Shown here piece by piece: positions 1 through 64,000 of a stretch of 64,000 nucleotides of DNA; position 1 is the first letter of the stretch, and every line of letters starts with the position of its first letter. The translations under genes and the position numbers were made by a program. This stretch comes from Gemmatimonadales bacterium. GTDB lineage: Bacteria > Gemmatimonadota > Gemmatimonadetes > Gemmatimonadales > GWC2-71-9. The DNA is taken from positions 544,001 to 608,000 of the forward strand of contig JBBCJC010000002.1 in the NCBI GenBank assembly GCA_037189525.1, read 5' to 3'. The notes beneath the pieces were generated by a model. The model was not told the DNA's origin. It did no database searches and saw only the letters and a list, made by a program, of their open reading frames with translations.

Positions 1-2
1 CC

Positions 3-446
3 GTGTTCCAGATCGCCACCATGAGTGAGCGCCTGGAGCGCACCGGCGCCGAGGCCAGGTTCAACACCCGGTTGCTCAGCATCCTCGGCGCGATCGGATT
101 GGGGCTCGCGATCGGCGGGATCTACAGCGTGATCGCCTTCTTCGTCAACCGGCGCACCCGCGAACTCGGGGTTCGGATGGCGCTCGGTGCCTCCGCAGCG
201 GACATTCGGCGCCTGGTGCTGCGGCAGGGGCTTGGCCCCGTCGTCGTGGGCATCGGGGTGGGCCTGGTCGGGTCGATCGCCCTGACACGCTTGCTGTCCG
301 GTCAGCTTCGCGGCGTCAGCGCGACCGATCCGATCACGCTGGCCGGAGTCACGCTCCTGCTCCTCCTCGTGGCAGCAGCAGCGACGGTGCTACCGGCGCG
401 CCGGGCCACTCGCATCGACGCCACCGTGGCGATGCGGGAAGAGTAG
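3..446 (+). CDS. ABC transporter permease, FtsX/MacB-like (ADOP-type), C-terminal part; 5' end lies outside the window
   Basis: GIYSVIAFFVNRRTRELGVRMALGA and C-terminal PARRATRID motifs of FtsX-domain permeases. Confidence 0.9.
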   Translation: MFQIATMSERLERTGAEARFNTRLLSILGAIGLGLAIGGIYSVIAFFVNRRTRELGVRMALGASAADIRRLVLRQGLGPVVVGIGVGLVGSIALTRLLSGQLRGVSATDPITLAGVTLLLLLVAAAATVLPARRATRIDATVAMREE

Positions 447-460
447 TAGTCGGCGCGGCG

Positions 461-940
461 CTACTTCCGCCGGACCGACCAGGTGCCGCTGACGCGCCGC
501 GACGACTGGACCAGATACGACGTGAACGTGCCGCGCAGTTCGTTGCCCTGAATGACGCCGTCGAACGCCGTCCGGACCTGCTCACCGGTGTCCGGATCAG
601 GGTACGGGTCGATCCAGCCCGTGATCTCGTTTCCTTCGCATCGTACGAAGCTGATGCGGAGCACCTGCGGTCCAGGCCGGTCGATCCGGGCGTTCGGAGT
701 TACTTGCGGATTCCGGGCGTAGTCGGCGGGCATCATGACGACGTCACCCCAGGCCGTATCGGCGCCAGCGGACAGGGTGAAGACGATCGAACCGTCCCGT
801 CCGGTGTCGGGACTGCGATACTCACCGACCCAATGGCCGACCAGCGGTTCGACCGGCCCCTGGACCGGGATCGGCATGCCCGGACCTGCGCATCCCGCTG
901 CCATCAGCACTGCCGCGCCCAGCGCCCATCCTCGTGTCAT
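461..940 (-). CDS. Hypothetical lipoprotein
   Basis: Signal peptide ending in lipobox AAGC; GAGG upstream; beta-rich body. Confidence 0.7.
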   Translation of the reverse strand: MTRGWALGAAVLMAAGCAGPGMPIPVQGPVEPLVGHWVGEYRSPDTGRDGSIVFTLSAGADTAWGDVVMMPADYARNPQVTPNARIDRPGPQVLRISFVRCEGNEITGWIDPYPDPDTGEQVRTAFDGVIQGNELRGTFTSYLVQSSRRVSGTWSVRRK

Positions 941-1065
941 TGCTGCCTCGCCCTCGTGTCTGACCTGATCTTAGGTCGGCGACCATGAAGGGGCCGTGAA
1001 ATCCGAGCGAAACACGCGGTGGCGCGGGCTCTGGTCGGAGCGGGCCCGTGAGGTTAGCATGAGGC

Positions 1066-2163
1066 ATGTTGGTTTTGCTTCTGGCGCTGCAGATTGCAGT
1101 CCCGCGGCCCGCCGTACCTGCGCGTGATTCGATTCCGTTTGCCCGGACTATTTCGGAAATCTCCGAGTCGGGCGGCTACTTCGATACCGACAATCTGATC
1201 TCGAACGAGTCATCCTACCTGCACATTGCCGGGGTGTTGCGAAGCGAGGCGCCCAAGGGAGGCGCTTACATCGGCGTCGGTCCGGATCAGAACTATTCCT
1301 ATATCGCGGCGGTGCGTCCGTCGATTGCCTTCATCGTCGACTTGCGGCGAGACAATCAGCTGTTGCATCTGCTCTATAAGGCATTGTTCGAGACCTCGCG
1401 CAATCGGCTGGATTTCCTGTGTCTGCTGTTCGGGCGGACGCCTCCGGACGATCTCAACGTCTGGAACACCCGCTCGCTGAGCGAGTTGCTCGACGCGGTG
1501 GGCAAGCTGCCGGCCGATACGGGCCGCCATCGTCGAACCCATGCGGCATTGCTCGAGCGGATTCGCGGGTACGGCGTTCCGCTTGCTGCGGTGGATGTGT
1601 CGACCCTGCGCCGTTTCCACGATGAGTTCCTTCGCTCCGGACTGGAACTCCGCTTTGCGACCTACGGGCGCGGTCCCCGCTCGTACTATCCGACCATTCG
1701 CCAGCTCTATCTCGAGAAGGATCTGGCCGGTCGGGAGGCGAGTTATCTGGCGCGGGAAGATGACTTCCGCTTCGTGCAGACCTTGCAGCGACGTGGTCGA
1801 GTGTTGCCGATCGTTGGGGATTTCGGAGGCACCCACGCTTTCCGGGAAATTGGAAAGCTGCTCAGTGAGCGCGGCTTGAAGATGTCACTCTTCTATACTT
1901 CGAATGTCGAGTTCTATCTGTTCCGGCAGCAGACCTTCCGGCGCTATGTCGACAACGTGCGCGCGCTGCCCTGGGATGCCAAGGGCCTGATTGCGCGAAG
2001 CTACTTCGGCGGGGTCATGGGTCAATCGCACCCGCAGGCTCGGCCGGGCTACGCCAGTGTCCAGCTGCTGCAGACCGCGGCGAGTTTTCGGGAGCGGACC
2101 ATGCAGCCGGAGCGGGTGTCGTACTGGCAGCTGGTGACGGAGGACGCGCTCCCCGTCAAATGA
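1066..2163 (+). CDS. Conserved hypothetical secreted protein (LIC_10091-like, possibly methyltransferase-like fold)
   Basis: 365-aa ORF; hydrophobic N-terminus; conserved-looking FDTDNLISNE, YIGVGPDQNY and FYTSNVEFYL segments. Confidence 0.7.
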   Translation: MLVLLLALQIAVPRPAVPARDSIPFARTISEISESGGYFDTDNLISNESSYLHIAGVLRSEAPKGGAYIGVGPDQNYSYIAAVRPSIAFIVDLRRDNQLLHLLYKALFETSRNRLDFLCLLFGRTPPDDLNVWNTRSLSELLDAVGKLPADTGRHRRTHAALLERIRGYGVPLAAVDVSTLRRFHDEFLRSGLELRFATYGRGPRSYYPTIRQLYLEKDLAGREASYLAREDDFRFVQTLQRRGRVLPIVGDFGGTHAFREIGKLLSERGLKMSLFYTSNVEFYLFRQQTFRRYVDNVRALPWDAKGLIARSYFGGVMGQSHPQARPGYASVQLLQTAASFRERTMQPERVSYWQLVTEDALPVK

Positions 2164-2190
2164 GCGCGTCCCGGCAGGCGAAGGTGTTGC

Positions 2191-2913
2191 TCAGCGAGGG
2201 ATGGTAAAGAGCCGACCCCACCGCACGTTGGAGAGGATCGGAAGCGGCTTGTAGGTCTCGGGGTCGTAGCTGTAGTACACGATGATCGGCGAGCCCTCGA
2301 CGTTAGCCCGTGGCAGGAACCCCCAGTAACGCCCGTCGTACGACTCGCTCCGGTTGTCTCCCATCACGAAGTACGTCTCCGCCGGCACCACGATGGGACC
2401 CCAGTCGTTGGGCGTTGGTACGTACGTCGCGGTGTCCGCACCGACCAGGTAGCGCACCTGCCAGCGCCGGATCTGCGCGTCGCCGGCCGGATCGGACGGC
2501 ATCAGCCGCGGGCCGGTGGGTACCCACGGTTCCTCGATGGTTGCCCCGTTCCGGACCAGAATCCCGTTCTGCATGGCAAGGGTGTCGCCGGTCATGCCCA
2601 CGATCCGTTTGACGACGGTCAGGTCCGGCGTCTCGACTGACTCGAAGACGACGATGTCGCCCAGTTTGGGTTGCCGGATGGCCGGTAGCCGGGCATTGGT
2701 CAGCGGAATCCGGGGGCCGTAGAGCAGTTTATTGACGAAGAGGACGTCACCGACGAGGAGCGTGTTCTCCATGCTCGACGAGGTGATCCGGAAGGCCTTG
2801 AACAGGAAGGAACTGACCAGGAACCAGATGGCCAGTGCGACCACGATGGTCTTGGCCCAGCTCAAGAGCCATCCGCCGGCGCCGGTGGGCGCCGCTTTCG
2901 CGTTTTTGGCCAT
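2191..2913 (-). CDS. lepB: Signal peptidase I
   Basis: One TM helix, SSSMENTL (catalytic Ser), VKRIVG (catalytic Lys), MGDNRSESYDGRYWG. Confidence 0.95.
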   Translation of the reverse strand: MAKNAKAAPTGAGGWLLSWAKTIVVALAIWFLVSSFLFKAFRITSSSMENTLLVGDVLFVNKLLYGPRIPLTNARLPAIRQPKLGDIVVFESVETPDLTVVKRIVGMTGDTLAMQNGILVRNGATIEEPWVPTGPRLMPSDPAGDAQIRRWQVRYLVGADTATYVPTPNDWGPIVVPAETYFVMGDNRSESYDGRYWGFLPRANVEGSPIIVYYSYDPETYKPLPILSNVRWGRLFTIPR

Positions 2914-2938
2914 GCTCAGATCCCTTCCGTGCCGGTCG

Positions 2939-4087
2939 TCAGATCTTGAGGATCCAGCCCCGTCGTTCGAGGCCGAGCAGGATCAGGTACCAGACCAGCA
3001 CGAAGCTGAGCGCGTAGGCGAGTGACGCCGGTTGGGGAGGAAGCCATGCCTCGAATGTAGTCTGGTAGATGGCTCGTTGGAGCGGGATCGACTGCCCGTC
3101 CACGGGGACCCGAATCAGGCTCCCCATCAGCTTGGCCATCAGCCCCGATCCCGCAAATGCCACCATTGGATTGAGTCCATAGGTCACCAGTGGCCGAGCC
3201 CAGCGGTGATGGCCGCGGACGTCGACCACCCAGCTGACGGTGGCGAGGGTCAAGGCGGCCAGCCCGGCCGAGAGAAGGACGTAGGAACTGGTCCAGAGGC
3301 TCTTATTGATCGGGAAGACCCATCCCCAGACCGCCCCGCCCACGGCCGCAAGCGCGCCGCCGGCAAACAGCCCGTTGAGTCGCTCGGCCAGCGGCAGCTC
3401 GCGCTGCATCCATCGACCGGTCAGCACACCGAGCAGGGTGGTGCCGATGGCGGGAAAGGTCGAGAGGATGCCCTCGGGGTCCCAGGTGCGCGACTGCGAC
3501 CACAGGTGCCCGTCGAGTACGGCCCGGTCGAGCCATGCGGCCAGAGTCGCTTCGGGCGGATCGAGCGTCGCCGGTCCGATTCCTGGTACCGGAACCAGCG
3601 TCATCGCGGCCCAATAGCCAAGCAGCAACGCGGCAATCGTCAGGGCCACGGTACGGCTCGGCCGGCGCCAGGCCAGCAGCGCAGCTGCCGCGTAGCAGAC
3701 CCCGATCCGTTGCAGCACCCCGGGAATGCGCAGCGTCTCCAAGCGCTCCAGCGGAAAGAACGGAAAGGCCGCCAGCCCCAGGCCGATCAGGGCGATCAAG
3801 CCGCCGCGGCGCAGCACCTGGCGGCGGATGGCTCCGTCGGATGCCCCGGCTGACGCGCGTCGGCCGAGTGAGAGTTCGGTGGTGATGCCGACGATGAACA
3901 GGAAGAAGGGAAAGACGAGGTCGGTGGGTGTCCAGCCGTGCCAGACGGCGTGGCGCAGCGGCGGATAGATCGCTGCCCAGGTGCCGGGGTTGTTGACCAG
4001 CAGCATGCCGGCGACGGTTGCGCCGCGCACGATGTCGAGGGAGAGCCAGCGACCGCGCTGTGTCTGATGGCCAGCGATCGGGGTCAT
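2939..4087 (-). CDS. Heparan-alpha-glucosaminide N-acetyltransferase-like membrane acyltransferase (NagX/DUF5009-like)
   Basis: [39 protein letters not shown], DPEG and [11 protein letters not shown] motifs. Confidence 0.88.
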   Translation of the reverse strand: [382 protein letters not shown]

Positions 4088-4267
4088 CGAGCGGATACCT
4101 CGGCGGGTTAGCGAGGGACCGACCTGCCTGTCCCGGAATGATAACGGGAGCCTGGTCCGAAGGTTGCCGGAAGAGTTGGGGTTTGGGCGGGTAGGGGTGG
4201 CCGCGCGCCGCGCTGTCGTGATAGAAGGATCCAGCAGCGTTCCGTTTCAGGAGATGGAGTGTTTCCG

Positions 4268-4606
4268 ATGGGTAGAGCCGGATTGATCTGGGTGCTCGGG
4301 GTGGCTGCGCTCGCGGGATGCGGTGAGTCGGATCCGACGGCGCCGACGGAACCGAACACGGTCCTGGTGACCACGAATCAGTTTACGCCGTCACAGCTGT
4401 CGGTCACGCCGGGAACGACGGTGACCTGGCGTTGGCAGAGCGGCGAGCACGATCTGACGTTCGAGGACGGGGTCGGTAACGTTGCGGCGAAGAGCAGCGG
4501 CAGCAGTACCAGAAACTTCGGCACGAGCGGCAGCTTTCGGTATCGCTGCGTGATTCATTCGTCGAGTTATACTGTCGGGATGGTGGGGTCGGTCCAGGTG
4601 CAGTAG
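4268..4606 (+). CDS. Cupredoxin (plastocyanin/azurin-like) lipoprotein
   Basis: Lipobox LAGC; type-1 copper ligands H (GEHDL) and C-x2-H...M (YRCVIH...GMVG). Confidence 0.85.
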   Translation: MGRAGLIWVLGVAALAGCGESDPTAPTEPNTVLVTTNQFTPSQLSVTPGTTVTWRWQSGEHDLTFEDGVGNVAAKSSGSSTRNFGTSGSFRYRCVIHSSSYTVGMVGSVQVQ

Positions 4607-4628
4607 GACCATCCGACGCAAACGCACA

Positions 4629-4655
4629 CCGGCCGGAGCTGATCGCTCCGGCCGG
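4629..4655. terminator. Hairpin between convergent genes, probable terminator
   Basis: Perfect 11-bp stem CCGGCCGGAGC/GCTCCGGCCGG with a 5-nt loop. Confidence 0.6.
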
Positions 4656-4681
4656 CGCGTACTCCCACTGCCAAAATACTT

Positions 4682-6168
<1,487 letters not shown>

Positions 6169-6172
<4 letters not shown>

Positions 6173-7125
6173 GATATCTCCCCCTCGATGAGCTTCTCGG
6201 CCGTTGCGACGAAGAGCAGCGGGCCTTTGGTGGTTGCGTGCGGTGGTAGTGAACGATAGGTGGTCCGGCCGAATCCAGCGGCCTGGCACCAGCTCCGGAT
6301 CGTCTCGGCATCGAAGCCGAGCCACTGGTGACCCATGGTTTCGCGATAGGCCGCCTGTTCGTGCGGCATCATGTCGACCACGATGAGCTTGCCGCGGTTG
6401 CGCAGGATTCGAAACGCTTCCTGCGTAGCGCGCGCCGGTTCGGGAAGGTGGTGCAGGACCAGCGACATCACGGCGAGGTCGGCCGATCCGGGTTCGAGCG
6501 GCAGCGCTTCCAGCGTGCCGTGGCGGCAGTCGACGTTGGCGAGGTCGCGGCAGCGCTCCGCAGCAACCTGCAGCATCGCATCGGATTCATCGATGGCGAC
6601 CACGCGGTGGACCAGCGGCGCCAGCCCCGCAGTCAGCTGCCCGCTGCCACATCCCAGATCGGCGATGGTCCATTCCGGGTCGAGGAGTCCGCCTAGGCAG
6701 AGCCATTCGGCGGCAGGACCGAACAGTTCGGTTCGGAGCTTGTCCCATTCGCCGGCGCTACTCGAGAAAAAAGCCTGGCTCCGGACCCGGCGTTCGGCCA
6801 GGATCGTGGCCAGGCGCGCGGCGTCGCGGATTGCCGGGGGTGTGCCCGCCAACTGTCCGCGGACGACCGACCAGAGCTGGCGTGCCCCGTCGTCCAGAGT
6901 GGGGACAGCCAGCCGGTACCAGTTGCTGGTTCCGTCGGCACGACTGGTAATCCACCCCTCATCGGCCAACACCTTCAGATGGCGGCTGACGGTCGACTGG
7001 GGAAGCTGCAGGATGGCTCTAAGTTCATTGACGACAAGATCTTGCCGCTCCAGCGCCAGCAGGATGCGGCACCGGATCGGGTCCGAGAGAGCGGCCAGGC
7101 GATCGAAGACGGCTAATTGTGTCAT
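6169..7125 (-). CDS. ArsR-family HTH fused to a class I SAM-methyltransferase-like domain (SahR-like regulator)
   Basis: [11 protein letters not shown]...[11 protein letters not shown] winged HTH, then DLGCGSG SAM motif and HQWLGF; coupled to ahcY; start set at MTQL. Confidence 0.9.
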
Positions 7126-7171
7126 CCGTATATCCGGATGATATGTTAAAGCTAACAGCATTGTGCGTCAA
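7122..7171 (-). promoter_or_regulatory. Sigma70 promoter and palindromic operator of the sahR-like/ahcY operon
   Basis: TTGACG (7171-7166), 17-nt spacer, TAACAT (7148-7143); 20-bp palindrome TCATCCG-N6-CGGATGA (7122-7141) over the predicted TSS and start codon. Confidence 0.75.
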
Positions 7172-7435
7172 GACACGTTCCGGATTTAACCATCAAACAA
7201 AAAGGGAGCTCTTCGACTCCCCCGTGCTAGGCCTACCCACACGCATGATGGTGGAGCTCTGGTGACGCAACGACTTCTGCGAAGCTGCCCAATGTCGAAA
7301 TGGTTGTACACACACTTGGTAGACAAGACCTATTAGAGTTTCAGTACGCGCTGTCGATGGACCACCCTTTTATGGCGTTTTCATGAAGTTATCGTCATGT
7401 GACAACGAAGAGCATCGCAAGCTGCCTAGGAACTA

Positions 7436-7464
7436 TTGACAAAGTCACCACTAAATCGTACCGT
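7436..7464 (+). promoter_or_regulatory. Candidate sigma70 promoter for the island cassette
   Basis: TTGACA, 17-nt spacer, TACCGT. Confidence 0.55.
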
Positions 7465-7528
7465 GGTTTTGTTCACTGTGTAACAGCCTTTTCGGTTCGC
7501 GGTTGGTCAGCACCGAGGTCTGATACGC

Positions 7529-8770
7529 ATGATGAAAGCATGCGCCGAGATCCCCAAGCAACTTCCTACCGGGCTTTGTCAACAAAGCCTCCACACCCGT
7601 ACGGTCGCGATTCACCGACGGGTCTTTGAAATAAAATTCGTGTCTGCTGCGTTGATCATATTTGCGATCGTACCAGTGGTCTCTTGCATTAGCGGGGGCA
7701 ATGATCCGACTAGATTTGATGGTACTTGGACTCCTACCCGCTCAGTCTCCGACGGTGGGACGGCTCAGCTTTCCCTTAAGCAGATACAGACACTTGGCTC
7801 GGCCGATGGTCCAATAGTATTCGGCCGTATTGGTCGCGGCGCGATTAGTGGTGACAGCATTCTTGTTGTCAATGATATGGTAGCCTGTGATGTCGTCTTT
7901 ATTCGTCCGGTCTCGCGCACTCTGCTGGGTCGGTTCGGCCAGTGTGCTTCTGGGCCGGGAGGATTTCGCGCTATCTCATCGCTCCAATTCTATGGTGACA
8001 CTCTAGTCGTATTCGATGGGGGGGTGCGCCAGCTCATCTTTGTGGAGCCTCCGGGGCGTGAGATATATCGCGTAACTATCGATCCAACCGCAAGTATTTT
8101 GTCACCTGTCGAAGTGTATGTCGTTGACGACTCATCACTCGTCGTGGTGGCTTCTGTGCGTTCTGGTACGGAAGATGATGCGGGCGGGTTTTTACTATCT
8201 CTGGTCGACCGTCGAAACGGTAAAACGATCCGACAGGTGCTACGTCCTCCTCCAGTTGGACGGGGCGCTCTTACCCCCACATTCAGTAATGTTACGGCTT
8301 GCGTGGCATCGCCAAACGATGATCGTCGCATATTTGTTGCCAATCAGTGGAAGTTTCAGGTGGTCAGTTTAGGACTGCCTGAACTACGCAATGGAACATC
8401 GTTTGAGAGGCCGGTCTCGTGGGTCCGACCTGTCTCCCACCCCAACAATCCCAATTCACTGCTTCCATCTACTGGTGTGTTCGGCGTTGCTTGCGCGTCA
8501 ACTTTCTTTGCTGTGTGGTATTCAGGGCGGATGGGACGTCATCCCTCCGCTAAGTTTCCCTATGCGCACCTTGCTATTTGGGATTATACAGGGAATTTAG
8601 TTTTTGAATCGGATAAGCGGGAGGACAGCGGTATTTCGTTAGAACGCGTGCTGGTTGCTACTGAAAATCGGCTGTTCTTCAGAGGGGAGGATAGCCGAGG
8701 GATACCCATTGTCGTTGAGTATGGTTTTCGAGATAGTGACAGTGAGATCTTTCGTGCTGGCCACCGGTAA
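7529..8770 (+). CDS. 6-bladed beta-propeller (TolB/NHL-like) protein, probable lipoprotein; true start probably further downstream
   Basis: Hydrophobic stretch ending VVS-C; FGQCASGPGGF resembles the GxxGxGPGEF propeller motif; repeated blade-like strands (GDSILVVND, GDTLVVFD, IWDYTGN). Confidence 0.7.
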   Translation: MMKACAEIPKQLPTGLCQQSLHTRTVAIHRRVFEIKFVSAALIIFAIVPVVSCISGGNDPTRFDGTWTPTRSVSDGGTAQLSLKQIQTLGSADGPIVFGRIGRGAISGDSILVVNDMVACDVVFIRPVSRTLLGRFGQCASGPGGFRAISSLQFYGDTLVVFDGGVRQLIFVEPPGREIYRVTIDPTASILSPVEVYVVDDSSLVVVASVRSGTEDDAGGFLLSLVDRRNGKTIRQVLRPPPVGRGALTPTFSNVTACVASPNDDRRIFVANQWKFQVVSLGLPELRNGTSFERPVSWVRPVSHPNNPNSLLPSTGVFGVACASTFFAVWYSGRMGRHPSAKFPYAHLAIWDYTGNLVFESDKREDSGISLERVLVATENRLFFRGEDSRGIPIVVEYGFRDSDSEIFRAGHR

Positions 8771-8788
8771 TGTAGTCCTGTAATCGGA

Positions 8789-9430
8789 ATGAGGGCTATA
8801 GCGATGACATCTCCAACGCCGCCCTTTATACGACTAGTCTTGATAGCGGCGATCTTATCCAACATGGGTCTTGCGTGGCGCAGCATCCATGTAGAACGAA
8901 AGATCACGAACCGCCTCCAAAGCGCAGATTCGCTAGTGGGTGCACTGTCGGCTGATAAGAAAACTGCTGCCTACGAGCGTGCAGCCCTCATACGATCGTT
9001 GGGCAGAATGCCATTGAGTCAGCCATTTCTTTCTGGAATACCATCGTTTGATTCCACGACTAGGATAACCTACGAACCCGCGGACGGCGTCTACTACCTA
9101 ATCTCTCCAACGTGTCGCGCTTGCGATATCAACTACCCGTTTTTGGATTCACTGGCGCGCCATACCCGGCTTCGTGTTGTCGCCATCTCTCGCGATGCCT
9201 CGCCGTCTGACTTATATCGATACGTTGAGGACCGCAAGTTCACCTTCCCACTCCTTGCCGCCCCTGCGGGCTATGTCGAGCATATAACACCACAATGGGC
9301 AACCCCATTATCTGTCATAGTCCTCGGAGGAAAGCTGCACTCTATAGTTGCGGGCCGCCTCGACGATAACACCCAGCGTGATCTTTTTGCCCTGGAGCCC
9401 CAAGTGACGGAGTCGAATGGAAGGAAATGA
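8789..9430 (+). CDS. Membrane-anchored thioredoxin-fold (TlpA/redoxin-like) protein
   Basis: N-terminal TM helix; ISPTCRAC (CxxC), VVAISRD, FTFPLL and ATPLSVIV (cis-Pro loop). Confidence 0.75.
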   Translation: MRAIAMTSPTPPFIRLVLIAAILSNMGLAWRSIHVERKITNRLQSADSLVGALSADKKTAAYERAALIRSLGRMPLSQPFLSGIPSFDSTTRITYEPADGVYYLISPTCRACDINYPFLDSLARHTRLRVVAISRDASPSDLYRYVEDRKFTFPLLAAPAGYVEHITPQWATPLSVIVLGGKLHSIVAGRLDDNTQRDLFALEPQVTESNGRK

Positions 9431-9474
9431 TTTTCTGATGTTCGCGTCGTGATCTTTTCTCAAAGGAGAGGAAA

Positions 9475-9747
9475 ATGATACGTATTCATGCTCGTACATG
9501 GCCCAAGAAGCTAGCATTGGTTTTTGCTCTTCTTGTTCCTCCTCTGGCCGTCACTTTTTTCCCTCGGGATGCTCAGGCGCAATTTTGGGATTTCTGCGAC
9601 TACACCACTCATGGGGTATGTTGTGAGTGTATCTATGGGATGGGGCATCCCGATGACATCAGTGACTGCGCATTTGGGGCGATTATTGGTAAGGAGACGT
9701 GTAATGCCTATTCGAACATTTGTGTCGGATATTGCCAAGTGGGTTAG
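9475..9747 (+). CDS. Secreted cysteine-rich peptide (35-aa signal peptide, 55-aa mature part with 8 Cys)
   Basis: Strong SD AAAGGAGAGG; Sec signal ending AQA; mature QFWDFC...YCQVG; followed by a terminator. Confidence 0.8.
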   Translation: MIRIHARTWPKKLALVFALLVPPLAVTFFPRDAQAQFWDFCDYTTHGVCCECIYGMGHPDDISDCAFGAIIGKETCNAYSNICVGYCQVG

Positions 9748-9819
9748 TGTGTGGGAACTGAAGGCTTGTTAGGCTCCAGCTCTTTAGCGTCAAAGGTTGT
9801 TCGAGGTGATCGATTAAAG

Positions 9820-9860
9820 AAATGGCGGGGAAGTCAATGAGACTTCCCCGCCATTTTCTT
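9820..9860. terminator. Bidirectional intrinsic terminator
   Basis: 16-bp stem AAATGGCGGGGAAGTC/GACTTCCCCGCCATTT with A- and T-tracts, between convergent genes. Confidence 0.85.
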
Positions 9861-9886
9861 GTCCTAGCAGACTGTCAGATTAGTGA

Positions 9887-11143
9887 TCAGCCGGGTCCGA
9901 GGTTCGGATTGTTATCACGCTCGGTCCGCGGAATCGGGAAGCAGGTCTGGTCGCTGACCGGGGCAAAGCCCGGCTTCCAGTACGTGCTGCCCGGCACCGG
10001 AACATTCCGTACCGCAGCGCCGTTGCGGCGGAGATCACCCAGCCGCTTGCCTTCCAGGTAGAACTCGACGGCGCGCTGATCTTCGAACTCGGCCAGCACC
10101 GCGGCATCGCCCGTATCTCCGCTGTATGCCGGCTGGTCGTTGGCTGCACGGCGAGCCTGGATCAGGTCGAGCATGGCTGCAGTGCCCTGCGCCTCCGCTG
10201 CGATGTAGTCGGCCTCGAGCTTCGAAGCCAATCGGATCGGCGTCGCGAACCCGGTGTACTTGTTCTGGATCGCGTACGGTATGCCGCGCTGGGTGGCGTA
10301 GGCCGCATCCTGTGGCAGCAGGTTGGACGGCGCGATGCGCCACGGTAACCGCGGATCGTCGATCCGGTACGCCGGGGGGACGGCGTTGGAACCGCGATCG
10401 GCGATGAACTGCCAGATCCGGTTGCCGAGACGGGCACGCTGAGCGAGATCGTCGAAGGTGGTGACATTGTAGACGAAACCCGCCGGCACGGCATTGGCAT
10501 CCGTGAGCGCGTTCGGCTTTCGGCCGGCCTGGAGGTGCGCACGAGCCCGTCCAACCAGCGCCGCACGAGCAATCGAGAGACCCTCCGCGTTGTTGAGCGC
10601 GGTGCCCTGCGTGTTGGCTGCCGTGAAATGGGCGACGGCGGAGTCGAGCAACTGAGCAGTCGACAACTCGGGACCGCTCACCACCGTGCCCGAGCAGAAT
10701 TGCTCGGCCAGGTTGAGGAATGCCCAGCCCAGGGTGTGGTGCGACCGGATGTACGCGACGTTCGATGCCGCATTCGGAAGCTCGATACCCAGGACGAGGT
10801 ACGCCTGGGCAATGCCCTGGTGGACCGGGAACCAAACCTCGTCACGATGGCTGGTATTGGTCGGGTCGACTGCGCGCCGGCCGAACTCGTTCCGGGTCGG
10901 GAACGTTTCCGACACGTCCGACTCTCCGGTGAACCAGCCGGAGTACATGATCAGCCAGCCGTATGCCGCCGAGAAGGACTGCGAGGCCGAGGCCGCCAGA
11001 ACGGGTGCGTCTTCAGGCGGATTGGTGACTTTGACGTCGACCACCGTCGGGTTGGTCACCTGTAGCCACTCGGTGCAACCGCCCAGGCCGAGCCCGAGCG
11101 AGGCGATGGCGAGGGCCCGGGAGAGCGTGTTAGTGCGAATCAT
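9887..11143 (-). CDS. RagB/SusD-family outer-membrane lipoprotein
   Basis: Lipobox LGGC; C-terminal QRAVEFYLEGKRLGDLRR and FPIPRTE; directly after susC-like gene. Confidence 0.9.
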   Translation of the reverse strand: MIRTNTLSRALAIASLGLGLGGCTEWLQVTNPTVVDVKVTNPPEDAPVLAASASQSFSAAYGWLIMYSGWFTGESDVSETFPTRNEFGRRAVDPTNTSHRDEVWFPVHQGIAQAYLVLGIELPNAASNVAYIRSHHTLGWAFLNLAEQFCSGTVVSGPELSTAQLLDSAVAHFTAANTQGTALNNAEGLSIARAALVGRARAHLQAGRKPNALTDANAVPAGFVYNVTTFDDLAQRARLGNRIWQFIADRGSNAVPPAYRIDDPRLPWRIAPSNLLPQDAAYATQRGIPYAIQNKYTGFATPIRLASKLEADYIAAEAQGTAAMLDLIQARRAANDQPAYSGDTGDAAVLAEFEDQRAVEFYLEGKRLGDLRRNGAAVRNVPVPGSTYWKPGFAPVSDQTCFPIPRTERDNNPNLGPG

Positions 11144-11162
11144 GGTAAGTACGTCTCCCTTG

Positions 11163-14100
11163 TTAGAACTGCGCGTTGAGGCGAACGATGAACCGGCGCG
11201 GCGTCGGCAGCGTCAGGAAGTCCGTCCGCGTGAACGCGTTGAGACCGGTGGCCGCGATGTTTGAGATCACCTCGGGATCGAAGCCCGAGTAATTGGTCCA
11301 CGTCGCCAGATTCTGCCCGGCGAGCGTGATACTGGCGCCCGATGCCCGGAAGGCAGAGGCCAAACCGGTCGGCAGCGTATAGGTGACTGAGACCTCGCGC
11401 AGCTTGAGGAAGTCGCCCTTCTCGACGAACGCGTCACGGACCTCGTTGACCGTAGCGGTGGTCGGGAAGCCCGACACGAGGCGTTCCCGCACGAAAGCGG
11501 GCTGCCCTGCGGTCGGATTGCCGTACCGGCGCAGTCGCTCGAGACGGGACAGCTTGTCCGGGTCGAGCCGGTTGTCGCTGCGGACCGACTGCGTTTCCCG
11601 GAAGAAGGCGGTGTTGTTGTAGATGTAGAAATCGCCCTTGCCGTCGAGCGACGCATAGAGCCGGAGGTTCCGGAACAGCGTCAGGTTCGTAGAAAAGTTG
11701 CCTTCGTACGCCGGGTTGAGGTTGCCGATCGGCTCGAGGTCGTCGGATACGGTCACGATACCGGTTGTCTCGTCGATGCTGCGGATCCGGTTGCCGACGA
11801 AAACGCCCGGCTGCTGTCCCTCCATGAACCGGTTGGTCGTGCCGAAGGGGAGGATCCCACCCATATCCGTGATCTTGCTGTCGAGCGTCGAGAAGCCGAC
11901 GCGGAAATCCCAACCCAGGTTCTGGGACGAGATCGGCTGCGCCGTGAAGGCCACTTCGAGGCCCTTGTTCTTCAGCTCGCCGATGTTGACGAACGGATTG
12001 AACGAGTAGCCCTCGGAACCGGGCAACGGCCGCTCCAGCAGCAGGTCTTTCGAGGTCTTGACGTAGTACGTCATTTCGAGGCCGACGCGGTCGTTGAGGA
12101 ACCCGGCGTCGAACCCGAACTCGATCTCTTCGCCCCGCTCGGCTTTGAGGCTGTCATTCCCCGGGTTCCGGAGAATAGCGCCCTGTTGCACAGCGCCGCC
12201 CAGCATATAGGGGGTCGCGGTGAGCGTATTCAGGGACGCCCCCGGGCTCGGGGATCGACCAGAGACGCCATACGCCGCCCGCAAGCGGAAGGTGTTGATG
12301 AGGCCGAGGTTCCACCACGGCTCCTGCGAGATCACGTACGAAATACCAGCCTTGGGCAGGAAGAACCACTCGGACGTGTTACCGAACGAGGAGTTGGCAT
12401 CCATACGGGCGCCGACGTTGACCGTAAGCCGGTCGTTGAGCGTCGTCTGCCACTGGCCGAAGAAGCCGACCGACTTGGTCCGGGCGTAGTTCTGACTCGC
12501 GCTGCGGCTTGCGGCCCCGCCGATCGTGTTGTTGCTGTTGACGGCCAAACCAAGTCCGCTTGAAGAGATCTGGTCGAAACGATGGTCTACCAGCTGGGCG
12601 CCGAGCGAGAGGTTGTGCGCCAGGTTTTCGCCCGTCGTGAGCCGCATGTCGCTCAGATAGTCGACGGTGTATCGCTCTTCGCCGTTGCGAAGCTCATCGA
12701 TCGCGCCCGTATTGGTAGTACCCTGATACGAGCCGAGCGAGTTTCTCGGATAGAAGGTCCGCGCCTCGTCCTTGATCCAGTCGGCGCCGACCGTGAACCG
12801 GTTGCTCCACCAGGAGGTCGGCACGAAGTTGGCCTGGAACGAGGCGATGGTCCGGTGCGTCTGCCGGCCGTTCTCGATGGCGGCGATCGCTGCGACCTGG
12901 CGTGCGAAGCCGAACCAGCCGTCCTCGCTGCGATCCGGACCGACCGAGTCGTTGCGCGTGAGCGGCGTGCCGAGATGGCTTCCGCCCAGCCAGCCGTAGA
13001 CGTTGTTGTCGTTCTGCGGCAGAGCGAAGTTTGCGCGGTTCATGCCGAAGCTGGCGTTCAACGTCAGCTTGGACGAAGGTGTCCAGTTGAGGTTGGCACG
13101 CCCGTTCCGACGGTCGAACTCGTTGTTGAGCGTGGTGCCGCGCTCGGTCTCGTAGCCGCCGTGCAGGAAGTACCCGAAGTTGGTCCCGTTACCGCCGGTC
13201 CCGCTCCAGGAAAGGCCCTTGGTATCGCCGGTGCGCAGCGCGTTGGTTCGCTTGAGCGGGTTGTCGCTCACGAGCGTTCCCGCCGCCTGCCCGCGGCAGA
13301 GGGGATTCGGGCTCGACGGCGCGACCAGGGCCGGGGTGCAGTTCCCGAAGTTGTCGAGCGGCTCGAAATTGGCGTCGATCGAGTGATACTCCAGCCCGAT
13401 GTCCTGCGAGAACCGGTTGTTTCCGATCCGGCCGCGCTTGGTAATGATCTGGATCACGCCGGCCGCGGCATCGGCACCGTACAGCGCGCTCGCTGCGGGA
13501 CCTTTGACGACCTCGATCGATTCGATCTCCTTCGGGTTGAGCTCGCTCAAGCGCGACGTGGTCTGGCCGCCGGCACCATACTGCGACGGATTGTTGGCTG
13601 CCATCAGGATGCCGTCGATGACGACGAGCGGCTCGTTGGAAAGCGAGAGCGACGCATTCCCCCGGATCCGGATCTGCGACGCGGCGCCGGACGTGCCCGA
13701 TCCCACGCTGACCTGTACGCCCGGAACCCGCGACTGCAGGATCTCAGCGAAGGTGCGCACCGGTGCGGTCCGTACGATGTCGGTGACGCCGATTTCGGCG
13801 ACGCTCGCCGCCTGTGCACTGCGACGGGTGTCGCCGGCCGTGCCGGATACGATCACTTCGTCGAGCGTGACGACCGATGCGGTCAGCGTGAAATTGGCGG
13901 TGGCAGTGCCGCCGGCCGCTAGCGTGACCGTCTGATCGCCACCGCGATAACCGATCCGCCGGACTGAAAGCGTAACCTGCCCGGCCGGCACGTTGACCAG
14001 GCGATAGTTGCCGCGCGGGTCCGAGGTGGTCTGAAGTACCGACCCGGCAACGCTGATCCGCGCGTCAGACAGCGGTTGCCCGGTCGCCTGGTCGGTCACA

Positions 14101-14195
14101 GTTCCGGTAATCGTACCGGAATTCTGACCGACGAGTGGCGGTGCGACCGCCGCCAGAGCGATCAACGCTCCGACCCAACGTAGTTTTCCCCTCAT
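11163..14195 (-). CDS. SusC/RagA-family TonB-linked outer-membrane protein
   Basis: N-terminal carboxypeptidase-regulatory-like domain, IRIRG, PLVVIDG, IESIEVVKGPAASALYGADAAAGVIQIITKRG, C-terminal Phe. Confidence 0.95.
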   Translation of the reverse strand: MRGKLRWVGALIALAAVAPPLVGQNSGTITGTVTDQATGQPLSDARISVAGSVLQTTSDPRGNYRLVNVPAGQVTLSVRRIGYRGGDQTVTLAAGGTATANFTLTASVVTLDEVIVSGTAGDTRRSAQAASVAEIGVTDIVRTAPVRTFAEILQSRVPGVQVSVGSGTSGAASQIRIRGNASLSLSNEPLVVIDGILMAANNPSQYGAGGQTTSRLSELNPKEIESIEVVKGPAASALYGADAAAGVIQIITKRGRIGNNRFSQDIGLEYHSIDANFEPLDNFGNCTPALVAPSSPNPLCRGQAAGTLVSDNPLKRTNALRTGDTKGLSWSGTGGNGTNFGYFLHGGYETERGTTLNNEFDRRNGRANLNWTPSSKLTLNASFGMNRANFALPQNDNNVYGWLGGSHLGTPLTRNDSVGPDRSEDGWFGFARQVAAIAAIENGRQTHRTIASFQANFVPTSWWSNRFTVGADWIKDEARTFYPRNSLGSYQGTTNTGAIDELRNGEERYTVDYLSDMRLTTGENLAHNLSLGAQLVDHRFDQISSSGLGLAVNSNNTIGGAASRSASQNYARTKSVGFFGQWQTTLNDRLTVNVGARMDANSSFGNTSEWFFLPKAGISYVISQEPWWNLGLINTFRLRAAYGVSGRSPSPGASLNTLTATPYMLGGAVQQGAILRNPGNDSLKAERGEEIEFGFDAGFLNDRVGLEMTYYVKTSKDLLLERPLPGSEGYSFNPFVNIGELKNKGLEVAFTAQPISSQNLGWDFRVGFSTLDSKITDMGGILPFGTTNRFMEGQQPGVFVGNRIRSIDETTGIVTVSDDLEPIGNLNPAYEGNFSTNLTLFRNLRLYASLDGKGDFYIYNNTAFFRETQSVRSDNRLDPDKLSRLERLRRYGNPTAGQPAFVRERLVSGFPTTATVNEVRDAFVEKGDFLKLREVSVTYTLPTGLASAFRASGASITLAGQNLATWTNYSGFDPEVISNIAATGLNAFTRTDFLTLPTPRRFIVRLNAQF

Positions 14196-14500
14196 TGTCC
14201 AATCCCTTGTGCTGAAGGTGGTCCACCCCCCGCCGGTGACGACAAGCCGTCACACGAGGTCAAACGCCAGTTGCGGCGCAAGCCTCTCCATGCGGGTTTT
14301 AGAATCCCGACCATGAGAGTCGCGATTCCTAGCGGCTTCGCGGTTCGAAGCCGAATTTCAATTGTCGTGTTTAGACGTGTGAGAGCAAACGTCTGCGGCC
14401 TGTTCGGTCCCGTCGGACCAGCCGCTTGACGACTTAAGCTAACACTTGGCGCGAAACTGCGGAAGAGTCCAAATGGACTAACTCATTGTATACAAATTGA

Positions 14501-15901
14501 TTACCGGGCCAATTGGGCAGCTGGCGCAGGCCAGGCGGTATGCCAGGCCGTCACGCGCTGGTAGGCAGCACCCAGGCCCAGAACCATGGGATCCCGACCC
14601 CACCCGCCGATCAGTTGCAACCCGATCGGCAGCCCGGACCGGGTTATGCCGCACGGCAGGGCCAGGGCCGGGACGCCCGTCAGGTTCTGTGGGGCGTTGT
14701 ACCGGCAGAACCCCTCGGCCAGGGAGACGCGAGTGCGACCCAGCTTCAGGGTGGTACTGGAGAGGCGCGGCGCTTCGACCGGGAGCACGGCGCCCACCAG
14801 CGCGTCGACCTCGCCAAAAACACTGTTATACGCCGAGATCAGTTCGAGCCGGACGGCCTCGGCCTGTACCAATTCGAGCCCGCTGACCCGATAACCGCCT
14901 TTCAGCCGCGAAAGAACGTTAGGCCCGTAGCCCTTGGGGTTTTTCCGAATCATCGCATCGTGATAACTGATGGCTTCGGCAAGGACGATGACCCGAGAGG
15001 CTTCGAGCGCGGGCTCGAGTTCGGGAATATCGACGGCGACGAGACGGGCCCCCAGTCGTTCGAATTCCTTGAGCGCCGCCTCGATGGCCCGGGCAACCTC
15101 ACGATCGACGTCCCGCAAGAAAAACTCGGAGACACCGATCCGCGGCCGGCGGGGGGTCCGATCGACCGCGCGGAGCACTTCCGCGAGCCGGGCGCGTCCG
15201 CCAGCCATCACACCGAACATCACCGCCGCATCCTCGACCGAGCGCGTGATCGGCCCGACGTGATCAAGCGACGCCGCCAGCGGAAAGACCCCGTCCGACG
15301 AGACCGCACCGTAGGTCGGCTTGAACCCGACGACTCCGCAGCAGGCCGCCGGAATCCGGATCGAGCCGCGGGTGTCGGTGCCGACCGAGCCCAGTCCCAT
15401 CCCGACCGCAACCGCGACCGCCGACCCGCCGCTCGATCCGCCCGCGATCCGCGCCGGGTCCCACGGATTGCGCGCAGGGCCGAAATGCTCGTTGACGGTG
15501 GTGACCCCCAGCGCCACTTCGTGGAGATTGGCCTTGCCGATGATGGCTGCCCCGGCCCGCCGGAGTCGGGCAACCACCGGCGCATCGGCTGCCGCCGGCA
15601 GACCGTCGGGTACGATCCGGGAGCCCAGCGTGGTCACCGCATCGCGGGTCAGGATCAGGTCTTTGACCGAGATCGGGACGCCGGCCAGAGGACCGACCAC
15701 GCGCTTGGCCATGACCGTGCGCTCGACCCTACGGGCCGAGGCCAGCGCGGAGTCGACCGACAGACTGAGCAACGCATTGAGTTTGGGATTGGTGGCTCCG
15801 ACCCGGGCCAGGGCGGCCTCGACCAGTTCGACCGGGGAAACCTGCCGGCGGGACACGGCGCGGGCGGCGGCCCGAAGCCCAAGCTGCATCAGATCGGTCA
15901 T
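14501..15901 (-). CDS. Amidase signature family enzyme
   Basis: GPLAGVPISVKD, GGSSGGS and GTDTRGSIRIPA (Ser-cisSer-Lys triad). Confidence 0.93.
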   Translation of the reverse strand: MTDLMQLGLRAAARAVSRRQVSPVELVEAALARVGATNPKLNALLSLSVDSALASARRVERTVMAKRVVGPLAGVPISVKDLILTRDAVTTLGSRIVPDGLPAAADAPVVARLRRAGAAIIGKANLHEVALGVTTVNEHFGPARNPWDPARIAGGSSGGSAVAVAVGMGLGSVGTDTRGSIRIPAACCGVVGFKPTYGAVSSDGVFPLAASLDHVGPITRSVEDAAVMFGVMAGGRARLAEVLRAVDRTPRRPRIGVSEFFLRDVDREVARAIEAALKEFERLGARLVAVDIPELEPALEASRVIVLAEAISYHDAMIRKNPKGYGPNVLSRLKGGYRVSGLELVQAEAVRLELISAYNSVFGEVDALVGAVLPVEAPRLSSTTLKLGRTRVSLAEGFCRYNAPQNLTGVPALALPCGITRSGLPIGLQLIGGWGRDPMVLGLGAAYQRVTAWHTAWPAPAAQLAR

Positions 15902-16037
15902 GAGGCGTGTATCATAGGTCAGGGAGGCGAATAGTAATCCCGCCCGCGCGGCCGTAGGGGGAGGGGCGTCCCCTCATGTCATATTTCCGGCAGGGGCACG
16001 GCGGCCCGTCCGTTCAATGGAGTGGAGTGAGGAGACT

Positions 16038-16574
16038 ATGCAGAAGGTCTGGACGATCGGCTTGGCGCTTGGACTGGTCACCGGTGTGGCGTCGCAGGTG
16101 GCCGCCCAGGAGGAACCGCCCCGCGAGCGGCGGCGCGAGGAACAGAAGCCCAAGGACGTCAAACTGAAGCTGCGCCTGGACCAGAAGCTCAAGTTCATGG
16201 CCGGCTGCTGGGAAGGCACGATGGGCAAGGATCAGATCGTCGAAGAGATCTGGACCAACCCGTCCGAAAACCTGATGACGTCGACCACGCGCTATCTCAA
16301 CAAGGGCCGGGCCGTCTCGTACGAGTTCAGTCGGATCGTGTCGACCGATACATCGGTGACCTTCTCGGCGTCAACCGAAGGCAAGCCGTTCGATTCGTAC
16401 GAAATGGTCCAGCAGGTCGATGACTACGTCGTCTTCGAGAACAAGGCCAAGTCGTTTCCGCAGCGGATCATCTACCGCAAGGCCGCGGACGGCAGCCTGA
16501 TTCCCCGCAACGAGGGCGAAGGGCAAACCAGCATCGAAGTTCGCCTCAGCAAAGTGAAGTGCCCCGGTACCTGA
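16038..16574 (+). CDS. Secreted protein, DUF6265-like
   Basis: SD GAGGAG; signal peptide; FMAGCWEG...EEIW...VFEN...FPQRIIY pattern. Confidence 0.75.
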   Translation: MQKVWTIGLALGLVTGVASQVAAQEEPPRERRREEQKPKDVKLKLRLDQKLKFMAGCWEGTMGKDQIVEEIWTNPSENLMTSTTRYLNKGRAVSYEFSRIVSTDTSVTFSASTEGKPFDSYEMVQQVDDYVVFENKAKSFPQRIIYRKAADGSLIPRNEGEGQTSIEVRLSKVKCPGT

Positions 16575-16577
16575 GCA

Positions 16578-17645
16578 CTACTGCCATCGGAAGATCTTGA
16601 GGGCCAGGCCCAGCGTGATCACGAGCCACGCCGCCAGCACGGCCAGCTCGTGGCCCAGCGATGCCAGGCCCGCCCCTTCGAGCATGGTAGCGCGTAGTGC
16701 ATCGTTGGCGGCGGTGAGCGGCAGCAGCTTGATGAAGGGCTGCATCGCGTCGGGGAAGTTGCCCGACGAGAAAAAGACGCCCGACAACACCCACATCGGC
16801 AGCATGGTCAGGTTCATCAGCCCCGAGGCCGCTTCGATCGTTTTGGGGCGCGCGGCTACCAGCAGGCCCATCCCGCTGAACGCCATCGATCCCAGCAGCG
16901 CCACCACGGTGAGCGTGGCGAGCGAGCCCCGGAACGGCACTCCGAACACCAGCATGCCCATCCCGACCAGAAAACCAACCTCGATGGCCAGGAGCGATAG
17001 CCGGCTCAGTACGAAAGCGCCGAGATAGTCGAGCCGGCGCATCGGCGTGGCGACGAAGCGCTTGAGCAGCTTCTTGCGGCGCTGGTCGACCACCGTAAAC
17101 CCGATGCCCCACATGCTGCTGGCCATCAGGTTCATGCCCAGCAAGCCGGGGATGAGAAAGTCGATATAACGCGATCCCGGTTCACGCACCAGCGCGTCGG
17201 TCGTGGCGACGAGGTCGGTCCGGCCGGCCGCCCGTTGCAGCGCATCGTCGGCGAGGCGGCGGGCGGACGCTCCTTCGGCGCGGGTATCGTCGAAGCGATA
17301 TTCGACCGTTCCCGACGGCTCCGGCACCACGACCAGGGCGACTTTGCCGGTGCGCAGTTCGCGAGCCGCGGTACTATCGTCCTGGAAGGTACGCAGGTCG
17401 ATCTGGGTGCTCTGTCTGAGTCCCTCGATCGTAGCGGCGCTTCCCGCGCGCTCGATCACGCCGATCTTGACCACCTCGGGTGGCCGGCTCCGGAACGCGA
17501 TGCCCAGTGCCCCCGCCATGATGAGCGGAAAGATGAAGGTCCAGAAGACCGCTTCGGGTTCCCGATAGAACTCGCGATAGCGGGCCAGCGTGAGTTGTAC
17601 CAGCGCGCGGTCACGCCAGCGGCGGGGTGCGGAGCCGTCAGCCAT
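16578..17645 (-). CDS. ABC-2 type transporter permease
   Basis: REPEAVFWTFIFP, YIDFLIPG, six TM helices, LSGVFF. Confidence 0.9.
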   Translation of the reverse strand: MADGSAPRRWRDRALVQLTLARYREFYREPEAVFWTFIFPLIMAGALGIAFRSRPPEVVKIGVIERAGSAATIEGLRQSTQIDLRTFQDDSTAARELRTGKVALVVVPEPSGTVEYRFDDTRAEGASARRLADDALQRAAGRTDLVATTDALVREPGSRYIDFLIPGLLGMNLMASSMWGIGFTVVDQRRKKLLKRFVATPMRRLDYLGAFVLSRLSLLAIEVGFLVGMGMLVFGVPFRGSLATLTVVALLGSMAFSGMGLLVAARPKTIEAASGLMNLTMLPMWVLSGVFFSSGNFPDAMQPFIKLLPLTAANDALRATMLEGAGLASLGHELAVLAAWLVITLGLALKIFRWQ

Positions 17646-18582
17646 CGCGCAGGTGCCTTCCGGTCAGGTGGACGAACACGTCTTCCAGTGTCGCGCTGTG
17701 TGTTGCAAGGTCGGTCAGGGTCGCGCCGCGCCGTTCGAGCAGCGCCAGGAGCGCGGGAACGGCCTCGTGAATCAGCGTTACATCGAGCTGCCGGCGACCG
17801 TCCGTGGCCCGCGCAGCGGTAACGCCCGGGAGGGCCGTCAGCTCCGCATCGGCCGGCATGGTTGCCGCGTCTTCGAGTCCGAACTCGACCACGTGCTCGG
17901 TGCCCAGCAAGCCGATTAGTTCGCGCGGCGTACCGAGTGCGATGATCCGCCCGTGGTCGACGATGCCGACCCGGTCGCAGAGGTGTTCGGCCTCGTCCAT
18001 ATAGTGGGTCGTGATGATGACGGTCCGCCCTTCGGCCTTGAATTGCTCGATCAGGCTCCAGAGCTGGCGGCGCGACTGCGGATCGAGCCCGGTCGTGGGT
18101 TCGTCGAGAAAGAAGAGCTCGGGGTCGCCGACCAGCGCACAGGCAATGGCCAGACGCTGTTTCTGTCCGCCCGACAGTCCGCCGACCCGCGCATTGCGCT
18201 TTTCGCCGAGTTGAACCGCGGCGAGAACTTCCTCGACTGCCCGCCGTTTGGGATAGAGACTATGGAACAGCTCCAGCGTCTCGATCACCGTCAGCTTCTC
18301 GGCCAGCTGGGTTTCCTGCAGCGAGATACCGATCGCGGCGCGAATGGCTCGTGGCTGTTCGCGGTGGGTCATGCCCAGCACGCGAACCTCGCCTTCGTCG
18401 GGCTCGTTCAGGCCTTCGCAGATTTCGATCGTGGTCGTCTTGCCGGCGCCGTTAGGCCCGAGCAGACCGAAGCACTCGCCTCGGGGCACCTCGAGGTCGA
18501 GGCCCGCCACGGCAACGACATCGCGATATCGCTTGACGAGACCGCGAATCGATAACGCGGGCCCGGAACTCGGAGACACCAT
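17638..18582 (-). CDS. ABC transporter ATP-binding protein
   Basis: GPNGAGKTT, LSGGQ, LDEPTTGLD, TTHYM. Confidence 0.95.
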   Translation of the reverse strand: MVSPSSGPALSIRGLVKRYRDVVAVAGLDLEVPRGECFGLLGPNGAGKTTTIEICEGLNEPDEGEVRVLGMTHREQPRAIRAAIGISLQETQLAEKLTVIETLELFHSLYPKRRAVEEVLAAVQLGEKRNARVGGLSGGQKQRLAIACALVGDPELFFLDEPTTGLDPQSRRQLWSLIEQFKAEGRTVIITTHYMDEAEHLCDRVGIVDHGRIIALGTPRELIGLLGTEHVVEFGLEDAATMPADAELTALPGVTAARATDGRRQLDVTLIHEAVPALLALLERRGATLTDLATHSATLEDVFVHLTGRHLRDG

Positions 18583-18662
18583 GAGCAGTTGCGCCGGTCA
18601 AACGGGCATGAACGGTAATCGGGAGGCCGGATGTAGGCTATTACACACCCGGCCTTCTGCCA

Positions 18663-18965
18663 CTATTGGAGCGGAACCGCCTGACGATCCGACGCCGTTG
18701 GCCGATGCTGCGCCAGCAAACGCTCGGTGAAGTCGAGCCGATTCTCGAGTTCGGCCACCCGGCTGTGCAGCAGATCGACATCGGCCAGCCGCTCGTCGAG
18801 TTCATGGCGCAGGCTGGTGATCTCGCGCTGCGACCGATCGAGCGCCGAGTTGGCGAGGCCGAGTTCGCGCTTGACGCCGCGGCCGCTGCCTCGGATCGAG
18901 GGGAGCACCACGAAGAAGAACACCATCAGCCAGAACCAGGGGATCCCTGAAAAATCGATGCTCAT
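18663..18965 (-). CDS. Small membrane-anchored coiled-coil protein (PspB-like architecture)
   Basis: One aromatic TM helix, then a coiled coil ending RVAELENRLDFTERLL; ATGA overlap with padR. Confidence 0.75.
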   Translation of the reverse strand: MSIDFSGIPWFWLMVFFFVVLPSIRGSGRGVKRELGLANSALDRSQREITSLRHELDERLADVDLLHSRVAELENRLDFTERLLAQHRPTASDRQAVPLQ

Positions 18966-19558
18966 CGCCCGCCTCCGGTCGAGGTGCGCTCCCATTCCGC
19001 TTCGATGTCACGCGCCGCCTGGTTCAGGATCTCGACGATCCGCTGGACCGACGGGTGATCCGGTCCCAGTCGCCAGGCGCGTTTGTAGGTCAGGGCTGCA
19101 AGCTTCGCGAAAGCCTGGTTGAGGTCGGCCATATGGCCGCCCGCGAAGTCGCGCACGGTGTCGCGGACCCGGTCGAAGATGTCGTCGAGCACGCCCTGGT
19201 TCTCATCCAGGAACCGCTCGCCCTCGGGGGTGATGTGATAGACCTTCTTGCCGCTCTCCTCGACCGCGCGGACGTAGCCCTGGTCTTCCAGGAGCTGCAG
19301 GGTCGGATAGACCGTACCAGCGGATGGGGTATAGCACCCGGCCAGTCGCTCTTCCAGGGCCTTGATGATCTCGTAGCCGTGACGCGGCTTTTCCCGGATC
19401 AGCCGGAGGATCACGAACTTCACCTCGCCGGATTCGAAGATCTGGCGCCGGCGCCGGCCCTTGGAACCGCCGGTCCCGAACCGGAACTCGAACTGGCCCG
19501 GATCGAACGAAAACCCGAACAGGTTACCTAAACCCCAGTCATCATTACGCTTGGACAT
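18962..19558 (-). CDS. PadR-family transcriptional regulator
   Basis: PRHGYEIIK, PSAGTVYPTLQLLED-G, KKVYHIT; SD AGGAGA before MSKR. Confidence 0.93.
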   Translation of the reverse strand: MSKRNDDWGLGNLFGFSFDPGQFEFRFGTGGSKGRRRRQIFESGEVKFVILRLIREKPRHGYEIIKALEERLAGCYTPSAGTVYPTLQLLEDQGYVRAVEESGKKVYHITPEGERFLDENQGVLDDIFDRVRDTVRDFAGGHMADLNQAFAKLAALTYKRAWRLGPDHPSVQRIVEILNQAARDIEAEWERTSTGGGR

Positions 19559-19600
19559 ACCAGGTCTCCTTCGAATCCCCAACAAAGATCCTCTGTGTTT

Positions 19601-19660
19601 CATATCGTACGACATATCGTACGATAGGGTTTCGTGGTTGTCAAGATATATCGTCAGACA
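19601..19660 (-). promoter_or_regulatory. Sigma70 promoter of padR with overlapping palindromic repeats
   Basis: TTGACA (19644-19639), 17-nt spacer, TACGAT (19621-19616); tandem CATATCGTACGA x2 and GATATATC. Confidence 0.75.
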
Positions 19661-19768
19661 TGTCTGCGTTCCATGCCGAAACTTGGCGCGATCCGTTGCG
19701 TATACATGCAGCAAAACAGCTCTATCACTGATTTACTGGTCGGCTCTCCGTCAACGAGGGAGGCGTGC

Positions 19769-20725
19769 GTGCGGCTCGAGGAGCAAGACCTGGTCATCAA
19801 GACCAGTGGGCTCAGGAAATCGTTCAAAAACGTCAATGTGCTGCAGGGGCTGGATCTGGAGGTCCGACGCAACTCGATCTTCGGCTTTCTGGGCCCGAAC
19901 GGCGCCGGCAAGACCACGACGATCAAGCTGCTGCTCGGTCTGGCGCGGCCGACCGATGGTGCGGCCACGCTGTTCGGGTTCGACAGCCAGCGGGATACTC
20001 TCGAAGTGCGGCGCCGGATCGGGTACCTGGCCCAGGATCCGCGCTTCTACGATTACATGACCGCGCGCGAGACGCTCCGGTTCACGGCGCGTTTCTTCTT
20101 CCAGCCGGCGGGGCTCGAACGGCACATCGACGAGACGCTCGAACTGGTGGGGCTGACCGACAAAGCGGACCGTCCCATCCGCGGCTTTTCCGGCGGTGAA
20201 CGCCAGCGGCTCGGCATTGCCCAGGCGCAGATCAGCAAGCCGGAGTTGCTGATCCTCGACGAGCCGGCGGCGTCGCTTGATCCGATGGGCCGTCGCGACG
20301 TGCTGGAGGTGATGGGGCGGCTTCGGCAGCACACCACGATTTTCTACTCGACCCACATTCTCGAAGACGTCCAGCGGATCAGCGATACCGCCGCGATTCT
20401 CCACCACGGCAAGCTGCTCGCGCACGCGTCGATGGGTGACTTGCTGACCGATCAATCCGGCGGCACCTACCTGGTCGATCTGGTCGGCGCCACCGATGCG
20501 ACCCGTCACCGGGTCGCGGGCCTGCCGTGGGTGACGGGCCTCGAAGAAACGACCAGCTCTGACGGTACCCACTGGCGCGTCTCGACCGGTGACGCCTCGG
20601 CCGCCGAGTCGGACTTGCTGCGCACGATCCTGGCCGACGACTCGGTTCGGGTCCGGAGCTTCGGGCGCCGCCGCCATCGGCTGGAGGACGTGTTCGTCAC
20701 GATGATCGAAGGGGGAACTGCCTGA
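19769..20725 (+). CDS. ABC transporter ATP-binding protein
   Basis: GPNGAGKTT, FSGGERQR, LDEP, STH; GTG start after SD GAGGGAGG. Confidence 0.93.
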   Translation: MRLEEQDLVIKTSGLRKSFKNVNVLQGLDLEVRRNSIFGFLGPNGAGKTTTIKLLLGLARPTDGAATLFGFDSQRDTLEVRRRIGYLAQDPRFYDYMTARETLRFTARFFFQPAGLERHIDETLELVGLTDKADRPIRGFSGGERQRLGIAQAQISKPELLILDEPAASLDPMGRRDVLEVMGRLRQHTTIFYSTHILEDVQRISDTAAILHHGKLLAHASMGDLLTDQSGGTYLVDLVGATDATRHRVAGLPWVTGLEETTSSDGTHWRVSTGDASAAESDLLRTILADDSVRVRSFGRRRHRLEDVFVTMIEGGTA

Positions 20726-21510
20726 TGAGCCTCGTACCTGCGGTGTCGTCCGGCTGGTCCGCCGGTTTCGCCAACCTGCTCGGCAAGGAACTCGGCGCTT
20801 GGTGGGCAACTCGGCGCTGGGTGATTCATCTGTTGCTCTGGCTCGGCGCGATTGCCGGGTTCATCCTGATGGGCACGCTGGCCCAGTATCGGACCTCGAC
20901 CAACCCGGCCGGCGATATCGAGGAACTGATCGAGATGTTCTTCCATCTGGGCGGATTCTTCGGGCTGATCGGCGCCGTGCTGGTGACCCAGGGCGCGGTG
21001 GTGGGCGAGCGCGAGTCGGGAACGGCGGCCTGGGTGCTCACCAAGCCGACGACGCGTTCCGCCTTCATCCTGTCGAAGTTTGCCGCGATTGCGCCGACCT
21101 TTCTGCTGCTCTCGCTGGTGCTGCCGGCCGTGGCCACAATGGTCATCCTCACGGTGTTCTGGGGCAGCGCGCCTCCGTTGGCGCACTTTGCGGAGGCCGT
21201 AGGCATCCTGGCGGTGCATCAGACGTTCTACATCGCGCTGACGCTGATGCTCGGTACCCTGTTCCACTCCCGGGTCCCGGTGGGCGGGGTGGCCCTCGGC
21301 TTCTGGATTTCCGGTTTCATCCTGCCGAACGTCAAGTTCTTCGCGAGCCTGACGCCGTATCTGCCGTGGCCGCTGACCGATGCCGCGGCCAGGATCGCGC
21401 TGTGGCAGTCGTTGCGGTATCAGGTCTGGGTGCCGGTCGTGTCGACCGCCGTTCTGATCGTGGTCTTTCTGGCCGTGGCGCTCTGGGCCTTCGAACGCGA
21501 GGAACTCTGA
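20725..21510 (+). CDS. ABC-2 family permease
   Basis: Six TM helices; GERESGTAAWVLTKP..R..FILSKF; TGATG coupling to the ATPase. Confidence 0.88.
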   Translation: MSLVPAVSSGWSAGFANLLGKELGAWWATRRWVIHLLLWLGAIAGFILMGTLAQYRTSTNPAGDIEELIEMFFHLGGFFGLIGAVLVTQGAVVGERESGTAAWVLTKPTTRSAFILSKFAAIAPTFLLLSLVLPAVATMVILTVFWGSAPPLAHFAEAVGILAVHQTFYIALTLMLGTLFHSRVPVGGVALGFWISGFILPNVKFFASLTPYLPWPLTDAAARIALWQSLRYQVWVPVVSTAVLIVVFLAVALWAFEREEL

Positions 21511-21795
21511 CGGCCGAGTCGGGCGTTACGCGACGGTGACGGCGATCACGCTGGTGTGTGATGCATGGCCGGCATCTTACTCCGCAGCAATCTCGAGATG
21601 ACATAACGACCCCTCGATCCGGAGTAACTGGCCGGATCGGGGGCGTCGGCCATTCAGGAGCAGGGTCGCTGCGTGTCGCGGTGTTTTTTCGCACGGACGT
21701 TGCATAGCGATGTCTACCCACATACTCTGCTCAGTGTACTTTCCTAGAAATAGACCGACTTTTAGCCCGCATCGTTTGCGCGCCGGCTTTGCTCC

Positions 21796-22206
21796 ATGGC
21801 CGGTAAGCGAACGATCGGCGTGGAAGTGCTTCGGTCTGCTGCGCAGAAGCGCGCCGAGGCGACCTCGATCCGTGCCACGGCCGCTGAGATCGGCATGAGC
21901 TACACGGGCTTCCGGGCGTTTCTCCAGGGCGGGAAACCGCATCGGGAGACCCGCCGTCGGCTGGCGGCCTGGTATGCGATCATGCAGAGTCGGTCCGGTA
22001 CCGGAATCGGCGCGGAGGATGTTGCGGCAGCCGCCGAAGTCTTCGCGGCCTACTTGCGGCAAGCGGGTACACCCAAGCTGGTGCGAGAGCGCATTGCCGT
22101 CCTGGTCGACTCTCTGGTCGGGGAGTTCGACACGACCGGCCGGCAAACCATTGTGCCGCAGCTGGTGCAGGATCTCACCTCTATCCTCGATCGTCACGAT
22201 AGCTGA
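21796..22206 (+). CDS. Hypothetical protein with an N-terminal HTH-like segment
   Basis: SIRATAAEIGMSYTGFRAFLQG resembles an XRE/Cro helix-turn-helix. Confidence 0.6.
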   Translation: MAGKRTIGVEVLRSAAQKRAEATSIRATAAEIGMSYTGFRAFLQGGKPHRETRRRLAAWYAIMQSRSGTGIGAEDVAAAAEVFAAYLRQAGTPKLVRERIAVLVDSLVGEFDTTGRQTIVPQLVQDLTSILDRHDS

Positions 22207-22249
22207 CCGGCGGTGTGCCGGATCAGGTACTCGTTTTCGGCCCCATCGA

Positions 22250-22753
22250 TCAACGAAGCTGGCGGGCCACGGCACTCACGAAATTTTCTACTCCGGACAC
22301 CGGGCCGAAATCGGTATCGCTTCGGCTTCCGTCCGCCGAACGTCCGACCATCGTGGTGCGACCCGGGGTTAGTGCCAGTTCCAATGTGAAGTACCGCCCG
22401 GGCATGGCCTGCCCGTCTGCCGCCTGGGTGATCGCTACCATATACGCATCGGGTGCGATTTTCGGCGGCGGCATGACCATCGTGTGAATGACGTGCTTGT
22501 CGATTCGGCAGGTGCTGCAGGAGATGGTATCGCCCTCTCCGTCCCCATAGGGCCGCATCAGCGGCTCCAGCTCGTCCTCGCTCAGCAGACGGTGATCCAG
22601 GCAGCGCAGGCGCACCGCCGAGAGGAGCGCTTGCAGCTCACGGCGCCGGACGGACGAATCGGTGTCGAAGAGACGCGCGATTCGGTCCGGGCTGTGGAAA
22701 ACGACATCCGGCAGCACTACGTGCTCAAAGACGTATCGTACCATGTTCTGCAT
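22250..22753 (-). CDS. Hypothetical protein
   Basis: Globular-looking ORF (YVFEHVVLP...RYFTLE); start uncertain. Confidence 0.55.
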   Translation of the reverse strand: MQNMVRYVFEHVVLPDVVFHSPDRIARLFDTDSSVRRRELQALLSAVRLRCLDHRLLSEDELEPLMRPYGDGEGDTISCSTCRIDKHVIHTMVMPPPKIAPDAYMVAITQAADGQAMPGRYFTLELALTPGRTTMVGRSADGSRSDTDFGPVSGVENFVSAVARQLR

Positions 22754-22958
22754 TGCCCTCGCGCGGCTGGTCGGATGCCGTGGGCTATTAGATGGGCTAT
22801 TCTTCTCCGTGGATTGTACTCGATCCTGCCCAGGCGTCAACCGGGGAGGGCCGCTAGCCGAGCGGGCCGAAAAGTGGACACGGGCCTACTTGCGAAGTTG
22901 ATGGCTGGGCCGGAGATTCGAGCATTCCCGCACCTCCCTGCCATCAAGTGAGCCCCCT

Positions 22959-24818
22959 GTGAAGTTGGATACACTTTTGCGTCCAGTCCGCGTCCTCGTG
23001 GCGTTGGCCGTGGTCGTCCTCGTCGCGACCGGTCCCCTCGCAGCCCAGGTCCGATCCGACTATACCAAACGGACCGAGATGGTCCGGATGCGTGATGGTG
23101 TCTCGCTCTATACCGAAATCTGGACCCCGGTGACCCGATCCGGCCCGCTGCCGATCGTGATGGAACGGACGCCCTACAACGCGGCGAACATCGCCCCCCG
23201 GATGTCGAACCGGTACCAGCTGCTGGCCGACGAGGGATACATCTTCGTGTTCCAGGATGTCCGCGGAAAGTACCAGTCCGAGGGCACCTTCATGATCATC
23301 CGGCCGCCCCGAGACACGACGCGCGGCGAACTGGTCGACGAAACGACCGATGCCAACGACACGATCGACTGGCTGCTGGCCCATGTCGAGGGGCACAACG
23401 GTCGGGTCGGCATGCTCGGGATTTCCTACGGCGGCTGGCTCACCATGATGGCGCTGATCGATCCGCACCCGGCGCTCAAGGCGACCTCACCGCAGGCGTC
23501 GCCCGACGACATGTTCCAGGGCGACGATTTCCGCCACAACGGCGCCTTCCGTTTGAGCTACGGGTTCGAGTACGTCGCCAACCTCGAGGCCGGACGGGTC
23601 AGCGAACCGTTTCGCTTCGATCGGGCCGATACCTTCGAATGGTTCCTCAGGCTGGGCGGTCTTGCCAACGTTGACGCCAAGCACTTTCACAAGAAGCGTC
23701 CGACCTGGACCGACTTTGCCTCCCACCCGAACTTCGACGAATACTGGCGCCGCCGGAAGGTGAGCCCCGTGTTTGCCGGCAAGCCGGTGACCGTACCGAC
23801 GCTTACGGTGGCCGGCTGGTGGGACCAGGAAGATTTCTACGGTCCGCTGACGATCTACGACGCGCTGGAGAAGAACGACTCGAAGGGGATCAACTATCTC
23901 GTCGTCGGCCCCTGGAACCACGGTGGCTGGGCACGAGGCGACGGCAACAGTTTGGGACCGATCCAATTCGGCTCCAACACGTCCGTGCTGTTCCGCGAAC
24001 AGATCGAGGCGCCGTGGTTTGCGTACTGGCTCAAGGATAAAGGCACGCTCGACCTGCCCGAGGCCATGACCTTCCGTCCGGGTGCGAATACCTGGCAGCG
24101 TCACGATGCCTGGCCGCCGGTGCGCAATGTGGCGCCCCAGTCGCTCTACTTCCATGCCGGTGGACGGCTCAGCTTCGAGAAGCCGTCCGCGGCTGCCGGG
24201 TTTGACAGCTATGTATCCGATCCGGCGCGTCCGGTTCCGTATCGCCAGCGGCCGATCAATCCGCTCTATGGCGGTGCGGTTCCGTCGACCTGGCCGATCT
24301 GGCTGGTCGACGACCAGCGCCATTCCCATCTCCGTCCCGATGTGCTGACCTATGAAACCGAGGTGCTCACTGAAGACGTGACCATTTCGGGCCGGGTCCT
24401 GGCGCGCCTCTTTGCCTCGACGACGGGCACCGATGCGGACTGGGTCGTGAAACTGATCGACGCGTACCCGGAGTCGTATCCCGATGACCCGAAGATGGCG
24501 GGTTACCAGCTGATGGTCGTCAACGATGTCTTTCGGGCCCGCTTCCGCAACGGTTTCGAGAAGCCGGTGCCTGTCGTGCCCAACCAGGTGACACCGTACG
24601 CCATCAGCTTGCTTGCTGCGGATTATACCTTCAAAGCCGGCCACAAGATCATGGTGCAGGTGCAGAGCACCTGGTTCCCGCTGATCGATCGCAACCCACA
24701 GAAGTTCGTGCCGAACATTTTCGAGGCGCGCGACGCCGACTACATCAAAGCGACGCAGCGCATCTATCGATCGGCGACCCAACCGAGTCGGATCGATGTC
24801 TCGGTGGTGACGCGCTGA
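22959..24818 (+). CDS. CocE/NonD family hydrolase (peptidase S15 / glutaryl-7-ACA acylase-like)
   Basis: MRDGV, RTPY, QDVRGKYQSEG, GISYGG nucleophile, GPWNHG; signal peptide. Confidence 0.93.
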   Translation: MKLDTLLRPVRVLVALAVVVLVATGPLAAQVRSDYTKRTEMVRMRDGVSLYTEIWTPVTRSGPLPIVMERTPYNAANIAPRMSNRYQLLADEGYIFVFQDVRGKYQSEGTFMIIRPPRDTTRGELVDETTDANDTIDWLLAHVEGHNGRVGMLGISYGGWLTMMALIDPHPALKATSPQASPDDMFQGDDFRHNGAFRLSYGFEYVANLEAGRVSEPFRFDRADTFEWFLRLGGLANVDAKHFHKKRPTWTDFASHPNFDEYWRRRKVSPVFAGKPVTVPTLTVAGWWDQEDFYGPLTIYDALEKNDSKGINYLVVGPWNHGGWARGDGNSLGPIQFGSNTSVLFREQIEAPWFAYWLKDKGTLDLPEAMTFRPGANTWQRHDAWPPVRNVAPQSLYFHAGGRLSFEKPSAAAGFDSYVSDPARPVPYRQRPINPLYGGAVPSTWPIWLVDDQRHSHLRPDVLTYETEVLTEDVTISGRVLARLFASTTGTDADWVVKLIDAYPESYPDDPKMAGYQLMVVNDVFRARFRNGFEKPVPVVPNQVTPYAISLLAADYTFKAGHKIMVQVQSTWFPLIDRNPQKFVPNIFEARDADYIKATQRIYRSATQPSRIDVSVVTR

Positions 24819-24827
24819 TGGACTGAG

Positions 24828-24861
24828 CCGGGCGGAGAGTACACTCCGCCCGGTGTCGTTT
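24828..24861 (+). terminator. Hairpin after the CocE gene
   Basis: 10-bp stem CCGGGCGGAG/CTCCGCCCGG followed by TGTCGTTT. Confidence 0.55.
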
Positions 24862-24897
24862 CCGGATTGTTCCTTCGCTCTCGTTTTCGGAGTGTTC

Positions 24898-26913
24898 ATG
24901 ATGCGATCCAACTTGTGGCTTCTGATGTTGGTGCCCTCGCTGGCGTCTGCGCAGACAGCGGCCCCGTCCGGGCAAAGCGCGGCGCTGCGGCGGCTCGTCC
25001 CCACCGACTTCTACCGGATCAAGAACGTCGGCGCGCCGAAGATCTCGCCTGACGGGCAGTGGGTGGCCTATACGATGTCGACCCCGGACTCGGTCAAGGA
25101 CCGGTCCAATACCGATATTTACATGGTGAGTTGGGACGGCATGCGACGCGTTCAGCTGACGTCGTCGCCGGATGGGGAATCGAGCCCGGAGTGGAGCCCG
25201 GACAATCGCTACCTGAGCTTCCTCAGTTCGCGCGGCGGTGACAGTCGCGGTTCGCAGTTGTGGCTGATGGATCGCCTTGGCGGTGAAGGCCTCAAGGTGA
25301 CGGATGTGCGTGGCGGCATCGACGACTATGCCTGGTCGCCCGACGGAAGTCGTCTGGCCTTCGTGATTCAGGATCCCGATCCGGATACCACCAAGACCGA
25401 CGATGAGAAGCCGCCGAAGGCAATCGAAATCGACCGGTGGAACTTCAAGCGCGACTATGTCGGATATCTCGATCGCCGGCGGACGCATCTGTATCTCTTC
25501 GATCTGGCGAGCCGGAAACTGACTCAGCTGACCTCGGGCGATTTCGACGATTCGGGGCCGGCGTGGTCACCCGACGGGAAGGCAATCGCGTTTACGTCCA
25601 AGCGGGCTCCCGGCGCCGAACGGACCGATAACTGGGACCTCTACGTCATCGAGGCGCGCGAGGGGGCCGAACCGCGCGCGCTGACCACCGCGGTGAACAA
25701 CGAAGGGCGCGGCGCGACATACAGCCCGGACGGTAAGTGGATTGCCTTCCTGCAGGGCGGCGATCCCAAGTACTGGGCCTATGACAATTCCCGGGTGGCT
25801 GTGGTGCCGTCCAGTGGAGGTCCGGTTCGGGCGCTGACCGACGCCCTCGACCGGAATGTGTCGGAGCCGACCTGGTCGCAGGATGGCAAGCATATCTACT
25901 TCGTGTTCGATGATGATCGTAAGGGCGTCCTGGGCCGAGTCAGTCTCGCGGGAGGCGCCATCGAGCGGGTCAGTGATGCGGAGCAGGACCTGTCGGGGAT
26001 CAACATCGTCGGGGATCGGATTGCGTTGAGCGTCTCGACCGATACCCACCCCACCGAGGCCGCGGTGCTGGAGCGCGGCGCGCTCCGCCGAATCACGGCG
26101 CACAATGATTCACTCATGAACGTGATCGATCTCGGTCGCGCCGAGCGGTTTACTTCGACCAGCAAAGACGGCACGGTGGTCGGGAGTATGCTCTACCTTC
26201 CGCCCGACTATCGAGCCGGGCAACGGTATCCGCTTGCTCTGCACATCCATGGCGGCCCGTTTGGCCAGGACGGCCACGGCTTCGACTTCATGCGCCGTGT
26301 CTTTGCGGCGCGGGGATATGCGGTGCTCGCCGTCAACTATCGGGGCAGCTCGGGCCGCGGAGAAGCGTTCAGCACCGCCATCTTTGCCGACTGGGGCAAC
26401 AAGGAGGTCGTCGACCTGCTCGGCGCGGTCGATCAAGCGGTGGCGCGTGGCGTTGCCGACCCCGATCGCCTGGTGCTCGGCGGGTGGAGCTACGGTGGCA
26501 TTCTCACCAACTACACCATCGCGACCGACACGCGATTCAAAGCGGGCGTGAGCGGAGCGGGCAGTTCACTGCAGCTCACGATGTACGGCACCGACCAGTA
26601 CGTCTACCAGTACGAGCAGGAACTGGGGCCGCCCTGGAAGAACATCGAGCCGTGGCTCAAAGTCTCGTATCCGTTCCTCAAGGCCGATCGTATCGTCACG
26701 CCGACCATGTTCATGGGTGGCGAGCGCGACTTCAACGTCCCGATCACCGGCTCGGAGCAGATGTATCAGGCGCTGCAGAGCAATAACGTGGAGAGTCGTC
26801 TGGTGGTATGGCCGGGCATGTTTCACGGGCCCCGCACGCCGGGTCAGCGGATCGACATCATCAATCGGTATCTCGGCTGGTGGGAGCGATACGTGAAACC
26901 TGCGGTGCCTTGA
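24898..26913 (+). CDS. S9 family peptidase (acylaminoacyl/dipeptidyl peptidase)
   Basis: WSPDG propeller repeats, HGGP, GWSYGG, catalytic D (ERDFNV) and H (MFHG). Confidence 0.94.
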   Translation: MMRSNLWLLMLVPSLASAQTAAPSGQSAALRRLVPTDFYRIKNVGAPKISPDGQWVAYTMSTPDSVKDRSNTDIYMVSWDGMRRVQLTSSPDGESSPEWSPDNRYLSFLSSRGGDSRGSQLWLMDRLGGEGLKVTDVRGGIDDYAWSPDGSRLAFVIQDPDPDTTKTDDEKPPKAIEIDRWNFKRDYVGYLDRRRTHLYLFDLASRKLTQLTSGDFDDSGPAWSPDGKAIAFTSKRAPGAERTDNWDLYVIEAREGAEPRALTTAVNNEGRGATYSPDGKWIAFLQGGDPKYWAYDNSRVAVVPSSGGPVRALTDALDRNVSEPTWSQDGKHIYFVFDDDRKGVLGRVSLAGGAIERVSDAEQDLSGINIVGDRIALSVSTDTHPTEAAVLERGALRRITAHNDSLMNVIDLGRAERFTSTSKDGTVVGSMLYLPPDYRAGQRYPLALHIHGGPFGQDGHGFDFMRRVFAARGYAVLAVNYRGSSGRGEAFSTAIFADWGNKEVVDLLGAVDQAVARGVADPDRLVLGGWSYGGILTNYTIATDTRFKAGVSGAGSSLQLTMYGTDQYVYQYEQELGPPWKNIEPWLKVSYPFLKADRIVTPTMFMGGERDFNVPITGSEQMYQALQSNNVESRLVVWPGMFHGPRTPGQRIDIINRYLGWWERYVKPAVP

Positions 26914-26945
26914 GATCCGGCTTCGATTGTTTGGGATCGGTGAGG

Positions 26946-27077
26946 GGAGGGGAGGTGGGGTGTCGCTCGGGGGACGCGCTGCGCTGAGGTCGCGCGTGTA
27001 GGTTTGAGATGATCGCACGGCGGGGGCGCCGACCACGCACGACGCGCGCCCCCCGAGCGACACCCCACCTCCCCTCC
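26946..27077 (+). repeat. Long-hairpin element, copy A
   Basis: 34-bp inverted repeat (26946-26979 / 27044-27077, one mismatch) around a 64-nt core homologous to copy B. Confidence 0.85.
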
Positions 27078-27173
27078 GCGGTGTTCGGCTCTTTAATCCG
27101 TAGGAGAAGTTAGCATCGCAGATACGTAGCCCCAGCCGCTGCGTGCTAAAATCGCGTAGAGCCTCAGATCGTT

Positions 27174-27295
27174 GGCGAGGGATCGGGCAGGAGACGCCGC
27201 CAGCGCGTCAGTCGGCGCCCCGGCCCTGCGATCATCTCCGCCGTACCGGCGCGACTGCAGCGCCAGGCGTCTCCTGCCCGACCCCTCGCCTCCCC
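27174..27295 (-). repeat. Long-hairpin element, copy B (inverted relative to A)
   Basis: 25-bp inverted repeat (27174-27198 / 27266-27290); core shares GAGATGATCGCA and GGGGCGCCGAC with A. Confidence 0.85.
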
Positions 27296-27328
27296 ATGCT
27301 CAGAGATCCTAACCGACCGATCGACGCC

Positions 27329-30300
27329 TCACGGACGAGCGGGCTCCGACGGCACGGCCGCCAAGGCGGACAGGGCCGGTCCTAACTGCTGGAAGATGTG
27401 AGCCGGTAGCGAGCTGGTGAAGCTGAAGTCGTCGGCCTCCGCACCAAGCACGAACGCCGTCAGCACGCCGTAGAAGCGGTCGCCCACGAAGAAGACCAGG
27501 GTCGAGGTCCGATTGAGCGCGCGGTCCTCGACGACGCGGCCTCCCTGTCCGAAGACCCGGAACCGGTTGTTCCCCGTTCCGGTCTTGGCACCGATCGGCA
27601 GAGGCTTTCCGTCCGGGGCTTTCACGGTCCCCAATGCGCGGCGACCGGTACCGCGTTCCACCACATCGATCATGGTCCGACGCACCACTGCCGTGAGCTC
27701 GGGGGAGAGCAGTCGTTCGCCGGGCGCCGCGGGTCGCCGCAGCACGGTGGCGAACGGTGTGTCGTCGGCCAGGCGAAGTTCCACGACCCGGGTCGATGCC
27801 TGCCGCACGCCGTCGTTGATCAGGATGCCGACCAGTTCGGCGAGCTGATCGGGGCGATCTGCCGAGCTACCGATGGCGGTCGCGTACGACGGGACCAGCG
27901 ACGCAAACGGATATCCCAGCCGCTTCCAGCGGGCGTGCACTTCGAAAAATGCCTCGATTTCGAGAATCGATCGGATCCGCTGATCCTGGGCCTGGGTACG
28001 CCGGGTCGAGAAGAGCCACTGGTACACGTCCTGGCGAACGGTACGGCTCGAGTCCATCACCTCGGTGCGGGTGGCGTCGGGGTGCCGGAGTTTGAACTCC
28101 ACCAGCCAGAGTTCGAGCGGGTGGATCCCCGCCAGGAAGCTGCGATCGACCAGCGAGAAGCTGGCGGGGTTGGCCCGGTCGAACACTTCCCGGATATGCG
28201 CCGGCGAGAGACGCATCTCCTCGCCGAGCGTGGCCTGGAGAAAGCGGGTAAAGGCCGAAACGTCTTCGGCGGGAGCCACGACGCGGAAAATCCAGGCCAG
28301 CCGCTGTGGAGACAGGGAGCGGTTCTGAACCAGGCCTGCCAGGGCGGAGTCGCGGGTCGTCCAGTCGTGTTTGCGCAGGAACTGATCGAGAAACTGGCGT
28401 CCTTCGCGATCGGCGAATCGGGCCAGATACTCCTGGCGTCGCGGATCGGATCGATCGCTCAGGACGCCGGGGGCCGGATGACCCGGTAACCGGTTCATGT
28501 GATACTGGACGATGTCTCGCATCATCCGGATGAACGGCAGGTTGATCGAATGCCGGAACGCCTCGCGGACCGTGACGGCCTGGTTGTCGAAGGTCGACTC
28601 GAAATTCCGAAAGGTGTGGAGACCCCCGCCAGTCATGAAACGCTCTCGCGGGCTCGCCGAATAACGCCGATCCATCGCGGCTTCGAGCAACTCGGGCACG
28701 GTTGCCTTGGGCCGGGCGGCCACGAACTGGCGGACCCAGACGGTCAGCGGATCGCCCGGGCGATGCGTAGCCGTGCGCGCCGAGTCGGAGGTGAGGTCGG
28801 CGTGGAGGAGCTCGATGGTTTCGAGATAGGTGATCAAGGTGCGCAGCTTGGCGGTCGACCCCAGCTCGAGCTTGGCGCCTTCGATCGGGCTGAACGGGCC
28901 GTCGACGTTGTCGGCCTGAATCCGGACCACATTGCCGTTGGGCGTTCGTTCGTAGAGCAGGAAGGCGTAGTGCACCTTGGCCGGGTCGCCGCGCTGCAGC
29001 AGCCGGTATCCGGAGAGCCCGGCGGACGCGATGTAGGCGCTGTCCTGGAGCTTGAGCAACATGTCCGTGACGGCCGTCTGCGCCGCGCCGTCGAAGGTGG
29101 TCCGGGCTGTGGCGTCGTAGCGATCGAGCTGATAGAACGCAGGGACTCGGCCGGTGGTGAGCAGTTCCGTGCGAACCGCGTTGACGGCTTTGCGTTCGAT
29201 GAAGGACGGCGTCTGCCGCTCCGGCGCCCGGAGATTCGGGCGTGTCGCGCCTTCGCGCGCGGCATCCCGGAGCGCGGACGAGATGACCCCTTCGCGAGCC
29301 AGCAGATCCAGATAGCGATCTGCGCGCCTTTCGAGCGCGTCGATGCCCGCATCGTCGGTCAGGAAATATGACGGGCGCTGCACGGCCATGATCAGGTTCA
29401 GCACATGGCGATAGGCTCGGCCGTGTCGTGCCGGATGCGGCGCGATGGTCGAATCCGCCGCTTCGCGCAGGTACCGATTGATGTCTTCGAAGTTGGCGCC
29501 GAACCAGGCCCAGAGTCCGTCGCCCAGACCGGTGACTTCGCCGTAGCCCGCGATACCGGCGAGCGGCATCGAGTTGAGATAGCTGGTGACGATTTCCTGG
29601 CGGGCTTTCATCGTGTTGGTGCCGTCCAGATACGCCCGGTAGGACGCGGACTCCATCTGCAGCAGCTTGTCGGTCGGCGATAGAGTCCGCCCCTCCGACG
29701 CATGACGGAACTTCTCGAGTTGCGTGGCCAGCGTACTGGCGCCGGCGACCGAACCGTCGCGCCCCAGCCGTCGGCCACCGAGACCGGCGGCGGCGCGAAT
29801 TAGCCGCTGCCAATCGACCGCAGGATTCCGCTGCGGAGTGGCGGAGTCGAGCAGGGTACGATTTTCGACGAAGAGCAGCGTTCGCCAGACCAGGTCGGGG
29901 ATCGAATCGAAGTCGGGGTAGCCGCGGTCGGGGTAGCGTCCGTCGAACATGACGAGACCGCTCCGATCGAGGATACGAAGCCCGGCCTGATCCTTGGCGT
30001 GATAGATGGGTGAGAGACCGCGATCCATCAGGGAGGCGAATCGCTCGGTCACCCGTGCCTGGCTGTCGATCGCAAAACCGGAGGCTACGAACGCTTCGGT
30101 CAGCTCGGGGATTTTGCTGTAACCGTAGCGGAGATCGTACGGACCCTGGCCGGGAAACCGGATGGACGGGCTGGGCCCCGCGTCCATCGCAAACCCCAGT
30201 TCCCGCCCGCGCTCGGCAAAGAACCGGGACTGGAAGAACGAGGTCCGAAACTCGATTGCAGCCACGATGCCGCCGAGCAGGAACAGCACTGCTATGATGG

Positions 30301-30355
30301 CAATGGCGTACCAGAGCCATCGCCGGCGGGCAGGCTTGGTGCGTGTGGCGTTCAT
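27329..30355 (-). CDS. Large class A PBP-like protein (GT51 transglycosylase plus transpeptidase-like domain)
   Basis: N-terminal TM; GASTLATQLEK and YLN motifs; STAK (SxxK), SIN (SxN) and KTGT. Confidence 0.85.
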   Translation of the reverse strand: MNATRTKPARRRWLWYAIAIIAVLFLLGGIVAAIEFRTSFFQSRFFAERGRELGFAMDAGPSPSIRFPGQGPYDLRYGYSKIPELTEAFVASGFAIDSQARVTERFASLMDRGLSPIYHAKDQAGLRILDRSGLVMFDGRYPDRGYPDFDSIPDLVWRTLLFVENRTLLDSATPQRNPAVDWQRLIRAAAGLGGRRLGRDGSVAGASTLATQLEKFRHASEGRTLSPTDKLLQMESASYRAYLDGTNTMKARQEIVTSYLNSMPLAGIAGYGEVTGLGDGLWAWFGANFEDINRYLREAADSTIAPHPARHGRAYRHVLNLIMAVQRPSYFLTDDAGIDALERRADRYLDLLAREGVISSALRDAAREGATRPNLRAPERQTPSFIERKAVNAVRTELLTTGRVPAFYQLDRYDATARTTFDGAAQTAVTDMLLKLQDSAYIASAGLSGYRLLQRGDPAKVHYAFLLYERTPNGNVVRIQADNVDGPFSPIEGAKLELGSTAKLRTLITYLETIELLHADLTSDSARTATHRPGDPLTVWVRQFVAARPKATVPELLEAAMDRRYSASPRERFMTGGGLHTFRNFESTFDNQAVTVREAFRHSINLPFIRMMRDIVQYHMNRLPGHPAPGVLSDRSDPRRQEYLARFADREGRQFLDQFLRKHDWTTRDSALAGLVQNRSLSPQRLAWIFRVVAPAEDVSAFTRFLQATLGEEMRLSPAHIREVFDRANPASFSLVDRSFLAGIHPLELWLVEFKLRHPDATRTEVMDSSRTVRQDVYQWLFSTRRTQAQDQRIRSILEIEAFFEVHARWKRLGYPFASLVPSYATAIGSSADRPDQLAELVGILINDGVRQASTRVVELRLADDTPFATVLRRPAAPGERLLSPELTAVVRRTMIDVVERGTGRRALGTVKAPDGKPLPIGAKTGTGNNRFRVFGQGGRVVEDRALNRTSTLVFFVGDRFYGVLTAFVLGAEADDFSFTSSLPAHIFQQLGPALSALAAVPSEPARP

Positions 30356-30507
30356 GCGGCGACGAGTTCTCTGGTGCGCACGTGAGCGATTGGCGGAACC
30401 TAACAGCGAACCGATGTTGCTAGAAGGGTGCCGGAAATGTGAAGAGCGGCTCCGTCAGGTCTGCTGACGGGGCCGCTCTTCATGTGATGCGGATTGGATT
30501 GGTGTCG

Positions 30508-31875
30508 CTAGCCGGCGAACGGCGTATCAGGCTGCGGAAACCGCCACCGTTCGCCGCGTTCCAGGGCATCCAGTTGCAGAAAGAAGGTGCCGACGCCTGC
30601 CGCGCCCTGCATGAATCCGGTTTGCGCAACCAGATTCTCCGGTTGTGTCCGATTCTCGGCCTGAATCCAGTACAAGCCGGCATCGTCGGTGCGACCGGCG
30701 CGACGCATCGTGTCATCGACCAGACGCTTCATGAAGGCGCTGGCCGTCGGGGTGCGATGGTATCGCGCCAGATCGATGCAGTACTGTGCAACACCGATGT
30801 GGCCGCAGCACTGGCTGATGTTATTCCAGTATCCGGTGGTACGCTGTTCCGGAATGCCCGAGACCATGACGCCTTTGGTCAACCCATCGATCCAACCGGT
30901 CCATCGCGGATCGGGCGCCGCCTGGTTGAGCTGATAAAACAGCCGCGCCGTTCCGGTCGGACCGTGGCACCAGCTCAGGTAGTAGCGGTCCTGTCCCCCG
31001 TTTTCGTTGTGAAAGATCAGGGTGGCGCCATCCCGGCGGGTTGCAATGGCATCGAGGTAGCGAACGCCCTCGAGTGCTGCATTCAGAAAGGCGCGCTCTC
31101 CGGTGTGACGGTAGAGTGAGGCAAGGAAGTAGGCCACACCCGCGGTGCCGTGCGAAAAGTTCGGGAAGTTGACGCGGCGCGAGTCGCTCATGTGCCACAT
31201 CCGGCCGCCCTCCGCGGGCACCCCGGCTGCAATCAGGCGATGGCCGGCTTTGGCCGCGAGCGCCACCAGGGCAGGATCGTTCCAGGCCCGGCCGGCTTCG
31301 AGCAGAAAGAGCCCGGTGCCGGCGCCGCCACCGACGATGTCATGGACATCGGACCATTCGACTCCACCGTTCGCCTGTCGCGCGGTCCGGGCCAGCAATG
31401 CAGCTGCTTGCCGCGCATGGGCGGCGTAGCGTTCGCCGCCGCCGGCCCGGGCCACCGTATCGAAGGTGTAGCCCAGCCCGGCGAGTCCGACGTAGAGGCC
31501 GGCGCCCAGGTCGTCGGGGTTGCGAGCCATCTGGTGCGCCAGATAATCGCCGCCGCCGCGGGCACGCTCGAGCCAGCGGGCGTCTCCGGACGCGGCATGA
31601 AGCGCGGCGTAGAACGCCACGACACCCGGCATCCCGTTATAGAAGTCGGTGCTGACCGATTCAGGCTTGAGCGGATCGGCCGGCCAGGCCAGACCATGTT
31701 CGGTCGTCTGGGTGCTGCGATCGATCCAGCGGGCGCATTGCACCGCGAGGTCGAGATAGGGTTGCGCCGAGCGCCCGCGGCGAAGCCGAATCTCGGCCAC
31801 GGCAGACGCGGGCAGCCCCAGCGTGGCAGCGGCCAGCGCACCACGCGACAGGAATTCGCGACGATCGAACGACAT
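30508..31875 (-). CDS. LanC-like (lanthionine synthetase C) protein with a Tat signal
   Basis: DRREFL twin-arginine signal; repeated GxxG helical-barrel loops; FSHGTAG, WCHG and QCCG. Confidence 0.88.
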   Translation of the reverse strand: MSFDRREFLSRGALAAATLGLPASAVAEIRLRRGRSAQPYLDLAVQCARWIDRSTQTTEHGLAWPADPLKPESVSTDFYNGMPGVVAFYAALHAASGDARWLERARGGGDYLAHQMARNPDDLGAGLYVGLAGLGYTFDTVARAGGGERYAAHARQAAALLARTARQANGGVEWSDVHDIVGGGAGTGLFLLEAGRAWNDPALVALAAKAGHRLIAAGVPAEGGRMWHMSDSRRVNFPNFSHGTAGVAYFLASLYRHTGERAFLNAALEGVRYLDAIATRRDGATLIFHNENGGQDRYYLSWCHGPTGTARLFYQLNQAAPDPRWTGWIDGLTKGVMVSGIPEQRTTGYWNNISQCCGHIGVAQYCIDLARYHRTPTASAFMKRLVDDTMRRAGRTDDAGLYWIQAENRTQPENLVAQTGFMQGAAGVGTFFLQLDALERGERWRFPQPDTPFAG

Positions 31876-31907
31876 CGGGGTCTCCTCGCTCTTCCGCAAT
31901 TTCAGGG

Positions 31908-33542
31908 TCAGGGCCGGTAACCAGGGCCGCGCAAGACTCGGCCCGGCTTGGCACCGGTGAACTTACCCTGCTCGAATACTACCTGCCCGTTCACGATGAC
32001 CTGGCCAATCCCTTCCGACGGCAGCATCGGCTCGGCAAAGGTGGCGCGATCCCGGATCGTGTTGGGATTGAACACGACGATATCGGCGGCCAGACCAGGC
32101 GCCAGCCGCCCGCGATCGTAGGCCATCACCTGATTCGCAGCGACCGCCGTCATCTTCTGGATCGCGCTTTCCAGCGACAGCGCGCCCAACTCACGGACGT
32201 AGCGTGCAATGACGCGGGGAAAGGCGCCATGGCCGCGCGGGTGGGTCGAATGCCCGGCCGCCGCGGGGCCGGCGTCGGTGTCGAACGAGGTGAACTCCTC
32301 CTGCATGGCCTTGATCTTGTTGGCTTCCGACATGCTCTGCGGCATCGCGGCTGCATTGCTCTTGGCCAACTCGAAGAACACGACCCAGGGATCCTTGTTG
32401 ACGGCCCGGGCAATCGCAGCAAGCGACTGGCCGTTGTGCGCCTCGTAGCCGGGCAGATTGATCCGCGAGACGACGATCCGGTCCCAATCCTTCCCGGCAT
32501 GGGCAAACCAGTTCTCCCAGCCGCCTAACGACTCCATCTCGCGCCGGATCTCCGCCTGCATGGCCGGGTCGTCCAGCTTCTTGAGCAGTGCGGCCTGGCC
32601 TTCGGCCGCATGCCGCGGATGGATCAGCGCCCGAATGCCGAGACCGTTGTTGATATAGGGATAGACGTCGACCGCGACATGCTGGCCGCCGGCGCGCGCC
32701 GCTTTGATCCGGGCCAGAGCCAAATCCATCTTGCCCCAGTTGGCCTGACCGGCGGTCTTGAGGTGATAGATATGGACCGGCGTGCCCGCGGCCTGGCCGA
32801 TGCGCAGCGCCTCGTCGATCGCCTCGAGCAACTGGTCGCCCTCGTTCCGCATGTGGGTGAAGTAACGACCACCGTACTCCCCGGCGACCTTGGTGAGTTC
32901 GGCAATTTCCTGTTCCGACGCATAGATGGCCGGCGGATAGATCAGCGAGGTGGAGACGCCGATGGCGCCGGCTTCCATGGCTTCCCGCACCATACCGCGC
33001 ATCCGGTCCAGCTCGGGTTGGGTCGCCTGCCGGTCGGTGTCGCCGAGGACGATACGACGGATCTGGGTATGGCCGACCGTCTGTACCATGTTGATCGGCA
33101 TCCCGGTCTGTTCGAGCCGGGTGAAGAACTGCCGCATGGTTTGCCAGCCGCGCGCTTTGGCGGCTTCCTCACCGAGCGGTGCATCGCTGGCGCCTTCGCC
33201 GGCGTTGATCGTGGTGATGCCTTGCGAGAGCAGGTTGAACGCCGAGCCGGCGTCCTGAATGAAGGGCGCGGCGGTCTGGCCCATCATGTCGATGAACCCG
33301 GGGGTGACGACCTGGCCCGTGGCGTCGATGGCCCGCCGTCCGTCGCTCGGTGCGATCCGGCCGATCGCGGCGATCTTGCCGTCCTTGATGGCCAGGTCAC
33401 CCCAGTACCATGGCGCGCCGGTGCCGTCGATGATCCGCCCGCCGTGAATCACGATATCGTAGCGCGGATTTTGCGCAGCCAGCGACGAGTGGGCGGCGGC
33501 CGCCAGCAGGCCGGCCAGCGCGATGCGTCGAATCAATTCCAT
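31908..33542 (-). CDS. N-acyl-D-amino-acid deacylase family amidohydrolase, secreted
   Basis: GGRIIDGTG, PGFID, HMRNE, HIYHLK, HPR..G.FPR; signal peptide; start overlaps the upstream gene end. Confidence 0.88.
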   Translation of the reverse strand: MELIRRIALAGLLAAAAHSSLAAQNPRYDIVIHGGRIIDGTGAPWYWGDLAIKDGKIAAIGRIAPSDGRRAIDATGQVVTPGFIDMMGQTAAPFIQDAGSAFNLLSQGITTINAGEGASDAPLGEEAAKARGWQTMRQFFTRLEQTGMPINMVQTVGHTQIRRIVLGDTDRQATQPELDRMRGMVREAMEAGAIGVSTSLIYPPAIYASEQEIAELTKVAGEYGGRYFTHMRNEGDQLLEAIDEALRIGQAAGTPVHIYHLKTAGQANWGKMDLALARIKAARAGGQHVAVDVYPYINNGLGIRALIHPRHAAEGQAALLKKLDDPAMQAEIRREMESLGGWENWFAHAGKDWDRIVVSRINLPGYEAHNGQSLAAIARAVNKDPWVVFFELAKSNAAAMPQSMSEANKIKAMQEEFTSFDTDAGPAAAGHSTHPRGHGAFPRVIARYVRELGALSLESAIQKMTAVAANQVMAYDRGRLAPGLAADIVVFNPNTIRDRATFAEPMLPSEGIGQVIVNGQVVFEQGKFTGAKPGRVLRGPGYRP

Positions 33543-34513
33543 TGCATTCCCCGGATCTGGTCGAGATTGAGATTGCCGCCGCTCAGCACGCACGCCACGC
33601 GCGAGCCGGCCGGCAGTTTGACGAGTCCCTGCAGTACCGCGCCGACGGAGGCGGCCGCGGCGGCTTCCGGCACCACCTTGCAGCGTTCCATCAGCCAGAT
33701 CATGGCCTCGAAGATCTGCTGATCGGGCAGCGTGACGATTTCGTCGACGAAGCGCTGGCAGACCGAGAAGGTGTGGACCCCGACCCGCTTGACGCGCAGG
33801 CCGTCGATGACGGTGCGGCAATCGATGGTGACGAGTTCTCCGGCTTCGAGGCTCTTCTGCATGGCCGGGCCGTCGGACGATTCGACGCCGATGACGCGAA
33901 TCTTCGGATTGTGACTCTTCGCGGCCATGGCCACGCCCGAGATCAGGCCACCGCCGCCGATCGGTACCACGATCGTATCGAGTTCGGGCCAGTCGGTTAC
34001 GACCTCGAGGCCCAACGTGCCCTGACCCGCGATCAGATCCGGATCGTCGAACGGACTGATGTACGTCAAACCTTCCCGTTCGACCAGTTCGAGCGCCTTT
34101 TCATTGGCTTCATCCCAGATCTTGCCGTGCAGCACCACCTCGGCGCCATACCCCTTCGTGGCCGCGATCTTGGCCGGCGTGGCATTCTCGGCCATGCATA
34201 CGACGGCCCGGAGGCCATGCACCTTCGCAGCGAGCGCAACGCCCTGCGCGTGGTTGCCGGCCGACGAACAGACCACGCCGCGGCGCTTCTGCTCGTCGGT
34301 CAGGAAGGTGAACTTGTTGAGCGGTCCCCGAATCTTGTAGGCGCCGACCCGTTGAAACATCTCGGCCTTGAGCCGGATCTCGTAGCCCGAGAGTTCGGAC
34401 AGCTGGCGCGAGCCGAGCAGCGGGGTGTGATAGATATGGGGGGCGATCCGCGCGCGGGCCGCTTTGAAGTCATCGAGCGTCAGGGTGAGTCGAGACTGGT
34501 CGTGGGCAGACAT
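33533..34513 (-). CDS. PLP-dependent threonine/serine dehydratase (or serine racemase), no regulatory domain
   Basis: KAEMFQRVGAYKIRG (PLP Lys), SAGNHAQG, PIGGGGL, LSGGN. Confidence 0.92.
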   Translation of the reverse strand: MSAHDQSRLTLTLDDFKAARARIAPHIYHTPLLGSRQLSELSGYEIRLKAEMFQRVGAYKIRGPLNKFTFLTDEQKRRGVVCSSAGNHAQGVALAAKVHGLRAVVCMAENATPAKIAATKGYGAEVVLHGKIWDEANEKALELVEREGLTYISPFDDPDLIAGQGTLGLEVVTDWPELDTIVVPIGGGGLISGVAMAAKSHNPKIRVIGVESSDGPAMQKSLEAGELVTIDCRTVIDGLRVKRVGVHTFSVCQRFVDEIVTLPDQQIFEAMIWLMERCKVVPEAAAAASVGAVLQGLVKLPAGSRVACVLSGGNLNLDQIRGMQWN

Positions 34514-34599
34514 CGTCGGGGGCTGTGGCTCCGAATGGAAGTGCGGGCGAGCGAAGCAATAGTCGAGGCTATCAATCTGATGCTACCTGCAACCGGAGG

Positions 34600-35598
34600 C
34601 TACCCTCGCCGGGGGCGAAGCCGGCTTTGGGACAATCGGTTTCGCGTTTCCGCCACCAGAGTCTGCACGATCGTGGCGGCGGGCGCCGTCTCCCGAATCA
34701 GGCCGACGCTCTGGCCGGCGTAGAGCGCGAGGTCGGCCGCGTTGCCCGTGGTGGCAGGCCGAGGAATGGTGTCCTCGTAGCGTTGCACCGGTTTCCCGTC
34801 GGTCTGGGCAATGATCTCTCCCTCACCGGGGCGATGGGGCGCCAGAGGCCGGCCCGCCGCTTCCCACCGCGCGACGGTTTCATTGCGGAGAGTCCGGTGC
34901 GGCGCGTCGGGCCAGCCGATATCGAACAGGCTCGAGTAGACCGTATCCGTTTCGGCGGCGGCCAGAATCCGATCGCGATAGATCGGATGGATCTCGGCCT
35001 CGTCGGCCGCCAGGAATCGGGTGCCGAGCCATCCCGCCTGCGCACCGAGCGTAATCGCCGCCGCGAGACCGCGTCCGTCGGCAATACCCCCGGCGGCCAC
35101 GACCGGCGTCGGGCCGATCGCATCGACCACCGCCGGTACCAGGATCATGGTCGACACCTCACCGCAGACGTGGCCGCCGGCTTCCCAGCCTTGGGCCACG
35201 ATGGCGTCGGCGCCCGCATCGCGGGCCTGAACGGCGCCGGCCACCGATCCGACGGTGCAGAGGACCATGGCGTTGGAGCGTTGGGCGACCGTGATATATG
35301 GTACGGGGTCGCCCCAAGCCAGTGAAATGATCCGGATCTTTTCTTCGAGGACCACGGCCAGGCGCTCCTGCTGATCCCAGGCCAGGACGAGATTGACGCC
35401 GAAGGGCCGCCGGGTCAGGCGGCGGGTGGCCCGGATCAGGGTCCGGATCTGGTCGGGCGACCGCCAGCTCAGGGCCAGCATGCCGAGCCCGCCGGCATTC
35501 GACACGGCCGCGGCGAGCGCCGGGGTGGTGGCGCTCCCGATCGGCGCCTGGATGATCGGGTACGAAATGCGTAATTGGCGACAGAGGGGCGTTCGCAT
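34600..35598 (-). CDS. Nitronate monooxygenase family flavoprotein
   Basis: PIIQAP, GGLG, PFGVN, QGWEAGGH, AAGGIADG, GTRF, YAGQS. Confidence 0.9.
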   Translation of the reverse strand: MRTPLCRQLRISYPIIQAPIGSATTPALAAAVSNAGGLGMLALSWRSPDQIRTLIRATRRLTRRPFGVNLVLAWDQQERLAVVLEEKIRIISLAWGDPVPYITVAQRSNAMVLCTVGSVAGAVQARDAGADAIVAQGWEAGGHVCGEVSTMILVPAVVDAIGPTPVVAAGGIADGRGLAAAITLGAQAGWLGTRFLAADEAEIHPIYRDRILAAAETDTVYSSLFDIGWPDAPHRTLRNETVARWEAAGRPLAPHRPGEGEIIAQTDGKPVQRYEDTIPRPATTGNAADLALYAGQSVGLIRETAPAATIVQTLVAETRNRLSQSRLRPRRG

Positions 35599-35804
35599 GA
35601 TTCGGGGGAATCTACGTCGGGCGGTCACGGCCCGTACCCCGGACCGCGCCGTCGTTCCGGGTTTGCGTCGTCCCGGTGCGTCCCCTACTATCCCGCGACG
35701 TCCGTAATCCGCTGGAAACCGGCGCCAGGAAGCGCCCGGTCGAGCCGGCGGACTGATCGGACCCGTGTCCGACGCCGATGTTTCATCCGCCTGGGGAGGT
35801 CGTA

Positions 35805-36782
35805 ATGCGCGCGATTCAGGTGCACGAGTTCGGGGATCCATCCGTGCTCAAACTGGTCGACGTGCCCACTCCGGTGCCCGGACCGGGCCAGGTGCTGGTG
35901 GCCGTCCAGGCGATCGGCGTGAATCCCGCGGAGACCTACATGCGGAGCGGGCGGTATGCGCTGCTGCCGGCGCTGCCCTACACGCCGGGATCGGACGGTG
36001 CCGGCATCATCCGGCAGGTCGGCCCCGGGGTGACCGAATGGAAGGAGAACGACCGGGTCTTCTTTCACGGCACGGCGGCAGGGCGGTCGTTTGGTGCGTA
36101 CGCGGAAATGGCGGTCTGCGAGGCTTATCAGGTCTTTCGGTTGCCGGCCAACATCGGCTTTTCCGAAGGCGCGGCCATCCCGATTCCCTATGCGACGGCG
36201 TATCGGGCTCTCTTCGGCAAGGCCGCTGCGCAGCCCGGCGAGATCGTGCTGATCCACGGCGCCAGCGGTGGGGTCGGCATTGCCGCCGTGCAACTGGCCC
36301 GCTGGAAACAGCTGCGGGTCATCGGTACGGCGGGCACGTCCGAAGGCCTCGATCTGGTGCGGGCCAACGGTGCGCACCTTGCGGTGAGCCACAAGGGCGC
36401 GCTCTATCTGGATCAGGTGCGGGACGCGGCCAACCAGGGGCGCGGGCCGGACGTGATCCTCGAGATGCTCGCCAACGTCAATCTCGATCACGATCTCGAT
36501 GTCCTCGCGCCGAAGGGGCGGATCGTCATCATCGGGAATCGCGGCCGGATCGAGATCGATCCGCGCAAGATCATGTCGAAGGACGCGGCCGTGCTCGGCG
36601 TGATGCTCTGGAACGACTCGCCGGAGGCGCTGGCGCCGGTCTTTCGGGATCTGATTCGCGGGCTGGAAGAGGGGGTGCTGGTGCCGGTGGTCGGGCGGGA
36701 AATCCCGTTGGCGGAAGCGGCGCGCGCCCACGATGCCGTGCTCGAGCCCGGGGCCTACGGCAAGATCGTGCTGATTCCGTAA
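35805..36782 (+). CDS. NADPH:quinone reductase (zeta-crystallin/MDR family)
   Basis: GVNPAE, PYTPGSDGAG, HGASGGVG, GKIVL; SD GGAGGT. Confidence 0.92.
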   Translation: MRAIQVHEFGDPSVLKLVDVPTPVPGPGQVLVAVQAIGVNPAETYMRSGRYALLPALPYTPGSDGAGIIRQVGPGVTEWKENDRVFFHGTAAGRSFGAYAEMAVCEAYQVFRLPANIGFSEGAAIPIPYATAYRALFGKAAAQPGEIVLIHGASGGVGIAAVQLARWKQLRVIGTAGTSEGLDLVRANGAHLAVSHKGALYLDQVRDAANQGRGPDVILEMLANVNLDHDLDVLAPKGRIVIIGNRGRIEIDPRKIMSKDAAVLGVMLWNDSPEALAPVFRDLIRGLEEGVLVPVVGREIPLAEAARAHDAVLEPGAYGKIVLIP

Positions 36783-37081
36783 AAACAGCGACGCGCCGGA
36801 CCGGGGGATCCGACGCGTCGCCAGGGAAGTTGGGCTCGGCCCTGGGGGGACAGGGACGCACCCGGGAAGGTGAGCGCCGGGTCAACGAACCGCCGCTCGC
36901 CCCTCACAAAGGCAAGCGATGTGCCGATGTCTCCCTTCGAATCACGATTTCATAAATCATTTCGTCGCAATAAGTTAATGAGTTCATAGCGCGGGCGCCC
37001 GTGCCCGGCCTGCCGAGGTTGTCGCTGTGCTCACGCCATGGTGTGGCTCAGATTCGACGCCGGTACACGCGAGGGGGATAC

Positions 37082-38242
37082 ATGATCGGTCGCTGGATGC
37101 TGGGGATCCTGCTTGTCGGCGTCGGCGGGGCGGAGTTGTCGGGTCAGGGCGCGAGACCGCGGGCGCGCGAGCTCGGAGTCGCCCCGGGCATCTTTGCGCC
37201 GGGTGCGCTCAACGCGATTACCGATGTAGGCGGGGTGCGGGTTGGCCAGGTCACCGTGATCGAGGGCGACTCGGTGCGCACCGGAATCACCGCCATCCTG
37301 CCGCACGAGGGCAATGTCTTTCTCGATCGCGTGCCCGCCGCGATCGCGGTCGGAAACGGGTACGGCAAGCTGCTCGGCGTGACCCAGGTCGCGGAGTTGG
37401 GTGAGATCGAAACCCCGATTCTGCTGACCTGCACGCTCTGCGTCTGGAAGGCGGCCGATGCCATGGTGGCGTGGCTGCTCGAACAGCCGGGGATGGAAGA
37501 CGTGGGTTCCATCAATGCGCTGGTGGGCGAAACCAACGATGGCGGCCTCAACGCCATTCGTCTCCGGCCGATCAGCCCGGCCCAGGTGCGCACGGCGCTG
37601 ACGTCCGCCCGGAGCGGACCGGTCGAGGAGGGGGCCGTGGGTGCCGGCGCCGGTACCGTGGCATTTGGATGGAAGGGCGGCATCGGGACCTCCTCCCGCC
37701 GACTGCCGGCCTCACTCGGCGGCTGGACCGTGGGTGTGCTGGTGCAGAGCAACTATGGCGGCGTCTTCCAGGTGATGGGCGTGCCCATCGGGCGCGAGTT
37801 GGGCCAGTACTCCTACCGGCGGAACGTGGAGGAACGGTCCGGTGACGGATCGATCATGATCGTGGTGGCGACCGATGCGCCGGTCGACGATCGCAGCTTG
37901 CGGCGGATCGCCAGCCGCGCATTGCTGGGGCTGGGCAATACGGGCAGTTCGATGAGCAACGGCTCGGGCGACTACGTGATTGCCTTTGCAACGCATCCGT
38001 CGGTTCGTCGCGGCCATCCCGACCGGGCTGCGCGGCGGGATTCGATCGAAACCGGCCGTCGTCTGCTCACCAACCCGGAACTGTCACCGCTCTTTGCCGC
38101 AACCGCGGAAGCGACCGAAGAGGCGATCTACAACTCCCTCTTCAAGGCTGTCACCGTCACCACTCGGAAAGGTACGGTCGAAGCCCTGCCGATCGACCGG
38201 GTGCGCGAGTTGTTGTCGCGCTATGGCGCGGCCAAACGCTGA
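37082..38242 (+). CDS. P1 family (DmpA-like) aminopeptidase
   Basis: NAITDV, NGYGK, ETNDG, WKGGIGTSSR, autoprocessing DG|SI site, NGSGD. Confidence 0.93.
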   Translation: MIGRWMLGILLVGVGGAELSGQGARPRARELGVAPGIFAPGALNAITDVGGVRVGQVTVIEGDSVRTGITAILPHEGNVFLDRVPAAIAVGNGYGKLLGVTQVAELGEIETPILLTCTLCVWKAADAMVAWLLEQPGMEDVGSINALVGETNDGGLNAIRLRPISPAQVRTALTSARSGPVEEGAVGAGAGTVAFGWKGGIGTSSRRLPASLGGWTVGVLVQSNYGGVFQVMGVPIGRELGQYSYRRNVEERSGDGSIMIVVATDAPVDDRSLRRIASRALLGLGNTGSSMSNGSGDYVIAFATHPSVRRGHPDRAARRDSIETGRRLLTNPELSPLFAATAEATEEAIYNSLFKAVTVTTRKGTVEALPIDRVRELLSRYGAAKR

Positions 38243-38604
38243 GACCCGCCCAGAGCAAATCCGGCGGCGGTCGCCCCCAGGCTCAGGAGCACGCTGGCCA
38301 CGACATAGAACGCCGCGCTGCTCCAGGCCCCGGTGCGCAGCAGCTCGAGCGTTTCGGCGCTGAAGGCCGAGAATGTGGTGTAGCCGCCGCAGAGGCCCAC
38401 CGTCAGAAACACCCGGGCTTCCGCGCTCAGGCCCGGTGAACCCACGGCATATCGGAGTATCAAACCGATCAGGAAGGACCCGGTCACGTTGACGACCAGG
38501 GTACCGAGGGGAAAGGAACTGCCGGTCATGCGCTGGACGCCCGTGGTCACCAGATACCGGGCCAGACCGCCGAGACCGCTGCCGATCAGGACGTAGAGCC
38601 ACAT
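38221..38604 (-). CDS. crcB: Fluoride efflux channel Fluc
   Basis: GGLARY, FPLGTLVVNVTGSF, GLCGGYTTFSAF. Confidence 0.95.
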   Translation of the reverse strand: MWLYVLIGSGLGGLARYLVTTGVQRMTGSSFPLGTLVVNVTGSFLIGLILRYAVGSPGLSAEARVFLTVGLCGGYTTFSAFSAETLELLRTGAWSSAAFYVVASVLLSLGATAAGFALGGSQRLAAP

Positions 38605-38649
38605 CCCTCAAGTGTAACCCGGGTGACGGGCTACGACACGGGTCGGCGG

Positions 38650-39126
38650 CTAGAGCTTGAAGGTTTGGGGCGGCGGGCCGGCGAGGATCTGATGGATGGC
38701 TGCAATGACGCTGTCGTCGTCGCTCAGCAGCACCAGCTCGGCGCCGCGCGCGGTGGAGCGCACGGTACAGCGGAGCGCTCCCCGGTTTCCTGCCAGCACC
38801 TGCACGGCCGCTCCCTCGTTCGGGATGAAACGAACGTTGCGATAGTCGCCACGGCGGATGGCTGCCGCACTTTCGATCAGATGAGCCCGAAGCCCCTCGA
38901 GGCCGGCGGAGTCCGGACGCTGCAGGGACAGGGCAATCCGTCCCCCACTTTCATTCGCGGTGTATTCGACCACGGGGGCGGGCCGCGCAGTCGCTGCCAG
39001 GGCAACGGTTTGGGCGGCGCCCGGACGCGCGGTCTGGAGCAGCATCAGCGCGGCGACGATGCCGGACCAGCGGATGATGCCGGCCCGGGGTGCGGGTGCG
39101 GAATGGGATTTTGATCGGGTCGTCAT
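38650..39126 (-). CDS. Hypothetical secreted protein
   Basis: Signal peptide ending AAQ; SD GAGGTG; upstream of crcB. Confidence 0.6.
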   Translation of the reverse strand: MTTRSKSHSAPAPRAGIIRWSGIVAALMLLQTARPGAAQTVALAATARPAPVVEYTANESGGRIALSLQRPDSAGLEGLRAHLIESAAAIRRGDYRNVRFIPNEGAAVQVLAGNRGALRCTVRSTARGAELVLLSDDDSVIAAIHQILAGPPPQTFKL

Positions 39127-39210
39127 CTGAGTCACACCTCTTGGCCGACGGGACGCAGCGCAAGAGGGGTGCCATCAGAGTCAGTCGCGGTTAGGAGCCA
39201 ACGAGAGCGG

Positions 39211-39972
39211 TCAGTGACCTGCGAAGGCGCGGGAGGCCGCCACCAGTTCGTCGAACAGGCGGCCGGTCCTGGGGTCCTTGGTTTCCAGCGTTTCCGGGTG
39301 CCATTGGACGCCCACCACGAAGGGCGGGGCGTCCAGCTCCACCGCCTCCACCGTGCCGTCCGGCGCCCGGGCGGAGGCCACCAGATCGCGCCCAAGGCGA
39401 TTGACCCCCTGGTGATGCATGCTGTTGACCGCAATCGAGGGCGCCTCGAAAATGCGGGCCAGCCGAGTACCGGCCTCGAGGGTCACATCGTGGGCCAGGT
39501 GGTCGCGTGCGAACCCGGCGGTCGGGAAATAGTCGTGCTTGATCGCGTCGGGCACCAGTGCTTCCAGATCCTGAAAGAGCGATCCGCCCTGCGCGACGTT
39601 GATGATCTGATGGCCGCGACAGAGCCCCAGCACCGGTTTGCCGTCGGCAATGGCCCACCGCGCCAGAGTCAGTTCGACGGTATCGCGCGCCGGATCGATG
39701 TTGCCCAGCTTAGGGTGCGGTGTTTCACCGTAGGTAGCCGGATCCAAGTCGACGCCGCCGGCAATCAGCAGTCCGTCGAGCCGCTGGTAGATGCAGCGCA
39801 GCGTATCGAGGTCGTCGTGCAGCAGCGGCACCATCCAGGGCACCGCCCCCGATTCGGTTGCTGCGTAGTAGTAGCGCTGATTCATGACCCAGGACGCCGG
39901 CAGGCCTTCGGGAATGCCATCGATGGCGTGTAGCGTCTGGGTCGGAATGCCGATTGTCGGTCGGTAGCTCAT
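39211..39972 (-). CDS. Gamma-glutamyl-gamma-aminobutyrate hydrolase family (peptidase C26, class I GATase)
   Basis: GGVD, GLCRGHQ nucleophile elbow, VNSMHHQ, QWHPE. Confidence 0.92.
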   Translation of the reverse strand: MSYRPTIGIPTQTLHAIDGIPEGLPASWVMNQRYYYAATESGAVPWMVPLLHDDLDTLRCIYQRLDGLLIAGGVDLDPATYGETPHPKLGNIDPARDTVELTLARWAIADGKPVLGLCRGHQIINVAQGGSLFQDLEALVPDAIKHDYFPTAGFARDHLAHDVTLEAGTRLARIFEAPSIAVNSMHHQGVNRLGRDLVASARAPDGTVEAVELDAPPFVVGVQWHPETLETKDPRTGRLFDELVAASRAFAGH

Positions 39973-40051
39973 AGCCGGATAAAATAACGGTGTCGTGAAA
40001 GCGTTCCTGTCAGGGGGCGGTCCGCGATAATCGGGCCACGAGCCGCCCGGC

Positions 40052-41164
40052 TTACGGAATCACACCCTCGGCCGTCTCGCGGATCAGGTGGTCGACAACG
40101 GCCTTGTAGTCGCCGCCGGAGGCCTCGAATACCGCCAGTTGCCGGTCGGCACTGGTGCCCTCCTCCAGGATCTTGTAAGCGTACTCGACTTCCTTGCGGC
40201 TGCCCAGCTCGTCGACCACGTCGCCGATGAACCACTCGAGCAGCTCGCGGATCAACTCGCGAGCGGGAAGCTGTTTGCTCTTGCCGAAGTCGATCAGCTG
40301 CCCGTCCAGTCCGTAGCGGCAGGCGCGCCACTTGTTCTCTTCGATGAACGCGGCGGGATACTGGCGCCAGCTGAGATTGTCTCTGCGCAGCTTCCAGACC
40401 TTGGCAACGATGGCCTGAAAGACGGCGGCGATACAGACGGCTTCGTCGACCCGGGTGCAGACGTCGCAGATCCGCATCTCGAGGGTCGGATAGGTCCAAC
40501 TGGGGCGGACATCCCACCAGAGTTTCGAGGCGTTGGGAATGCTGCCGGTGTCGACCAGCGTATTGACCACGGCCTCGAACTCATCCCAGTTGGACAGGCC
40601 GCGCGGGATGCCGGTGCGCGGGAAGCTGCGGAAAATGATGCTGCGGTACGACTTGAGCCCCGTCTTCCTGCCCAGCCAGAAGGGAGAACTGGTGGAGAGG
40701 CAGAGGAGATGGGGCATCATGTAGCGCGCGGCGTTCATCGCTTCGATGCGGAACTCCTGGTCCTCGATCCCGACATGCACGTGGGTGCCGAAGATCAGGA
40801 GCCGCTGTGCCAGCTCCTGCAGATCCTGCTTGACGCCCATGTAGCGGTCGAGCGGGGTGATTTCCTGGTCGAGCCAGTTCGAGAAGGGATGACTGCCGGC
40901 AGCCACCACCTTGAGTCCTCGGCGGGCCGCGAGGTCGATCACCAGGCGGCGCAGGCGAATCAATTCCTGCTTGGCTTCGGCCGGCGTGTGGCAGACCTTG
41001 GTGCCGACCTCGACCATCGACTGATGGAGCTCGGGTTTGATCTCGCCCAAGATCACCGATTCCTCGGTCAGGATCTCGGTGATGTACGACCGGAGTTCGC
41101 GGGTCTCCGGGTCGATGATCTGGTACTCCTCTTCGATGCCGACGGTCAGGCTGGGCGCTTTCAT
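40052..41164 (-). CDS. Carboxylate-amine ligase (YbdK/GCS2 family)
   Basis: [45 protein letters not shown]. Confidence 0.93.
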
Positions 41165-41186
41165 ACGTCGATTGCTCGGCAGAGGT

Positions 41187-42536
41187 TCAGCTGCGTGGGT
41201 CCACGACGAAGGTAGGCACGGTCGAGCCGCCCCCCGCCGTGACATTGACGAGGGATGCGGACGAAATACGGGACAGACAGCCGTCGACGATGGCGCCGTC
41301 GAAACAGTAGGGCGCGGTATCGGTGATCCGGTCGGCGTAGACGACGCCACCGTCGACGTAACTCGGATACGGTTCCGAGGGCAATGCGATTCGCTGCTGC
41401 ACGATGTGGGGATGCTCGAGCGCGCGTTGAATGGTCGCCTGCCAGACCTCGGGCGTTGCCTCCCAGCCCAGCACGACCCCGGCGCCGCCGTAGTCGTCGT
41501 TAGGCTTGAGCACGAACTCGTCTTTCCTGTCGGCGATGTAGGGAACCAGATCGACCGACTTCCCCTCGTGCGTCGTGGTGCGCTCTTCGACCACCCGGGT
41601 CCACGGAACGTGCGCCGCAATAGCCTCGCGCTGGCCGGCCGAGAAGAGATGAGCGTTTCGCTCGTCGGAGAGCACGGCCAGACTGGCCTTCTTGTGAAGG
41701 ACCTTGCACCGGAACGGGTTGACCATGCAGACCGCGCGGTCGCGCACGGCGCGGACGATCGGGTGGTCCAGACCGCCGCGCTCGACCAGTTCGCTGATCA
41801 GGACGCGCTTGTAGATCAGATCGATGGCAACCCCGTCGACGTACAACCGTCCGTTCCGGTACTCGGCGTGGCGCGGGTCGCCGATGATGCACTTGTAGCC
41901 TAACGACGAGAAGTAGTCCTGAAAGAGCAGGAACTCGCTCATGGTCGGGACCTCGTTCCAGTCGAGGATCCCGATGGTCGGCTTGGCCCAGGTTCCGGCA
42001 AATTGCTGATAGGCGTCGAGCAGCGAATGCAGGGTATTGGCCCGCGCCGGCAACGGCGTCAGGGTAAACCGATGACGGAAGCTCCGCACGACCGGGAGCG
42101 CCAGAAACAGTTTGGTCAGCGCATCGTTGTACGCGGGACCGGCCGGACACTCACCGTTGTACTCGGTGACCCGGAGCGCGCCGTCACCGGGCGAGAAAAA
42201 CGCGTCGAGCCGCGTGAGCGGCGTAGCGTTGATGCCCGGATCCTCGAGCGCCAGGGTGCGCTCCCAGGGCTCGAGCCGGAACTGATCGAGCACGGCCGGG
42301 TCGGCCAGCGCCGCGTCGAGCGCGGCGCCAAGCGCACCAAGCAGGATGGGAATCCGCTCGGCAATGACGGCGTGCTGGGCCCGGCTCAGGAACCGTGGGC
42401 GAATCACGCTGCAGAGCGCGCGGTCGCCGAAGAAGAGTCCTCGCTTGCGCAGCTCCTCGTGCAGCCACTCCCCGGACTCGGCTCCGAGTCCCGGTGTCAG
42501 CGCCTCGTGCCACGCCGCAATGGCGGTTTCGGTCAT
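41187..42536 (-). CDS. Circularly permuted ATP-grasp (glutathionylspermidine synthase-like) ligase
   Basis: RLDAF...[41 protein letters not shown] coupling. Confidence 0.85.
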
Positions 42537-43489
42537 CGCGGACCCGGGCGAACCGGACGTCCTTGCAGAAACTGCTCCCAACTCGGACGCCCCGGCGGCG
42601 TCGGCGCCTTCGCGAGCCGAATGGTCAGATCGGCCATGGCGCTCACGACCCATTCGAAGTGGGTCGGGGTGAGCGAATAGATGTCCATGTCGGGTGCCGG
42701 ATTCATGAAGTCGATGGCGTAGGGAATTCCGTCCCGGATGGCCCATTCCATCGAGTTCATGTCGTAACCGAGGGCGCGGACCAGCCGGAGCGAGTCGGCG
42801 ACGACGCGGTCATGCACGGCCTGCGGCAGGAAGTCGAGTTCCTGGTGATACTTGCGTTCCTTGGGATCGTACTTGATCGGATAGATCACTTCCTGCCCGA
42901 TAGCCAGGCAGCGCACGAACTCGTCCCACTCGATGAACTCCTGCACGATCATGGTGAGCAGGCCCGAGCGATCGTAGTGGTAGAGCAGTTCTTCCAGGCT
43001 TCGGCAGATGTAGACATCCCGCCACCCGCCGCCATGCGCGTCCTTGAGGACACAGGGGAGCCCGACGTAGTCGACGATGGCCTGCCAATCGAGCGGGAAG
43101 GCCAGGTTACGGAGGCTCTCGGTGTGCACGATGCCCGGCACATACTCCTTGTTGGGCAGCACCACCGTTTTGGGACTGGCCAGGCCCAGTGATGTCGCCA
43201 GGCTGGCGCCGAAGAACTTATCGTCGGCGGTCCACATGAACGGGTTATTGATGACCGTGGCGCCCTGGAGGACGGCGTACTTGAGGTACGTCCGATAGAA
43301 CGGCACTTCGTGAGAAATGCGGTCGATGATGACCTGGTAGGGCACCGGTCCGTCCATCCGAGGGGCATCCAGCGTGACGAACTCCGCCACGACGCCCTGG
43401 TCCCGATTGTTGACTTCCTCGATGAAGGCGGGCGGCCAGCTCCATTCGCGGCCGACGATCAGGCCGATCTTCTTGGGATCCGACGACAT
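42533..43489 (-). CDS. RimK/glutathione-synthase-like ATP-grasp protein
   Basis: IDRISH, VINNPF..ADDKF, PCVLK..GGGW, QEFI, AIDFMNPAPD. Confidence 0.87.
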   Translation of the reverse strand: MSSDPKKIGLIVGREWSWPPAFIEEVNNRDQGVVAEFVTLDAPRMDGPVPYQVIIDRISHEVPFYRTYLKYAVLQGATVINNPFMWTADDKFFGASLATSLGLASPKTVVLPNKEYVPGIVHTESLRNLAFPLDWQAIVDYVGLPCVLKDAHGGGWRDVYICRSLEELLYHYDRSGLLTMIVQEFIEWDEFVRCLAIGQEVIYPIKYDPKERKYHQELDFLPQAVHDRVVADSLRLVRALGYDMNSMEWAIRDGIPYAIDFMNPAPDMDIYSLTPTHFEWVVSAMADLTIRLAKAPTPPGRPSWEQFLQGRPVRPGPR

Positions 43490-43570
43490 GCGATTGTGGT
43501 CCTGTGGGATGAGAGACAGGGGATAGAGCGAATGTACGGTGCTTCCCGGCAACCGGGAAGTCGGGTCGCG

Positions 43571-43906
43571 TCAATTCACCAGGGCCCGTTCCAGCGCGGC
43601 GACGACCGGCTCGATGTCTTCGGTGGCCACCCGCCACACGATATCAGGGTCGACGTCATCGTACCCGTGCACGATCCGGTTGCGCATCCCGATCATCTCG
43701 CCCCAGGGAAACTCGGGATGGTCGGCCCGGAAGTCTGCCGAGAGCCGGCTGGCGGCCTCGCCGAGCCGCTGGATGAGATGGAGCAACGCGAGCTGACGGA
43801 GCACATCGGTCGCGAACGCCTCGGGGGTGTGCCCGCGTACCAGGCTGCGAATCTGGCGTGCCGTGTCGAGCATCTGCTCCAGTGTGGCCCGGTCATCCCG
43901 CGGCAT
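43571..43906 (-). CDS. HEPN (HepT/DUF86) ribonuclease toxin
   Basis: RNRIVHGY fits R-x4-H-x-Y; LGEAA and PW motifs; overlaps the MNT gene. Confidence 0.92.
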   Translation of the reverse strand: MPRDDRATLEQMLDTARQIRSLVRGHTPEAFATDVLRQLALLHLIQRLGEAASRLSADFRADHPEFPWGEMIGMRNRIVHGYDDVDPDIVWRVATEDIEPVVAALERALVN

Positions 43907-44402
43907 AGAGCAGCCTCGCCGATGCCAGCACATGCCCTCGGACTCGCGGTGACAGCCCGCGGCGGGTCACCAGGTCGACTCGCCGGCCGCCAAATACGTT
44001 ACCCAGCGCCTCGGCGACCCGCACGATCCCGAACCCGGGTGTCTTTCCCGGCGCGAAGTCCACGATCACGTCCACGTCGCTGTCCGGGCGCGCCATGCCC
44101 CGTGCCTGGGAGCCGAACAGCGCTAGCCAGGTAATGTGGTGGCGACGACATGCCGCAGCCAGGGCATCGTGATCCAGGGCACTCACGAGGGGTACCGGGA
44201 GTTCGGGATCTGCCAGGTATGGAGGAGAGGCCGGTTCCCGGACCATCTGACCCGCCGGCGGGGGAACATCGTCGCGGGCGGCGTCATCCAGGATCGAGAG
44301 CAGCTCGCCGTTCAGGCTTCGACGATTGGCTGCGGCGCGGGCACGGAGTCGCTGCAGAGCGGCGTCCGGTACGCCCCGGATGGTCAGGGTACGTAAGGCC
44401 AT
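43893..44402 (-). CDS. MNT (MntA-like) antitoxin with an N-terminal FitA/Arc-like ribbon-helix-helix domain
   Basis: TLTIRGVPD...LRARAAANRRSLNGE (RHH) plus LFGSQARGMARPDSDVD (GS-x10-DxD) and RRVDLV. Confidence 0.88.
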   Translation of the reverse strand: MALRTLTIRGVPDAALQRLRARAAANRRSLNGELLSILDDAARDDVPPPAGQMVREPASPPYLADPELPVPLVSALDHDALAAACRRHHITWLALFGSQARGMARPDSDVDVIVDFAPGKTPGFGIVRVAEALGNVFGGRRVDLVTRRGLSPRVRGHVLASARLLYAAG

Positions 44403-44406
44403 GACT

Positions 44407-44426
44407 GCAATATGACTTTATATTGC
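44407..44426. promoter_or_regulatory. Candidate operator of the TA operon
   Basis: Perfect GCAATAT-N6-ATATTGC palindrome 4 nt upstream of the ATG. Confidence 0.6.
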
Positions 44427-44763
44427 CTGCATCACAACTCTCCGACTCACGAGCAGTGCCGTTACAAGTCCTGATGGTAGGAGAGCGGCAGCGCGGCGAC
44501 CACATCGCGGTAGTTCCGCAGCCCGGGCTCAGGACGCGATGTGCGCGCCTATCGGAAAGGCGGGTGCCTCGTGAGCGAAGGACAGGGCTGGCCGGCGTTG
44601 ATGCTCTAAGCCGATATATGACAATATTTTGCGGATCCGTACGGCGCCGGGAGAGGCGTGACCGGTCTGCCTGGCGCCTCGCTGCCGGGGCCGATATCAT
44701 CCTACGCACCTAATCCATGCCGATTTCGGCGCACCGAATCATATCCCGCGAAGGTTTTTCTCT

Positions 44764-47700
44764 ATGCGGACGTGCATACTGGCCGGCCGAGTCATCCTCG
44801 GTCTCGTGGCGTTCCTTTCCGTGTCGGCACTCGATGCGCAGCAGGCTCCGGCGAGCTGGATGCGCTATCCCGCCATCTCGCCCGATGGTCGGACCATTGC
44901 CTTCGTCTACAAAGGCGATCTGTACCGGGTACCGGCTGCGGGCGGCACGGCGACGCAGCTGACGACGCACCCGGCGCACGATTTCATGCCGGTTTGGGGC
45001 CGGGACGGCCGCCAGCTTGCGTTCGCCAGCGATCGCTACGGCAACTTCGACATCTTCGTGATCCCGGCCGAGGGCGGCGAAGCCAAACGGCTGACCTTCC
45101 ACTCCGCCGCCGAATACCCGTATGCGTTCAGTCACGACGGGCAGCAGGTGCTCTTCGGCGCCGTCCGGTTGGACGATCGTGCCAGTCGTCATCACCCGGG
45201 TGGGTCGCAAGGCGAGCTCTATCAGGTTCCGGTTGCGGGCGGGCGTCCGGTGCAGCTCCTGACGACGCCGGCGGAGGCGGTCTCGGTCAGCCGGGATGGC
45301 CGCCGGCTGCTGTACATGGACATGAAAGTCGGCGAGGACCGGTGGCGGAAGCACCAGGTGTCCGCTGCGGCGCGGGATATCTGGATTCACGATCGCGAGG
45401 GTGGCTCGCACCGGCGGATCACCACGTTCGAAGGCGAGGACCAGCTACCGGTCTTCACGCCGGACGAACGCGCGTTTGTTTACCTCAGCGAAACGAGCGG
45501 ATCGTTCAACGTCCATCGGATGAGCCTGGACGGTGGCGCATCGCAGCAGCTTACCCGGTTCACCGGCTATCCGGTCCGGTTCCTGACCGGGGCGGAGGAC
45601 GGCACGTTGGCCTTCGGATACGACGGCCGGATTTACACGCTGGCGCCGGGCGGCGAGCCCAGGCAGGTGCCCGTGACCATCGTGACCGACGCGCATGCCA
45701 ACAACACGCGGGTAATCCCCGTGACCGGCGGAGCCGGGGAACTCGCCGTCGCGCCGAGCGGCAAGGAGGTCGCCTTCGTCTTCCGCGGCGACGTGTTCGT
45801 GACCAGCGTTGAAGGCGGGGTGACCAAACAGATCACCCGCACGCCCGAGACCGAGACCAACGTCGGCTTTTCTCCGGACGGTAAAGCGATCGTCTACGCG
45901 TCGGAGCGCGGCGGCCGATGGGGCATCTACGAAGCGCGCCGGGTGCGCGATACGGAGCCGCACTTTTACGCCTCGACGCTGATTCGGGAAACGCCGCTCA
46001 TCGTCGATGAGCGCCAGAACTTCCAGCCCGCCTATTCGCCCGACGGAACCGAGCTCGCCTACATCGAGGACGGTAACACGCTGCGCGTGCGCACGCTCGC
46101 GACCCGGCAGACGCGGACTCTGCTAACCGACCGCCACATCTTTTCGACGGGACCGAACCATCACTTCCAGTGGAGCCCGGACGGGAAGTGGATCCTGTTC
46201 GACTACAACAAGCCGGGGATCGCACCATCCGACGTCGGTATCGTAGCAACGGACGGCAAGAGCGCGCCGGTCAATCTGACGCGAAGCGGGTTCAACAACG
46301 GCACCGCCACCTGGATTCTCGGCGGGACGGCGATGCTCTGGCGCAGCAACCGAGACGGGCTCAAGTCGCTGGCGATGGGCGGCGGCACCCAGTCCGACGC
46401 CTACGCGATGTTCTTTACCCAGGCGGCGTGGGACCGGCACAACCTGACCAAGGAGGAGTTCGCCCTGGTCAAAGAGGCCGAAGAGCAGGCAGAGAAGAGC
46501 CGGCCCAAGGCGGATACGGCAAGCCCGCGACCCGTGGCGCCCGTCGCGCTCGACCTGGACGGCGCGTCCGACCGGCGGGCCCGGCTGACGATCCATTCGT
46601 CGGCCCTAGGCGACGCGCTCGTGAGCAAGGACGGCGAGACGCTTTACTACCTGGCCCGCTTCGAACGCGGACTCAATCTCTGGGCCACGACCCTGCGCAC
46701 CCGTGAGACCCGCCAGCTCGTGGCGCTCGCCGCCAACAACGGCCGGATGGTGTGGGACAAGGAGCAGAAGCACATCTTCCTGCTCGCCGACGGAGCGATT
46801 TCGCGGATCGATCCAGCCACCGGCAAGCGGGACAACGTCACGATTCGCGGCGAGATGACAGCCGATGGAGCGGCGGAGCGCACGGCGATGTTCGACCAGG
46901 TGTGGCGCCGGACGCGGGACACCTACTACACGCGCAGCTTTCACGGGGCCGACTGGAACGGTCTCCGGTCCCAGTACGAGAAGTACCTGCCGCACATCGG
47001 GAACAACTACGAGTTCGTCGAGCTCCTGAGCGAGTTGCTGGGTGAGCTCAACGTCAGCCACAGCGGAGCGCGATACACCACCTCCTCGCCGGGCGACGAC
47101 GCCACGGCGTCGCTGGGCATCTTCTACGACCAGTCGGCGGCACGAGCCGGGATCACGATCACCGAAGTGCTGCGCGGCGGGCCACTCGACAAGGCTGGCA
47201 TGAACGTCACCCCGGGTACGGTCATCGAGGCCATTGACGGCGAAGAGATCCCGGCGAACCGCGACCTGGCCGAGTTCCTGAACCGGAAAGCTGATCGCAA
47301 CGTGCATCTCCGGCTTCGCACCGGGACGACCACGCGCGAGATCGTCGCCAAGCCGGTGACGCTGGCGGTGGAATCCCGTCTCCGGTATCAGCGGTGGGTC
47401 CGCATCAACCAGGAAGAAGTGGACCGGCTGAGCAAAGGACGACTCGGCTACATCCATGTGCCCGGGATGAACGACGGCGCCTATCGCAACGCCTTCGAAG
47501 AGGTGCTCGGCAAGTTCCCCGATCGGGAGGGTCTGGTGGTCGACACCCGCTTCAACGGCGGCGGCGATCTGGTGGCCGATCTGGAGATGTTCCTGACCGG
47601 GGTCCGCTTCTTCGACTATTCCACCGACACGCGGAGCCGCGGGTTCGAGCCCAACTTCCGCTGGACCAAACCAAGCGTGGCGCTAGCCAATGAAGGCAAC

Positions 47701-48000
47701 TACAGCGACGGGCACTGCTTTGCGTGGACCTATCAGACGTTGAAGATCGGTCCCCTGATCGGGATGCCGGTACCCGGTACCTGCACCTTCTCCGGCGGCG
47801 GGCCGCTGCTCGACGGGCTCCGCTTCGGCGTGCCGGGGATGGGCGTCAAGGACGCCACCACGGGGCGGTATCTGGAAAACTGGCAGACGGAGCCCGATAT
47901 CCGCGTGGCGAACGATCCCCACGTGGTCATTACGGGGCGGGACCAGCAGTTGGAGGCGGCGGTGCGGACGTTGCTGGAGCTCGTGGATCAGCGCCGGTAG
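44764..48000 (+). CDS. Tricorn-like S41 family peptidase
   Basis: Two propeller regions (SPDG repeats), GELNVSH, PDZ-like region, DTRFNGGG, NYSDG. Confidence 0.93.
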   Translation: MRTCILAGRVILGLVAFLSVSALDAQQAPASWMRYPAISPDGRTIAFVYKGDLYRVPAAGGTATQLTTHPAHDFMPVWGRDGRQLAFASDRYGNFDIFVIPAEGGEAKRLTFHSAAEYPYAFSHDGQQVLFGAVRLDDRASRHHPGGSQGELYQVPVAGGRPVQLLTTPAEAVSVSRDGRRLLYMDMKVGEDRWRKHQVSAAARDIWIHDREGGSHRRITTFEGEDQLPVFTPDERAFVYLSETSGSFNVHRMSLDGGASQQLTRFTGYPVRFLTGAEDGTLAFGYDGRIYTLAPGGEPRQVPVTIVTDAHANNTRVIPVTGGAGELAVAPSGKEVAFVFRGDVFVTSVEGGVTKQITRTPETETNVGFSPDGKAIVYASERGGRWGIYEARRVRDTEPHFYASTLIRETPLIVDERQNFQPAYSPDGTELAYIEDGNTLRVRTLATRQTRTLLTDRHIFSTGPNHHFQWSPDGKWILFDYNKPGIAPSDVGIVATDGKSAPVNLTRSGFNNGTATWILGGTAMLWRSNRDGLKSLAMGGGTQSDAYAMFFTQAAWDRHNLTKEEFALVKEAEEQAEKSRPKADTASPRPVAPVALDLDGASDRRARLTIHSSALGDALVSKDGETLYYLARFERGLNLWATTLRTRETRQLVALAANNGRMVWDKEQKHIFLLADGAISRIDPATGKRDNVTIRGEMTADGAAERTAMFDQVWRRTRDTYYTRSFHGADWNGLRSQYEKYLPHIGNNYEFVELLSELLGELNVSHSGARYTTSSPGDDATASLGIFYDQSAARAGITITEVLRGGPLDKAGMNVTPGTVIEAIDGEEIPANRDLAEFLNRKADRNVHLRLRTGTTTREIVAKPVTLAVESRLRYQRWVRINQEEVDRLSKGRLGYIHVPGMNDGAYRNAFEEVLGKFPDREGLVVDTRFNGGGDLVADLEMFLTGVRFFDYSTDTRSRGFEPNFRWTKPSVALANEGNYSDGHCFAWTYQTLKIGPLIGMPVPGTCTFSGGGPLLDGLRFGVPGMGVKDATTGRYLENWQTEPDIRVANDPHVVITGRDQQLEAAVRTLLELVDQRR

Positions 48001-48069
48001 CAGCGAACGCTTCCGATTGCGGGGCGCCGGTCGGCCCGGTGGAGAGCCTTCGGCAGGACGGCTGAGCTT

Positions 48070-48921
48070 CTACCTGGGAACTTCGATCAACCCGGGCCGG
48101 TTCGGCGCATCCGTTCCCAGCAGGAACGGTAAGGCCTGACTGACCCGGGCGCCCCAGGTGGCCTCATTGTGCCGTCCGGCGGCATCCTCCACATAGTAGA
48201 ACTCGGTGTCCGACATGGATCCGTACCGGTAGATCAGATCCCGCAGCAGGCGGACATCCTCGATGGCCGACTCCGGCTCTTTGAGGCCGATATCGAGATA
48301 CAGATTACCAACCGCCAGGTCCGCATGCTCCTCGACATAGCGAAGGATCGCGCGGTTGGCAAACCAGAGTGACGGGCTCAACGCCGCGGCGCCCCCGAAC
48401 ACGTCCGCGTACCGATAGAGCGCGTACAGGCTGATCAAGCCGCCCATCGAGGACCCGGCAATGAAGGTCTGCTGGCGCTCCGGCCGGGTGCGGAAGCTGC
48501 GGTCGACCAGCGGTTTGAGGGTCTCCGCCACGAATGCGAGGTATCGGTCGCCGGCCCCGCCGCCTCGGCCGGGATGCTGGAAGGGGCTGTACTCGTCGAG
48601 GCGATGCTTGCCGCCGTTGGCAATCCCGACCACGATCGCTTCCGTGCCTTCCCGGCTCAGCTCGGCCAGGGTTTGGCTGAGCCGCCAGTCTCCCGCATAG
48701 CTCGTGGCGGGGTCGAACAGGTTCTGCCCATCCTGCATGTACACGACCGGATAGCTCCGCTCCGGATCCGTCTGGTACGACAGCGGCAGTGCAGCGACCA
48801 CGTCCCGGTAGTTCCGCAGCCCCGGGCTCAGTACCTGACGCCGGATCACGAGGGGAACCCCCTTCGGGTCCTCGGTCGGGTAAGGTTCCCACGGAGTGTC
48901 TTCGATCGCAGAAAGGGTCAT
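48070..48921 (-). CDS. Alpha/beta hydrolase, putative esterase
   Basis: YPVVYMQDGQNLFD, GSSMGG, SPSLW, HNE..W. Confidence 0.9.
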   Translation of the reverse strand: MTLSAIEDTPWEPYPTEDPKGVPLVIRRQVLSPGLRNYRDVVAALPLSYQTDPERSYPVVYMQDGQNLFDPATSYAGDWRLSQTLAELSREGTEAIVVGIANGGKHRLDEYSPFQHPGRGGGAGDRYLAFVAETLKPLVDRSFRTRPERQQTFIAGSSMGGLISLYALYRYADVFGGAAALSPSLWFANRAILRYVEEHADLAVGNLYLDIGLKEPESAIEDVRLLRDLIYRYGSMSDTEFYYVEDAAGRHNEATWGARVSQALPFLLGTDAPNRPGLIEVPR

Positions 48922-48970
48922 GGTAATATGCGCGGCCGCGCGTGGTCGAGCATCGACGGCCCGCTTCCGT

Positions 48971-50167
48971 CTACCGGGCTAGCGGAACGCGGACCACCCG
49001 CACGCGACTCTCGGCCGTGGATGCGCCGGGGTCGGCCCAGGTCAGATAGAGGTCATCGCCCGCCAGCGCGGTACGTGCGAACCCGGCGCGGCGGCCGCGG
49101 TCCGTGGTGGCGATACGAAACGACGGCTCCGCCGCGTTCCCAGCGGTGACTCGTCGCAGACGCCAGGTGGCAAGGCTGTCGCCGTCTTCGAGCCAGACGG
49201 CCACCGCGCGCGTCGGCGCCGTGAGCTGGAGGTGGACTCGGCCGAGCGGTTTGCCGTCGTCGAGCACCACGGGCGCATCGAAGCTGGCGCCGCCGTCCCG
49301 CGAGAAGGCCAGCCGGACTCGCGGCGTATCGTTGGCGCCCGTGTACCAACCGACCGCAACAGCCTCGCCGTCGGCAGCGATCGATGGTCCGTTGACGGGA
49401 CAGGCACGGATGGCCCAGCCGTCGTCGGCAACACGAACGGGCGTGGACCAGGCGCCGTTGATCTGACGGACCACGGCGATGTCGCGCACCTCGGCGTCGG
49501 AGCGATCACGATACGCAGCAACCAGGCCGCCGGCCGCCCGGGCCATCGAGACCTGGCAGCACTCGCAGGTGCGCGGGTCGAGCACCTGCTCATCGATGGT
49601 CGTTCCGCCGGCCGTGAAGGTGGCGTTGCGCACCGTCATGCTTCCCCCGGAGTCGACCATGCGGCCCCCGTCGAGCCAGGTGACGGCCACGCCGTCCGTC
49701 GCGTCCGGGATCATCGCGACGAAGCCGTGTTCGGTTGGACTCAGATCCTGGTGCGCCACCACCGGCGCCGACCAGGTCCGGCCGCCATCTTCGGATCGGG
49801 TCAGCATGACGTGATAGGCGTAGGTCGAGGCCGCCGTCTTTTCGAGCCAGTGGACCACCCACGCCCCGGTGCTCGTTTCGACCGCCGACGGAAAATCGGC
49901 CCAATTGACGAAGAACGGCCGATGCGAAGCTACCGTAGCCGGGGTCGACCATCCCGACGGATCGCGCCGGGCAATCCGCAGGGCAAAGGCGCTGTCACCT
50001 TCGGGCTCGAACCAGGTGAGCAGGAGGCCCCCGTCGGCGGTCGGCGTCAGGAAGGGCGTCCGGCTGCCGGCCGGTCCCGTCCAATCGTCGATCGGCGCGA
50101 GGCCGGGCGTCGTCGGGGTACACGCAGCAACCAGGGCGGTGAGGAGCAGAGCTCGGAGGGCGCGCAT
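48971..50167 (-). CDS. BNR/Asp-box repeat (sialidase-like) lipoprotein
   Basis: Lipobox VAAC; SEDGGRTW and SRDGGASF Asp-boxes; TCECC and ACPVNGP. Confidence 0.8.
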   Translation of the reverse strand: MRALRALLLTALVAACTPTTPGLAPIDDWTGPAGSRTPFLTPTADGGLLLTWFEPEGDSAFALRIARRDPSGWSTPATVASHRPFFVNWADFPSAVETSTGAWVVHWLEKTAASTYAYHVMLTRSEDGGRTWSAPVVAHQDLSPTEHGFVAMIPDATDGVAVTWLDGGRMVDSGGSMTVRNATFTAGGTTIDEQVLDPRTCECCQVSMARAAGGLVAAYRDRSDAEVRDIAVVRQINGAWSTPVRVADDGWAIRACPVNGPSIAADGEAVAVGWYTGANDTPRVRLAFSRDGGASFDAPVVLDDGKPLGRVHLQLTAPTRAVAVWLEDGDSLATWRLRRVTAGNAAEPSFRIATTDRGRRAGFARTALAGDDLYLTWADPGASTAESRVRVVRVPLAR

Positions 50168-50241
50168 CCCGGGAATATGGCCCGGGTCCAGCGATGCCGC
50201 CACACGCCCGCGCGTGAGGCGCCCCGGGGTCGTGATCCCGG

Positions 50242-50598
50242 TCAATTGCCGCCGTTGCGGAACACGAAATAGGCGGCGGCCACCAGACAGAGCGCGGCCC
50301 ACAGGTAATCGAGCTTGAGAGGCTCGCGCATGTAGAAGATGGCAAAGGGAACGAACACGCCGAGCGTAATGACTTCCTGCAGGATCTTGAGCTGGCCCAG
50401 GTTCATCGCAGTGTAGCCGATCCGGTTGGCCGGCACCTGGATCAGATATTCGAACAGGGCAATGCCCCAGCTGACCAGCGCCGCGATATACCAGGGGCGC
50501 TGGTTCATGTTCCGGAGATGTGCGTACCAGGCGAACGTCATGAAGACGTTCGAGAGAATGAGCAGGCCGGTTGCCCGCGCAATCACGGGGATGTTCAT
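50242..50598 (-). CDS. DMT family small membrane protein (DUF486)
   Basis: SNVFMTFAWYAHL, SWGIALFEY..QVPANRIG, QLKILQEVITL. Confidence 0.9.
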   Translation of the reverse strand: MNIPVIARATGLLILSNVFMTFAWYAHLRNMNQRPWYIAALVSWGIALFEYLIQVPANRIGYTAMNLGQLKILQEVITLGVFVPFAIFYMREPLKLDYLWAALCLVAAAYFVFRNGGN

Positions 50599-50611
50599 GG
50601 AAGGTTCGCGG

Positions 50612-51607
50612 TCAGGCGTGGTCTGCCGAACGGGCAAAGTCCGCAAAGATCTCGGCCACCGGCTCGATCCGATCGATGGTGGCGACACTTTTTCCGGCCT
50701 GCCAGACGGCGCGAGCGGGGTCGTCGGCGCGGGCCTCGCCGGCAATCGAGGTTTTCTTGAGTTGGTAGAAGCCGCGCAGACCGTACCAGGCCCGGATCCA
50801 TTTCTTGGTCCGCCTGCCCCGGAAGAGCCGGCGCGCAATCGGGCCGATCCGGGTGCCGATCCGTTCGATGTACGGCGTGCGAATCACCGCAACCGGCACG
50901 CCGCTCAGCCGCTCGGTGTGCACGATGTCGTCCTCACGCGCGGCCAGGATGGCCTGTTTGTAGGCATCGCTTGCCGTGCACTCGGGAGTGGCGATCAGCC
51001 GGGTGCCGAGCTGGACGCCGGCGTATCCCATCCGGAGCGCGGCGGCGAACTCGGGGCCGGACCCGATCCCGCCCGCGCACACCACCGGCAAACCGAGGTC
51101 CTGCAATTCGGCCAGCAGCGCCTCGGGCGACCGCTCGCCCGAGTGGCCCCCGGCGCGCCGATTGACGGCGATCAATCCGTGGACGCCGCCGTCACGTCCC
51201 TTGAGCGCCCATTTGCGCTCGGTGACGTCGTGATAGACGATCCCGCCGAACGGGGTCACGGCCTTGACCACCCAGCGGGGATTGCCGAGTGATGTCACGA
51301 AGAATCGCACGCCCTCTTCCAGTGCCACGTTGACCCAGGTCACCATCCGTTCATGGTAGGACCGGGACGACGCTTCGATCAGCGCATTCAAACCGAACGG
51401 CTTGGTCGTGAGCGCCCGGATGGCGCGGAGCCCCGCCCGGTACTCGTGTCCATGGACATAGGTCAGGGAAATGGGCTGGACGATCCCGGTCCCGCCGGCC
51501 TCGGAGACGGCGGCAACCAGTTCGGCGTTGCTGCATGGATACATGGCTCCGCCGATGATGGGGAGCGCAATCCCGGCGTGCCGGGTCAGCGGCGTTTCGA
51601 GCGTCAT
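50612..51607 (-). CDS. Nitronate monooxygenase / FabK-like flavoprotein (second paralogue)
   Basis: PIIGGAM, AGGH, CAGGIG, GTRLIAT, WQAGKS. Confidence 0.87.
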   Translation of the reverse strand: MTLETPLTRHAGIALPIIGGAMYPCSNAELVAAVSEAGGTGIVQPISLTYVHGHEYRAGLRAIRALTTKPFGLNALIEASSRSYHERMVTWVNVALEEGVRFFVTSLGNPRWVVKAVTPFGGIVYHDVTERKWALKGRDGGVHGLIAVNRRAGGHSGERSPEALLAELQDLGLPVVCAGGIGSGPEFAAALRMGYAGVQLGTRLIATPECTASDAYKQAILAAREDDIVHTERLSGVPVAVIRTPYIERIGTRIGPIARRLFRGRRTKKWIRAWYGLRGFYQLKKTSIAGEARADDPARAVWQAGKSVATIDRIEPVAEIFADFARSADHA

Positions 51608-51629
51608 GAGCTGAATAAACTACCGGAGT

Positions 51630-51659
51630 CGGACCCCGAAGGGATGGCCTCGGGGTCCG
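51630..51659 (-). terminator. Hairpin downstream of the TonB receptor gene
   Basis: Stem CGGACCCCGA/TCGGGGTCCG. Confidence 0.5.
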
Positions 51660-51671
51660 GCAGGCTCACGG

Positions 51672-53993
51672 TCAATGGCGGTCGACCGTCCGGCGCAAAG
51701 CAATCCGCACGCCGCCGTTGACGGAACGGCCCTCGAGCAGGCTCCAGACATCGGTCGTCCACCGGCCCCCCTCGCCGCGGGTGGGGAGGACCAACGGATG
51801 AACCCGGGTCTGGCGAACGTTGGCCAGGTTCTCGCCGTTGATGAAAACACGAACCGAACCGAACTGCTGCTCAGCAAGCAATCCGACCACCAGATAGGGG
51901 CGGCTTTCCCGGCGATAGGGGTTCTGCTCGAGCGCCTGCTTCCCGGTGTAGTACAGCTCCAGGCCGATTCGGCTTTTCCCTTCGTCCTCCACACTCGCGA
52001 CCATGCCGACCGCGTGGCGTGGCGTGAGCGGGGTGACTCGGCGAAGACAGCTGCCGCTGCCGGCGCCGGGATCGCATTCGGTGCCCCGCAGATGGGTGTA
52101 GGTCGCGGTGATGCGAAGCGCGCGACCGCCATGGTGATCCGGCTCGGCGTCGGCATGCTCATCGCCCTCGTCGTCGTCGCCGTCCAACTGATGGACCAGC
52201 CTGACCAGGACTTCGCCGCCCCACATCCTGGTCGGTTCGCTCGCGTTGACCAGCTGCAGACGGCCGGCGCCGCCGGGCGCCGTGCCGATCGCCTCCTCGA
52301 CCTGAACCGGATGGCGCACCTGCGAGGCGAACAGGGTGCCGTTGAGTTCGAGTCTGCCCAGCGCCGTCGCGACCGGCCCCCCGATATCGAGCGACAGATT
52401 GCGAGCCCGTTCGGCAACGAGACCCTCGGGCGGAAGCAGCGGCGTCAAGCCGGTGACTTCGGTCACCTCCGTGAACGGCGTCGGGGCAAACGCACCCGTC
52501 CCGCCCGACAGTCGGGCCGTCCATCCTGCCCAGGCCGCGTCTTCGGTCGGCCGGCGCAACAGCAGCGAGACCCGCGGATTGAGAAACGTGCCGTACACGT
52601 TGTGCCGGTCGACGCGGCCGCTGGCCGACAGCGCAAGCCACGGAGCCGGGTCGAGGTCCACCTGCGCAAATGCCGCGGGAATAGTATGGGTGTAGTCGAA
52701 GGCGGGGACGTCGCTGGCCCGATACGCATCGCTCTGGACGGCCGCGCCGGCGACATAGGTGACCGGCCCTCGCGGAACGGTAATCGCTGCCTCCGTAAAG
52801 AAGGTCCGATGCCGGTCGTCTTCGCCGATGACGCCGAAGCGATGGGCATGCCGCTGCTCCATGGCTGAGCCGCGGACCGACACGATGGAGCCCTCCAGGG
52901 CGCCGGCCGGTACGACCCACCGGGCCAGGCCGCCCAGGTCGGCACGGTAGGTCCGCAGCGACTCCACGAAGGCCTGTCCGTCGGGCGCGGTCCGTCCCGT
53001 CAGCGTGCCGCCGTCGCGCTGTTCGGCGGTGAAGCCCGCGGTAATGAAGGCGCTCCGTCCGCGGTCGTCGCTGAAGTAGAAGCGGGGACGAACCACGGCG
53101 CGTCGATAGCCGGGCATGTCGGTCCAGCCGTCGGCGTCGAGGTCGTTGCGCGCCTGCCGATGGGCGCCGGCGAGCAGCGAGTAGCCCCAGCGCGAGGATA
53201 GGGGTGCCGCGCTGTAGAAGACCGCATCGGAGCCGCCCCGCGACGTCTGATTGAGGATCAGGGTGGCTTCCGGGTCGGTTCCGGGACGGCGTGAGATCAG
53301 GTTGACGACGCCCCCCAGCGCCGCGCTGCCGTAGAGCGCCGAGACCGAACCTTTGATGATCTCGACTCGACCCAGGTCGACGGGCGGAATCTGCAGCAGG
53401 CCGAGCCCGCCTGCCTGGCCCCCGTAGAGGGGGAGTCCGTCAGCGAGCAGCAGCGAGTAGCGGCCTGACAGTCCCTGGATTCGGACGTTGGCTCCGCCCA
53501 ACGAAGGCGACGTGGTCTGAACCCGGAGTCCGGCGGTTTCGTTGAGCATCATGGCGATGTCGCCGGGCGTCATCGCGATCTTCTCGCCGATCTCTTCCTC
53601 GTCGATGACCTCGACGCGGAGCGGCGTATCCTCGACCCGCCGCTCGCTGCGCGTGGCGCTGACGACGAGTTCGTCGAGTTCGGCCTGCAGGGTCTCGAGT
53701 GCGATGGTGAACGTCGTATCCTGTCCGCTCCGAAGCACGATGCTCGACGTGTCCGGCCGGAACCCGATGCGTGATACCATGACCGTGTGGTGCCCGGCAG
53801 GCAGGCGCAGTATCGCCCTGCCGTCCGCGTCGGTCTGGTGGACCTGGCGACCACTCCGTACCACGGCCGCCTCGACCGGACGGGCGTCATGTTCGATCCG
53901 GATGTGGGCGGTTGCGAGCGAGTCGACGCTCTGGGCGGACAGCAGTGTCGGAATCGCTGAGGAGAGGATCAGTGTGAGGCAGCCCAATCTCAC
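51672..53993 (-). CDS. TonB-dependent receptor
   Basis: ELVVSATR, plug motifs RIQG, DGLP and [27 protein letters not shown] near the C-terminus; GTG start overlaps the upstream TGA. Confidence 0.9.
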
Positions 53994-54601
53994 GATTGTC
54001 TCCGGGCCAACCGCCACACGGTATGTACCCGGCACACTACGTTGCCCGCGGCGCTGAAGGCCGTCGGATCGGCGCCCGGAGATCCGGGCCGCATGGAATC
54101 GTGTCCTGCCATCGTAGAGGTCCCTGAAGTCGAAGGCCGAACGCTAAACCCTGAAGCAGGTGCAGGGTCAAGCGTTGCGGGGCTGGCGTCGGTGATTACT
54201 GTCTCGACGCGGATCTCGATTGGATCGGCCCCGACTTCCGGAACCGTGACGCGCGCCTGCGCGGTCAGCGTGCCGCGGGCTTTCTTGAGGTAGACGGCTC
54301 CGATCTCCGTTACGATGCCGCGGATGTCATCAGGCAGTGCCATCGTCATTGCCAGACCGCTCGTCAACTCACCCAGGTTGACCAGGGCAATGGCGTGAAT
54401 TGAATCGAGGTGGTTGCGGACCCGTCGACGATCCCGCAGCGTGGTTCGACAGTAGCCGGGCTCCAGCGCCCGAATCACGGCGCCGACTGATCCCGAGTAC
54501 GGCACGAATCGACCGAAGAGACGACTGAATAACCAGGGCCCGCCGGGCAGCGGAGCGAGCTTGTGCCAGAGGTTACTCAGGGTTCGGGAAGTGGAGGACA
54601 T
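53990..54601 (-). CDS. Hotdog-fold protein (DUF4442/PaaI-like) with an in-frame low-complexity insertion
   Basis: [30 protein letters not shown]; ~45-aa S/P/G/A-rich insert before the last strand. Confidence 0.82.
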
Positions 54602-54681
54602 GAGGTAAAGATATGACGGCGTTACGCCGGGTCGTCGTTCGTCTGGGTTTTCCCTGGAATCGGCGCTATCCTTCAGGCAAT

Positions 54682-56487
<1,806 letters not shown>

Positions 56488-56535
56488 CGACGCCCCCGCT
56501 TTTGAGTCACGGCCGGCGGGACTAATTTCCGGCCA

Positions 56536-58842
56536 ATGGATGTCCTCCTCGCTCCCGCCGGCATCCGCCTCATCGGCGTCATCGTCCAGTTCGTTGCCGT
56601 CGTGCTCGTCGGCGTTCTGGTCATGGGATTACAACACCGGGCGGGAGACCGGGGTTACCTCCCGTGGTGGAACCGGGCCCTCGTGGCACTGCTGGTTTCC
56701 CTCCTCGCCATGGGGCTTCGCTACGGGCTCGAGTTCGGGCTGTCCAGCGGCGACGAATCACTGACTTCCGTCGTCGGCTTTCTGCCCACCGCCATCCATC
56801 ACGTTGCGAAGCTGTTGTTCGTCGGCTGGGTAGCCCTCGGCGTCATCATCCTGGCCCGCGAACACCCGGCCACCCGGATCGAGCGTTCGGTCGTTCCGGC
56901 GGTCGCGACCGTGATCGGGATCGCCGTGGCCGCGTTCAGCGATCGCTTCCAACCGTTCGTGATAGCCCAGGCGGCTGTGGCGGTACCCGCCGCGGGATTT
57001 GCTGCCTGGCGCTTGCTGGGGATCAAGGAGTCCAAGCGGGGTCTCGGAACGACCATCCTGCTGCTGGCGCTCGGCTGGATGGTGCTGTCGTATGGATTCT
57101 ACTGGGCCGGGATCGTCGTGGCGGACGGTCCGGCGGGCAGGATGGGCGGGTGGCTTGGCGTCCTCCTTTCGTACAGCGCGTTCATCGATACAGCCCAGGT
57201 AGCGGCCCTGGGCGTCGGGATGGCGCTGACGCTGGTCGAACAAGGCCACCGCGAGGAGAAGGAGACCGAGCAGGAGCGCGTGACCGATGCCACCACGGAG
57301 CAGGAGCGGATCACCGAAGTGCTGCGGGCGGCGCACGACGGTATCGTCACGCTTCGCGCCGATCGGACGATCGATCTCATGAATCGTGCGGCCGAAGCAA
57401 TGCTCGGCGTCGAGGCGACTCAGGTGCGCGGCCAGCCATTCGATCAGTTTCTCAAAATCGAGGCCGGCCGGCAGTCGCTCTGGAACCAGATGGCGGTCCG
57501 GACCCGGCGGTCCGAGGCCAACCCCGATGTGGCGGTCCGGCACGAATGCATCGGCTGGCGCGCAAACGGGGACGAGTTTCCCCTCGAAGTGGCTGCTTCC
57601 ACCTTCGGTGACGGCGCCGGCCGAGGCTGGGTGTTGGTCCTGCGCGACCTGACCGAACAGATCCGGGCCCGGCACGAGTATCATCGCATGCAGGACGAGC
57701 TGGCCCAGGCGGCCCGTCTCGAGGCGGTGGGGCGGATGGTCTCGGGTGTTGCCCACGAACTCAACAATCCGCTGACCGCGATCATTGCCTTTTCGCAGGA
57801 CCTGATGGCCACCGCTCAATCCGAGGAGGATCGCGAAGCTGTTACCACGATCAACCAGCAGGCGGAGCGCTGCCGGGTCATCGTGAGCGACCTGCTCGTC
57901 TTTGCGCGCAGCAGGCGGGAGGAGCGGCGGCGAATCGACCCCGCGGAGCTGGTGGCCCGCGTGACCCGGGTCTTCGAGCGCGAAGCGGCAGCTCGGCAGA
58001 TCGAACTCGACGTCGCCATTGCGCCGGACCTGCCCTCGATCGAGGTCGACGTTACCGGCATCGAGCAGGTGCTCACCAACCTGCTGACCAACGCGTTGCA
58101 GGCCTCGCCCGCGGGCGACACCGTCGGGGTCGGCGTGTTTACCCGGGACAGCCGAGTGGTTTTCCAGGTGGATGATGCCGGGCCGGGTATTGCGCCCGAG
58201 ATCATGCTGCGTCTCTTCGAGCCGTTCTTTACCACGAAACCCGAGGGTTACGGGACCGGACTGGGCCTTTCGGTGTCGCACGCCATCGTCGACCAGCACG
58301 GCGGCACCATTACGGCAGAGAACCGCCCGACCGGAGGTGCCCGATTCACGATCGAACTTCCGATGGTCGACCGTCGCCTGCCGCCATTGCTCCTGACGGC
58401 TCAGGAGGCCGAAATTCAGAACGCGTTGGCTGCCGAGCAACCGGGGCGGGTGCTGATCGTCGACGACGAGTCCTCGATTCGGAGCGCAATGCGCCGCGCG
58501 TTCGAGCGGCGGGGCTGGCTGGTCGACGAAGCTGCGGACGGCGGAGAGGCCTGGCTTCGAATCGAAGTGGGGGGCCGCGCGGTCGACTACGATGCCGTGG
58601 TGACCGACCTCCGGATGCCGGGTGTTTCAGGGATGGAGCTGTACGACAAGCTGCGGGCCCTCTATCCCGAGCTTGCCGCGCGAACCATCGTGATCACGGG
58701 AGACACCACCTCGCCCGGCGTGGTCGAGTTTCTCGAGCGGCTGGAAGCGCCGGTGCTGCAAAAGCCGTTCGACCTCCGTCGGCTGATCGATCTGGTGGGG
58801 CGGGGCCGGCAGGAGCGCCGGCGTGAGACGGATTTCGAGTGA
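56536..58842 (+). CDS. Hybrid sensor histidine kinase (multi-TM, PAS, HisKA, HATPase, receiver)
   Basis: AHELNNPL, NLLTNA, DAGPGI, FEPFFTTK, GTGLGL; receiver VDDE...DLRMP...KPF. Confidence 0.94.
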   Translation: MDVLLAPAGIRLIGVIVQFVAVVLVGVLVMGLQHRAGDRGYLPWWNRALVALLVSLLAMGLRYGLEFGLSSGDESLTSVVGFLPTAIHHVAKLLFVGWVALGVIILAREHPATRIERSVVPAVATVIGIAVAAFSDRFQPFVIAQAAVAVPAAGFAAWRLLGIKESKRGLGTTILLLALGWMVLSYGFYWAGIVVADGPAGRMGGWLGVLLSYSAFIDTAQVAALGVGMALTLVEQGHREEKETEQERVTDATTEQERITEVLRAAHDGIVTLRADRTIDLMNRAAEAMLGVEATQVRGQPFDQFLKIEAGRQSLWNQMAVRTRRSEANPDVAVRHECIGWRANGDEFPLEVAASTFGDGAGRGWVLVLRDLTEQIRARHEYHRMQDELAQAARLEAVGRMVSGVAHELNNPLTAIIAFSQDLMATAQSEEDREAVTTINQQAERCRVIVSDLLVFARSRREERRRIDPAELVARVTRVFEREAAARQIELDVAIAPDLPSIEVDVTGIEQVLTNLLTNALQASPAGDTVGVGVFTRDSRVVFQVDDAGPGIAPEIMLRLFEPFFTTKPEGYGTGLGLSVSHAIVDQHGGTITAENRPTGGARFTIELPMVDRRLPPLLLTAQEAEIQNALAAEQPGRVLIVDDESSIRSAMRRAFERRGWLVDEAADGGEAWLRIEVGGRAVDYDAVVTDLRMPGVSGMELYDKLRALYPELAARTIVITGDTTSPGVVEFLERLEAPVLQKPFDLRRLIDLVGRGRQERRRETDFE

Positions 58843-58879
58843 GGCGCGCAGAGGCGCCTCCGACTAGACTACGGGTGCA

Positions 58880-59632
58880 ATGACGCTTCTGGGTGGTGTG
58901 CTGGCGGGTCTGATCGGGATGGTCCTGGGTATTCTCGGGGCGGGCGGCGCCATTCTGACCGTCCCCGTGCTCGTCTATGTGCTCCATTACGACATCAAGG
59001 CCGCCGTGCCGATGAGCCTGCTGATCGTGGGCGTCGCCAGCATCGTCGGCCTGATTGCCTACCAGCGGATGCAGGCCGTGCGCTGGAATGCCGTCGTGGC
59101 GTTTGCCCCTTCGGCCATGGCCGGCGCGTTCGGCGGCGGCATGGCCGCTGCGCATATTTCGTCGCGTACGCAGATGATCGTGTTCGGGGCGCTCCTGCTT
59201 GGTGCGTCGATTGCGATGCTGGCGGGGCCGACCCCCGTTTCGGTCGAGACCGAACTGGCCGGGCCGCGGCGTTCATGGTGGCTGATTGCCGTGCTGGGCG
59301 CCGCGGTCGGTTTTCTGACGGGCCTGGTCGGCGTCGGGGGCGGCTTCCTCTATGTGCCGGTGCTGACCTTGCTGGGCGGTCTGGCGATCCGTCACGCGGT
59401 CGGCACCAGCCTCGCCCTCATCGTCGTGAGCTGTACCGTGGGTCTCATTACCCATCTTCGTCATGCGGCGCTCGATTTGAGCGCCGCTTTGCTTTTCATG
59501 ATTCCGATGGTGCTAGGTGCGCTGATCGGGACGCGCCTGGCCCCGCGCGTCTCGCAGCTCGTGCTGCGGCGGGCGTTTGCAGGGCTCCTCGTCACCATTG
59601 GTCTCATCGTTCTCGTCACTGTCGGCAGGTAG
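58880..59632 (+). CDS. Sulfite exporter TauE/SafE family
   Basis: Two GxxGxGG repeats (GILGAGG, GLVGVGGG), AVGTSL, about eight TM helices. Confidence 0.9.
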   Translation: MTLLGGVLAGLIGMVLGILGAGGAILTVPVLVYVLHYDIKAAVPMSLLIVGVASIVGLIAYQRMQAVRWNAVVAFAPSAMAGAFGGGMAAAHISSRTQMIVFGALLLGASIAMLAGPTPVSVETELAGPRRSWWLIAVLGAAVGFLTGLVGVGGGFLYVPVLTLLGGLAIRHAVGTSLALIVVSCTVGLITHLRHAALDLSAALLFMIPMVLGALIGTRLAPRVSQLVLRRAFAGLLVTIGLIVLVTVGR

Positions 59633-59639
59633 GTATCAC

Positions 59640-61079
59640 ATGTTCTTTCGACGGATTGCCAACGACCATCTCTTTCAGTCCGGGTATCTGATCGGATGCC
59701 AGGCCAACGGAACCGCGCTGGTCGTCGATCCGACGCGGGTGATCGAACCCTATCTGGACGTTGCGCGCCAGGAGGGTCTCCAGATCGTCGCGATTGCGGA
59801 CACCCATATCCACGCCGACTATGTCTCCGGGATGCGGGAACTGGCGGCGGCCACGGGCGCCCGGATGTACCTCACGGGCGCCGGGCCGTCGGACTGGCAG
59901 TACGGTTTCCGCGATGAAAGCAACGTCACCGTGATCGGCGACGGCGATACCATCACGATCGGGAATATCCGTGTCGTGGCGAAGCACACGCCGGGTCACA
60001 CGCCCGAACATCTCAGCTTCCTGGTGACCGACGGCGCGGCCGCCGAGGAGCCGATGGGGATCGTGACCGGTGATTTCGTCTTCGTCGGCGATGTGGGCCG
60101 TCCGGACCTGCTGGAGCGCGCCGCGCACATTGCCGACACGGCGGAAGCCGGTGCGAGACAGTTGTTCCGCAGCCTGCAGTGGTTCAAGACGCTGCCGGAT
60201 CATCTGCAGGTCTGGCCCGGCCACGGCGCCGGCTCCGCCTGCGGCAAAGGCCTCGGTGCGGTGCCGCAGAGTACGGTCGGTTACGAACGGCGCTACAACT
60301 GGGCGCTCGGTACGGACGATGAGGAGATGTTCGTGCGTCAGGTGCTTGCGGGTCAGCCCGAGCCGCCCGGCTATTTCGGCCGCATGAAGGTGGTCAACCG
60401 TGACGGGCCTCGCGTGCTGGGCCGGCTGCCCGAGCCCGTGCTGGTGACAGCCGATACCATTGCAGATACGGCCGCCGCTCGGAAGGGCGTGGTGGTAGAC
60501 ACTCGGCCCGCCACCCACTTTGCCGCCGGACACATTCCGGGGTCGCTCAATCTGCCTTTGACCAAGAGCTTCACGTCCTACGCAGGGTCGGTGCTGCCGT
60601 ATGACCGGCCGCTCTATTTCATCCTTCCTGACGTCGGCGCTGAGGCGGTCCGGACGCTGGTCGAGTCACTGGTGGTGATCGGTTTCGAACAGCTGGTCGG
60701 CGTGGCTGACGACAGTGTGGTGGCCGAGTGGGCGTCGCACCGCGGTAGCCTGGCAACCGCGCCGTCGCAGGAGATCGAAACCCTTCGAAGCAAGCAGGAC
60801 GGGGAGGTTCTGGTCCTCGATGTTCGGAACCGGCCGGAGTGGGACGCCGGGCATATTCCCGGGGCGCGTTTGATTCCCCTACCCGAACTGACGAGCCGGC
60901 TCGATGAGCTGCCGAAGGATGCCCCGATCCGAGTGCATTGCCAGGGCGGAGCGCGGTCGGCTGTTGCGGCCAGCGTGTTGCGAGCCAACGGCTTTACCGA
61001 TGTCACGGATCTGAGCGGTGGCTTCGCATCGTGGATGGGACGTGGCGGCGCCGTGGAGCGCGGTCGAGGCGACGGGTAA
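59640..61079 (+). CDS. MBL-fold persulfide dioxygenase fused to two rhodanese domains (CstB-like)
   Basis: THIHADY, TPGHTPEH, VGRPDL, PGHGAGSACG; GHIPG twice; active loop CQGGAR. Confidence 0.9.
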   Translation: MFFRRIANDHLFQSGYLIGCQANGTALVVDPTRVIEPYLDVARQEGLQIVAIADTHIHADYVSGMRELAAATGARMYLTGAGPSDWQYGFRDESNVTVIGDGDTITIGNIRVVAKHTPGHTPEHLSFLVTDGAAAEEPMGIVTGDFVFVGDVGRPDLLERAAHIADTAEAGARQLFRSLQWFKTLPDHLQVWPGHGAGSACGKGLGAVPQSTVGYERRYNWALGTDDEEMFVRQVLAGQPEPPGYFGRMKVVNRDGPRVLGRLPEPVLVTADTIADTAAARKGVVVDTRPATHFAAGHIPGSLNLPLTKSFTSYAGSVLPYDRPLYFILPDVGAEAVRTLVESLVVIGFEQLVGVADDSVVAEWASHRGSLATAPSQEIETLRSKQDGEVLVLDVRNRPEWDAGHIPGARLIPLPELTSRLDELPKDAPIRVHCQGGARSAVAASVLRANGFTDVTDLSGGFASWMGRGGAVERGRGDG

Positions 61080-61120
61080 CCTGCGCAGAAGCCGAGCGGC
61101 GGCGAACCGCCGACGCTCGG

Positions 61121-62509
61121 TCAGTTCCCGGTCGGGTACCAGGCCCCGGGCCGCCCGACCAGCGCGGCGGCCGCCAGTGTCCGAGCCGTGTCTCGTACGC
61201 CGTGGATGCGAAGATAGTCGACGCTCCATCCCGCCAGACTCTGGCCGAGCGCCATCGTCTCGATTTCCCGATCGGATGGATCCCAGCAGGGATCGCCCTC
61301 GCGCTCGGCAAACAGGGTTTTCAGGAAGGATTTGCGCGAGTGGCCCACCAACAGGCGGACGCCCAGCTGGCGGAGTTCGCCCACCCGTGAAAGCAGCTGG
61401 ACGGTCTGCTGCGCAGTTTTCCCGAATCCGATGCCCGGGTCGATGATGATTCGATGGAGCGGAATGCCGGCCTGAACCAGTCGTTCGATCCGTGCATCGG
61501 CCCAGCGGAGAATCGAATCGACCGGGTCCCGATCCGTCGGTAGCACCAGATCCGGCCGGGGCGGGACGGACAGGCTGTGCATCACGACCAGGTCGCCGTC
61601 GAAGTCCCGCACCGCGTCGAGCATCGCGGGGTCATCGAATCCGCTGACATCATTGATCCAATCGGCTCCCGCCTCGACGGCGCGCCGTGCCGTGACGGCG
61701 TGGCGAGTATCGATCGAGAGCAGCGGCCCGGCGCCGCGGCTCCATCGCTGCCTCAAGCCGGCGATGACTGGTTCGAGGCGGTGCCACTCCAGGTCGGGAT
61801 CGACCGGCGCGGCGCCCGGGCGGGTCGACTCCGCTCCGAGGTCGATGACGGAGGCGCCATCGGCAACCAGTTGCTCCGCATGGCTGGTGGCTGCGGACGG
61901 TTCGATCCAGCGTCCCCCGTCGGAAAACGAATCGCCGGTGATGTTGAGGATCCCGACCAGTTCGGTGAGGTATCGCGCCACCCGGCGGGTCCGAAACGGC
62001 ACCGCGCCCGGATCTGCGCGCCAAGGGCGGGCCAGTTCTGCCGCCGTCACGGGCCTGCCGCCGGGTTCTGCCGAGAAGCTCCAGTCGGGCGCAATATCCG
62101 CGACGGGAAGGAGCACGAAGGGTCGCCGCCCCGCCTCGCGATGCGGCAACGTCAGGCGCGGTACCGCGAGGTCGACACCCTCGATGGCCAGCAGATCCAG
62201 GTCGATCCGTCGCGGCGACCAGCGCGGCCCACTTCCTCGGCCCAGTTGCAGTTCGATCTGTTTGAGCCAGTCGAGCAGATCGAGTGGCGCCGTTCTCGTC
62301 GTGCCCAGGACGGCAAGATTGAGATAGGGGATGTTCCATTCCGGCGGGGCATCGTCCGGCAGGAGCGCATCCGATTCATAGATCGGCGAGATGCCAAGCA
62401 ACCGAAAGCGATCGTCGGAGGCCTGGCCCAAGGCCCGTACGGCCCGGCGGAGATGGCCGATCCGATCGGGCACGTTCGAGCCCAATCCCAGCAGGACCCG
62501 CTGCGTCAT
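61121..62509 (-). CDS. folKP: Bifunctional HPPK-dihydropteroate synthase (FolK-FolP fusion)
   Basis: N-terminal GLGSN, RWSPRRIDLDLL and LPH; C-terminal DSFSDGG, ESTRPG, INDVSG, DPGIGFGK, GHSRKS, RIH. Confidence 0.93.
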   Translation of the reverse strand: MTQRVLLGLGSNVPDRIGHLRRAVRALGQASDDRFRLLGISPIYESDALLPDDAPPEWNIPYLNLAVLGTTRTAPLDLLDWLKQIELQLGRGSGPRWSPRRIDLDLLAIEGVDLAVPRLTLPHREAGRRPFVLLPVADIAPDWSFSAEPGGRPVTAAELARPWRADPGAVPFRTRRVARYLTELVGILNITGDSFSDGGRWIEPSAATSHAEQLVADGASVIDLGAESTRPGAAPVDPDLEWHRLEPVIAGLRQRWSRGAGPLLSIDTRHAVTARRAVEAGADWINDVSGFDDPAMLDAVRDFDGDLVVMHSLSVPPRPDLVLPTDRDPVDSILRWADARIERLVQAGIPLHRIIIDPGIGFGKTAQQTVQLLSRVGELRQLGVRLLVGHSRKSFLKTLFAEREGDPCWDPSDREIETMALGQSLAGWSVDYLRIHGVRDTARTLAAAALVGRPGAWYPTGN

Positions 62510-62877
62510 GGCGCGATGGTGCGCCGGAGCGTGACCGACGCGCCGCCCTCGACGGCCGGAATCGGCGGCCGTTCCTTGGTGACCACCAGTGTCAGGGCGC
62601 TCCCGTCGGGTAGCAAATCGCCGAGTTCGTCGGCGATGGCCCCGGCGAGCCGCTCGATCAGTTTGAACGATCGCCCCGTGACGAGATGCTCGATCCGTTC
62701 GCAGACGGCGCCGTAGTCGACGGTGTCGTCGAGTGCATCGGTATGCACCGCGGCCGGCGTCGTGGGGAGGTCGATCGTCAGGTCGAAGCGAATCGTCTGG
62801 GGTATGGCGCGCTCGGCGTCGGTCCAGCCGATCGAGACAGGCAGCCGAAGGCCGTGAACGGCAATAGTGAAAGGCAT
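62506..62877 (-). CDS. folB: Dihydroneopterin aldolase
   Basis: IG....ER...Q, DTVDY, LIERLA, terminal K..PP; ATGA overlap with folKP. Confidence 0.92.
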   Translation of the reverse strand: MPFTIAVHGLRLPVSIGWTDAERAIPQTIRFDLTIDLPTTPAAVHTDALDDTVDYGAVCERIEHLVTGRSFKLIERLAGAIADELGDLLPDGSALTLVVTKERPPIPAVEGGASVTLRRTIAP

Positions 62878-62958
62878 GGCGGCTCTAAAATAGCGCCGGA
62901 GTGCCCTCGACTACGCTCGGTGCGCATCAGGCCGGCGTCGGATGCGCGCGAAGACGGC

Positions 62959-63771
62959 TCAGGGCGCGGCGCGTGGCACCAGGCCGATGACCCGAACCGG
63001 GCCTCCCGACCCCTTGGCAATCTTCATCGGGAGCGCGATGAGCGTCGCGCCGACCGGGGGAAGGCCGTTGAGTCCGGCCAGATTTTCGAGCGCGATCCCG
63101 TTTTGGGCGCTCAGGATCCGATGAACCTGAAAATCAGCCGACGGGCCGTAGTCGATCGAGGGAGAATCGATTCCGAGCCCGGTGACCTGGCGCTCTTCGA
63201 CCAGCAGCCGGGCGGCGTCGGCGCCGAATCCGGGAAAATGCAGCTTCGAGGCATCGCCAGGCGTGGTGTCGCCGAAGTAGGCCATCCGGTTGCCCCAATG
63301 ACGATCCCACCCGGTCTTGAGCAGGACGAAGGCTCCGGCTGGAATCCGGCCATGCTGCTCCTCGAAGGCGGTTACCTCCTCGACCGACAGCCGCGCATCA
63401 CGATCCTCGGCCGCTCGAGCCGAGAGGTCGATCACCACGGCTTTGCTGACGAGCTGTTCGAGCGGAATCTGGTCGGCGGTGCGGCCGCCCTCGTGGAAAT
63501 GAATGGGTGCGTCGAGGTGAGTGCCACCGTGCTCGGGCGCGGCAAACGCGTAGGACGAGTAGAACCATCCGCCCGGCGTCGGCCCGTAGGCCAGCTCATC
63601 GAGACGAAACCCCGATGGCGAGGTCGGCCAGTACAACGTTTCGGGAGTAAATGCATGGGTCAGGTCGACCAGCGCAAAGCGGGAGACATCGAACTCGGCC
63701 GCGGGAGTCGACGGGCCGCAGCCGGCCAGCGCCGCGACCGACAGCAATAGTGTAGTGCGTTTCGTTGTCAT
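62959..63771 (-). CDS. Cyclase family (kynurenine formamidase-like) lipoprotein
   Basis: Lipobox LAGC; EHGGTHLDAPIHF, GIDSPSID, ENL, GSGGPVR. Confidence 0.9.
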   Translation of the reverse strand: MTTKRTTLLLSVAALAGCGPSTPAAEFDVSRFALVDLTHAFTPETLYWPTSPSGFRLDELAYGPTPGGWFYSSYAFAAPEHGGTHLDAPIHFHEGGRTADQIPLEQLVSKAVVIDLSARAAEDRDARLSVEEVTAFEEQHGRIPAGAFVLLKTGWDRHWGNRMAYFGDTTPGDASKLHFPGFGADAARLLVEERQVTGLGIDSPSIDYGPSADFQVHRILSAQNGIALENLAGLNGLPPVGATLIALPMKIAKGSGGPVRVIGLVPRAAP

Positions 63772-63870
63772 GGGATTGTCCCGCGCCCGGAGCGCGCCAA
63801 CGGCGTTGTGCCAACAGGAATCCCAAGTATCTACCGCACCAGCGGGTCGGGCGGAAGATGGTCCGGTGGG

Positions 63871-63999
63871 TCAGTCCAGGAATTTGGGGACCGGGATATC
63901 GAGCCCCTTTCCCGGAAGCACCATCAGGGTCGACGCACCTCTCGCCAGCAGCCTCCCGTCCTCCGACCTGACCGTCGCCTCGGCGTAGGACACGGTCCG
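63871..63999 (-). CDS. PaaI-like thioesterase, C-terminal fragment (runs off the window; not in the ORF track)
   Basis: Manual translation RTVSYAEATVRSEDGRLLARGASTLMVL...* matches the terminal strands of hotdog folds. Confidence 0.7.
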   Translation of the reverse strand, partial: RTVSYAEATVRSEDGRLLARGASTLMVLPGKGLDIPVPKFLD

Positions 64000-64000
64000 G

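Follow-up and report, generated by a model that had tools for sequence, protein, structure and literature searches.

A recurrent three-gene cassette of Gemmatimonadota, with an eight-cysteine peptide, a redoxin, and a six-bladed propeller lipoprotein, as a possible toxin-immunity system

We found that three genes, encoding a small cysteine-rich peptide with a predicted Sec signal, a membrane-anchored redoxin, and a beta-propeller lipoprotein, recur together in Gemmatimonadota. They make up a real, well-delimited gene family, in which the presence of the redoxin follows the peptide and not the propeller. One copy lies in the window, the 64,000-nucleotide stretch of a Gemmatimonadales genome (the host genome) analyzed here. 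From their sequences, the trio may be a toxin-immunity cassette in which the peptide is the toxin and the propeller is the antidote. We prefer this reading tentatively, at somewhat less than an even chance, over four others that we consider unlikely and rank below it in this order: a pair resembling methylamine dehydrogenase (MADH), a signal/receptor pair, a chaperone for the peptide, and metal handling.

The three co-directional genes that an earlier note on this DNA had described were found as plus-strand open reading frames (7529–8770, 413 aa; 8789 or 8804–9430, 213 or 208 aa; 9475–9747, 90 aa). Their DNA is poorer in G+C than its flanks, again as that note had it. The cassette has a G+C content of 51%, against 66%; 500-nt intervals from 7001 to 10000 range from 0.50 to 0.54, against 0.60 to 0.70 in nearly all flanking intervals, and GC3 is 0.46 to 0.55, against 0.77 to 0.80 in the flanking genes. 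No close paralogs of the three genes were found in the host genome. We compared the site with genomes G005 and G021, the closest as judged by the flanking arsR-methyltransferase gene (90 to 92% protein identity; left flank, 88 to 89% nucleotide identity). In both, this gene directly adjoins susD, and similarity to the window ends at about 7150 and restarts at about 9883. The cassette is an insertion that is absent from the same site in these two closest relatives. Because its extent is set by the empty site, the low-GC segment between the arsR-methyltransferase gene and susD spans about 7150–9883 (plus strand); the cassette proposed at 7190–9860 is thus real, with different ends.

The empty site has a single terminator-like hairpin, of which the window carries a worn copy at the left junction (7198–7224, no strand assigned; listed as terminator-like on the minus strand) and an intact copy on the right. 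The terminator that had been claimed for the cassette is a hairpin with a perfect 16-bp stem at 9820–9856 (no strand assigned), common to the cassette and the convergent susD gene, with a folding energy of −32.5 kcal/mol (z = −7.1; 0 of 200 shuffles equally stable). The promoter fared less well. The string TTGACA-17-TACCGT is present at 7436–7464 (plus strand) with a perfect −35 box, but its −10 box matches at only 3 of 6 positions, and a consensus scan did not list it. We give this possible promoter, predicted from a sequence match only, little weight.

The window peptide has no direct homolog at E <= 10 and no match in Pfam or NCBIfam; therefore, the family was reached through the neighbors of the peptide. 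A first metagenome scan with a four-sequence peptide profile also gave no match. An outside contig of 2,876 bp carries a propeller with 57% identity to that of the window, and a contig of this length, likely the same one, carries a redoxin with 65% identity. When a propeller profile was run over 401 genomes of the phylum, with at most 4 candidates per genome scored, there were 22 matches at E < 1e-25, followed by a gap; general propellers appeared at E > 1e-18. Together with 5 loci from a peptide profile (401 class genomes) and 18 from a motif scan of genome and metagenome collections, these made a set of 45 loci. The motif scan had given 57 loci, from which we removed 15 that looked like duplicates, 22 with weak matches, and two more, L197 and L207, which have no peptide and are interrupted by contig ends. 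Where propeller-motif loci came with a named genome, 23 of 27 were from Gemmatimonadota, and the other 4 were weak matches without the trio.

A peptide with a Sec signal and the pattern C-xn-CC-x-C…C…C…C…C was present at 22 of the 45 propeller-subfamily loci (in truncated form at L151). A redoxin accompanied it at 21 of these 22 loci, the exception (L196) being a 2-kb contig, versus 1 of the 23 peptide-less loci, 5 of which lie at contig ends, with <900 nt remaining on one side. That one redoxin, at L105, is cysteine-less and IS-broken. The genes are arranged as propeller-redoxin-peptide, the order in the window, at 7 loci, as peptide-propeller-redoxin at 6, and as redoxin-peptide-propeller at 8, mostly with a second peptide. 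The trio is found in 13 propeller clusters at a 40% identity cut, within which kin are not independent. Seven trio loci (L166, L177, L186, L189, L192, L194, and L199) were found by the propeller motif alone and are absent from the peptide and redoxin alignments and profiles; the eight-cysteine pattern was widened after three of the seven had been seen. Applied to every locus fetched, the widened pattern yielded 24 distinct cores, every one at a family locus. In the reverse direction, all five new genomes reached with the peptide profile had a propeller gene and a redoxin-like gene adjoining the peptide, and among the loci surveyed we found no peptide without a neighboring propeller. At 20 control loci with general propellers there was no eight-cysteine pattern, no redoxin, and no four-cysteine propeller signature.

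The earlier note had proposed a dedicated peptide system and had named a scan of homologous propeller neighborhoods as its test; the cysteine-rich peptides and redoxins found there bear the proposal out, the redoxin tracking the peptide and not the propeller. This recurrence, in three gene orders and with clean controls, also argues for the toxin-immunity reading. The redoxin accompanies the peptide, a propeller may occur by itself, and no peptide was seen without a propeller. The pattern fits a private foldase together with a binding partner that is of use even if another cell makes the peptide. Against this stand the contig-end cuts among the peptide-less loci and one weak peptide-profile match (E = 0.009) at a control locus.

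The second gene (8804–9430, plus strand) encodes a membrane-anchored redoxin of the ResA/TlpA/MauD kind, with an N-terminal hydrophobic helix, a stalk, CRAC at 9113–9124, and a cis-Pro-type TP. As judged from its CRAC and ATP motifs and its anchor, it has a predicted ResA/TlpA-like thioredoxin fold. It is not the housekeeping TlpA, whose gene adjoins rpe/tsaD in relatives. The best PDB matches of the family profile were ResA structures (E = 4.5e-10), and the MauD and ResA models matched the window redoxin below cut-off. All 20 readable redoxins at peptide loci keep the first cysteine of the active site; the motif is CxxC in 10 of them, including that of the window, and CxxS in the other 10, so CxxC is not constant. 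One further copy is a frameshifted fragment. Because the attacking cysteine is kept and the second is dispensable, a role as isomerase or holdase fits the redoxin better than one as oxidase or reductase. By general thioredoxin chemistry, then, these motifs suggest a dedicated isomerase or holdase. The conserved first cysteine favors the toxin-immunity reading, as does a host genome with VKOR and no match for DsbB. On the other side, the cysteine pairs of the propeller could be clients of the redoxin as well.

The redoxin also bears on two rivals. Metal handling, the least probable of the five readings, would have the acidic peptide, with all eight cysteines kept reduced by the redoxin, bind a soft metal within the periplasm; the propeller would receive or deliver the metal. 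The closeness of the redoxin profile to reducing ResA/TlpA proteins is in its favor, but the CxxS copies are not, for to our knowledge such thioredoxin-type proteins cannot cycle as ordinary reductases. We also saw no metal transporter or sensor conserved beside the trio, and the arsR-methyltransferase gene belongs to the host site. The other rival, unlikely but second in our ranking, is a two-subunit protein as in MADH: the peptide, as the small disulfide-rich chain, would plug into the propeller, the two together making a single enzyme or binding protein in the periplasm or at the surface, with the redoxin as a MauD-like maturation factor. The three kinds of part are those of mauB, mauA, and mauD, and four of six family redoxins weakly match the MauD model. 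However, no MauG, MauE, or radical-SAM gene was seen in the gene maps.

The peptide gene (9475–9747, plus strand) has a strong Shine-Dalgarno sequence, AAAGGAGAGG, at 9462–9471 (plus strand), with the ATG 3 nt downstream. It encodes a precursor with a predicted Sec-type signal at 9475–9579, ending in AQA before a Gln, and an acidic mature part of 55 aa at 9580–9744, in which eight cysteines are spaced exactly C-7-CC-1-C-12-C-10-C-6-C-3-C. The ribosome-binding site, the signal, and the spacing are all as the earlier note had given them. In six frames of the 4.65-Mb genome, this peptide is the sole match to the pattern. All eight cysteines align across 13 full precursors, and the one other near-constant residue is the Gly preceding Cys6. 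Disulfide scaffolds typically look like this, with cysteines even and invariant in number and loops that vary widely. This argues against metal handling, as does the lack of a CxxCH heme motif in the peptide, although acidic, cysteine-rich cores with CC-x-C would suit the binding of a metal. A heme (c-type cytochrome) reading was rejected, since 0 of 22 aligned cores have a His after CC-x-C; a c-type cytochrome is the usual client of ResA. For the MADH-like reading, there is no conserved Trp pair from which TTQ could be made, and 6 of 13 cores have no Trp at all. For this reason we rejected the idea that the trio is a TTQ-bearing methylamine dehydrogenase.

Several other leads on the peptide came to little. 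The ESM Atlas returned only unnamed clusters of 66 to 71 aa (scores of 0.77 to 0.81), leads at best, and single-sequence AlphaFold2 modeling of the mature peptide gave a pLDDT of 41, which is too low to use. The single match of the peptide profile among PDB sequences, a nanobody, was judged to be due to chance. In a search for signs of expression, no RNA sample was listed as a holder, and the single DNA sample listed may be the source of the genome. Derivation of the scaffold from a six-cysteine CxxC protein, encoded beside general propellers, by addition of a pair fits the spacing and was dropped at a profile-profile probability of 0.2%. The earlier note had laid weight on an N-terminal Gln and a C-terminal Gly. 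Pyroglutamate and amidation do not hold as family features, with only 2 of 24 distinct peptides ending in Gly and no conserved His in the propeller for amidation of the PAL type.

Net charge and divergence cut across the readings. None of the 24 distinct cores has a positive net charge (range, 0 to −8). This counts against a toxin, since it sets them apart from the cationic peptides that act on membranes, and sits well with both the MADH-like and the signal readings. In six gene pairs of the same length, pS was 0.38 to 0.96 versus a pN of 0.07 to 0.39, and dN/dS was 0.13 in the single unsaturated pair. Such an excess of pS over pN marks the family peptides as real genes on which purifying selection acts; the comparison covers family pairs, the window copy having no sufficiently close relative. 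Peptide identity tracks propeller identity in close pairs (0.95/1.0, 0.71/0.78, and 0.58/0.59). In these pairs the peptide does not outpace the propeller in divergence, and selection on the family peptides is purifying; we thus see no trace of an arms race, a point against the toxin-immunity reading. Such divergence in step speaks for the MADH-like reading, and purifying selection likewise suits a signal. The gene maps show no conserved exporter beside the trio. This too would suit the MADH-like pair, and it counts against a toxin that would leave the periplasm.

The first gene (7529–8770, plus strand) encodes a predicted six-bladed, NHL/DUF5128-like beta-propeller lipoprotein. Its lipobox Cys is residue 53 of the longest open reading frame, so the start codon is uncertain. 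An AlphaFold2 model built from 115 sequences (pLDDT 87) has 24 blade strands in six blades. The Foldseek matches include the NHL domains of TRIM71, TRIM2, and Brat (probability 1.0; target TM about 0.7), and the top matches also include the Bacteroides proteins BVU_1028 (DUF4221; 3s9j) and BF0058 (4raa). Six four-stranded blades and an NHL structural match place the modeled protein in the six-bladed NHL-like fold. In an alignment of 115 full-length profile hits that we selected (mean column identity, 19%), the only invariant columns are Cys120, Cys139, Cys258, and Cys322; Cys53 is present in 103 and Trp274 in 107. The strand map of the model indicates that the four invariant cysteines likely form two disulfides. 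Cys120 and Cys139 lie, with Asn272 and Trp274, in loops of the top face of the model. No His is conserved, the best His column reaching 33% of the 115. This counts against the MADH-like reading, and with Gly ending so few of the peptides, we rejected a PAL-type amidating propeller, an enzyme class with Zn-binding histidines. The window propeller does not match the DUF5128 Pfam model (PF17170), and 9 of the 115 homologs match it weakly (best E = 3.7e-5); on these profiles, DUF5128 is a distant relative only.

Propeller-only loci keep the four cysteines without the redoxin. On a quick tree they arise at several places, and one intact clade comprises 8 of them. Searched genome-wide, five genomes of this clade lacked a redoxin match, and nothing convincing turned up for the peptide; the same redoxin profile does match in G110. 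As far as these sequences go, persistence of an intact propeller without peptide or redoxin fits what receptors or immunity proteins would do. Some orphans are plain decay products (L096 has a peptide remnant and L164 an adjacent IS), which weakens the case for immunity. The intact clade, along with the several loci that have two different peptides for a single propeller, speaks against an MADH-like pair. It also speaks against a chaperone role, in which the propeller would help the peptide to fold or hand it over to an export route without giving any protection, and the peptide would act elsewhere. For this reading, which we place fourth and hold to be improbable, one can cite that no family peptide was found lacking an adjacent propeller, but intact propellers have long been kept in genomes without a detectable peptide. 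A signal or recognition pair, also unlikely and third in order, would make the peptide a pheromone or identity tag, the propeller its receptor, and the propeller-only genomes listeners. The same asymmetry would result, and regulator genes lie near some loci (L186 and L194). Yet the propeller is a lipoprotein that does not reach into the cytoplasm, and the gene maps show no conserved kinase or transducer next to the trio; immunity needs none.

How a toxin-immunity cassette might work can be set out in three steps, of falling confidence. First, and quite probably when all its parts are taken together, signal peptidase I would free the peptide into the periplasm, where the first Cys of the redoxin would trap it as a mixed disulfide and reshuffle wrong pairs, general oxidizing power coming from the host VKOR pathway. 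The redoxin would thus likely be a membrane-tethered folding helper that gives the Sec-exported peptide its four disulfides. Second, with a chance somewhat better than even, the folded peptide would dock on the top face of the propeller, at the loops of Cys120/Cys139 and Asn272/Trp274. Third, and overall only tentatively, the peptide would act on the envelope of other bacteria, and the lone propellers would be orphan immunity genes.

More broadly, and more doubtfully than the toxin-immunity reading itself, these sequences could represent an undescribed class of Sec-exported, four-disulfide, conotoxin-like miniproteins on a new eight-cysteine scaffold, each with a private CxxC/CxxS redoxin and each read or neutralized by a cognate six-bladed propeller lipoprotein. 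Miniproteins rich in disulfides that have foldases of their own are familiar from animals and plants; bacterial examples are rare. If such a class exists, the dozens to hundreds of propeller lipoproteins in Gemmatimonadota that are so far unexplained, and likewise the NVEALA/DUF5128 arrays in Bacteroidota, would serve as repertoires of receptors or immunity proteins for its peptides; the eight-cysteine family is possibly the clearest handle on the class. Because Pfam, NCBIfam, and ordinary homology search do not pick up the peptides, RiPP and bacteriocin mining likely misses them as well. The family offers a small three-gene kit and a single fixed scaffold in 24 natural variants of the peptide, as well as a candidate job for six-bladed propeller lipoproteins, a class abundant and unexplained in Gemmatimonadota. 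Its orphan propellers are direct test material for immunity versus eavesdropping.

Our search of full-text literature outside subscription journals found no description of the trio and no paper on NVEALA. In a graspetide survey (PMC8939145), a search for the terms propeller, NVEALA, MauE, thioredoxin, and disulfide found none of them. In Bacteroidota, small secreted NVEALA proteins neighbor six-bladed propeller lipoproteins, and the NVEALA/DUF5128/DUF4221 neighborhoods resemble the cassette in this respect. The cassette family differs in its fixed eight-cysteine scaffold, its four invariant propeller cysteines, and its phylum. None of 13 family peptides matches the NVEALA Pfam model (PF14055) at E <= 0.1, and the propellers are, at most, weakly DUF5128-like. 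The link drawn in the earlier note is thus one of analogy.

Bacteroidetocins (class IIf bacteriocins) share with the cassette a compact cluster in which a cysteine-containing peptide has a thiol oxidoreductase to itself. According to the bacteroidetocin paper, in which the word propeller does not occur, they have a double-glycine leader, an ABC peptidase-transporter, a five-helix membrane protein, four cysteines, and no immunity, and the oxidoreductase is needed for full activity (PMC6671954). The cassette, in contrast, has a Sec signal, eight cysteines, a propeller lipoprotein, and no ABC transporter. We rejected class II bacteriocin membership on the AxA-type signal of the window peptide and the gene maps, which show no ABC peptidase-transporter beside trio loci.

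The mau cluster (MauB, MauA, MauD, and MauE) has the same combination of a propeller, a small disulfide-rich exported chain, and a thioredoxin-fold maturation factor. MauB has seven blades. The cassette propeller is instead six-bladed and lipid anchored, and its peptide has about 50 aa and lacks the Trp pair. Membership in the mau family was rejected on the MauD score (16.1 bits against a cut-off of 188.6) and on the cluster itself, where no MauE or MauG was seen; the only MauE-like match in the host genome falls below cut-off and is on another contig. By analogy, MauD and the bacteroidetocin oxidoreductase may nevertheless serve as precedents for the redoxin of a toxin-immunity cassette: MauD is reported to serve the small subunit of MADH, with its six disulfides (10.64898/2026.03.05.709764). 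The closest relatives of the redoxin in build are ResA, TlpA, and StoA, which share its N-terminal anchor, thioredoxin fold, CxxC, and TP motif. From these the cassette redoxin is set apart by its long stalk, by CxxS in half of its copies, and by its tie to the peptide gene.

The cassette is seated in a terminator hairpin that looks duplicated: copies stand at its two junctions, at window 7198-7224 and 9820-9856, the left one worn and the right one intact. The stretches L239:4800-4889 and L217:2479-2553, each in a compared locus, belong to the same observation. No integrase or transposase genes were found within the cassette. A signal peptidase I-like gene is located 4.6 kb to its left (window 2191-4087), in DNA of normal G+C.

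Many loci of the propeller subfamily are breaking up through frameshifts, stops and IS elements (L094, L096, L097, L104, L105, L149, L151). Such widespread decay suggests that the cassette is acquired and lost quickly. Intact propeller-only copies were observed in seven loci (L098, L099, L101, L102, L168, L169, L171), where they are embedded in long arrays of general propeller lipoproteins. Genes for an ABC transporter and an S8-like peptidase, both called by eye from translations, are found close by.

Genome-wide, the propeller profile returned 100-258 first-look candidates in some genomes of the class. These counts suggest that propeller repertoires there are very large.

General propellers, which lie outside the four-Cys subfamily, often have as neighbours secreted proteins that combine a 6-Cys head (CxxC...C...C...C...C) with a C-terminal tail (L043:9147-9536, L093:503-928, L083, L115, L121). 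Together, they may form a sister system built on another scaffold. General propellers also occur with other redoxin or DsbA-like genes and signal peptides of 6 to 8 Cys, differently spaced (L045:851-3219, L052:4600-6683, L053:3778-8791, L046:4000-7630, L102:1547-1816). The wider class within Gemmatimonadota comprises several scaffolds.

A distant propeller at L204:202-1555 has a 66-aa, 6-Cys secreted peptide directly upstream. This propeller is the same gene as that of L179, has a G+C of 31-32% and comes from a record labelled Clostridia. The pair is a possible counterpart of the system beyond Gemmatimonadota.
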